From Chloroflexota bacterium (GTDB taxonomy: Bacteria > Chloroflexota > Limnocylindria > QHBO01), in assembly GCA_005879815.1 (NCBI GenBank), contig VBKA01000003.1, forward strand, positions 1 to 38,063: a DNA stretch of 38,063 nt. Reading direction: 5' to 3'. The position numbers were made by a program, and so were the translations under genes. Below the pieces are notes generated by a model. That model saw nothing but the letters and a program-made list of their open reading frames with translations. It was not told the DNA's origin and made no database searches. Each line of letters opens with the position of its first letter. Position 1 is the first letter of the stretch. Shown here piece after piece: positions 1-38,063 of the stretch.

Positions 1-2
1 TG

Positions 3-728
3 GTGGTGGCCTTGCTAGGCGTCGTGATCCCGTTCTCGCTCATCACCTGGGGCGAGCAGTCGATCGACTCGGCGCTGGCGGCGATCCTGAACGGGACGGT
101 GCCGCTCTTCGCGATCGTGCTCGCTGCGCTCGTCCTCGCCGACGAACCGATGACGGTCAATCGCGTCGCGGGACTGCTGCTTGGATTCGCGGGCGTGGTG
201 GCGCTGGTCGGGCCGAACCTGCGCTCCGGGCTGGCCGGAGGCGTCGCCGGCGAGGTCGCGCTGATCGTCGCCTCCGTCTCGTACGCGGCGGCCGGCGTCT
301 ATGCGCGCTGGAAGGTACGCGACGTGAGCCCGCAGGCGTCTGCCTTGTTGGAGATCGGCTTCGCCTTCGTGATCTCGCTGGTGCTCGCCTTCGCCATCGA
401 GTCACCACTCGCAACGCGCGTCGAAGCCTCGGCGGTCCTGGCGGTGGTGTGGCTGGGCCTGGTGGGATCTGGGCTCGCCTTCATGGCCTTCTTCTGGCTG
501 CTGAGCCGATGGGGTGCCACCCGCACGTCGATGGTCGCCTACCTCATTCCCGTGGTCGGCATCCTGCTCGGCGTCCTGGTGAGACATGAGGAGGTCACGC
601 TGCTGACCCTGGTCGGCACGGCGATGGTGATCGGCGGGGTGGCGCTCGCCAACAGCCGCTACGGCCACCGCCGGCTCTTCGGGCGAAATGCCGTGCCGAG
701 TGGCGATCCGGCGCAGGGAGGCGACTAG
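3..728 (+). CDS. EamA/DMT-family transporter, probably 5'-truncated by the window edge
   Basis: The ORF 3..728 encodes a polytopic hydrophobic protein with EamA-like repeat character (GTVPLFAIVLAALVLADEPMT ... AYLIPVVGILLGVLVRHEEVT). At about 240 aa it is short for a 10-TM DMT protein, and the frame is open to base 1. Its stop overlaps the convergent FTR1 stop in a shared CTAG (725-728). Confidence 0.75.
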   Translation: MVALLGVVIPFSLITWGEQSIDSALAAILNGTVPLFAIVLAALVLADEPMTVNRVAGLLLGFAGVVALVGPNLRSGLAGGVAGEVALIVASVSYAAAGVYARWKVRDVSPQASALLEIGFAFVISLVLAFAIESPLATRVEASAVLAVVWLGLVGSGLAFMAFFWLLSRWGATRTSMVAYLIPVVGILLGVLVRHEEVTLLTLVGTAMVIGGVALANSRYGHRRLFGRNAVPSGDPAQGGD

Positions 729-1612
729 GGTCGGACGGCGCTCCGCTGCACTGGCTGCCCGGCCTGCGCCAGTGGCTTGACCGGCCTGAGGTAGAGCACC
801 AGCACTGCGACGAGGTAGGCCGCCCAGGCTGTGAGCGTCGTCCATTCCGGCGTGCTGGTGTAGCCGAACAAGACGTGCAGGAGCTGGCCCAGCAAGCCAA
901 CGCCGCCGCCCTCGTGGGGAAGGAGCCCCGAGATGTCGAAGGCGGTCGTGGCACCGACGGTGATCCAGCCGATCTCGATGAACTCATGGATCGCGCTCGC
1001 CACGAGACCCGCCGCCACGAAGATCAGGGCCACACCGGTCCAGCTGAAGAAGGTCTTGAGGTTGAGGAGCCGCACGCCCCGGTAGAAGCCGACACCGAGC
1101 CCCACCGCAATCGACAGGCCGATGAAGGCGCCGGTCAGCACGGAGAGCGCACCGGCGTCGGCACGGGATGCGGCGGTTGCCTGGCCGAGCAGGAAGAGCG
1201 AGGTCTCGATGCCTTCGCGGATCACCGCCGTGAACGCGAGCGCGGCGAGACCCCACACCCCGCCTGAGGTCAGCGATCGATCGACGGCCGCGCGCAATGT
1301 CACGCTCACAGTCGCCGACGTGCGCCGCATCCAGAAGAGCATCCAGGTCACGACCGCAGCCGCCAGCAGCAGCGCCGATCCTTCGAAGATCTGCTCTGCG
1401 GGTGCGTGGAGCTCGTGGATCGTGATCCACAGCACGGAGCCGACCGCGATGCTGAGGAGGGCGGCCGCGCCGGAACCCAACCAGATGGGTCCGAACTGGC
1501 GACGGTTCCCGGTTCGCGCGAGGTAGGCCAGGATGATGCTGATGATGAGAGCGGCTTCGACGCCCTCTCGGATACCGGTCAGCAGGCCGGTGATGAACGA
1601 ACCGAGATCCAA
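725..1612 (-). CDS. FTR1/EfeU-family high-affinity iron permease
   Basis: This is a 7-TM-like protein with both diagnostic REGxE motifs (REGVEAAL near the N-terminus, REGIETSL mid-protein). It has a TTG start at 1612 preceded by GGGAG 8 nt upstream. An iron box lies 36-54 nt upstream. No efeO or efeB partner is adjacent. Confidence 0.85.
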   Translation of the reverse strand: MDLGSFITGLLTGIREGVEAALIISIILAYLARTGNRRQFGPIWLGSGAAALLSIAVGSVLWITIHELHAPAEQIFEGSALLLAAAVVTWMLFWMRRTSATVSVTLRAAVDRSLTSGGVWGLAALAFTAVIREGIETSLFLLGQATAASRADAGALSVLTGAFIGLSIAVGLGVGFYRGVRLLNLKTFFSWTGVALIFVAAGLVASAIHEFIEIGWITVGATTAFDISGLLPHEGGGVGLLGQLLHVLFGYTSTPEWTTLTAWAAYLVAVLVLYLRPVKPLAQAGQPVQRSAVRP

Positions 1613-1647
1613 GCAGCTTGCTCCCAGGTGCGGGAAACGGGGCAGAG

Positions 1648-1666
1648 TTAGGCTAGCCTAACCTCC
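1648..1666. promoter_or_regulatory. DtxR/IdeR-type iron box (operator) in the divergent FTR1 / acyl-CoA dehydrogenase intergenic region
   Basis: TTAGGCTAGCCTAACCTCC matches the published 19-bp iron-box consensus TTAGGTTAG(G/C)CTAACCTAA at 16 of 19 positions. It contains a perfect 16-bp palindrome, GTTAGGCTAGCCTAAC (1647-1662). It sits directly upstream of an iron-uptake gene and overlaps TANNNT hexamers on the minus strand. Confidence 0.6.
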
Positions 1667-1774
1667 CACCTTCGTCAATGCGAACGCCGCCAGATGGGCC
1701 TGCGACTTCGCGGCTCCACCCGCCGCCCGGATAGAATCTCGCCTGACCCGCCCCTCCCTTCGGAGACCCATCAT

Positions 1775-2968
1775 TTGGACTTTTCGCTGACCGATGCGCA
1801 GCGCGAGGTGCAGCGCACGGCGCGCGCCTTCGCGGAGCGCGAGATCCTGCCGCGCATCGGAGAGCTGGATGCGGCCGCCCAGTACGACCGCGGCCTCTAC
1901 GAGAAGATGGGCGCCGCGGGGTTCCTGGGTCTTCCGATCCCGGAGCGATACGGCGGCTCGGGGATGGATTACATCGCCTTTGCCCTGCTTTGCGAGGAGA
2001 TGGAACGGGCCGACACCGCGTTCCGGGTGATCCTCAGCGTGCACACCGGCCTCAACTCGCTGACGCTGCTGCAATGGGCGAACGAGGAGCAGAAGGAGCG
2101 CTACCTGGTTCCCCAGGCGCGCGGCGAGAAGCTCGCCACCTTCGGGCTCACCGAGCCCGGGGTCGGCAGCGATGCGGCCAATCTATCCAGCACCGCCCGG
2201 CGCGACGGCGATCGGTACATCCTCAACGGCAGCAAGGTATGGATCAGCCTTGCCGACACCGCCGATCATTTCCTGGTTTTCGCCACGGTCGATCGCTCGA
2301 AGGGGCACAGGGGCATCACCGCCTTCATTGTCGAGCGTGGATTCACCGGCTTCTCGACCGAATCGCTCCACGGCAAGCTCGGCGTGCGGGCCGGCAACAC
2401 CGGAATCCTTTACCTCTCCGATTGCGAGGTGCCGGTCGCCAACCGCGTAGGCGAGGAGGGAGAGGGCTTCACGATCGCCATGAGCGCCATCGACCAGGGC
2501 CGTTACACCGTAGCCGCGGGCAGCGTCGGCCTGGCCCAGGCGTGCCTGGACGCGTCGCTGAAGTACGCGCACGAGCGAAAGACCTTCGGCGATGAGATCG
2601 GCCGGCATCAGCTGGTGAAGGAGATGCTGGCCAGGATGCACGCGGGCCTCGAGGCGGGGCGGCTCCTCGTGTTCAAGGCCGGCACCCGGAAGAACGCCGG
2701 CGAGCGCAGCACGCGCGAGACGAGCCTCGCGAAGTGGTTCTGCACCGATCACGCCGTCGGGTCGGCCCTGGATGCCATTCAGATCCACGGGGCCTACGGG
2801 TACAGCAACGAATACCCGGTCGAGCGCTACCTGCGCAACAGCAAGGGATCGGTCATCTACGAGGGAACCTCGCAGATCCACACCCTGCTCCAGGCGGACT
2901 ACCTGCTCGGCTATCGGCGCGACCACCCTTTGCGCAAGCCGCAACCACCCTTCGAAGGCGAGATGTAG
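1775..2968 (+). CDS. acyl-CoA dehydrogenase (short/branched-chain type)
   Basis: Full-length ACAD-like sequence (LTEPGVGSDA, YILNGSKVWIS, QIHGAYGYSNEYPVERYLRNSKGSVIYEGTSQI). I place the start at TTG 1775 (LDFSLTD...) because GGAG lies at 1762-1765. The ATG at 1694 on the ORF track adds 27 Arg/Pro-rich residues that ACADs lack. A TAGAAT hexamer lies at 1732-1737. Confidence 0.9.
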   Translation: MDFSLTDAQREVQRTARAFAEREILPRIGELDAAAQYDRGLYEKMGAAGFLGLPIPERYGGSGMDYIAFALLCEEMERADTAFRVILSVHTGLNSLTLLQWANEEQKERYLVPQARGEKLATFGLTEPGVGSDAANLSSTARRDGDRYILNGSKVWISLADTADHFLVFATVDRSKGHRGITAFIVERGFTGFSTESLHGKLGVRAGNTGILYLSDCEVPVANRVGEEGEGFTIAMSAIDQGRYTVAAGSVGLAQACLDASLKYAHERKTFGDEIGRHQLVKEMLARMHAGLEAGRLLVFKAGTRKNAGERSTRETSLAKWFCTDHAVGSALDAIQIHGAYGYSNEYPVERYLRNSKGSVIYEGTSQIHTLLQADYLLGYRRDHPLRKPQPPFEGEM

Positions 2969-3010
2969 CCGAACGGACCGGACCGCCGGCCGAGCCCACC
3001 AGGAGTGCGG

Positions 3011-3511
3011 TTATCGACGCTCTTCCTGATCGTGGACCGGCCGCATGCGAGAGGTTGGCGGGAGCTCGCGGCGCGGTGTGAGGGCGAGAGCGCCCATGAT
3101 CGCCGCCGGCAGCACCAGGGTGATGGCGGCCGTCAGTGGCAGCATGCGCGCGAGCGCGAGCGGGTCCGGCGCGTGGAAGCCGGTGGCGGGCAGCACGCCG
3201 AGCGCCGTCAGCCACCAGTACGCGGGCAGCGCAACCGCCGCCAGGACGAGGATGCGGCGGATCCAGGCACCCTCCACGAGGGCGACCACGCCGCCCGCCA
3301 GGAGCGCGACCAGCGAGCCGGCCAGAACGCACCAGGCGGCCAGCGAGGTCCACGGCTCGCGCCGCACGGCGAGTGCGTCGACGATCGACAGGCCTGGGTG
3401 GCGCAGGTATTCCATCCAGGCCAGAACGAGCAATCCCGCCAACCCGAGCAGCAGCAACGCCAGGCCTAGGTAGAGCGAAAGCCGCGCGCGCCGAAGAAGG
3501 CGGTCCATCAT
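3011..3511 (-). CDS. hypothetical integral membrane protein (about 4 TM)
   Basis: Hydrophobic 166-aa ORF. Its ATG overlaps the acylase stop (ATGA at 3508-3511), which implies translational coupling. I recognise no family. Confidence 0.55.
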   Translation of the reverse strand: MMDRLLRRARLSLYLGLALLLLGLAGLLVLAWMEYLRHPGLSIVDALAVRREPWTSLAAWCVLAGSLVALLAGGVVALVEGAWIRRILVLAAVALPAYWWLTALGVLPATGFHAPDPLALARMLPLTAAITLVLPAAIMGALALTPRRELPPTSRMRPVHDQEERR

Positions 3512-5859
3512 TCAGCCGGCTCGAGCGTCAAGGTCGCCACGGTGGCGGCCGCCACCTCCGACTCCGCCCATGCGATCGGCACCCCCTCGCCGCGCTGCCA
3601 GAGCTCGAAGAGATCGCCGTAGTGCGGCGAGAGAGGGTTCCCGCTCTGACCTCCCGCGAGCGAGAAACGGCTGGCGGCGGGGTTCCCGAGGTCGATGACG
3701 CACCGCGTGTTTGCCAGGAATCCGGGGTTGCCGAACGGCGCCATCGGTCCACTCGAGGCCTGCAGGGGCGTGTTGCTGTCGCCGGCCATGGGGATCGGGC
3801 CCAGGTTGAAGATCCGGTCGAGTGGCCAGCGCACACCCAATGGGTGCTCGAGCGTCAGCGGCCGCAACGAACCCCATCGCCATCCTCCCGGATCCGGCCC
3901 AAAGCCTTCTTCCAGCACGCGCGTCGCTTCGTCGAGAGACTCGATCATCTCCGCCTCCCAGCTCGAGGAGCCAAACCAGCCCGCGGGCTGCTCGCGGGAC
4001 AGCCGAACCAGCCGGCCCATGGCCCGAGTCGAGAAGAGGGTGCGCGGCACGATCTGCCCGAATCCCTGTCCGATGGCCCAGGGCCAGGCCTTTGGCGCCT
4101 TGGCCCGGGCGATGCGACGCGTGAGCGCGGCGCTGAAGGCTTGATAGACCGATGCGCCGATCGAGTCGGCCGCCATCTGACCGTCCCAGGCCTCCAACAG
4201 CGCGAGGGCCGTTCGGGCCCTGGGTTGAGATGCGGCGTCGACGGTGAGCGTCAAAAGAGTGTCGCGCAACTCCCGCCACGGAAGGCACGCGACATCCATC
4301 TGCAGTCGCTGCGCCGAGGCGACGTCCCAGCCGTCCCTGCCAGAGAGGACCTCACCGATTCGCGCCAGGCGATAGCCGTCGACGTAGTCGATCCCCAGGA
4401 AGGGGCCGTTCCCATCGGGCACGGGCTGCCCGTTGGCGGTCGCCACCCAGCCGGCTGCCGGATCGCTCAGGGACGGCATCTCCGCGAAGGGGACCAGGGA
4501 TTCCTCCCAGCCGTTGGCCGGATCCGCGCCGGGCAGCGGCACCGTGCCGTTGCCCGTCTTGCGACGGGGCAGCTGTCCGACCAGCTGCCAACCGATCCGG
4601 CCATCGCGATCGGCGTAGACCACGTTGAGGGTCGGTCCCGGCCACTCGGCGAACGCGCTGCGGAACGCCTCGAATGACCGGGCGTGCACGACGTCGAGGA
4701 AGCCCCGTATCGTCAGCGGTCGAAGCCAGACCGCCGACATCGAGAGGGCCTGGGGCAGCGCTCCCTCGAGGAGCGCGGTGATCACCGGCCCGCGATTGGT
4801 GACGAGCACGCGCTCGTCGACCGCGTCGGCGCCCTTCACCGCGATCCGTTCGCTGATCACGGCGCAGGCGACCATCGCGTCGCCTTCGCGCACCGACGCG
4901 CCGTCGGGGCCGATCTCCTCGATGAACAGGTCCGTATCGTCGGTGAGGGCCGCCGTGATGCCCCAGGCGGCGAAGCCGTTGGTCCCGATCGGGATGGCTG
5001 GCCCGCCGACGAACGAGGCGCCGGCCACCTCCCAGTCGGGGGTGCGCAGGTGCGCGAGGTACCACGGCGCCGGGAGCCGCGGGGCGAGGTGAGGGTCGTT
5101 GGCGAGCAACGGTCGTCCCGAAGCCGTCCGCGAGCCGGCGATCGCCCAGTTGTTGGAGGCGCCGCCCACCGGTACCAGCCCCTGGAAGACGGCGAGGTCA
5201 GCCGCCAGGCGGTCGAGCGTCTTCCCGGCCGGCGCGCCCGGGGGCGCCGCCACCGGCAGCCAGGCCGGATAGCCCGGATCCAGGGCAGCCACCGCGTCGG
5301 GCCCGTCATCGGTCAGGATCTTCAGCCGAGCAAGCTCGACATCCCAGTTGCTCGACAGCGAGAAGGACTGCAGGCCGACGAAGCACAGGACGTCGAGGGC
5401 CGTCCACGGGGTGGGTGCTCGCCTGAGGAGGGCGAGCTCATGGGGCGGCCGTTTCAGCCCGCGGCGCAGTCCCTGGTTGATGCCGCTCACGTAGGCTTCG
5501 AGCACGGCCCTGACCTCGGGACCGATGACCTCGAGCTGCGCCTGTGCGGTGCGCCGGAAGCCGAGGCGGCGGCTCATCCGATCGATGGGCAGACCATCGA
5601 GCCCGATGAGCTCGGCGAGCGTCCCCGATCCCACGCGGAGCAGCAGCTCCAGCTGGAAGGCACGGTCCTGGGCGTGGCAGAAGCCAAGCCCGAACCAGGC
5701 GTCGCTGGCGCTGTGCGCGTCGACATGGGGGATCCCCCAACGATCGCGCCGGATGGTCAGCGGCCGCTCCAGGCCCGCCACCCGGATCCGGCCGCGCACC
5801 CGAGGTAGCCGGCGACCCAGGAGGCGGAGGAGGACGCGGGGCCACGCGACACCGGCCAT
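3508..5859 (-). CDS. penicillin acylase / AHL acylase family Ntn-hydrolase (peptidase S45)
   Basis: 783 aa. It has the conserved alpha-subunit start (RDRWGIPHV...GLGFCHAQDRAFQLE) and the autoprocessing/nucleophile motif GGASNNWAIAG. TAGGCT (5874..5869) lies 9 nt upstream of the ATG at 5859. Confidence 0.9.
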   Translation of the reverse strand: MAGVAWPRVLLRLLGRRLPRVRGRIRVAGLERPLTIRRDRWGIPHVDAHSASDAWFGLGFCHAQDRAFQLELLLRVGSGTLAELIGLDGLPIDRMSRRLGFRRTAQAQLEVIGPEVRAVLEAYVSGINQGLRRGLKRPPHELALLRRAPTPWTALDVLCFVGLQSFSLSSNWDVELARLKILTDDGPDAVAALDPGYPAWLPVAAPPGAPAGKTLDRLAADLAVFQGLVPVGGASNNWAIAGSRTASGRPLLANDPHLAPRLPAPWYLAHLRTPDWEVAGASFVGGPAIPIGTNGFAAWGITAALTDDTDLFIEEIGPDGASVREGDAMVACAVISERIAVKGADAVDERVLVTNRGPVITALLEGALPQALSMSAVWLRPLTIRGFLDVVHARSFEAFRSAFAEWPGPTLNVVYADRDGRIGWQLVGQLPRRKTGNGTVPLPGADPANGWEESLVPFAEMPSLSDPAAGWVATANGQPVPDGNGPFLGIDYVDGYRLARIGEVLSGRDGWDVASAQRLQMDVACLPWRELRDTLLTLTVDAASQPRARTALALLEAWDGQMAADSIGASVYQAFSAALTRRIARAKAPKAWPWAIGQGFGQIVPRTLFSTRAMGRLVRLSREQPAGWFGSSSWEAEMIESLDEATRVLEEGFGPDPGGWRWGSLRPLTLEHPLGVRWPLDRIFNLGPIPMAGDSNTPLQASSGPMAPFGNPGFLANTRCVIDLGNPAASRFSLAGGQSGNPLSPHYGDLFELWQRGEGVPIAWAESEVAAATVATLTLEPAE

Positions 5860-5904
5860 GTCGGGGCAAGCCTACGCTGACCCTGGCGCCCAGAAGCGCG
5901 AACC

Positions 5905-5910
5905 TATACT
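5905..5910 (+). promoter_or_regulatory. -10-like hexamer TATACT placed 6 nt before GTG 5917 (leaderless-type start)
   Basis: TATACT-cggcgg-GTG with no Shine-Dalgarno sequence. The same geometry recurs at about 12 genes in the window. Confidence 0.4.
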
Positions 5911-5916
5911 CGGCGG

Positions 5917-6465
5917 GTGAGCCGCACGATCGAGCTGGGCGCCGGCCTGATGCTGCTGATCATCGGGCTGCTCGTGCTCTCGGCAGGGTGGATCGGTGAC
6001 TGGCTAAGCCGAATGGGCGTCGAGGGCGGATGGCTGGCGTACTGGCCGCTCATACTGGTCCTGCTCTCGCTCTTCTTCATCGGCCCGGCCCTGATCGGAC
6101 GTCGGCAGCACCGCCGTCTGCGCGCCGGCATGGCCATCCCGGGCGCGCTGCTGCTGGGGGCCGGCGTGGCCCTGCTGTTCAGCAGCCTCAACGACCGATG
6201 GGGTGACTGGTCGTACCTCTGGACGGTGGTCCCCTTCAGCTTCGGCATCGGCATGTATGCCGCCGGTTGGATCGCCGACGCTCCGGCCTTCAAGTGGATC
6301 GGCTCGGGCATCGCAGCAGGATCGGTGATCGCCTACCTGGCGCTCTCCACGGCATTCGGCGGCGAGGCATTCCGCCTGGTGGGTGCGCTTGGGATCATCG
6401 CCCTCGGGCTGGCGCTCACGGTTGGTGGCCTCGCCGACCGGTTGAGCCGCAAGTCCCCGGCCTGA
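5917..6465 (+). CDS. hypothetical integral membrane protein (about 6 TM)
   Basis: 182-aa hydrophobic ORF with a GTG start. It is divergent from the acylase and convergent with the S9 peptidase (6-bp gap). No family recognised. Confidence 0.55.
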   Translation: MSRTIELGAGLMLLIIGLLVLSAGWIGDWLSRMGVEGGWLAYWPLILVLLSLFFIGPALIGRRQHRRLRAGMAIPGALLLGAGVALLFSSLNDRWGDWSYLWTVVPFSFGIGMYAAGWIADAPAFKWIGSGIAAGSVIAYLALSTAFGGEAFRLVGALGIIALGLALTVGGLADRLSRKSPA

Positions 6466-6471
6466 GCAAGG

Positions 6472-8475
6472 TCAGCGGAGGTGGGTGCCGAACCAGGCGA
6501 GGATGCGCTCCAGGCGGTCGATCCTTCGGTCGGGCCGGCCGATCGACTGCATCACGTGATGCTCATCCGGATACAGGACGTACTCGACCTCGCGTCCGAG
6601 GGTCCGAAGTGCGGCGAAAAGCTGCACGTTGTCGGAGGCGGGGCATACCTGGTCGTCCTCGGCCTGCAGCATGAGAAGGGGCGTCCGAATCCGCGCTACG
6701 TTCCGCAGCGGTGAGCGCGACCAGAGGGCGAACATGCCTTCCTCGGAGAGGGGGTCGCCGAGGCCGGCGCGGCGCGTGTCGTAGATGCCGAAATGGCACT
6801 CCGCCCAGGCAGTGACCTGGTTCGTCACCCCGTTCTCGCTGACCGCGGCGGCGAAGCGGTCCGTGACGCCGATCAGCCAGTTCACGAGGAAGCCGCCATA
6901 GGAGAGTCCCATCACGCCGATCCGACCCTCATCCGCCAGTCCCTCGCGAACGAGGCCGTCGACGACCGCGAGGAGGTCCGCGGCATCCACGTCGCCCCAC
7001 CTGGGACCAAGGCCGTCGACCCACGCCGCTCCGAAGCCCGCCGAGCCGCGGATGTTGGGCCTGACGACGCGATACCCGGCGGCGGTGAGGGCGATCATGT
7101 CCAGCGAGGTTCCGGGACCCCATGACCCGGTCGGGCCGCCGTGGATGTCGATGACGACGGGCAGACGAGTGCGGCGCGTGCGTGTGGGGGAGTAGATCCA
7201 GGCCTGGATCCTGCCCGCTGGCCCGGCCAGATCGATCTCCTCGAGCCGCGGAAGCGGGAAACCTCGTTGCCACGCCGACCCGTTGCGCGTCATGCGTCGC
7301 ACCTGTCCATGTCGAACCGCTGACAGCTCGAGCGACGTCCCATCCACCTGCGCGTTGACCGTGACGTTGCCGTTGGCGGCCTGTAGCCCCGAGGTGACGA
7401 CACGGAGCGCAGGGTCGACGAGGGGCTCGGGCTCCGCGCCGCCGCGCATATCGAAACGCCAGGGGACCGAGCGTCCGCGGACGGTGAGGAGGGCCACCAC
7501 CGAGGTGTCGTCGAGCCAGAAAGGCCCTTCCGCCTCCTCCGTTCGGGTCAGGTGGCTGCCCACCCAGACACCGGCCGGCAGGTCGAGCCCGGCGCTCAGG
7601 GAGCGTGCCTGGCCGTTGAGTGCGTCGATGACCCAGATGTCGGGCTGAGTCGCCTCGGGAGGGTCGGCGACATCGGTGCCGAACGCCGCGATCCAGCGCC
7701 CGTCCGGAGACCAGGCCGGCGCCGCCAGGTCGCCGCGAAGGCGTGCCAGCTCGCGCATTGGGCCGCCCGCGGCAGGCACGAGGTACAGGGCGGTCTGCGG
7801 GTTCACGGCGGCGTCGGGGCCGAGGTCCGCGACGAAGGCCATGGATCGCCCGTCGGGCGACCAGCTTGGAGATTCGACGTCGAAGTCGCCGCTCGTCAGC
7901 TGGCGGGGGCGGGCACCCCGACGCGCCGCCACGAGCCACAGGTGGGCACGCCTGTCCCGGTAGCCGGAGTCGTTGCGGAAGTCCATGCGGGTGATGCGCC
8001 GCGCGGTTGGAGCCGGCGCCTCGCCCTTCCGGGCCGTCCGCTCGCCGACCAGGAAGCGCGCCTGTGGCGCGGGCGCGAGGAGCGCGAGGCTGCGGGAGTC
8101 GGGACTCCAGCGCAGTCCCTGGACCCCGTGTGGCAGACGGCCAAGCGGGCGGGGGTCCCCGCCCGCGCCATCGAGGATCCAGGCCTGCGCCAGCCGTTCG
8201 TTCTCCGGGGCGGCAGGGTTGGCGTTCGCTCGCAGGAAGGCGATGTGCCGGCCGTTGGGCGCGATGGCCGGACTCGTGTCGCTCACCTCCCCACTGGTGA
8301 GGCGGCGCGGCGACCCACCCGCGGTGGGCACCCGCCAGAGATGGCGCCGGTACGCTCCGCGCGCCACCGTGCGGCGCACGTAGACAACCCAGGTTCCGTC
8401 GCCTGAGAGCGCGTGGCCATCGATCGCGACCTGCGCCCGGACCAGCTCGGCAGGGGTCGGCCCGCGGGCTGGCAC
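6472..8475 (-). CDS. S9-family serine peptidase (prolyl oligopeptidase / acylaminoacyl-peptidase type) with N-terminal beta-propeller
   Basis: The C-terminal alpha/beta hydrolase domain has the nucleophile elbow GLSYGGF, the acid in AEDDQVCP and the His in YPDEHHV. The N-terminal half has repeated W-SPDG propeller-blade motifs (RWSPDSRS, SWSPDGRS, AWSPDGRW). Confidence 0.9.
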   Translation of the reverse strand: MPARGPTPAELVRAQVAIDGHALSGDGTWVVYVRRTVARGAYRRHLWRVPTAGGSPRRLTSGEVSDTSPAIAPNGRHIAFLRANANPAAPENERLAQAWILDGAGGDPRPLGRLPHGVQGLRWSPDSRSLALLAPAPQARFLVGERTARKGEAPAPTARRITRMDFRNDSGYRDRRAHLWLVAARRGARPRQLTSGDFDVESPSWSPDGRSMAFVADLGPDAAVNPQTALYLVPAAGGPMRELARLRGDLAAPAWSPDGRWIAAFGTDVADPPEATQPDIWVIDALNGQARSLSAGLDLPAGVWVGSHLTRTEEAEGPFWLDDTSVVALLTVRGRSVPWRFDMRGGAEPEPLVDPALRVVTSGLQAANGNVTVNAQVDGTSLELSAVRHGQVRRMTRNGSAWQRGFPLPRLEEIDLAGPAGRIQAWIYSPTRTRRTRLPVVIDIHGGPTGSWGPGTSLDMIALTAAGYRVVRPNIRGSAGFGAAWVDGLGPRWGDVDAADLLAVVDGLVREGLADEGRIGVMGLSYGGFLVNWLIGVTDRFAAAVSENGVTNQVTAWAECHFGIYDTRRAGLGDPLSEEGMFALWSRSPLRNVARIRTPLLMLQAEDDQVCPASDNVQLFAALRTLGREVEYVLYPDEHHVMQSIGRPDRRIDRLERILAWFGTHLR

Positions 8476-8481
8476 GCTTCG

Positions 8482-9069
8482 TCAGGCCGGGAGGAGCAGG
8501 CGCACGACGATGGCGCTGACCGCGATCCCGATCGCCGCGGGTGCCAGGCCTCGGCGGATGCGCGACCGCATCCTCGTGAACGCCGGCATCAGGGTCGCGG
8601 CGACCAGCGCCCCGACGAGCCCCGCCGTCGCGCCCTTCAGCGCCTGGACGAGGTAGGGCGTCAACGTCCCGGCCCGCACCTCGGGAGAGACAGCTACGGC
8701 ATACAGCACCACCAGCAGCGCGCCGAACAGGGCGGAGCCAAGGGTGCCCGCCGCCGCCCACATCGGACGCAGCTGGGTCGTGCCGGTGATCACACCGCCG
8801 ACCACCAGCGCGCCCGCGATGAGCCAGGTCCCCGGCGTCGGGTGGGCCGCTTGCATCGGAGACGCGATCACGGACCACACGAGCGCCAGCGCCGGTGCCA
8901 GCAGCATGCCCAAGGCGGCGACCCAGGTGAGCGGGCGGCGCCAGTCCTCGGGATCCGCCGGCGGGACGACTGTCCCGAGCCGGACGCTGACCGGGACCAC
9001 CTCGTCGTGGGCGTCGGCCGTCACCGAGCCGGACGGCGCGGTGCCAGGCGGTGGCGGCGGTGGCGTCAT
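8482..9069 (-). CDS. hypothetical membrane protein (Pro-rich N-terminus, about 4 TM)
   Basis: I place the start at ATG 9069 (MTPPPPPP...), which overlaps the upstream ligase stop as ATGA (9066-9069). The longer 297-aa track ORF would run antisense-frame into the ligase gene. The gene ends 6 nt before the S9 peptidase start. Confidence 0.55.
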   Translation of the reverse strand: MTPPPPPPGTAPSGSVTADAHDEVVPVSVRLGTVVPPADPEDWRRPLTWVAALGMLLAPALALVWSVIASPMQAAHPTPGTWLIAGALVVGGVITGTTQLRPMWAAAGTLGSALFGALLVVLYAVAVSPEVRAGTLTPYLVQALKGATAGLVGALVAATLMPAFTRMRSRIRRGLAPAAIGIAVSAIVVRLLLPA

Positions 9070-10355
9070 GCGACGATCGCGCCCTCGGGCTGTTCGGCCA
9101 TCTCCGTCGCGCTGGGGACCGTGGCAAGGCGCAGTCCCAGGACGCGTGCGCCGAGCTCGCGCACCATCCAGCCCGCCTGGACGACGAGGTCGCGCCGTGC
9201 CTCGCGCGTGCAGAGCGCTGCCAGCGCGTGCAGCTCCGGCAGCGCAGCGGGCGTATACAGATCGTCGTCCATCGCGGCCAGGAACCGCGCCCGATGCCCC
9301 GCGATGGTCGGGTCCAGGGCGGCTGGATCGGCAAGCGCGGGAGCCAGCGGCTCGAGCTCCTCGGCGACACGACACGCCCGTCGGAGGAGCGCAGTCTGCG
9401 TGGCGGATGCGTCCAGATCGGCTTCATCGAAATCGATCTCGTCGCGGTAGTGGTGGCTCACCAGGTAATGGCGGATCGCGTCGCCGGAGTAGGTCCCCAG
9501 CAGCTCGCGTACCAGCACCAGGTTGCCCAGTGACTTGCTCATCTTCTCGCCGCGGTAGCTGACCATCCCCGCGTGCAGCCAGTAGGCGACAAACGGTCGT
9601 CGCCCCGTGGCCCCCTCCGACTGCGCGATCTCCGCTTCGTGGTGCGGAAAGATCAGGTCCTGCCCGCCCCCGTGGATCTCGAACTGGGGTCCCAGGTAGG
9701 CCATGCTCATCGCCGAACACTCGACATGCCAGCCCGGCCGCCCAGTACCCCAGGGCGACTCCCACGCGGGCTCATCCGGCGCTGACGGCTGCCAGAGCAC
9801 GAAGTCGAGGGGATCGCGCTTGCCGGGCATGTCGGGCACGTTGCCGCGCTCGTTGGCAATCGGCAGCATCCCCTCGCGCGGAAGGTGCGACAGCTCCCCG
9901 AACTGCGGCCGGGAGGCGATCGAGTAGTAGACGTGGCCATCCGCGACGTACGCGTTCCCGCTGGCCACCAGCTGGCGGATGAGCTCATGCATCTCCGGGA
10001 TGTGCTTGGTCGCCCGGGTGAGATGGTCGGGGGGCAGCCAGTTGAGGGCGGCCATCTCGGCCAGGAACGTGGTCAGGTGGCGGTTGCCGAGCTCCAGGTA
10101 GTCCTCTCCAAGCTCTCGGGCCTTTCGCAGGATGTCGTCGTCCACATCGGTCAGGTTCTGGACGTAGGTCACCTGGTAGCCGAGGTATTCCAGGTACCGA
10201 TGCAGGACGTCGAAGCTGAGGTTGGTGAAGGCATGGCCCAGGTGGCCGGTGTCATAGGGCGTCACGCCGCAGACGTAGAGGCCCACCGGGCCGCCCCCGA
10301 TCGGCTCGAACGGCACCTTCATTTCGGTGCGCGAGTCGAAGAGGCGAAGCGTCAC
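9066..10355 (-). CDS. mshC: class-I cysteine ligase of the CysS family, MshC-like (cysteine--tRNA ligase paralog / mycothiol cysteine ligase type)
   Basis: HIGH motif (HLGH), KMSKS and the Zn-ligand positions (YVCG, WHVEC, HGGGxDLxFPHHE) are present. MshC-like features: LRLFDS start, HLGHA not followed by Arg, YVQNxTDxDD without the CysS Lys, ERGNxPDxPGK insert, [12 protein letters not shown]. At 429 aa the protein ends where MshC ends, without the CysS C-terminal anticodon-binding extension. HHEAEIAQS, however, is CysS-like, so the assignment is not certain. Confidence 0.85.
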
Positions 10356-10362
10356 GGTTCCG

Positions 10363-10368
10363 ATTCTA
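10363..10368 (-). promoter_or_regulatory. -10-like hexamer TAGAAT placed 7 nt before GTG 10355 (leaderless-type start of the cysteine ligase gene)
   Basis: The minus strand reads CCTAGAAT-CGGAACC-GTG, with no Shine-Dalgarno sequence. Confidence 0.45.
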
Positions 10369-10495
10369 GGTGGCCCCCCGCGCAGACGCCCGCGCGGGAG
10401 TGATCAGCGTTGGGCGTGCCGTAGAATCCGGGCGCCAGGGGAGCCCAACGTACCCAGGTGAGCTGCCTACCTACGCCGTACTTGGGAGCCGAGCC

Positions 10496-10603
10496 ATGTG
10501 GGAAGTCCTGCGCTGGATGATCGTGTTCGTCCTCGCCCTGCTGCTCATCGTGGCGGCCATCTACCTCGTCACCGGCCGGCCACTGCCAATCCCCCAGTTC
10601 TGA
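10496..10603 (+). CDS. small hydrophobic peptide (35 aa, single TM), hypothetical
   Basis: MWEVLRWMIVFVLALLLIVAAIYLVTGRPLPIPQF. GGGAG at 10484-10488 lies 7 nt before the ATG, and TAGAAT at 10421-10426 could serve as a -10. The gene is too short for a family call. Confidence 0.35.
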   Translation: MWEVLRWMIVFVLALLLIVAAIYLVTGRPLPIPQF

Positions 10604-10650
10604 TCCGGAGGCGATGGCCTGCTGCCTGCGCCAGCCCTGATCGCCGCGCC

Positions 10651-11115
10651 TCAGAATTCGGGCTTGGTGCTCATCAGGAAGCCGATGACGCCCGTGGCCA
10701 GCGCCATGGCGTAGGCCAGGAGGCGCTGCCGGCGAGCGCCCCGCCGCCATGCTTCGCCGTCCGCGGGCAGGGCTCGTCCCCGCACGCCTAACAGGCGGCG
10801 CAGGTTCGGGCGCGAGACGAGGCCCGCCACCAACAGGTTCGCCGCATAGATGCTGAGCGCCGCGAGCAGCCACGGCTTGCGCAAGAGGTCCGGCCCAAGC
10901 ACGGCCAGCAGTCCGGCGCCCGTGATCGCGAGACCGATGCCGATCACGAGGCTGCCGGAGCCCTGCAGGCTCAGCAGGAATCTCGCCAGCGGGCCGGGCT
11001 GTCGCGCGCCATTCGCCTCGTCGCTCCGCAGCAGGAAGGGGAGCAGGAGGCTTGGGAGGAGCAGGGAGACTGCCAGCCCGACGTGCGTCACGAGGAGGAC
11101 GGGGAACCAGGGCAT
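10651..11115 (-). CDS. hypothetical integral membrane protein (4 TM)
   Basis: I place the start at ATG 11115 (MPWFPVLLVTHVGLAV...). The longer 322-aa track ORF overlaps the divergent OCD gene. TAGGAT lies 7 nt upstream. Confidence 0.55.
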   Translation of the reverse strand: MPWFPVLLVTHVGLAVSLLLPSLLLPFLLRSDEANGARQPGPLARFLLSLQGSGSLVIGIGLAITGAGLLAVLGPDLLRKPWLLAALSIYAANLLVAGLVSRPNLRRLLGVRGRALPADGEAWRRGARRQRLLAYAMALATGVIGFLMSTKPEF

Positions 11116-11122
11116 GGCGGCG

Positions 11123-11128
11123 ATCCTA
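11123..11128 (-). promoter_or_regulatory. -10-like hexamer TAGGAT placed 7 nt before ATG 11115 (leaderless-type start)
   Basis: The minus strand reads GGGTAGGAT-CGCCGCC-ATG. Confidence 0.4.
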
Positions 11129-11142
11129 CCCGATGCTCCGGC

Positions 11143-11148
11143 TAGACT
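11143..11148 (+). promoter_or_regulatory. -10-like hexamer TAGACT placed 7 nt before GTG 11156 (leaderless-type start)
   Basis: GCTAGACT-CCGAGCA-GTG. It lies in a 40-bp divergent intergenic region together with the opposing TAGGAT. Confidence 0.4.
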
Positions 11149-11155
11149 CCGAGCA

Positions 11156-12148
11156 GTGAGCCATCCGGTCGTGCCCACCTTCGACGGACAGGCAATTCGC
11201 GACGCTGTGCCCATGGGCGACCTGCTCGATGCGATCGACGCCGCGTTCCGCGACGTGGCCACCGGCCGGGACCGTTCTCCGGTGCGCACCCGCCTCGAGA
11301 TGGGAAACGGGGACCTGCTGCTCATGCCAGGACTGCGGGCTGGTGGCCGGGGAGCCGCAGTCAAGCTGGTCACAGTCATGCCGGGCAATGCGGACCGTGG
11401 CCTCCCAACAGTCCAGGCGGTGGTGGTCTGGTTCGACGCGGGCAGCGGTGAGCCGCTCGCCATACTGGATGGAACCACCGTCACCGCCATGCGCACCGGC
11501 GCCGCTTCTGGAGTGGCGACTCGCCTCCTGGCGCGTCGGGACGCTTCGGTCCTCGCCCTCTTCGGCTGTGGGGCGCAGGCCCCCTGGCAGGTGCGCGCCG
11601 TGATGGCCGCGCGGCCCATCCGCGAGCTGCGCGTCTACGCCAGGAATGAGGCGCGTCGGGCGGCCTTCGCCGAGCGCATGGGCGACGAGCTGGGCTCGGG
11701 AGTGCGGGTCGCCGCGGCAGGCTCCCCGGCCGAGGCGCTGCGCGGGGCCGAGATCGTGTGTTGCGCCACCACGTCCAGCGAGCCGCTCTTCGACGCCGGA
11801 CAGGTCGAGACCGGGGCGCACGTCAACGGCATCGGTGCCTTCCACCTTGGCATGGTCGAGATCCCTCCCGCTCTCTTCGCCCGCGCCAGCCTGGTGGCGG
11901 TCGATGCTCGGGAAGCCTCACTCGCGGAGGCCGGCGACCTCGTCGCCGCGCTACGCAGCGGCGATCTCGGGGAGGGTGGCTACGTGGAGCTCGGGAGCGT
12001 GGACCCGGCGTGGGTTGAGACCCGCGATCCGCAGTCCATCACGATCTTCAAGAGTGTGGGGCTTGCCATCCAGGATCTGGCGGCGGCCGAGCTGATCGGC
12101 CATCGGCTGCTCGAACGCCAGGAACTCGACCGCGAGGAAGGCGCCTAG
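11156..12148 (+). CDS. ornithine cyclodeaminase / mu-crystallin family protein
   Basis: 330 aa from GTG 11156. OCD-family pattern: VKLVTVMPGN, DGTTVTAMRTGAASGVATRLLAR, a GCGAQA Rossmann start, and GAHVNGIGAF. The ORF-track start at 10850 runs through the divergent membrane gene and is rejected. Confidence 0.85.
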   Translation: MSHPVVPTFDGQAIRDAVPMGDLLDAIDAAFRDVATGRDRSPVRTRLEMGNGDLLLMPGLRAGGRGAAVKLVTVMPGNADRGLPTVQAVVVWFDAGSGEPLAILDGTTVTAMRTGAASGVATRLLARRDASVLALFGCGAQAPWQVRAVMAARPIRELRVYARNEARRAAFAERMGDELGSGVRVAAAGSPAEALRGAEIVCCATTSSEPLFDAGQVETGAHVNGIGAFHLGMVEIPPALFARASLVAVDAREASLAEAGDLVAALRSGDLGEGGYVELGSVDPAWVETRDPQSITIFKSVGLAIQDLAAAELIGHRLLERQELDREEGA

Positions 12149-13341
12149 GGTCGCGGCAGCTGCGCGATGGCTCGGCCGGCCAGATCGCGCGCCACGGCGT
12201 CGAGGAAGGCCTTGACGACCTCGGGGAATCGCTCGCGGAACATCAGCAGCCGCGGGTCAAGTGTCGGCGATATGAGCGCGGCGGAGAGCGCGTCGAGATC
12301 CGCGCCGGTCGCGATGCGGCCACTTGCCTCGACCGGCCCGCGCGGGGGTTCGGCGTTCGGCGCCGCGACCAACGGCGTGGGGTGCTGCGGCGGAGGTGGC
12401 GGCGGTGCGCTGGCGCTCACCACGGTCGCCTGGCCGCCGCCGGGCAGCTGTTGGTCAAGGGGCGGCGTGGGGAGTGCCGACCCGGTCGGCGACGGCGTGG
12501 GTGAAGCGCTGGGCCGAGCCGTTGGTGCTGGCGTCGGGGTTGGCGTGGGCGGTGCCGGGTGGGGAGTCGGAGTCGCCGATGGCCTTGCCGACGGAGTGGC
12601 TGATCCTGACGTGCTCGGCTTGGCGGTTGGGGTAGCCGTGGCGCGCGGTGTTGGCGTGGCTGCCGGGCGGGGTGTGGGCGTCGGAGTCGGACTTGGCGTC
12701 GGGGTGGGCGAGGGGCTCGGGGTACCCAAGCCGGTGACCGTGACGCCCGGGTAGTAGTAGATGAGCACGATCTGCGAGGCGGTCAGCCCGGCCCGGCCGC
12801 ACGCCTGGGTTCCCCACTGGTACGCCTTCCAACCGTTCGCGTTGGCGCCGCAGGCCTCGTTGACCCCGCCCGCGTTGTAATAGGTCGGGAAGATGTGGCC
12901 GTCGCGGTGGACGAGCGCACTCCACGTGGCGTCGACGGCGGCCGCCGTCGTGCTCCAGGTGGGGAGGCTCGGGTCGTAGACCTGGTCCCAGGTGTCGTCG
13001 CGGATGTCGAAACAGGCGCCGCTGGAATCCACGCCGCCCCGCCAGTGCAGGACCTGGTACCACGCGTAGTTGCGGACGAGAAGAGCGCCGGATCGAAGCG
13101 ATTCGGTCGTCCACGAGCCGATCCATTCGCGAGAGAGCACGTTCTTGGTGTACGGCTTGAAGCTGACGATGTCGACCGTTCCGCTGGCGTGCCGGAAGAC
13201 GCGGATGGTCGGCGGAGGGAGCGTCTCCGAGGTCCAGGCGCTGCAGGACGAACCGGCTACCGGGCCAACGAGCCCCGGTAGCAGGCCGACCAGAAGACCG
13301 GAGACCGCCAGGCAGGTCGCGGCAAGGGTGCGGCGAGGCAT
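12145..13341 (-). CDS. secreted SpoIID/LytB-like domain protein with Pro/Thr-rich linker and C-terminal helical tail
   Basis: Start at ATG 13341, giving a signal peptide (MPRRTLAATCLAVSGLLVGLLPGLVGPVAG). YTKNVLSREWIGSWTTESLRSGALLVRNYAWYQV...CFDIRDDTWDQVYDP resembles the SpoIID core (YLxGVVxxEM...ALKAQAVAARTYA...C.T..CQVY). The functional call is tentative. Its stop shares a CTAG with the convergent OCD gene. Confidence 0.65.
   Translation of the reverse strand: MPRRTLAATCLAVSGLLVGLLPGLVGPVAGSSCSAWTSETLPPPTIRVFRHASGTVDIVSFKPYTKNVLSREWIGSWTTESLRSGALLVRNYAWYQVLHWRGGVDSSGACFDIRDDTWDQVYDPSLPTWSTTAAAVDATWSALVHRDGHIFPTYYNAGGVNEACGANANGWKAYQWGTQACGRAGLTASQIVLIYYYPGVTVTGLGTPSPSPTPTPSPTPTPTPRPAATPTPRATATPTAKPSTSGSATPSARPSATPTPHPAPPTPTPTPAPTARPSASPTPSPTGSALPTPPLDQQLPGGGQATVVSASAPPPPPPQHPTPLVAAPNAEPPRGPVEASGRIATGADLDALSAALISPTLDPRLLMFRERFPEVVKAFLDAVARDLAGRAIAQLPRP
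12466..12723 (-). repeat. coding low-complexity Pro/Thr/Ser/Ala repeat (linker) inside the SpoIID-like gene
   Basis: Translates to TPSPSPTPTPSPTPTPTPRPAATPTPRATATPT...PTPTPTPAPTARPSASPTPSPT. At the DNA level it is degenerate GGNGTNGG-type repetition on the plus strand. Confidence 0.8.
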
Positions 13342-13391
13342 CGGTCGCGACGGTAGTCCGCACAGGACCGCACCCCAACCCACCTATGGTC

Positions 13392-14285
13392 CTAGACCGA
13401 TGGTTGGTCCGCCCAGCGGTGCACCCGTTCGCGCAGCCGGTCGAAGCCCAGCTCGGTGCAGACCGCGAGGAATTCCGAGCGCGGCACCCCGCCCCAGGCA
13501 AGGCCGTCGAGCGTGCCGCTGATCGCGGCATCGGTGTTCAGGCGTGCGAGTCGCCGATAGAGCATCGCCTCGGCCTTGTGGTCCCGCAGCACGGCCGCGA
13601 GCTGGGAGGCGCCGCGCAGGGGAACGTCCCAGTCGAGCGGCGACTCGGGGATCGCGTCCAGATCTCCGAACCGCGCGAGGATGGCAGCCGAGCTCCGGGC
13701 TCCCCATCCGGAGAGCCCGGGGTACCCGTCCGAGCTGTCGCCAACCAGGGCGAGGTAGTCCGGGATCGAGGCGGGAGCGACGCCGAACTTGGCGACCACG
13801 CCCGCCTCGTCGTAGGTCACGCGACGGATCCGATCGCGGAGCACGATACGGCCGTCGTCGACGCACTGCGCGAGGTCCTTGTCGACCGAGCAGATCACGA
13901 TCTGCTCGACCCTCGGGTCGCCGGAGAAGCGCGCGACCGCGGTGGCGATCGCGTCGTCGGCCTCGTCCTCGACCATCGCCCAGGTCACGATGCCAAGCGC
14001 ACGCAACGCGCGCTCGGCGTCGTCGAACTGCTCGAGCAGGTCCGTCGGGAGGCCAACGCTCGACTTATAGCCGGGAAAGACGTCGTTGCGCCACGACTCG
14101 ATCACGTGGTCGGTAGCGGCGGCGACGTGGGTGACGTCGGGCTCGCGCAGGAGGGAGAGCATCGAATCGATGAGCCCATGCACAGCGTTGACCGGCCGCC
14201 CGTCGGGAGCGAACTCCATCTGCCTGCCCGGCGAGTAGAAGGCGCGGAAGAGCTCGAAGGTCGCGTCGACCAGGTGCAGCTTCAT
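13392..14285 (-). CDS. stand-alone 5'-3' exonuclease / flap endonuclease (Pol I N-terminal domain family)
   Basis: Start at ATG 14285 (MKLHLVDATFELFRAFY...), overlapping the GNAT stop as ATGA. It has the PIN-like acidic clusters (EADDAIAT, SVDKDLAQ) and the H3TH motif (IPDYLALVGDSSDGYPGLSGWG). Confidence 0.85.
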   Translation of the reverse strand: MKLHLVDATFELFRAFYSPGRQMEFAPDGRPVNAVHGLIDSMLSLLREPDVTHVAAATDHVIESWRNDVFPGYKSSVGLPTDLLEQFDDAERALRALGIVTWAMVEDEADDAIATAVARFSGDPRVEQIVICSVDKDLAQCVDDGRIVLRDRIRRVTYDEAGVVAKFGVAPASIPDYLALVGDSSDGYPGLSGWGARSSAAILARFGDLDAIPESPLDWDVPLRGASQLAAVLRDHKAEAMLYRRLARLNTDAAISGTLDGLAWGGVPRSEFLAVCTELGFDRLRERVHRWADQPSV

Positions 14286-14761
14286 GACTCGTCGAGGGGC
14301 ATCTCCATCGCGCCCGTGGCCGGAGCGAACCCGGCCCGCTCGTAGAACGGGATGGCTCGCTCGCTCGGCCACAGGAGCAACGTGTCGAGGCCCTCACTTC
14401 GGGCAGCGGCGATCGCGACATCCATCACCGCCCTCCCGATTCCGCGGTCACGCCATGCCGCATCGACGTAAACGTTGGTGATGTAGCCCCACGCCGGCGG
14501 GCGGGGATATGGCCGCGGCACCTTGTCGATCCGCTGCAGGAACGCGGTGGCGATCAGGCGCCGTGCCGCGTCCGGATCGTCCGCGACCCAGATCGACCAC
14601 CGGCCGCTTGCCAGGTATCGCCGCAGCTCCGAGGCCATTCGCCGGATGAAGGCTTCGTACGGCTCGGTGGGCTGGCGTTCCTCCAGGGAGGACTCCCAGC
14701 GCAGCCGCGCGATCTCGTCTGCATCGCCCGCGGTGGCCGGGCGAATCCGGGGACTCTCCAC
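14282..14761 (-). CDS. GNAT-family N-acetyltransferase
   Basis: Acetyl-CoA-binding motif VDAAWRDRGIGRAVM and C-terminal FYERAGF. I prefer the start at GTG 14761 (VESPRIRPATAGD...) because TACCAT sits 6 nt upstream. The alternative ATG at 14803 adds 14 residues. Confidence 0.8.
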   Translation of the reverse strand: MESPRIRPATAGDADEIARLRWESSLEERQPTEPYEAFIRRMASELRRYLASGRWSIWVADDPDAARRLIATAFLQRIDKVPRPYPRPPAWGYITNVYVDAAWRDRGIGRAVMDVAIAAARSEGLDTLLLWPSERAIPFYERAGFAPATGAMEMPLDES

Positions 14762-14767
14762 GCGGGC

Positions 14768-14773
14768 ATGGTA
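14768..14773 (-). promoter_or_regulatory. -10-like hexamer TACCAT placed 6 nt before GTG 14761 (leaderless-type start of the GNAT gene)
   Basis: The minus strand reads CCTACCAT-GCCCGC-GTG. Confidence 0.4.
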
Positions 14774-14925
14774 GGCGCCGATAAGCAGGCAATAAGTGCG
14801 CATATGCGAGGCTCGCTGCCGGCTGGAGGTTCGGCGCGGGCGCGTGCCCTGCGAACGACCGTGGCGACCCGCTGCCACGGTGCCGCGCCGAGCCTCCGGT
14901 CGAGGCCGGGTCTCGGAACAGCGCC

Positions 14926-16662
14926 TCAGCTCCGCCTGGCGCAGGCCAGGATGCCAGCCTCCACGAGCGCGGTGCGGCCGCAGTCGTACAGACGCCGGAC
15001 CAACGCGAAGTCTCGGGGCAGTAACGACTGCAGCGGGAGCCATGCGGGAGCGAGGACGAGGTACCGCGGCGTCGGTGAGCGGAGGCACGCCTCGTTATCG
15101 GTGTAGCTGAAGAACGCGCGCACGTAGACCAGGTCCGTGTGCCGCAGCCAGAGTGGCGACGGATAGCGGCAGGGCGTGGGATTGCCCATGTGGTAGGGCA
15201 CCGTCCCATAGGCCAGGTAGAGGACTGGCGTGTTTCGTCCGATCTCCTCGCTCATGGCACCCCATGCGTCATGGCTTGCCAGGGACTCGGCCTCCCATGA
15301 CGCATTGGTCCTCTGTGTCACGCGCGGATCGAGCGACCATGCCGTCGCGGGCAGCAGGACTGGCAGGATGGCGACGCCGGCAGCCACCATGACGCCAGCC
15401 AACCGTCGTCGGTCGGTCGGCACTCCCGGCGCATTCGCCGCGGGTGATCCATTGGACGCCGGCCCAGTCCGCACGGTCAGGAACAAGGCGGCCAGGACGG
15501 CCAGGAGCGCGGCAACGCCGAGCAGGACCTCGACGAGCAGGTCGAGGTTGGCGAGGCGCCAATGGTTGGAGTTGGTCATCAGCCATGCCCCGGCGGCAGC
15601 AGTGGCCGCAAGCGTGATCGGCACGGCCACCGGCAGGGCGCCACGCTCGGCCCATCGTCCGGCGGTATACCCGCACAGGCCGGCCGCCAGGACCGGCAGG
15701 GCCGCAAGGTGATACGGGTAGTAGGGCTCTCCCTGGACGATCATGGGTGCAGCGGCCAACAGCGCGGCGATCGTGACAGCCCCGGCCCATCCCCCACGTG
15801 CCCGTCCACCGGGTGTGAACCGCGATGCCACGACGGTCGCCGCCGGCAGCAGCAGGACCGCCGGTGAGAGGGCCGCCTTCGAAGCGAGCGAGCGTAGCGC
15901 GTTGGAGAGCTGGTCGATGCTGATCCCCGATCGGAGGGGCGAGTACGGATTCAGCGCGATCATGTTGGCCAGCCAGCGTCGCTCGAGCGGGAAGGCCGCC
16001 AGCAGGACGAGGGCGAACAGGAACCAGGCCACGCCGCCCAGTCCGGCCGCCACGGCCCGCCGCCGATCGAGAACGGCGATTGCCAGCAGCGCGAGCAGGG
16101 CGATCGGGGCGGTCGAGATCTTGGCCGCGAAAGCCGCGACGAGAAGGCCACCGGACAGCCCACCCGCGACCGTCGCGCGACGAGGCAAGAGTGCAATGCC
16201 GATTGCTATCACCCCAAACAGCGTGGCAAGCCATTCGGGCTGCAGGAAATCCCAGTTCGGCGCGAACACGAGGGCGAGGGCGACGGCGATGGAGGTCCAG
16301 GCCGCAGGGACGCGACCGACACGTCCGCGAAGGCCGCGAGCGAGCAGCCATGCTGCAAGGACCGCCACGACCACGGCCGCCACGCGAAAGACGGCCTCGT
16401 AGGCAACCAGCGCGGATGGGCGAAGGCCGATGAGCTGCAGCGCGTTGTCGATTGTCCCGACGAACACGCGATAGAGCACCGGGCGATGAGCGAAAGTCCT
16501 CAAAGCGCCGCCGATGCCGCCACCGCGCACGTCCTGGACGCCGATGACGTACTGAAGGTCGCCGTTGAGGCCCAGCAGCAGTGAGAGAGCTAGGAGGCCG
16601 CCGGCGGCCGCGGCGCTGGCACCGGCGAGAAGGGTCCGCCGCGATCTCATGGAGACCGCCAT
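14926..16662 (-). CDS. large polytopic membrane protein, GT-C-like (putative lipid-linked glycosyltransferase), family uncertain
   Basis: About 578 aa from ATG 16662 (alternative ATG at 16650). It has about 12 TM segments followed by a roughly 150-aa Cys-containing soluble C-terminal domain. That architecture is typical of GT-C/ArnT/PMT-like enzymes, but I cannot identify a specific catalytic motif. Confidence 0.55.
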   Translation of the reverse strand: MAVSMRSRRTLLAGASAAAAGGLLALSLLLGLNGDLQYVIGVQDVRGGGIGGALRTFAHRPVLYRVFVGTIDNALQLIGLRPSALVAYEAVFRVAAVVVAVLAAWLLARGLRGRVGRVPAAWTSIAVALALVFAPNWDFLQPEWLATLFGVIAIGIALLPRRATVAGGLSGGLLVAAFAAKISTAPIALLALLAIAVLDRRRAVAAGLGGVAWFLFALVLLAAFPLERRWLANMIALNPYSPLRSGISIDQLSNALRSLASKAALSPAVLLLPAATVVASRFTPGGRARGGWAGAVTIAALLAAAPMIVQGEPYYPYHLAALPVLAAGLCGYTAGRWAERGALPVAVPITLAATAAAGAWLMTNSNHWRLANLDLLVEVLLGVAALLAVLAALFLTVRTGPASNGSPAANAPGVPTDRRRLAGVMVAAGVAILPVLLPATAWSLDPRVTQRTNASWEAESLASHDAWGAMSEEIGRNTPVLYLAYGTVPYHMGNPTPCRYPSPLWLRHTDLVYVRAFFSYTDNEACLRSPTPRYLVLAPAWLPLQSLLPRDFALVRRLYDCGRTALVEAGILACARRS

Positions 16663-16776
16663 CGCGGGCCAGCGACGGCGCGCGAACGGCCTGCCGGATG
16701 GGGATCGGCTCGGTCCGGCGTCCGCCAGTTTCTCCTCGCCTCGCTTTCGCCGGCCGCCCCCCACCTCCGGCCGGTC

Positions 16777-18528
16777 TCAGACGGCGAGCGGCTCCCGGTA
16801 CTCGCCGTAGACGCGGCGGAGGATGCCACACATCTCACCCAGCGTTGCGTAGGCGCCGACGGCCTCGATGATGGCCGGCATCAGGTTGACATCGCCGGCG
16901 CGCGCCTCGGCCTCCAGGCGGCGCATCGCGGCGGCGTGGAGATCCGTGTCGCGCTCCGCGCGCACGCGCACCAGCCTGGCCAGATGCCGCCGCTCCTGCT
17001 CAGGGGTGATCTCGAGGAGCGGGATGCGCACCTCCTCGTTCGGATCGGCGTAGCGGGTGACGCCCACGATCTCGCGTTCGTGCGCCTCGATCTCCCGCGC
17101 CTGCTCGTAGGCGGCATCGGCGATCTCCGCCTGGGGGAACCCGGCCTCGACCGCCGCGATCATGCCGCCCATCTCATCGATCGAGCCCAGGTACCGCCAG
17201 GCGGCCTGCTCGGTCTGGTTGGTGAGCGTCTCCACGAAGTACGAGCCGGCAAGCGGGTCGACCGTGTTGGCGGCCCCTGACTCCTCTGCGATCACCTGCT
17301 GCTGGCGCAGAGCGAGGAGGGCGGCCTCTTCCGACGGTACCGCCCACGCCTCGTCGTATGCATCGGTATGCAGGCTCTGCGTCCCTCCCAGGACGCCCGC
17401 CAGCGCCTGGATCGCCACGCGGGTGAGGTTGTTGAGCGGCTGCTGGGCGGTCAGCGAGACGCCCGCTGTCTGGGTGTGGAACCGCATCCAGGTCGATCGC
17501 TCGTTCTCCGCGCCGAACCGCTCGCGGGCGAGCTTGTACCAGATGCGCCGGGCCGCTCGGAACTTGGCGATCTCCTCGAAGAAGTCGTTGTGGCTGTTGA
17601 AGAAGAAGCTGAGCCGCGGAGCGAAATCGTCGAAGCGCAACCCGCGCGACATGGCGTCCTCGCTGTACGCGATCCCGTCGGCGATCGTGAACGCCAGCTC
17701 CTGGATCGCGGTCGATCCAGCTTCGCGAATGTGATAGCCGCTGATGCTGATCGTGTTCCAGCGCGGCATTTCGCGCGTGCCGAACTCGATCGTATCGGTC
17801 ACCAGCTTCAGGCTCGGGGAGGGCGGAAAGATGTACTCCTTCTGCGCGATGAACTCCTTGAGGATGTCGTTCTGCAGCGTGCCTGCGAGCTCGCTCCGCG
17901 GAACGCCTGCCTTCTCGGCGGCGACCACGTACATCGCCCAGATCATGGCCGCCGGGGAGTTGATGGTCATGCTGGTGCTGATCTCGTCGACCGGGAGCCC
18001 GTTGAGCAGGATCTCCATGTCTGCCAGGCTGCTCACCGCCACCCCGCACGTCCCGAACTCGCCTGCGGCGTGAGGATCGTCGTGGTCGTAGCCGTAGAGC
18101 GTGGGCATGTCGTACGCGATCGAGAGCCCGGTGCCGCCGGCGGCGATCAGCTTCTTGAAGCGCTCGTTGGTGTCTTCGGCCGTCCCGAAGCCAGCGAACA
18201 TGCGCATCGTCCACAGGCGGCCCCGATACCCGGTGGGGTGGATGCCCCGCGTATAGGGCGGCTCGCCCGGAAGGCCAAGGTCGTCGAGCTCATCCCAGCC
18301 GTGCGCAGCGTCCTGCTCGGCTTGCTTTCGGAAACGGTACCGAGGCCGATCCCGGTCGGGGTCGTTGGCCGGGTCGTACAGATCTTCCGGCGTGTAGATG
18401 CGGTTGATCTCGACGCCCGATTGGGTGATGAACCGCTGCCGCCGCTCGGGCGACTTCTCCAGCGCGGGTCGCAGGCGCTCTTCCTCCCATTGGCGCCGGT
18501 GATCACGCCAGGAATCATCGTCAGTCAC
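16777..18528 (-). CDS. adenosylcobalamin-dependent acyl-CoA mutase, large substrate-binding subunit (methylmalonyl-CoA mutase family; isobutyryl-CoA mutase-like signature)
   Basis: TIM-barrel mutase core ([65 protein letters not shown]-like [17 protein letters not shown]). There is no C-terminal B12-binding domain. The specificity positions read WTMRMFAGF and FIAQKEY, that is Phe and Gln where MCM has Tyr89 and Arg207. Start taken at GTG 18528 (VTDDDSW...). Confidence 0.9.
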
Positions 18529-18683
18529 GCTTGAATCTTCGCCGCTCAACCGGCGGGGTGGCAACCGACAGCCAGCGGTCAGGTCGCCTCGGCGGTCGCC
18601 GCGGACTTGTTGGCCAGGGTCCCGACAGCGATGGCGGCGAGCCATCCGAGGCCTGCGACGATCGCAATTCGCTGGAGGAATCG

Positions 18684-19946
18684 CTATGGATACAGGCCGC
18701 GCAGGGTCGTCGCGTCGGCGACGCGCTTGACCGCGAGCATGGTCGCGGCGCTGCGCAGGTCCACGCGCTGCTCCTCGGCCATGGAGACCACTCCCTCAGT
18801 CGCGTCATCCATGATCCGATCCAGGTTGTCGTGGATCTCCGCATCGGTCCAGAAGAAGGACTGCATGTCCTGGACCCACTCGAAATAGCTGAGCACCATG
18901 CCGCCCGCGGTGCACAGGATGTCAGGCAGCACGGGCACGCCCCGATCGATGAGCACTTGCTCGCCCTCGGGCGTGGTTGGGCCATTCGCCGCCTCGACCA
19001 CGATCGCGGCTCGAATCCGCTCGGCGATCGGCCCGGTGATCTGGTCCTGGAGGCCCGCCGAGACGAGCACAGCACAGTCCGTCTCGAAGATCGCCTCCCG
19101 CTCGATGGGCTCGGTATCGAGCAGGTCGGCAATGCCATCGTGCTCGCGCATCCAGGCGACGGCCCGGGTAACGTCGATCCCGCGCTCGTTGCGCACCGCA
19201 TGCTGGTCGTCCGCGATGGCCACGACCAGGGCTCCCGCTTCCTGGAGCGTCTCCGCCAGGCTGGACCCGACGCGTCCGAAGCCCTGGATCGCCACCCTGG
19301 CGCCGCTCAGGTCGATCCCGCGCTCTCGAGCCGCGGCCACCGTCGCCCGAAACGCGCCGCGGCTCGTCGCCTCGCGCCGGCCGGACGTCCCGCCTACCTC
19401 GAGCGGCTTGCCCACGACCACTGCCGCGACCGTGTAGCCGAGGTGCATCGAGAATGTGTCCATCATCCAGGCCATCGTCTGTGACCCAGTGTTCACATCG
19501 GGACTGGGGATGTCCTTGTCGGGACCGATCATCGGCTTGATCTCGGTCGCGTAGCGGCGGGTCAGGCCCTCGCGCTCATGCGGCGAGAGCCGCCGCGGAT
19601 TGACTACCACGCCACCGAACGCGCCGCCGTACGGGATCTTGACCAGCGCCGCCTTCCAGGTGTTCCACATCGCGTTGGCGCGCACCAGGTCCAGCGTCAG
19701 ATCGTTGGTGAAGCGCACTCCACCCGTGGCGGGACCGCGGTTGAGGTTGTGGTGGACGCGGTAACCGGCGAACACCTCGACGTGCCCGTCGTCGAACCGC
19801 ACCGGAAAGTGCACCTCCAGCTCACGTTTTGGTACGCGCAGCACCCGATGCATGCCTTCGTCGAGCCGAAGGCGCTGCGCGGCTGCGTCGAGCTTCTGCT
19901 GGGCGACCGTCCACACGCTGCGCTGGGCGGATTGCGCCGAAACCAT
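18684..19946 (-). CDS. Glu/Leu/Phe/Val dehydrogenase family protein with substituted catalytic-site lysines (GDH paralog)
   Basis: Co-linear with about 420-aa hexameric GDHs ([57 protein letters not shown], ends RGLYP). However, GPAKGG reads GPATGG, and GG(G/A)KGG reads GGAFGG (Phe codon TTC at 19619..19617). Start at ATG 19946, preceded by GAGAGG. Confidence 0.85.
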
Positions 19947-20129
19947 GGGCCACCTCTCTCGCACGTGACCGATGCGGCGCCGAAGCGCCGGCCCCGGAAG
20001 GCTAGCGCCTGCCGCCTGCGGCTGTCAGCCCAGTTTGATGGACGTGGCAAGATGTGCCACTCACCAGCCCAGGGCCGCCGGCGACTCGACTGCACTCGAC
20101 CGGAGCCCGATACATCGAGGTCCACCATC

Positions 20130-21068
20130 ATGGCCCCCCGCGTCGTCACCGTGACCGGGCCGGTCCCCCCGGAGCGGATCGGCTTCACGCTGCCCCACGA
20201 GCACACCTCCTGCCGTCCGGAGCTGGTCCGGACCCGCCAGGAATTGATGGACTTCAGCTCGGACGCCGAACTGATGACCGACGAGCTCCACGACTTCCGC
20301 CGCCGCGGCGGGAGCTGCGTGGTCGACCTGACCTGCGGCGGACTGGCGCGCGACCCGATCTGGTTGCGCAACCTCGCGACGCGCAGCGGGCTCTTCATCG
20401 TGATGGGCGCCGGGTGGTACCGAGAGAGCTTCTACCCGCCCGAGGCCGGCATCGACCGCCGCACCGTCGACGACCTGGCCGCTGAGATCGTCGCCGAGTT
20501 CGAGCACGGCGTGGACGGGACGGGCATCCATCCAGGCATCATCGGCGAGATCGGCACCGACCAGGCCTGGGTAAGCCCGCGCGAGGAGCGCGTCTTCCGC
20601 GCGGTGGCGCGTGCCGCGACCCGAACCGGACTCGCGGTCAGCACGCACGCCATACAGAGCCAGGTCGGGCTCGACCAGCTCCGCATCCTGGAGGAGGAAG
20701 GTCTGGACCTGGGTCGGGTGGTGGTCGGGCACGCGGACTCGATCCTCGACATTGATTACGCCCTGGCCGTGCTCGACCGGCAGGCGAGCATCGAGTTCGA
20801 CCTTCTCGGCCGGCAAGGTGACTACGCGACGGCTCGCGAGGTCGAGCTCGTGGAGCTGGTCGTGGAGCTCCTCGAACGGGGCTACGCCAGCCAGATCCTG
20901 CTCAGCCACGACATCTCCAGCAACGCGCAGCTGAAGGCCTACGGCGGCGCAGGCTTCGGTTACGTGGCCCAGCACTTCCTGCCCCACCTGCGGACCGCGG
21001 CGGTCGGCGAGGGTGAGATCGCGGCCATGACCATCGAGAACCCGCGACGCATCCTGACCGTCGCCTGA
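20130..21068 (+). CDS. phosphotriesterase-family (PTE/Php-like, amidohydrolase superfamily) protein
   Basis: TLPHEH metal motif near the N-terminus, IIGEIG (a Glu bridge as in E. coli Php), STH, GHAD and SHD metal-ligand motifs in the expected order. ATG 20130 with GAGG 9 nt upstream. Confidence 0.85.
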   Translation: MAPRVVTVTGPVPPERIGFTLPHEHTSCRPELVRTRQELMDFSSDAELMTDELHDFRRRGGSCVVDLTCGGLARDPIWLRNLATRSGLFIVMGAGWYRESFYPPEAGIDRRTVDDLAAEIVAEFEHGVDGTGIHPGIIGEIGTDQAWVSPREERVFRAVARAATRTGLAVSTHAIQSQVGLDQLRILEEEGLDLGRVVVGHADSILDIDYALAVLDRQASIEFDLLGRQGDYATAREVELVELVVELLERGYASQILLSHDISSNAQLKAYGGAGFGYVAQHFLPHLRTAAVGEGEIAAMTIENPRRILTVA

Positions 21069-21077
21069 GCGTCGACG

Positions 21078-22115
21078 TTGCCGAGCCGCGACCCCGTCGG
21101 AGACCTCAAGCGGATCGCGTTCCTGCTGGAGGCGGCGAGCGAGCCGCGCTATCGGGTGACGGCGTTCCGGCGGGCGGCCCAGACCCTTGCCGCTCTGCCC
21201 CCGGGGGAGCTCGAGGACCGCGTGCGACGAGGGTCACTCCAAGACCTCGCGGGCATCGGCGAGGTGCTCGAGCGCACGGTCGCCGAATCCATTCGAGGTG
21301 AGGAGCCGGTCTACCTGCGCCGGCTGGAGGCGACCGGAGGCCGCGCGGTGGCGGAGGGGGCGGCAGACCTGCTGGCCGCCCTGCGCGGCGACTGCCACGT
21401 CCATTCCGACTGGTCAGACGGCGGTGCCCCGATTCGCGAGATGGCCGAGACGGCGCGCAGCATGGGGCACGCCTGGATAGCGCTCACCGACCACTCGCCA
21501 CGGTTGACGGTGGCCAACGGCCTCTCGCCCGACCGGCTGCGCCAGCAGCTGGAGGAGGTCGCCACCCTGAACGTCGAGCTGGCCCCCTTTCGGATCCTGA
21601 CCGGGATCGAGGTCGACATCCTGGCGGACGGCTCGCTCGACCAGGAGGATGAGCTCCTCGCGCGTCTGGACGTTGTCGTCGCCAGCGTGCACTCCGAGCT
21701 TCGCATGGAGGGCAGGCTCATGACCCGCCGCCTGGTCTCGGCGCTGGCCAACCCGCACCTGGACATCCTTGGGCATCTGACCGGGCGCATGACCACCGGG
21801 AAGCGCCGCCGTCCGCCGTCCGACTTCGATCCGGAGATCGTGTTCGCGGCGGCCGCCCGCTTCGACAAGGCGGTGGAGATCAACAGCCGGCCCGAACGCC
21901 TCGATCCGCCGAAACGGCTGCTGCGCCTGGCGGTGGAGGCGGATTGCCGTGTCGCGATCGATTCCGACGCCCACGCCCCGGGGCAGCTGGCCTGGCTCCC
22001 GAACGGCTGCGAGCGCGCATTCCTGTGCGGCGTCGAGGTCGGGTCTGTGGTCAATACCTGGGATGCCGAGGCCCTACTGGCTTGGACGGGAAGCCACGTG
22101 AAGGCGGCCGCCTGA
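21078..22115 (+). CDS. PHP-domain phosphoesterase with N-terminal helix-hairpin-helix (PolX-like) region
   Basis: HVHSDWSDG, LTDHS, GIEVD, SVH, GH, and DSDAH motifs of the PHP fold are present. The N-terminal roughly 90 aa resemble the PolX 8-kDa/HhH region (LAGIGEVL). TTG start 9 nt after the PTE stop. Confidence 0.8.
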   Translation: MPSRDPVGDLKRIAFLLEAASEPRYRVTAFRRAAQTLAALPPGELEDRVRRGSLQDLAGIGEVLERTVAESIRGEEPVYLRRLEATGGRAVAEGAADLLAALRGDCHVHSDWSDGGAPIREMAETARSMGHAWIALTDHSPRLTVANGLSPDRLRQQLEEVATLNVELAPFRILTGIEVDILADGSLDQEDELLARLDVVVASVHSELRMEGRLMTRRLVSALANPHLDILGHLTGRMTTGKRRRPPSDFDPEIVFAAAARFDKAVEINSRPERLDPPKRLLRLAVEADCRVAIDSDAHAPGQLAWLPNGCERAFLCGVEVGSVVNTWDAEALLAWTGSHVKAAA

Positions 22116-22184
22116 CCTCTGTTGCCTGCCGCGTCATCGGCCCATACTGGCCGGGCCGCAGATCGCACGAGTCGGGAGGTCACC

Positions 22185-22388
22185 ATGTCCGTCGCCCGCG
22201 TCACCGAGCTCTCCTGCACCTCCAGCCAGTCCTTCGAGGATGCCATTCGCCAGGGGATGGAGCGAGCCACGAAGACGCTGCGCGGGGTCCGCGGCGCCTG
22301 GGTGAAGGAGGAGCGCGTGAACGTCGGCCGGGATGGCGCCCTGGAGTTCCAGGCCAACATCCTCGTCACCTTCGTCCTCGAGGACTGA
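22185..22388 (+). CDS. dodecin-family flavin-binding protein
   Basis: 67 aa, MSVARVTELSCTSSQSFEDAIRQGMERATKTLRGVRGAWVKEERV...VTFVLED, which matches the dodecin pattern (V.E..G.S..S.EDAI..A...A.KTLR.......E.R......V.F.LED). GGGAGG lies 5 nt before the ATG. Confidence 0.8.
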   Translation: MSVARVTELSCTSSQSFEDAIRQGMERATKTLRGVRGAWVKEERVNVGRDGALEFQANILVTFVLED

Positions 22389-22444
22389 CCGGGCCAGTCC
22401 GATGCCGGCGTCTCGGCGTCGGCTCCAGGCTGAGGACTGGCGAG

Positions 22445-23296
22445 CTACTCGGCTAGGCCGATTCTGCCCTCGGCGCGCCGGAACCGAGCGCGGTAGACCG
22501 GGTTCGAGACCCGGCTGTTGACCGTCGCCGCATCGAGCGGCTTCGCGGAACGGGGCGGCTGGTAGCGGCCACGCTCGCGGATCGCGGTGGCCAGCTCGGC
22601 GGCCGTAGAGGGTCCGCGCTCGCGAATGACGGCGATGATCTCATCGTGAAGCCCCACGTGGCCATTTCGCGAGGCGGCGGCTCGCGCGGATCGGGCCGCG
22701 GCGGCCTGGCCTCGTGAAGCCCTTGGTGGGCGCCCGCGCCGTCGTGTCGAGGGCTCTCGCGTCCGTGCGTTCTCGGCACTCTCGCTGGCCGCCCGGGAGC
22801 CCGCCTCGCCGCCACCGCTTGCCTCGACCGCCTGGAGACGTCGGGTGACCTCGTCGATGCGGGCCGAGATCGCGGCGAGTGTCGATTCCAGCTCGGCGAC
22901 CCGAGGCCCTGCTGGGCTGGCACCAGCCATCGGTCGGCCGGAGCGCTCCGCATCCAGCCGCTCCTCGACCCAGCGTTGGACGAGCTGTCCCGGCCTGAGG
23001 CCTTCGGCCGCCGCCAGCTCCTTCAGGAGCGAGAGGCGGCGGGGATCGACCCGAATGGCCATGCCGCCCTCGTCGGCAGCGGCCCGCGGCGCATAGCCGC
23101 CCCCTGTCCGCGGGGGATATGGCGGTCGCCCCTGGCGCGGCGCGAAGTCCCGCGGTGCCTCGTCCCCAAAGCTTCCGCGGGGCGGGCCACTGCGCGGTGG
23201 GCGACCTCGATGGGGACGGAAGTCGCCGTAGCCACCTCCGCCACCTCCGCCACCGGGACGCCCCTGGCGGCGGTCTCCGCGTCGTTCGTTGGCCAT
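22445..23296 (-). CDS. hypothetical DNA/RNA-binding protein: RGG/Pro-rich disordered N-terminus, ribbon-helix-helix-like segment, coiled coil, C-terminal winged-helix (HARE-HTH-like) domain
   Basis: MAIRVDPRRLSLLKELAAAEGLRPGQLVQRWVEERL fits a beta-alpha-alpha RHH pattern. The C-terminal HDEIIAVIRERGPSTAAELATAIRERG...PLDAATVNSRVS...RFRRAEGRIGLAE fits a winged-helix pattern. Start 23296 is supported by TGGCCA-N17-TAGAGT-N6-ATG. An alternative internal start lies at 23062. Confidence 0.55.
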   Translation of the reverse strand: MANERRGDRRQGRPGGGGGGGGYGDFRPHRGRPPRSGPPRGSFGDEAPRDFAPRQGRPPYPPRTGGGYAPRAAADEGGMAIRVDPRRLSLLKELAAAEGLRPGQLVQRWVEERLDAERSGRPMAGASPAGPRVAELESTLAAISARIDEVTRRLQAVEASGGGEAGSRAASESAENARTREPSTRRRGRPPRASRGQAAAARSARAAASRNGHVGLHDEIIAVIRERGPSTAAELATAIRERGRYQPPRSAKPLDAATVNSRVSNPVYRARFRRAEGRIGLAE

Positions 23297-23302
23297 CCGC
23301 AA

Positions 23303-23308
23303 ACTCTA
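23303..23308 (-). promoter_or_regulatory. -10-like hexamer TAGAGT placed 6 nt before ATG 23296, with a -35-like TGGCCA 17 nt upstream (leaderless-type start)
   Basis: The minus strand reads TGGCCA-ACGCCGGATGTCAAAGG-TAGAGT-TTGCGG-ATG. Confidence 0.45.
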
Positions 23309-23536
23309 CCTTTGACATCCGGCGTTGGCCAGCGCGAGCCCGAAATGGGCGTGGTGTGTGGAGTCAACGTTTGACCGATGGTCCGGCCCATGGCACGGTA
23401 CTTTCGGCGTAAGACGTCCTGACCCCACTGGGTCAGCTGCTCGTGACCGCATCCGGTCACGCCCGAGGCCGCGCCGCCGGCAAGTGTCCGCCGGGGCCGT
23501 GCGCAGAGCCGCTGGAATCCGCATTCGGAGAACCCA

Positions 23537-24100
23537 TTGCGACACCCGAGAGGGGTGCTTGTCGCCCTGCTCTTCGCTGCCGCTGCGCTCGTCGGCGCAT
23601 CCGTCGTCGTCGCGGCACGCACCGCAACCAGTGTGCCCACCTCCCCCGTACGAATCCTGGCCGGCGCCACGACGCCGCGAGACGCGGAGCCAGGCAAGAG
23701 CACGATGCTCTCCGCGCTTCCCACGCTCAGCCCAACCCCCACGCCCAGGCCGACGGCGGCCCCGCCGCGCACCACGACCAGCGTGCGCTCGAGGCCCGCG
23801 GCCCCGGCGCCTCGGCCGCAGGTGCGCGGCAAGGGGACGAGCTACTCGGGAACGCGAGGCTTCTACGGACAAGCTGCAGTCGCCCTGCCGGGGGCGCTTG
23901 GCGGGCGCTACACCGGACGCGTGAACGGCATGGTCACGGTGTGCGCCACCCGTTGCGCGACGCTACCGATGGTCGACTACTGCGACTGCTACTGGGGAAC
24001 CGCGGACCAGCGCGTCGCGGACCTCACGCCCGAGGCGTGGAGCCTGGTCACCGACGAACCCCTGTCGCGCGGCGTGATCACGGTGACCGTCTATCCCTGA
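23537..24100 (+). CDS. secreted protein with Pro/Thr linker and C-terminal DPBB-like (RlpA/expansin-like) domain, tentative
   Basis: TTG start with GGAG 6 nt upstream. N-terminal signal/TM segment ([21 protein letters not shown]) and a PT-rich linker. The C-terminal roughly 90 aa (GKGTSYSG...ALPGALGG...VTVCATRC...VDYCDCYWG...[11 protein letters not shown]...GVITVTVYP) resemble a double-psi beta-barrel. Confidence 0.55.
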
Positions 24101-24106
24101 CGCGCC

Positions 24107-24577
24107 TCATTGGCACGTGACCGTGACGCTGGCGGGATGGCCCGCGACGCCGGCGATCACTGCGGAGACCGGGCTCGAGGCCCCTCCTGCGGTCTGCAGG
24201 GAGGTGGTGGCCGCGACCCCCAGCGTTTCTCCGGCGGCGTCGCGTGCGGTGAACTGGCACTTTGCTCTGCCCGCCTTGGTGCCCTCGTTGGTGACGCGAG
24301 CGGTTGCGACGACGGCGCCCTGGTCGTCGACGTGGAAACCGGCTGCATCCGCCCGGAATGGACCGATGCCGCGCATCGCCAGGCTCGCAGCGATCGCCAG
24401 CAACGCGACGCCCGCGACGATGGCGACCACGATCGTGCCGTGGTACTGCGTGGCCGAGGGTGTCGCCATACCGGCCCGGTTGCAGACGTCGCAGATCGAT
24501 TCGTCCGGACCGATTTCGCGGCCGCACTTGTAGCAGTTCCGCTGTGGGCGGGGATCGACGGTGGCAGGCGCGTTCAC
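24107..24577 (-). CDS. zinc-ribbon / single-TM / extracytoplasmic beta-rich domain protein, hypothetical
   Basis: GTG 24577 overlaps the DUF1684 stop (GTGA), with GGAGGG 6 nt upstream. CYKCGREIGPDESICDVCN forms a CxxC...CxxC zinc ribbon, followed by a TM segment (IVVAIVAGVALLAIAASLA) and a roughly 90-aa beta-rich domain. Confidence 0.55.
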   Translation of the reverse strand: MNAPATVDPRPQRNCYKCGREIGPDESICDVCNRAGMATPSATQYHGTIVVAIVAGVALLAIAASLAMRGIGPFRADAAGFHVDDQGAVVATARVTNEGTKAGRAKCQFTARDAAGETLGVAATTSLQTAGGASSPVSAVIAGVAGHPASVTVTCQ

Positions 24578-25200
24578 GTGTGGCCCTCCGCCAGTCGCTC
24601 GCCCGCGCGGATCGGGACGGTGAGCCGATTCTCCGGAGGGGCGAGTGGACAGCTCCAGCGCGGGTCGTAGACGCACGATGGGTGGTAGGCGTAGTTGAAG
24701 TCGAGAACCAGCTCGTCGCCGGATGAGCCAAGGTCGGCGCCCTTGGCCGAGTCCCATAGATAGCGTCCGGCCCCGTACGATTCGCCGCCGCTGGTTGCAT
24801 CCCGGAACGGGATGAAGATCCCTCCGGCGTAGTCATTCAGCCAGAAGACCGCCAGCCGGCAGCCGGTTCCGTCCACCGCGAAGGCGACCCACCCGATGCG
24901 GCTGTACGGGAACGAGGCTCCTTCACCGGAACGCGGAAGGTCGAGAGGCGGTGCGTCGGGATCCGGCTCGAGTCGTGCGGTGAAGCGCAGCGCAGGATCG
25001 TGTGGCCAGTACGGGACGCCGGCGAAGGATCCACGCTCGTCGGCGGGGACCGGTGAGGATGGGTGCTCGACGAAGAGCTGGTTCCTCGCGGCGCGAAAGG
25101 CCTCGAGGCGCTCAGGATCGGGGCGCGCGTCGGAGCGAAGGGCGTCGTACAGGGCGGCGACGCGACGTCGCCAATCGGCGAGATCGAGATAGTCGGACAT
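24574..25200 (-). CDS. DUF1684-domain protein
   Basis: 208 aa from ATG 25200 (MSDYLDLADWRRRV...). Conserved DUF1684-type C-terminal pattern: FRDATSGGESYGAGRYL...VLDFNYAYHPSCVYDPRWSCPLAPPENRL. Confidence 0.75.
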   Translation of the reverse strand: MSDYLDLADWRRRVAALYDALRSDARPDPERLEAFRAARNQLFVEHPSSPVPADERGSFAGVPYWPHDPALRFTARLEPDPDAPPLDLPRSGEGASFPYSRIGWVAFAVDGTGCRLAVFWLNDYAGGIFIPFRDATSGGESYGAGRYLWDSAKGADLGSSGDELVLDFNYAYHPSCVYDPRWSCPLAPPENRLTVPIRAGERLAEGHT

Positions 25201-25202
25201 CC

Positions 25203-25246
25203 AACACAAAGGATAGGGGTGGGCGCCCGAGCCGGGTGCCCACCCC
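25203..25246 (-). terminator. candidate intrinsic terminator after the Opu substrate-binding-protein gene
   Basis: GGGGTGGGCGCCC-gagcc-GGGTGCCCACCCC (25216-25246) forms a GC-rich 13-position stem. In the minus-strand RNA it has one C.A mismatch. It starts 29 nt after the stop at 25276 and is followed on the minus strand by UAUCCUUUGUGUU. Confidence 0.5.
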
Positions 25247-25275
25247 ATCGGTCCACGAAGCTGCCGGACCTAGAC

Positions 25276-26202
25276 CTAGATCAGGCTGTTGTCCTTCAGG
25301 AACTGCTTGGCCACGTCGGCGAGGCGCTCCTTGTTGACGTCTACCTTCACGCCCATCTGGGTGAGCGCCTCGGTCGTCAGCTTGGCGGACACGGCGTTCA
25401 GCGTATCGGTCAGGGCCGATCCACCTGCGGCCGCCAGGTCCTTGCGGAGCACCGGGACCATGTTGTCCGCGCTCTGCGACTGCTTGTCGTCCTGCAGCAA
25501 TACGAAGTTGAAGCGCGCGATGTCGGGCTGCGTGGTGCACAGCTCGGCGACGTCGATCTTCGCGGTGCTCAGGGCCCCCGCCATCACGGCGCTGCACGGC
25601 GCGAGCTTCACCCACTGGAACCCGCTCGCGTTGATGTCGACGCCGTAGGCGCTCTTGAGCGCGTTTCCGCAGGACGGGTTGGTCTTGCACTCAGGCGGCA
25701 GGCCCCACTTCAGCTGGGTCGCCACCTTGCCGGCATCAGTCAGCGTCTTGAGCGAGAACTTGTCCGCCGTCTCCTTCCGCACCGCAAAGCCATTCTGGTC
25801 GGCGCCAGGCGCGTAGTGCAGCGCGGTCAGGCCGAGGGGATCGAGCGCCGCCTTGAGCGCGTCGAAGGTGGCCTGCGGATCGCCGGTAGCGTTCGCCTTC
25901 AGCTCGCGCGCCTCGGAGCCGATGTATTCGGGCATCAGGTTGAGCTGCCCGCTCTTGAGCGCCGCGTTCGTCAAGGCCCGCTTGCCGAGGTTGAGCTTTC
26001 GGTCGACGGTGAAGCCCTTGGCCTCCAGGGCCTGCGCGTAGATCTCGCCCACGAGGGCGGACTCGTAGAAGTCGGCCGAGCCTACGGTGACCTTCGGCTT
26101 GCTGGCCGAGGCGCTGGGACTGCTGCCCCCTCCCGTCGAGCACGCGCTGACGATCAGCGCGAGCACCGACGCCCCAAGGGCGAGCATGCGGAACCTCCGC
26201 AT
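25276..26202 (-). CDS. osmoprotectant (glycine betaine/choline/carnitine-type) ABC transporter substrate-binding lipoprotein, OpuAC/OpuBC family
   Basis: Lipobox LIVSAC followed by a Gly/Ser linker. KVTVGSADFYESALVGEIYAQALEAKGF...LMPEYIG is the typical OpuBC/OpuCC signature. GGAAGGAGG is the Shine-Dalgarno sequence. Confidence 0.9.
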   Translation of the reverse strand: MRRFRMLALGASVLALIVSACSTGGGSSPSASASKPKVTVGSADFYESALVGEIYAQALEAKGFTVDRKLNLGKRALTNAALKSGQLNLMPEYIGSEARELKANATGDPQATFDALKAALDPLGLTALHYAPGADQNGFAVRKETADKFSLKTLTDAGKVATQLKWGLPPECKTNPSCGNALKSAYGVDINASGFQWVKLAPCSAVMAGALSTAKIDVAELCTTQPDIARFNFVLLQDDKQSQSADNMVPVLRKDLAAAGGSALTDTLNAVSAKLTTEALTQMGVKVDVNKERLADVAKQFLKDNSLI

Positions 26203-26344
26203 TGGGTCCTCCTTCCGGTGGTGTGGGGTGCGCCGCAGCGATGCGCGGCGATAGGTGGCGGAGTGTAGCAGCCGGACAGTGACGCCCCGCTGTCAGGTAT
26301 ATGGCGCCGGTTACGGGTGGTCTCGTCGCCGGCCCGATCGTTTG

Positions 26345-27061
26345 TCAGACGTCGGCTGCCGACCCGCGAGCAGCCTGGACTCGGCCGCGAAGGCCGGGTG
26401 AGATGGCGATGCGCTGGAGCCCTGCGAAGGCCAGCTCGGTGGCGATCGCCAGGATCGCCACCAGCACGGCACCCATGAAGAGCTGAGCGTCGTCCTGCTG
26501 GGCGATGCCATCGATGATCAGGCGTCCCAATCCACCCGCCCCCAACACCGCCGCCAGGGTGGCGGTGGCGACCACCTGAACCGCGGAGATGCGCAGACCT
26601 GCAAGGACCGAGGGCAGGGCGAGCGGCACCTCGACCAGGCGCAGCAGCTGGAGCTCGCGCATGCCCATGCCGCGCCCCGCCTCGACAGCCTCCGGGTCGA
26701 CCTGCCGCAGCCCGGCATAGGTGTTCGTGACGATGGGCGGGATGGCGAGGGCCACCAGCGCGACGATGCTTGGAATGAGGTCGAAGCCGTACGGCTCGAT
26801 GTTCGCGGTGAGCGGCAGGACGATCCCGATCACGCCCAGCGTTGGGAGCGCCTGGCCGATGTTTGCCGCGCGGATGACGCCCGCCGCTCCCCTGCCGGTG
26901 TGCCCGATCCACAGGCCGATCGGCAACGCGATGGCGATCGCCAACCCAAGGCAGGCGCCCGAGAGCGCGACATGCTCGAGCAGGCGCGTGACCATCCCAT
27001 CCGGCCCCGTCCAGTGGGTCGGGTCAGCCAGCCAGGCGCCGAGCTCGTCGATGAGCGTCAT
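26345..27061 (-). CDS. osmoprotectant ABC transporter permease (BPD_transp_1 family)
   Basis: About 6-TM permease with an EAA-like loop (EAGRGMGMRELQLLRLVEVPLALP). ATG 27061 overlaps the upstream permease stop (ATGA). Confidence 0.9.
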   Translation of the reverse strand: MTLIDELGAWLADPTHWTGPDGMVTRLLEHVALSGACLGLAIAIALPIGLWIGHTGRGAAGVIRAANIGQALPTLGVIGIVLPLTANIEPYGFDLIPSIVALVALAIPPIVTNTYAGLRQVDPEAVEAGRGMGMRELQLLRLVEVPLALPSVLAGLRISAVQVVATATLAAVLGAGGLGRLIIDGIAQQDDAQLFMGAVLVAILAIATELAFAGLQRIAISPGLRGRVQAARGSAADV

Positions 27062-27726
27062 GCCGTCCCTCCCCGAGCGCTGGACCACGGCGTCAGGCGG
27101 CGCTGCGCAGCAAGGAGCAGCGCGTCGGCGGCCACGGCCAGCGCCACCGACAGCAGCGCGCCCACGTAGATCGCGGTGGGGAAGAAGGCGTTGATGCCGG
27201 CGACCACAATCAGGTAGCCGAGGCCGCCCTGACCGATGAGCGAGGTCACCGTGACGAGACCGATGGTGGTGACCGTGGCGATGCGCAGCCCGGCGACGAT
27301 GATCGGCAGGGCGATGGGCAGCTCGACGCGCCAGAGGCGCTGCCGGCTGGTGTACCCCATGCCATCCGCTGCCTCGAGGACGTCGGGGGGCACGCTCTCG
27401 AGCCCCAGCAGGATGTTGCGGACCAGGATCAGCAACGTGTAGCTGACGAGGGCGATCTCCGCCGTCACGAAGCTGATGCCGGTGAAGGGGATCAGGAAGG
27501 CGAAGAGCGCCAGGCTGGGGACGGCGTACAGGATGCCGGCCGCGCCGATCACCGCCGTGGTGAGCGCTCGGTGGCGCCGGATCATCAGCGCCAGGGCGAA
27601 GGAGATCACGAAGCCGACCCCGACCGCGGTCGCGGTCATGCCCAGGTGCTCGCCCAGCCGCTCCCCAATGACGTCCAGGTTGTTGACGACCCAGTCGGGC
27701 CGCAGCAGTGGCTCACCCGGTGGCAT
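27058..27726 (-). CDS. osmoprotectant ABC transporter permease (BPD_transp_1 family)
   Basis: Permease with an EAA-like loop (EAADGMGYTSRQRLWRVELPIALP). ATG 27726 overlaps the ATPase gene 3' end by 14 nt. Confidence 0.9.
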   Translation of the reverse strand: MPPGEPLLRPDWVVNNLDVIGERLGEHLGMTATAVGVGFVISFALALMIRRHRALTTAVIGAAGILYAVPSLALFAFLIPFTGISFVTAEIALVSYTLLILVRNILLGLESVPPDVLEAADGMGYTSRQRLWRVELPIALPIIVAGLRIATVTTIGLVTVTSLIGQGGLGYLIVVAGINAFFPTAIYVGALLSVALAVAADALLLAAQRRLTPWSSARGGTA

Positions 27727-28933
27727 CGGTCTTCCCGGGAAGGTTGCCGCTCTGCAGCACCTCGCTGATCTGGTCGACACTGATCAGCCCGACCACCCGT
27801 TCGTCCTCGTCGACCACTGCCCCGAGCTGGACTGAGGAGGCGAGCATCGCCGACAGGGCGTCACGCAGCGTTGTCTCCGGCTCGATCAGGCTGGCACCTG
27901 GTGTCGCCCGCTCCGGGTCGATCGGGCCCTGACCGTCGACGTCGGTCGCGCGGATCCAGCCAAGCGGCCGCCCATGCTCGTCCGCGAGCAGCGCGAAGTC
28001 GACCGCCGACGCCTGGAGCTCGCGGCGCGCATCGGTCCGGTCGGTTCCTGCCGTGACCAGGACCGGCCTGATCAGCTCGAGGTCCCGCACGCGAGCCAGC
28101 GAGAGGCGCTTGAGCCCGCGGTCGGCCCCCACGAAGCGCTCCACGAACTCATTGGCGGGATGCGACAGGATCGCGTCGGGGGTGTCGTACTGGGCCAGGA
28201 TCCCGCCGCGCTGCAGGATCGCGATGCGGTCGGCCATCTTGATCGCCTCGTCCACGTCGTGGGTCACGAATACGATCGTCTTGCGCACCCGTGACTGGAG
28301 GCGCAGGAACTCGTTCTGCAGGCGGTCGCGGCGGATGGGGTCGACCGCCCCGAAGGGCTCGTCCATGAGCATCACCGGCGGGTCGGCTGCCAACGCGCGC
28401 GCGACGCCGACGCGCTGGCGCTCGCCGCCGGACAGCTCCGACGGATAGCGGTCCCGGTAGGCCGCGGCCTCGAGACCCACCAGATCCAGGAGCTCCTCCA
28501 CGCGCTCGCGGATCCGAGCCTGCGGCCAGCGCAGCAGTCGCGGCACCACCCCGGTGTTCTCACCGACGGTCATGTGCGGGAAGAGGCCCACCTGCTGGAT
28601 CACGTATCCGATCCGCCTGCGGAGGTCGACCGGCGACAGCTGCATCACGTCACGGCCGTCGATCGTCAGCCGGCCCGAGGTTGGTTCCACGAGCCGGTTG
28701 ATCATCTTCATGGTCGTCGTCTTGCCGCACCCCGAGGGCCCCACCAGGACGCAGACCTCGCCGGCCGGGATGGTCAGGCTCAGCTCGTTCACGGCCGGCG
28801 AACTGCCCGGCGGGCCGTAACGCTTCGTGACGTGGTCGAGCTCGACCACCGCGCCCGTCGTCGACGGCGGCGGATTACTGGGCTGGCCGCGCGCCGCGAC
28901 GGGGGAACGGTCGTCCGGCGCCGCGGTCGTCAT
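27713..28933 (-). CDS. osmoprotectant ABC transporter ATP-binding protein with C-terminal tandem CBS domains (OpuCA/OpuBA type)
   Basis: Walker A GPSGCGKTT, signature LSGGERQRVGVARAL, Walker B VMLMDEPFGAVD, then two CBS-like repeats. Start at ATG 28933 (MTTAAPDD...), overlapping the upstream gene stop as ATGA. The 809-aa track ORF is an out-of-context extension. Confidence 0.9.
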   Translation of the reverse strand: MTTAAPDDRSPVAARGQPSNPPPSTTGAVVELDHVTKRYGPPGSSPAVNELSLTIPAGEVCVLVGPSGCGKTTTMKMINRLVEPTSGRLTIDGRDVMQLSPVDLRRRIGYVIQQVGLFPHMTVGENTGVVPRLLRWPQARIRERVEELLDLVGLEAAAYRDRYPSELSGGERQRVGVARALAADPPVMLMDEPFGAVDPIRRDRLQNEFLRLQSRVRKTIVFVTHDVDEAIKMADRIAILQRGGILAQYDTPDAILSHPANEFVERFVGADRGLKRLSLARVRDLELIRPVLVTAGTDRTDARRELQASAVDFALLADEHGRPLGWIRATDVDGQGPIDPERATPGASLIEPETTLRDALSAMLASSVQLGAVVDEDERVVGLISVDQISEVLQSGNLPGKTDATG

Positions 28934-31056
28934 GGACCGGATGATACGGATGCGACGGCTGACGCGGCGGCGGACGCGCCTGTGCCTGGGGAGGCGGTAA
29001 TGGCGGTCAAGCGGTATATGGTCAGCGATGGGTTCGAATACACGCGGATGAAGCCTGGCGCCTGTGCGAAGTTGACCGGTTGCTCGCAGGGTGTCGGCCG
29101 CCCGCCGTCGATCAGGTAGTCGGCGTGCAGCTCCGCCATGAGTGCAGCGGACCGTCTCGGATCGCCTCCGCAGTAGATCGTCTCGAGCGTCGCCCCCCGC
29201 TGGTCGGGCTTGTAGCCGAGGTTCGCGACGTACGGCCCAAAGGAGGTCAATCGCAGGCGACCGGCTGGATCGGTGGGCGAGTTGAGCCAGCCGTCCGTGG
29301 CGAAGATGGCATTCCCAGGCGTCGTGGCGGCGATCCAGTTGGCGGCCGCCAGCTGGTCCGCGGAGAGCACCTGCTCGCGGTTGAACGCCGTCCAGGCACT
29401 GACCAGCAGGGGTGAGGGCACCGCCAGCGTGAACACCACCGCGAGGGCCGGGAGCGGCCATCGGCGCATCAGCCATCCAGCCAGCAACGCCGACGCGATG
29501 GCCATCGCCTGGAAGTACTTGTTCATGTCGAAGCCGATGACGCTGACCTGCACCACGTTGGGAATCACGAACAGCGCGATCGCCCAGGCGCCGAGGAACC
29601 AACGCGCCGGCGTGCGGGGCACGAGGAGCGCTGCGGCGGCGAGCACGACCGGAAGGCCAAGGTTGGTCACGTAGAAGAAGGCGACGGCCGCGGGTCCGTC
29701 GGCGAACGGGGCGGACTCCCAGCCCGGGACCAGGCGCAGCGCGCCCGAGCCGCTCGCCTGTGTGAGCGGCGCGACCGCGAACGGCAGGCTGACGAGGTAC
29801 GGGGCCAGGAAGAGGGCGGCGTTTCGCGGCGTGTCCCGATCGAGGAGGCGCCCGCCACAGGCCGCCCAAAGGAACGCCAGCAGCAGGCCCGCGGGGAAGA
29901 AGAAGAAGTGGAAGGGCGCCAGCATGGCACCCAGTAGTCCCGCCAGACTGATGAGCATCGGCCGGTCGCGCCAGCCGGCCCGACGCCGACGCGCCGTCGG
30001 GAGGCCGGCGACGAGCAGCAGCATCACCCCGGCGAGCATGGGCAGCCCCGCGGTCGTCGCGCGATGGACGAGAAGGCCCGTTCCCATCACCGAAGGGATC
30101 CGAAAGTAGGGCCAGGTCACGCGGCCCACCGGGTCGTACCACCCGTTGTCGTAGCTGTTGTGCGCGACCAGCGCGATGGGGTTGCCCAGGCCGGCCGTCA
30201 CGTCGCCAACCAACCGAATCCAGCCGAAGCCTCCGGCGAAGATGACGAGCCCCGCGGCGATCAGGGCGGCTCGCCGCGCGTCCTCACGCCGGAACAGCGC
30301 CCGTCCGAGGCCGTGGACGATGAGCGCGAGCGCCCCGGCCAGAACCGCGGACGAGGCGATGAACGCCGGGATGGCGAAGATGCCCGCCGCGCGCGCCGCG
30401 ATCGCCGCGTGGAAGTCCGCGAACCAGTGATAGATGAGCGGGACGCCCGCGAAATAGGGGACCTGCGGCGGGAAGTTGCCGGCGTTCAGGCTCTGGGCGA
30501 TCGACAGGTGGACGCCGAGGTCGCTCCAGTTCGATCCGCCACTGTCGACTCCCGCCGGGGTCACGTGCCAGAGACCGTTGGCCAGGACGCCGCCCACGAA
30601 GGCCGCGGCGATGAAGGCGAGCGCGAAGGCGCCGCGATTTCGCGCCATGGCGTTCGCGCCCGCGATCAGCTGCCGTCGCAACCCGGTGACACCGCCACCC
30701 GTAGCCGCAGCGATGGGAATGGGAGCAGCGAGCAGCGCGGCGGCCAGGAAGATCGTCTCGCGCCGATAGCCCAGCGCCAGTGAGAGCCAGTACACGAGGT
30801 GCGCGCTGATGGCCACCGACAGGACGATGGCCAGCCCCAGCCTGGCCGGCGCCTCCAGACGAGGCCGCGCCAGCGCGATGAGCCCCCAGCCGGGCACCAC
30901 GAACAGGATCGGCCAGACGACCACGATCGCCAGGGGTGGGATGAGATAGGCCGCGGACAGGCCAGCCAGGACGGCAAAAGCCGTCGGCGTGGCGGTGCGC
31001 AGGGGATGTTCGGCGGGTCGCGCGAGGGCGGCTGTGGCCGCGCTCGGCGAGGTCAC
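28930..31056 (-). CDS. large polytopic membrane protein, GT-C-like (putative glycosyltransferase), family uncertain
   Basis: 708 aa with more than 14 TM segments. It has a conserved-looking first extracytoplasmic loop (SNWSDLGVHLSIAQSLNAGNFPPQVPYFAGVPLIYHWFADFH) and a soluble C-terminal domain of about 130 aa. The GTG start abuts the NERD-like gene stop, and its own stop overlaps the ABC ATPase start. Confidence 0.65.
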   Translation of the reverse strand: MTSPSAATAALARPAEHPLRTATPTAFAVLAGLSAAYLIPPLAIVVVWPILFVVPGWGLIALARPRLEAPARLGLAIVLSVAISAHLVYWLSLALGYRRETIFLAAALLAAPIPIAAATGGGVTGLRRQLIAGANAMARNRGAFALAFIAAAFVGGVLANGLWHVTPAGVDSGGSNWSDLGVHLSIAQSLNAGNFPPQVPYFAGVPLIYHWFADFHAAIAARAAGIFAIPAFIASSAVLAGALALIVHGLGRALFRREDARRAALIAAGLVIFAGGFGWIRLVGDVTAGLGNPIALVAHNSYDNGWYDPVGRVTWPYFRIPSVMGTGLLVHRATTAGLPMLAGVMLLLVAGLPTARRRRAGWRDRPMLISLAGLLGAMLAPFHFFFFPAGLLLAFLWAACGGRLLDRDTPRNAALFLAPYLVSLPFAVAPLTQASGSGALRLVPGWESAPFADGPAAVAFFYVTNLGLPVVLAAAALLVPRTPARWFLGAWAIALFVIPNVVQVSVIGFDMNKYFQAMAIASALLAGWLMRRWPLPALAVVFTLAVPSPLLVSAWTAFNREQVLSADQLAAANWIAATTPGNAIFATDGWLNSPTDPAGRLRLTSFGPYVANLGYKPDQRGATLETIYCGGDPRRSAALMAELHADYLIDGGRPTPCEQPVNFAQAPGFIRVYSNPSLTIYRLTAITASPGTGASAAASAVASVSSGP

Positions 31057-31629
31057 TTAGCCCTGGGGCGTGGACGGCGCGAGGCGGGGGAGAGGCTGGC
31101 GCGGGTCGAGCAGCGCCACGATGCGGTCGACCTGACTGTCGGAGAGCACCTCGTCGCGAGTCATGCGCCGCGCGAGCTTTGCGAGCTCGGCGTGCACGTG
31201 GACGCCGGGACGCTGGTCCGGCTCCCAGGTGACATCGGTTCCATCCTGGGCGATCAGGCAGGCCTCGACGGCCGGGGGCTGCCCCGCACGCTCGAGGAAT
31301 AGCTCCAGTCGATGCCCCGACAACCGTGCGACGGTGATCGGCACCGCGTCCCACGGGATCCACGACTCGGTCGATCCGTTCCATCGGTACCAATGCCCGT
31401 TGCGCTTCCTGAACCGCCCGCGCTCGTGGGCAACGGTCAGCGCCCAGGTGCCTCCCGGACCGACGACCACCGCATCGATTGGGTCGATTCCCGGCGGTGA
31501 CGGGTGTCGCACGTAGTGGTAGGCGTGATCCAGGCGACGACCGAGCCCTGCCGCGACCCGGTCAGGGGTCAGCGCGGGCAGACCGCGAAACCCAAAGCGG
31601 GAGTGTGATGCCGGAGTGTGGAGAATCAT
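31057..31629 (-). CDS. NERD-like (nuclease-related domain) protein, hypothetical
   Basis: IDAVVVGPGGTWALTVAHERGRFRKRNGHWYRW resembles the NERD core (IDhlvIgp.GvfvIE.Kn..G.......W). The E.K positions read T.A here. This is the first gene of the tightly packed minus-strand operon. Confidence 0.5.
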   Translation of the reverse strand: MILHTPASHSRFGFRGLPALTPDRVAAGLGRRLDHAYHYVRHPSPPGIDPIDAVVVGPGGTWALTVAHERGRFRKRNGHWYRWNGSTESWIPWDAVPITVARLSGHRLELFLERAGQPPAVEACLIAQDGTDVTWEPDQRPGVHVHAELAKLARRMTRDEVLSDSQVDRIVALLDPRQPLPRLAPSTPQG

Positions 31630-31781
31630 CGGTCCCGAATGGTGCCCCTGGCAGCGGAGGTCAAGAATAGCGCGACCCTATTCAGGCGCCTAGATGATGG
31701 GCCGTTCAATGGCTCGTTCGTTCACACGGCATGGACCGATGGTGGGGAAGGAGAGTGGGCGGCTGCTAGCATCCCGAGGCG

Positions 31782-32357
31782 ATGGACGACGTGCGAGCCG
31801 GCCACGAGATCGAGGAAGCGATCCGGACACTCCTGGCGGAGATCGGCGAGGATCCGGAGCGTGCCGGGCTCACTGGGACACCCGCACGCGTCTCGCGGAT
31901 GTACGACGAGCTCACCTCCGGCTATCGGACCGATCCCGATGCGCTGATCAACGGCGCTTGCTACCAGGTCGAGTACGACGAGATGGTGGTCGTGCGGGAG
32001 ATCGAGTTCTATTCGCTGTGTGAGCACCACCTGCTGCCCTTCTTCGGTCGTGCGCATGTGGGCTATCTGCCGCGCGGCACGGTCATCGGCCTCTCGAAGA
32101 TTCCGCGCATCGTGGAGATGTACGCCAAGCGCTTGCAGCTCCAGGAGCGGATGACTACCCAGGTCGCGGAGTTCCTGATGGAGCGGCTGGGCGCCAAGGG
32201 CGTCGGCTGCGTCGTCGAAGCGAGCCATCTGTGCACCATGATGCGCGGGGTCAAGAAGGAGGAGGCGCGGATGGTGACCAGCTCGATGCTCGGCACCTTC
32301 CGTCGCGACGGCCGCACGCGGAATGAGTTCCTGCGCCTGATCGGGAAGGCGCTATAG
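31782..32357 (+). CDS. folE: GTP cyclohydrolase I (FolE type I)
   Basis: TPARVSRMY, the zinc/catalytic motif FYSLCEHHLLPFFG, GLSKIPRIVEMYAKRLQLQERMT, and EASHLCTMMRGV are all present. Confidence 0.95.
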   Translation: MDDVRAGHEIEEAIRTLLAEIGEDPERAGLTGTPARVSRMYDELTSGYRTDPDALINGACYQVEYDEMVVVREIEFYSLCEHHLLPFFGRAHVGYLPRGTVIGLSKIPRIVEMYAKRLQLQERMTTQVAEFLMERLGAKGVGCVVEASHLCTMMRGVKKEEARMVTSSMLGTFRRDGRTRNEFLRLIGKAL

Positions 32358-32360
32358 CGC

Positions 32361-32666
32361 ATGCCCTACGCGCCGCTGCTGAGCGAGGAAGAGATCGCCT
32401 CCAGCCTCGCGGCATTGCCGGATTGGAGCCGGCAAGGCAACGCCATCACGCGAATGGTCCAATGCGAGTCTTTTCGTGCCGCCGTCGCGCTTGTCGGAAG
32501 GATCGCCGACGCCGCAGAAGCGGCGAATCACCATCCCGACATCCTGATCCGATGGCGTCGCGTCACACTGACGCTCTCCACCCACGCCTCGGGCGGACTG
32601 ACCGCCAAGGACTTCGCGCTTGCCGCGGAGATCGACCGGCTGGCGGCTAGAATCGGCGCCGCATGA
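32361..32666 (+). CDS. 4a-hydroxytetrahydrobiopterin (pterin-4-alpha-carbinolamine) dehydratase family protein
   Basis: 101 aa. L..W...........F.F..F..A......IA..AE..NHHPD......V...L.TH...GLT..D..LA..ID pattern with the HHPD motif. Confidence 0.9.
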
Positions 32667-33088
32667 CCGCTGATGCCGGTGAGGAGCGCGTCGCGCCGAT
32701 CCGCGTGCTCATCGCGAAACCCGGGCTCGACGGCCACGACCGCGGCGCCAAGGTGCTCGCTCGGGGACTCCGCGACGAGGGCTTCGAGGTGATCTACACC
32801 GGTTTGCGTCAGACGCCGGAGATGATCGCGGATGCCGCCGAGCAGGAGGACGTGGACGTCGTGGGACTCTCGATCCTGTCCGGGGCGCACATGACGCTCC
32901 TTCCCCGAATCGTGGAGATGATTCGCAGCCGGCAGATGGACGACGTGCTGATCGCGGCCGGGGGCATCATTCCGGATGCCGACATCGGTCCGCTCAAGGA
33001 GGCGGGCATCGCGGAGATCTTCGGCCCCGGTACGCGGATCGGCGACATCGCGCGCTACTTCCGCGAGCACGCGCGCACGCGCACCTGA
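32663..33088 (+). CDS. acyl-CoA mutase small subunit, cobalamin (B12)-binding domain
   Basis: [35 protein letters not shown] carries the DxHxxG base-off/His-on motif, followed by SILSGAH and GGIIP. The ATG overlaps the PCD stop (ATGA). TAGAAT lies 9 nt upstream. Confidence 0.9.
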
Positions 33089-33091
33089 CCC

Positions 33092-34009
33092 GTGGCTGAC
33101 GGGCCGGCGCTGCTGACGGCGGCCGTCGGGGGCGATCGACGGGCGCTGGCCCGCCTCCTGACCGGGATCGAGAACGAGGACCCCGCCGTCCGGGCGCTCC
33201 TGCCCCGGATCTTCGCGGCTTCCCGGGGAGCGCATCTGGTGGGCATCACCGGGCCGCCCGGAGCGGGCAAATCGACGCTGGTGACGTCGGTGGCACGCGA
33301 GTATCGGAAGCGGGGCCGGCGAGTCGGGATCGTGGCCGTCGATCCCACGTCTCCCCACACAGGCGGCGCCATCATGGGCGACCGGATCCGCATGATGGAG
33401 CACGCCGCGGACCGCGACGTCTTCATGCGCAGCATGGCCAGCCGCGGCGAGCTCGGCGGGATCGCGGCCGCCACGTGGCTCGTCGCGGCGGCGCTGGACG
33501 CGGCCGGCTACGACCCGGTCCTGGTCGAGACGGTCGGCGCCGGCCAGGCGGAGCTGGAGGTCGCGCGGCTGGCCGAAACCACCGTCGTCGTGGAGGTTCC
33601 CGAGATGGGGGATGAGATCCAGGCGATCAAGGCCGGCCTGCTCGAGGTGGCCGACGTGGTGACCGTCAACAAGGCCGATCGCCCGGGCGCGGAGCGCTCC
33701 GCCCGCCAGCTTCGCGCCATGCTCGCGGGCGCCGGTGGCCGCTTCGCGGCTCCGCCGCCGATCCTGCTCACGATCGCCACGACAGGTGAGGGCGTAGCAC
33801 CGCTCGTCGACGCCATCGAGGCGGATCGGGCGCGCGCCCGCTCGCCCGACCAGGCGCGCACAAGGGCCCGCAACCAGCTCGTGAGAGCCGTCACAGAACG
33901 ATCTCGACGCCGCGCCCAGGGGAGTCCGGAGTGGGACGCGACCGTCGATGACATCGTGGAACGCCTCGTCGACCCGATCACCGCCGCGGACCGCCTGCTC
34001 GAAACGTGA
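33092..34009 (+). CDS. meaB: MeaB/ArgK-type G-protein chaperone for B12-dependent acyl-CoA mutases
   Basis: SIMIBI GTPase: P-loop GITGPPGAGKSTL, GIVAVDPTSPHTGGAIMGDRIRM (the MeaB switch region), ETVGAGQ, and NKAD. Confidence 0.9.
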   Translation: MADGPALLTAAVGGDRRALARLLTGIENEDPAVRALLPRIFAASRGAHLVGITGPPGAGKSTLVTSVAREYRKRGRRVGIVAVDPTSPHTGGAIMGDRIRMMEHAADRDVFMRSMASRGELGGIAAATWLVAAALDAAGYDPVLVETVGAGQAELEVARLAETTVVVEVPEMGDEIQAIKAGLLEVADVVTVNKADRPGAERSARQLRAMLAGAGGRFAAPPPILLTIATTGEGVAPLVDAIEADRARARSPDQARTRARNQLVRAVTERSRRRAQGSPEWDATVDDIVERLVDPITAADRLLET

Positions 34010-34251
34010 TCCACCACGTGCAGCTGGCGGCTCCTTGCGGCAGCGAGGACGCGCAGCGGGGGTTCTGGACGAGGACGCTGGGGTTTGCCGAGGTCGAGAA
34101 ACCGCCCGTTCTCAGCGGCCGTGGTGGCTGCTGGTTCCGTCGAGACGGCATGGAGGTGCACGTTGGAATCGACGACGAGTTCCAGCCAGCCCGCAAGGCG
34201 CACCCCGCGTTCGCGGTTGATGACCTCGAGCAGCCGCCGGTCGCTGGTTGA
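34006..34251 (+). CDS. VOC (glyoxalase/bleomycin-resistance/dioxygenase) family fragment, single beta-alpha-beta-beta-beta module, possibly truncated
   Basis: IHHVQLAAPCGSEDAQRGFWTRTLGFAEVEKPPVLSGRGGCWF...EVHVGIDDEFQPARKAHPAFAV fits the first module of a VOC protein. The ORF stops at 81 aa, and the next gene starts 22 nt later, so there is no room for the second module. The GTG overlaps the meaB stop (GTGA). Confidence 0.45.
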   Translation: MIHHVQLAAPCGSEDAQRGFWTRTLGFAEVEKPPVLSGRGGCWFRRDGMEVHVGIDDEFQPARKAHPAFAVDDLEQPPVAG

Positions 34252-34273
34252 TCGCTGGTAGGCTAGCGGCCCA

Positions 34274-35149
34274 ATGAGCATCGACCGCGTCTTCGTCATT
34301 GGCGCCGGCCTGATGGGGCACGGCATCGCCCAGGTGAGCGCCACAGCCGGCAAGCAGGTCACCCTCTCCGACCGCACCGCGGAGCTGGCGAACAAGGGCC
34401 GCGACCGAATCGCCGGCAACCTGGCGCGCCTGGTCGAGAAGGGGAAGCTCGATCAATCGCAGGCGGAGGCGATCCTGGGCCGCGTCGCCACCGCGGTCGG
34501 CCCCGACGGCGCCGCTGGCCACGACCTCGTCATCGAGGCCGTCTTCGAGGACGAAGCGCTCAAGCGCGAGACCTGGGTTGCGCTCACGAAGGCGGCCGAC
34601 CCGGACGCGGTCTTCGCGACCAACACCAGCAGCATCTCCATCACAGGGCTCGCCACCGCCACCGATCGGCCGCCGCGTTTCATCGGCCTTCATTTCTTCT
34701 CGCCGGTCCCGGTCATGCAGCTGATCGAGATCATTCGCGGGCTCGAGACCGATGACGACACGTACGACGCCTGTCGAGCCTTCGCCCAGGACCTTGGCAA
34801 GATCGTCATCGAGTCGAAGGACATGCCGGGCTTCCTCGTCAACCGGATGCTCGGCCCGTTCATCAACGAGGCAGTCTTCGCCCTGATGGAGTCCACGGGC
34901 AGCGCTGAGGACATCGACACGGGCGCCAAGCTGGGCCTCAACCACCCGATGGGTCCGCTCGAGCTCGCCGATTTCGTGGGCAACGACGTGATGCTGGGCG
35001 TGCTCGACGTCCTGTACCGCGGCTTTGGTGATCCAAAGTTCCGCGCCGCGCCGCTCCTGCGCCAGATGGTCACCGCTGGTCACCTGGGGCGGAAGACAGG
35101 ACGGGGCTTCTACCGCTACGACGAGAAGGGCAACCGGCTGGGTCGATGA
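34274..35149 (+). CDS. hbd: 3-hydroxybutyryl-CoA dehydrogenase (3-hydroxyacyl-CoA dehydrogenase, NAD-binding)
   Basis: VFVIGAGLMGHGIAQV Rossmann start, EAVFEDEALK, TNTSS, HFFSPVPVMQLIEI, PGFLVNR, and GLNHPMGPLELADFVG. Confidence 0.9.
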   Translation: MSIDRVFVIGAGLMGHGIAQVSATAGKQVTLSDRTAELANKGRDRIAGNLARLVEKGKLDQSQAEAILGRVATAVGPDGAAGHDLVIEAVFEDEALKRETWVALTKAADPDAVFATNTSSISITGLATATDRPPRFIGLHFFSPVPVMQLIEIIRGLETDDDTYDACRAFAQDLGKIVIESKDMPGFLVNRMLGPFINEAVFALMESTGSAEDIDTGAKLGLNHPMGPLELADFVGNDVMLGVLDVLYRGFGDPKFRAAPLLRQMVTAGHLGRKTGRGFYRYDEKGNRLGR

Positions 35150-36327
35150 GCGCGGCCGTCTCCGTCCATCGGCCGGACCCTTTCGCCCTCTCGCCGGAGG
35201 AGCGCCAGATCCGCGACACGGTGCGTGAATTCGCGCAACGCGAGCTCGCCCCCACGGTCGCCCAGCGTGACGAGGAGGAGCGCTACGACCGCTCGCTCTT
35301 CGAGCGGATGGCCTCGCTGGGCCTCACCGGCCTGCCCTACCCGGAGGAATTCGGCGGAGCGGGGATGGGCACCTTCGCCTGGATCCTCGCCTGCGAGGAG
35401 ATCGCCGCGGCCGACATGGGGATGGCGATCAGCCTGTCGGTCCACATCCTCGCCCAGCTGCCGATCCTGGTGTTCGGCAGCGCCGAGCAGAAGCAGCGCT
35501 TCCTTCCGCCGATGATGGCCGGCCGGCACCTGGGCGCCTTTGCCCTGACGGAGCCCGGCGCGGGCTCGGACGCGGCGGCCCTGGCTCTGCTCGCCGAACG
35601 GACCGATGGGGGCTACGCGCTCTCCGGCAGCAAGATCTGGATCACCAACGGCCAGGAGTCGGAGGTGACCATCGTCTTCGCCACTGTCGATCGCTCTCGC
35701 GGACGCGACGCGATCACCGCCTTCGTCGTCGAGCGGGAGACGCCAGGATTCCGGGTCGCGGGCCACGAACGGAAGATGGGGATCCGCGACTCGGTCTCCG
35801 CGGAGCTGGTCTTCGAGCGGGCACTGGTGCCGGAGGCGAACCGACTCGGTGAGGAGGGGGATGGGCTCAAGGTCGCCCTCTCGGCGCTGGGGGCGGGAAG
35901 GATCAGCATCGCTGCAGCCTGTGTGGGCCTGGCCCGATCGGCGATGGAGCACGCGGGCCGATACGCGCTGCAGCGGACGCAGTTCGGTCGAGCGATCGCC
36001 GACCAGGAGATGATCCAGGCCATGCTCGCGGATGCCGCCACTCGGGTGGAGGCGTCCCGCCTGCTCACTTGGCGCGCCGCGCGGATCCGCGACGCGGGCG
36101 GGCCGATCAACGCTCCGAGCAGCATGGCCAAGATGTTCGCGTCCGACACGGCCATGCAGGTGACCACCGATGCGGTCCAGATCTACGGTGGTGCGGGATA
36201 CAGCCGTGACAACCCGGTCGAGCGGCTGATGCGCGATGCGAAGGGAGCGCAGATCTACGAGGGCACCAACCAGATCCATCGGCTGATCGTGGCGCAGCAG
36301 CTGCTCGAAGCCCTGAGGCGCGGGTAG
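35146..36327 (+). CDS. acyl-CoA dehydrogenase (butyryl-CoA dehydrogenase-like)
   Basis: The ATG overlaps the hbd stop (ATGA). LTEPGAGSDA, YALSGSKIWITNG, and QIYGGAGYSRDNPVERLMRDAKGAQIYEGTNQI, with a catalytic Glu in the YEGT context. Confidence 0.9.
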   Translation: MSAAVSVHRPDPFALSPEERQIRDTVREFAQRELAPTVAQRDEEERYDRSLFERMASLGLTGLPYPEEFGGAGMGTFAWILACEEIAAADMGMAISLSVHILAQLPILVFGSAEQKQRFLPPMMAGRHLGAFALTEPGAGSDAAALALLAERTDGGYALSGSKIWITNGQESEVTIVFATVDRSRGRDAITAFVVERETPGFRVAGHERKMGIRDSVSAELVFERALVPEANRLGEEGDGLKVALSALGAGRISIAAACVGLARSAMEHAGRYALQRTQFGRAIADQEMIQAMLADAATRVEASRLLTWRAARIRDAGGPINAPSSMAKMFASDTAMQVTTDAVQIYGGAGYSRDNPVERLMRDAKGAQIYEGTNQIHRLIVAQQLLEALRRG

Positions 36328-38063
36328 TGGCCGAGTCGATGACGGATCCGCGGGTGGATCCGAGGGTGGCGACTCGGGTCGCGGCTCGGGTCGGGCCGCA
36401 GGTCGCGCCGTTCGAGCCGCTCGAGGTCGAGGGCGAGCCGGCCGCGAATCTCGTGGACCTGGTGCATCGGTCTGTCCTCGCACAGCCGGACCACGTGGCC
36501 CTGCGCTGGAAGCCGGCGCGCGGCCACCGCCAATCCGGAGAAGGCGACCCCAGGAAACCGGTCGCCTGGCGCACCAGCACCTACCGTGAGACGTGGGATT
36601 GGATCCGCGACGTTTCGCTCGGGCTGCAGTCGCTGGGCGTCGCCGCCGGCGACACGGTGTGCATCGTATGCCGGACCCGTCCCGAATGGCTGGTGGTCGA
36701 CCTCGCCAGCATGGCGCTCGGAGCGGTGACCTGCCCCATCTATCCCAGCTCCGAGGCGGGGCAGACGGCGTTCATCATCAACAACGTCCACGCCACGCTT
36801 GCAGTGGTCGAGAACGCGCAGCAGGCGACCAAGATCGAGTCTGTCCGCGCCGAGTGCCCGACGATCCAGAAGCTGGTGGTCATCGACGACAGAGGCACGC
36901 TGCCGAGTGACGCGACCACGCTTGATGACGTGATCGAGCTGGCGCCCAAGGACCCCGACCACCGCCGCGTCTGGGAAGAGGGCTGCCGGAGGATCACACG
37001 CGACCAGCTGGCGACGATCATCCACACTTCCGGCACGACCGCCAACCCGAAAGGCGTGATGCTGACGCACGGCAACATGGTCTACAACTACGAGGCGGTC
37101 AACCAGGTCGTCGACTTCTATCCGAGCGACGTCTTCCTGTCGTGGCTTCCCCTGAGCCATAGCTACGAGCGCGTGGCTGGCATGGTCGTCCCGCTGGCCC
37201 GCGGATGCGGGATCGCCTACGCGGAGCCACTCATCGAGCGCCTGCCGGCCAACATGGTCGAGGTGCGGCCGACGGTGATGGTCGCCGTGCCGCGCCTCTA
37301 TGAGCGCCTTTACGCGCGAGTCCTCTCAGCGGTCGAGGAGGCGTCCGCGATTCGGCAGCGCATCTTCTGGTGGGCCGCTGGGCTTGGGAAGCGCAAGTAC
37401 GCGAACCACCTCGAGGGGCGCTCGGATTCGCCGTGGCTCAGGCTGCAGCTCCGGATCGCGGACGTGCTCGTCTTCGGCCGCATCCGGGCGCGGACCGGCG
37501 GCCGGGTCCGCTATTTCGTCTCCGGATCCGCGCCGCTGTCGCGCGAGATCGGCGAGTTCTTCTACGCCATGGGCATGCTGGTGCTGGAGGGATACGGACT
37601 CACCGAGACGGCGCCGTTCGTGTCCATCAACCGCCCGGATGACTTCGTGTTCGGAACCGTGGGCCGACCTGCCCCGGGAACCGAGGTCAACGTCGACCCC
37701 GACACGGGCGAGATCCTGGTTCGTGGCCCGCAGGTGATGCGCGGCTATGTGAACGACCCGGCCGAGACCGCCAGGGCGATCGATGGCGACGGCTGGTTCC
37801 ATACCGGTGACATCGGCGAGCTCGACGAGATCGGTCGCATCACGATCACCGACCGCCTGAAGAACATCATCGTGCTGGCCAACGGCAAGAACGTCAGCCC
37901 GGCGCCCATGGAGGCAGCGCTGTCGACCTCGAAGTACGTGGCGCAGGCCATCATCCTCGGGGATCGCCAGCCCTACACCGGAGTGCTGGTCGCGCCCGAC
38001 TTCGACGAACTGCGCGGCTGGGCTCGCACCAACGGCCTGGGCGATGCCGGACCCGATGCGCTG
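36327..38063 (+). CDS. long-chain acyl-CoA synthetase (AMP-forming, FadD15-like), 3'-truncated by the window edge
   Basis: This gene is not on the supplied ORF track because it has no stop within the window. I translated it by hand: the frame is open from GTG 36327 (or ATG 36339) to base 38063. AMP-binding motifs are present: IIHTSGTTANPKGVMLTHGN, EGYGLTETAP, WFHTGDIG, and ITDRLKNIIVLANGKNVSP. Confidence 0.85.
   Translation, partial: MAESMTDPRVDPRVATRVAARVGPQVAPFEPLEVEGEPAANLVDLVHRSVLAQPDHVALRWKPARGHRQSGEGDPRKPVAWRTSTYRETWDWIRDVSLGLQSLGVAAGDTVCIVCRTRPEWLVVDLASMALGAVTCPIYPSSEAGQTAFIINNVHATLAVVENAQQATKIESVRAECPTIQKLVVIDDRGTLPSDATTLDDVIELAPKDPDHRRVWEEGCRRITRDQLATIIHTSGTTANPKGVMLTHGNMVYNYEAVNQVVDFYPSDVFLSWLPLSHSYERVAGMVVPLARGCGIAYAEPLIERLPANMVEVRPTVMVAVPRLYERLYARVLSAVEEASAIRQRIFWWAAGLGKRKYANHLEGRSDSPWLRLQLRIADVLVFGRIRARTGGRVRYFVSGSAPLSREIGEFFYAMGMLVLEGYGLTETAPFVSINRPDDFVFGTVGRPAPGTEVNVDPDTGEILVRGPQVMRGYVNDPAETARAIDGDGWFHTGDIGELDEIGRITITDRLKNIIVLANGKNVSPAPMEAALSTSKYVAQAIILGDRQPYTGVLVAPDFDELRGWARTNGLGDAGPDAL

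Follow-up and report, generated by a model that had tools for sequence, protein, structure and literature searches.

A glutamate dehydrogenase paralog lacking both active-site lysines in Limnocylindria (Chloroflexota) as a putative GdhA-like non-catalytic subunit

What is the role of a glutamate dehydrogenase (GDH) family protein in which the active-site lysines have been replaced? This question is raised by a gene on contig VBKA01000003.1 of a Chloroflexota bacterium, which was analyzed within a stretch of 38,063 nucleotides (hereafter the window). The gene, located at 18684..19946 on the minus strand, encodes a 420-residue GDH-family paralog, treated here as a GdhA-like putative non-catalytic subunit; its longest open reading frame starts at a GTG at 19964. 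Both GDH domains are full length (PF02812, residues 39-166; PF00208, residues 185-417), and a phmmer search of the PDB matched residues 8-420 to the Thermotoga maritima GDH 1b26 (E 3e-125) with both active-site motifs ungapped. The complete Pfam domains, the length of ~420 residues and the co-linearity with solved GDHs place the product in the ELFV/GDH50 structural family. This is in agreement with a preliminary description of the locus, in which the product was called co-linear with GDHs and alignment to Pfam models and solved structures was named as the check on register. A structure predicted by AF2 from a mixed alignment had a confident GDH fold (pLDDT 88.9, TM 0.94 to 1b26), while the low pLDDT of domain I in a prediction from a clade-only alignment is attributed to the shallowness of that alignment. 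Of the NCBIfam GDH equivalogs, NF040817 matched best but gave 439.8 bits where its cut-off is 750, and the remaining models also scored below their cut-offs. A scan of 18300-20400 for promoters and terminators found no signal, and Rfam and tRNA scans of the whole window yielded no matches.

Relative to 1b26, GPAKGGIRY reads GPATGGVRF, GGSKGR reads GGTSGR, ANAGGV reads CTAGGM and GFGNVG reads GFGRVG, and the C-terminus of the query is RGLYP. In the numbering of Clostridium symbiosum (Cs) GDH, Thr74 (codon 19725..19727, minus strand) occupies the position of Lys89, a ligand of the gamma-carboxylate, and Phe110 (codon TTC, 19617..19619, minus strand) that of the catalytic Lys125. Thr346 (codon 18909..18911, minus strand) is found at the Asn of ANAGGV, Cs Asn373, which is taken here to be an alpha-carboxylate ligand from what is known of LeuDH Asn261. 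Arg225 of GFGRVG (codon 19272..19274, minus strand, coordinates computed from the gene start) replaces Cs Asn240, which contacts the nicotinamide amide and the phosphates (bioRxiv 10.1101/2024.12.26.630402); residue roles were drawn from this source and from general knowledge. In the phmmer alignment the 1b26 stretch FGGGKGGVRVDP is matched without gaps by a differing stretch of 12 query residues, and the DNA around the Phe110 codon reads ccg tac ggc ggc gcg ttc ggt ggc. A register shift was ruled out, as the motifs are ungapped and neither lysine site can gain a lysine by shifting. Sequencing error was also ruled out by direct reading of the DNA and by 124 of 124 homologues being Lys-less. 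The initial observation of altered GPAKGG and GG(G/A)KGG motifs is thus borne out by the 1b26 alignment and the codons, and the view that a base error is an unlikely origin of TTC by the absence of both lysines across the homologues.

The homologue set consisted of the 120 best database matches, at 94-67% identity, to which five genome loci at 76-62% were added; both lysines are missing from every one of these sequences. The clade examined comprises 124 members from the Chloroflexota class Limnocylindria, 62-94% identical to the query, and both lysines are absent from all of them. The identity boundary is sharp, with every sequence at 62% or more to the query being Lys-less and every sequence at 57% or less being a Lys/Lys GDH. 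The position of Lys89 is held by Thr (105), Ser (16), Ala (2) or Tyr (1) and that of Lys125 by Met (61), Phe (44), Ala (17) or Ser (2), whereas both are Lys in 100% of 91 canonical GDHs. Asn373, also 100% Asn in canonical GDHs, is replaced by Thr (113), Ser (7) or Ala (4), and Asn240 of the GxGN motif, present in 97% of canonical GDHs, is Arg in 124 of 124 clade members. Orthologues therefore carry no lysine at the lost sites; as to whether the query's own replacements are conserved, a question posed in the preliminary description, Thr is the common residue but Phe is outnumbered by Met.

Canonical GDHs share 116 positions with a conservation of 95% or more; of these, the clade retains 83 and has 18 altered. 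The altered positions include the equivalents of Cs Lys89, Gln110, Lys125, Ala163, Asn240, Asn373, Val377 and Ser380, and with them the glutamate side-chain contacts Lys89, Ser380, Ala163 and Val377. Clade members have Gly, Ser, Ala or Thr at position 353, Thr or Ser at position 148, and Met or Leu at position 350. Since several altered positions vary inside the clade, constraint on the pocket appears to be relaxed. Equivalents of the alpha-carboxylate ligand Lys113 and the catalytic Asp165 are retained, as are the GxGxxG motif, Asp246 and the C-terminal RGLYP, and Lys98, Asp150, Gly222, Gly224 and Gly227 are invariant in a 40-member clade alignment. Furthermore, the residues of the Thermus leucine site have conserved counterparts in Arg130/Arg131, Asp163, Arg416, Tyr419 and Pro420 of the query. 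As judged from these alignments, conservation extends to the fold, the hexamer-building surfaces, the glycines that bind the dinucleotide and the site for an amino acid (leucine) between subunits; leucine-site and interface residues are kept family-wide and thus do not discriminate between a hetero-hexamer and a homo-hexamer.

The Lys-less gene is under purifying selection, with a dN/dS of 0.14-0.28. When the same two genomes were compared, the Lys-less protein was 67% identical, the canonical GDH 81% and the neighboring mutase (described below) 80%, and the Lys-less protein evolves ~1.8-fold faster than the canonical paralog. Such constrained yet faster evolution is expected of a non-catalytic subunit. 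Strain-specific decay was ruled out by the clade-wide loss of lysine together with the dN/dS values. In a neighbor-joining (NJ) tree of representatives the clade grouped with P0124 and P0151, both Lys-deficient, and apart from the GdhA-like P0192. In a bootstrapped NJ tree without GdhA sequences, the grouping of the clade with P0124 and P0151 was recovered at 82% and its placement inside the Limnocylindria canonical clade at 2%. Raw distances, unlike the NJ grouping, were smallest to the Limnocylindria canonical clade, and the grouping with P0124 and P0151 may stem from long-branch attraction.

With moderate confidence, the Lys-less paralog is proposed to be a regulatory subunit of the GdhA kind, itself non-catalytic, which assembles together with a canonical GDH. 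GdhA of Thermus thermophilus is reported to be the inactive regulatory subunit of a hetero-hexameric GdhA-GdhB GDH (Tomita et al. 2010, 2011), in which it mediates activation by leucine. By analogy, the Limnocylindria protein is predicted to be catalytically inactive and to form a hetero-oligomer with the genome's own canonical GDH, whose gene would lie ~20 kb away. The GDH activity of this mixed oligomer would be modulated by ligands, e.g. branched-chain amino acids or NAD(H), in a manner modeled on GdhA acting with GdhB. The proposal is supported by the clade-wide residue loss, the purifying selection, the presence of the canonical paralog in two related genomes, and the GdhA hallmark. Counting against it, the paralogs are ~20 kb apart and not operonic, and the conserved neighbor is a mutase, not a GDH. 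The preliminary description had further held that the protein cannot work as a canonical amino-acid dehydrogenase, which the loss of both lysines across the clade supports at the level of sequence. It had left pseudoenzyme and new chemistry as the two options, of which the former is favored by selection, by the canonical paralog in two relatives and by the GdhA precedent, and the latter is disfavored for the reasons given below.

No second GDH was found within the 38,063-nucleotide window. In two relatives, a single contig (DASTEQ010000004.1, 43 kb; ERZ25039483 contig_2996, 132 kb) carries both the Lys-less gene and a canonical Lys/Lys GDH, at a distance of 22-23 kb. The window itself ends in a plus-strand block (31770..38063) that starts with FolE and contains a B12-binding small subunit (32651-33088), MeaB (33089-34009), a 3-hydroxyacyl-CoA dehydrogenase (34274-35149), an acyl-CoA dehydrogenase (35146-36327), and an incomplete acyl-CoA synthetase (36342 to the window end) that is cut off there. 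The block is collinear with loci L087 and L088 and is kept across Limnocylindria; in relatives it is followed by a thiolase and then by the canonical Lys/Lys GDH. Based upon this synteny, the canonical gdh of the source genome would start ~1.7 kb past the window end, suggesting a partner ~20 kb from the Lys-less gene. The possibility of a canonical gdhA elsewhere in the genome, also raised at the outset, is thus realized on the same contig in two relatives and is predicted from synteny for the source genome. A search with the closest canonical representative, P0121, returned only GDHs of Anaerolineae and Ardenticatenia, none of them on clade contigs, and is uninformative on co-occurrence because its matches share no contig with the clade. 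The acyl-CoA mutase of this locus is split, the large subunit being the downstream neighbor of the Lys-less gene, and the B12-binding subunit and MeaB lying in the block that closes, in relatives, with the canonical gdh.

The Lys-less clade is best read as a new lineage of an already known protein kind, extending the GdhA hallmark to Limnocylindria (Chloroflexota), an uncultured lineage that is abundant in soil and freshwater. The lysine loss of the clade is probably independent, and the Lys-less gene is not linked to the catalytic gdh. To our knowledge, the Thermus GDH is the only characterized hetero-oligomeric GDH with a dead regulatory subunit. When the 150 nearest representatives of 50%-identity clusters were considered, approximately 20 were missing one lysine or both, and these were scattered over the tree, suggesting that non-catalytic GDH subunits may recur and be under-recognized; they may represent a recurrent means of regulating the carbon-nitrogen junction. 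The routine annotation of Lys-less proteins is 'glutamate dehydrogenase (NAD(P)+)', and metabolic reconstructions consequently include as an enzyme a protein that almost certainly has no activity. The canonical and Lys-less classes are cleanly divided by a signature of two residues (GPxKGG and GGxKGG).

The gene immediately downstream could point to a different role. It encodes a B12 acyl-CoA mutase large subunit of the isobutyryl-CoA-mutase (ICM) type (16777..18528, minus strand; PF01642 full length, TIGR00641), in which, by alignment, the MCM Tyr is replaced by Phe, the MCM Arg by Gln and the HCM Asp by Ala. The ICM assignment from the Phe/Gln signature is presumed here from general knowledge and these alignments; a literature search found no support for the signature. 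A GTG start at 18528 yields 583 residues, consistent with the 580-584 residues of relatives, while the longest open reading frame starts at 18645. The same-strand gap of 155 bp initially described holds with the former start and not with the latter. In 12 of 12 distinct related contigs examined, the mutase follows the Lys-less gene on the same strand, with gaps of 11 bp to 6 kb; conservation of the neighborhood, which had been proposed for checking, is therefore real and kept within the clade.

This association would suit a pseudo-dehydrogenase that acts on its own as a sensor of NAD(H) or an amino acid and controls another enzyme, the adjoining ICM-type subunit being the candidate, an account considered unlikely. 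The Rossmann glycines and Asp246/Asp247 are invariant, and the GxGN Asn has given way to an invariant Arg, a fixed rather than decayed change. A precedent for a pseudo-dehydrogenase that regulates a neighboring enzyme is ADLP, an alanine-dehydrogenase-like NAD+-sensing pseudoenzyme that inhibits an adjacently encoded CoA transferase in Thermus (bioRxiv 10.1101/2025.10.31.685773). A canonical GDH also adjoins an ICM-type mutase in two Acidobacteria loci, showing that GDH-ICM linkage recurs, but that GDH is catalytically intact and the linkage is thus independent of the dead state. Moreover, the adjacency was sampled from one bacterial class only and lies inside a syntenic block of at least 15 genes. 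One to three genes, some on the opposite strand, are inserted in some genomes (L003, L006, L089), and larger gaps separate the two genes at L007, L010 and L011. Adjacency of this sort, embedded in wider synteny and broken in several genomes, does not demonstrate a functional link, and the inserted genes and gaps suggest that co-transcription is not conserved. The B12-binding subunit and MeaB with which the mutase would act are also 14 kb from its gene. The specific version, in which the Lys-less protein is not a GDH subunit but a redox- or amino-acid-sensing pseudoenzyme controlling the split isobutyryl-CoA mutase, is judged distinctly unlikely. If true, the flux of branched-chain amino acids or short-chain acyl-CoA would be tied to the status of NAD(H) or amino acids, and the protein would provide a GDH-derived counterpart to the ADLP-CoA transferase system.

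Improbable as well is an enzyme that is active by a different chemistry or on a different substrate, e.g. a non-glutamate oxidoreductase that needs no Lys125. Strong purifying selection, conservation of both domains over their full length, retention of Lys113, Asp165 and the cofactor-binding glycines, and the replacements fixed in the clade (Asn95, Thr187, Arg225, Phe287, Ser296, Gly298 and Thr346) are consistent with such an enzyme. However, Met, Phe, Ala and Ser all occur at the catalytic position within the clade, and the Ala163, Val377 and Ser380 equivalents are also variable, the opposite of what a new active site predicts. Comparison of the clade with canonical GDHs revealed no new conserved Lys, His, Tyr or Cys in the cleft, Cys345 being common to canonical Limnocylindria GDHs as well. 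The NCBIfam GDH scores are far under their cut-offs, and GdhA, a characterized protein with the same lysine loss, is reported to be inactive. A decaying or non-functional copy, or a sequencing or assembly artefact, is scarcely credible, since the absence of essential catalytic residues and the ~1.8-fold faster evolution are set against an intact frame of 420 residues at every locus, a dN/dS of 0.14-0.28, retention of 83 of 116 canonical-invariant positions, and the same Lys-less state in more than 120 independent assemblies.

The proposed regulatory subunit was compared with Thermus GdhA (PDB 3AOE, chains E-H; GdhB is 3AOG). No alignment to GdhA was obtained via P0142, from a Lys-less profile against the PDB, or from the motif region alone against the PDB; the GdhA sequence was taken from metagenome contig L090, where it adjoins a 99%-identical gdhB and matches 3aoe_E (E 5e-269). 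Both GdhA and the query belong to the 50-kDa GDH family, are of the same length and are co-linear with active GDHs. In both, the catalytic lysine is replaced (GGAAGG in GdhA, GGAFGG in the query, Met, Ala or Ser in the query's relatives), as is the Asn of ANAGG (Gly in GdhA, Thr in the query), and changes are also shared at the Ala163, Val377 and GxGN Asn equivalents. The leucine-site residues and the C-terminal R-G-x-Y-P are kept in both, and a canonical Lys/Lys paralog is also present, in the query clade in two related genomes. Lys89 is gone from Meiothermus-type GdhA as it is from the query, whereas T. thermophilus GdhA keeps it; conversely, the acidic residue after beta-2 is kept in the query as Asp246 and is Thr in T. 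thermophilus GdhA. In all 13 Thermus-type pairs gdhA is immediately upstream of gdhB, unlike the paralogs of the query clade at ~20 kb. The query has 39.7% identity with GdhA, 48.6% with GdhB and 57% with the canonical GDH of Limnocylindria, and clade members are 49-57% identical to canonical GDHs. The identity of only ~40% to GdhA suggests that the lysine loss in the Limnocylindria clade was probably independent, and as the clade is not orthologous to GdhA, the analogy would be one of convergence.

ADLP resembles the query in being an amino-acid dehydrogenase homolog with a catalytic lysine variously replaced across its clade and a retained Rossmann fold, and in the position of its gene beside that of an acyl-CoA-metabolizing enzyme. 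It differs in belonging to the AlaDH superfamily, not ELFV, and its partner has been demonstrated biochemically and by cryo-EM, whereas the link of the query to its neighbor is synteny within one class, interrupted in several genomes. Canonical GDH50 enzymes (1B26, 3AOG, and P0500, the canonical Limnocylindria paralog) share with the query the fold, both Pfam domains, Lys113, Asp165, the GxGxxG motif and 83 of the 116 conserved positions, while the query is set apart from them by the loss of Lys89 and Lys125 and by 16 more changes at near-invariant cleft positions.

The 420-aa product of the open reading frame at 18684..19946 (minus strand) carries both glutamate dehydrogenase (GDH) domains at full length (PF02812, residues 39-166; PF00208, residues 185-417). 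Residues 8-420 aligned by phmmer to Thermotoga maritima GDH (PDB 1b26) with an E-value of 3e-125 and without gaps at either signature motif, which rules out a register shift supplying a lysine. In this alignment GPAKGGIRY reads GPATGGVRF, FGGGKGGVRVDP has an altered 12-residue counterpart, and GGSKGR, ANAGGV and GFGNVG read GGTSGR, CTAGGM and GFGRVG, respectively; the protein ends in RGLYP. The DNA of the catalytic motif is ccg tac ggc ggc gcg ttc ggt ggc, and the codons of Phe110 (19619..19617) and Thr74 (19727..19725), both on the minus strand, occupy the positions of the catalytic Lys125 and of Lys89 of Clostridium symbiosum GDH. The preliminary description had reported a GDH paralog without these lysines, and all its statements on the sequence agree with the PDB alignment, the DNA and the codon positions; the domain models and solved GDHs likewise confirm the register. 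Scores fell well under the cut-off of every NCBIfam GDH equivalog (e.g. 439.8 bits vs 750). The AF2 model, built from a mixed alignment, has a pLDDT of 88.9 and a TM score of 0.94 on 1b26.

A search of 5.8 billion proteins found both lysines absent in all of the best 120 homologues (94-67% identity), most of which come from metagenomes of soil and freshwater or from MAGs with the label Candidatus Limnocylindria or Chloroflexota. Species-representative genomes added five further loci of this clade at 76-62% identity, all Lys-less, and loci at 57% identity or less were all Lys/Lys (canonical), many of them from Limnocylindria MAGs. The Lys-less/canonical boundary is therefore sharp, with all loci at 62% or more on one side, and the clade was monophyletic in 100% of neighbor-joining (NJ) bootstraps. 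A strain-specific defect is ruled out; the loss of both lysines is conserved clade-wide. Together with purifying selection, a canonical paralog in relatives and the parallel with GdhA, the inactive regulatory subunit of Thermus GDH, this supports the earlier proposal of a pseudoenzyme. The best explanation, and the one towards which we lean, is that the protein would be a GdhA-like subunit, without catalytic function, of the canonical GDH in the same genome.

Such a canonical gene was present on the same contig in both testable relatives. A canonical GDH from Limnocylindria, used as query, retrieved P0396 (33,419-34,687 of the 43,055-bp contig DASTEQ010000004.1, which holds Lys-less locus L008 at ~10.6-11.8 kb) and P0500 (~47.1-48.3 kb of the 131,925-bp contig_2996, ERZ25039483, with the Lys-less GDH P0033 at 70,032-71,294). 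Both contain GPAKGG and GGGKGG, and canonical and Lys-less paralogs are 53-58% identical. On both contigs and in Limnocylindria generally (L087, L088, L012-L016, L038), canonical gdh is the final gene of a conserved block ordered GTP cyclohydrolase I (FolE), B12-binding IcmB-like mutase subunit, MeaB, 3-hydroxyacyl-CoA dehydrogenase, acyl-CoA dehydrogenase, acyl-CoA synthetase, thiolase and gdh. From 31770 to its right edge, which falls inside the acyl-CoA synthetase gene, the window shows the same gene order as the first six members of this block. No second GDH occurs within the 38,063-nt window; by synteny, the canonical gdh should start ~1.7 kb past position 38063.

Downstream of the Lys-less gene lies the large subunit of a B12 acyl-CoA mutase (16777..18528, minus strand), whose top hit in the PDB is 2-hydroxyisobutyryl-CoA mutase HcmA. 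It differs from HcmA in having Ala for Asp and in missing the Ile, and Phe and Gln replace the Tyr and Arg of methylmalonyl-CoA mutase (RMFAGF vs RQYAGF; FIAQKEY vs FMVRNTY), the signature of isobutyryl-CoA mutase (ICM). The mutase is split and dispersed, with the B12-binding small subunit (32651-33088, plus strand) and the MeaB chaperone (33089-34009, plus strand) 14 kb from the large subunit; since canonical gdh closes the IcmB-like/MeaB block, each GDH paralog adjoins one half of the enzyme. The main rival, distinctly less probable, is a sensor that works on its own and would act on a different enzyme, possibly this mutase. The mutase is downstream in 12 of 12 distinct related contigs examined, but all belong to one class, the pair sits inside a synteny of at least 15 genes, and genes are inserted between the two at L003, L006 and L089, with larger gaps at L007, L010 and L011. 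The insertions include a large opposite-strand AAA_16/TPR/GerE (LuxR-type) regulator (L003:9361-12651; L089:11368-15990) and, at L089, an AraC-type regulator as well. A scan of 18300-20400 found no promoter or terminator signals.

In each of two MAGs of Acidobacteria, the gene for a canonical Lys/Lys GDH lies next to, and points away from, one for an ICM-type (Phe/Gln) mutase (L070:8312-11230; L072:1486-5844) whose large subunit is 55-59% identical to that of the window, so the GDH-ICM linkage recurs in another phylum independently of the dead state. On one coherent reading, GDH in these organisms would serve branched-chain amino-acid catabolism: valine transamination would yield glutamate, from which GDH would regenerate 2-oxoglutarate, and isobutyryl-CoA, once converted to butyryl-CoA by isomerisation, would be oxidised by the block's enzymes. 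A regulatory GDH subunit that responds to amino acids would suit this setting. Divergent to and upstream of the Lys-less gene are phosphotriesterase-family (20130-21068), PHP/HHH_8 (PolX-like; 21078-22115) and dodecin (~22185-22388) genes, a trio (within 19947-22388) syntenic in all relatives and with no apparent functional link. Window 1-38063 contained no tRNA genes and no Rfam match at gathering score; the B12 enzymes are thus not accompanied by a cobalamin riboswitch.

Residues were compared between 124 clade members and 91 canonical GDHs. Among 116 positions at least 95% conserved in canonical GDHs, 83 are kept at that level in the clade and the clade consensus differs at 18: 74 (Lys to Thr/Ser), 87 (Glu to Leu), 91 (Leu to Asn), 94 (Trp to Leu/Trp/Phe), 95 (Met to Asn), 110 (Lys to Met/Phe/Ala/Ser), 148 (Ala to Thr/Ser), 187 (Ser to Thr), 225 (Asn to Arg), 249 (Gly to variable), 287 (Leu to Phe), 296 (Pro to Ser), 298 (Ala to Gly), 322 (Gly to Ser/Gly/Ala), 346 (Asn to Thr), 350 (Val to Met/Leu), 352 (Val to Leu) and 353 (Ser to Gly/Ser/Ala/Thr). 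Lysine loss is universal in the clade; the Thr and Phe of the preliminary description are not themselves fixed. Matched by motif to C. symbiosum numbering, position 95 is Gln110 and position 346 is Asn373. Positions 74 (Lys89) and 353 (Ser380) are gamma-carboxylate ligands, 148 (Ala163) and 350 (Val377) make side-chain contacts, and 225 (Asn240) contacts the nicotinamide amide and phosphates (bioRxiv 10.1101/2024.12.26.630402). Kept in the clade are Lys98 (Lys113), Asp150 (Asp165), the GxGxxG glycines, Asp246 after beta-2 and the Asn of the ANGP motif. Arg225 (codon 19272-19274, minus strand) replaces the GFGNVG Asn in 124/124 members; by this alignment the change is fixed, not relaxed, and cofactor binding may be altered or blocked by it. 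Several pocket positions, the catalytic one included, vary inside the clade, which argues for a pocket freed from catalytic constraint and not a redesigned active site. New chemistry is accordingly unlikely, as no Lys, His, Tyr or Cys has become newly conserved in the pocket across the 124 members; Cys345 is common to the query and canonical Limnocylindria GDHs.

Pairwise dN/dS within the clade was 0.14-0.28, with dS near saturation. Between the same two genomes, identity was 67% for the Lys-less protein, 81% for canonical GDH and 80% for the neighbouring mutase. The Lys-less gene is under purifying selection, yet evolves ~1.8-fold faster than its active paralog. Decay is highly improbable in a conserved clade with such dN/dS values.

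Lys89 and/or Lys125 were missing in ~20 of the 150 nearest 50%-identity cluster representatives (among others P0124, P0151, P0164, P0165, P0175, P0176, P0187, P0192, P0200, P0229, P0242, P0246, P0261, P0263 and P0267), with varied replacements and scattered in the NJ tree; P0192 matches Meiothermus-type GdhA. Dead GDH50 paralogs thus look widespread and polyphyletic, suggesting that Lys-deficient GDHs extend far beyond the single characterised case.

That case is the Thermus thermophilus hetero-hexamer of catalytic GdhB and GdhA, whose named leucine-site residues are the TRRY Arg, the MDT Asp and the Arg, Tyr and Pro of the C-terminal R-G-x-Y-P. We recovered gdhA (chain 3aoe_E, E 5e-269) from metagenome contig L090, directly upstream of a gdhB 99% identical to the PDB sequence. 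GdhA has GPAKGGVRL and GGAAGG, with the catalytic Lys replaced by Ala and the ANAGG Asn by Gly; in Meiothermus-type GdhA, Lys89 is replaced too, by Leu. GdhA and the clade both depart from the canonical residue at the sites matching Ala163, Val377, the GxGN Asn and T. maritima Pro292; at the third of these sites (residue 225 of the query), Thermus-type GdhA has Gln, Arg or Lys and the clade invariably Arg. Invariant clade counterparts of the leucine site (Arg130/131, Asp163, Arg416, Tyr419 and Pro420) are compatible with the GdhA model but non-discriminating, because these residues are conserved family-wide. The query shares 57% identity with the canonical GDH of its own lineage, 48.6% with GdhB and 39.7% with GdhA, and falls outside the GdhA-like group in an NJ tree of representatives. 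Thermus-type gdhA and gdhB are adjacent in 13/13 pairs, whereas the Lys-less gene lies apart from its presumed partner. Convergent loss is the simplest reading of the parallel, and the Lys-less clade is probably a new GdhA-like lineage that evolved independently.
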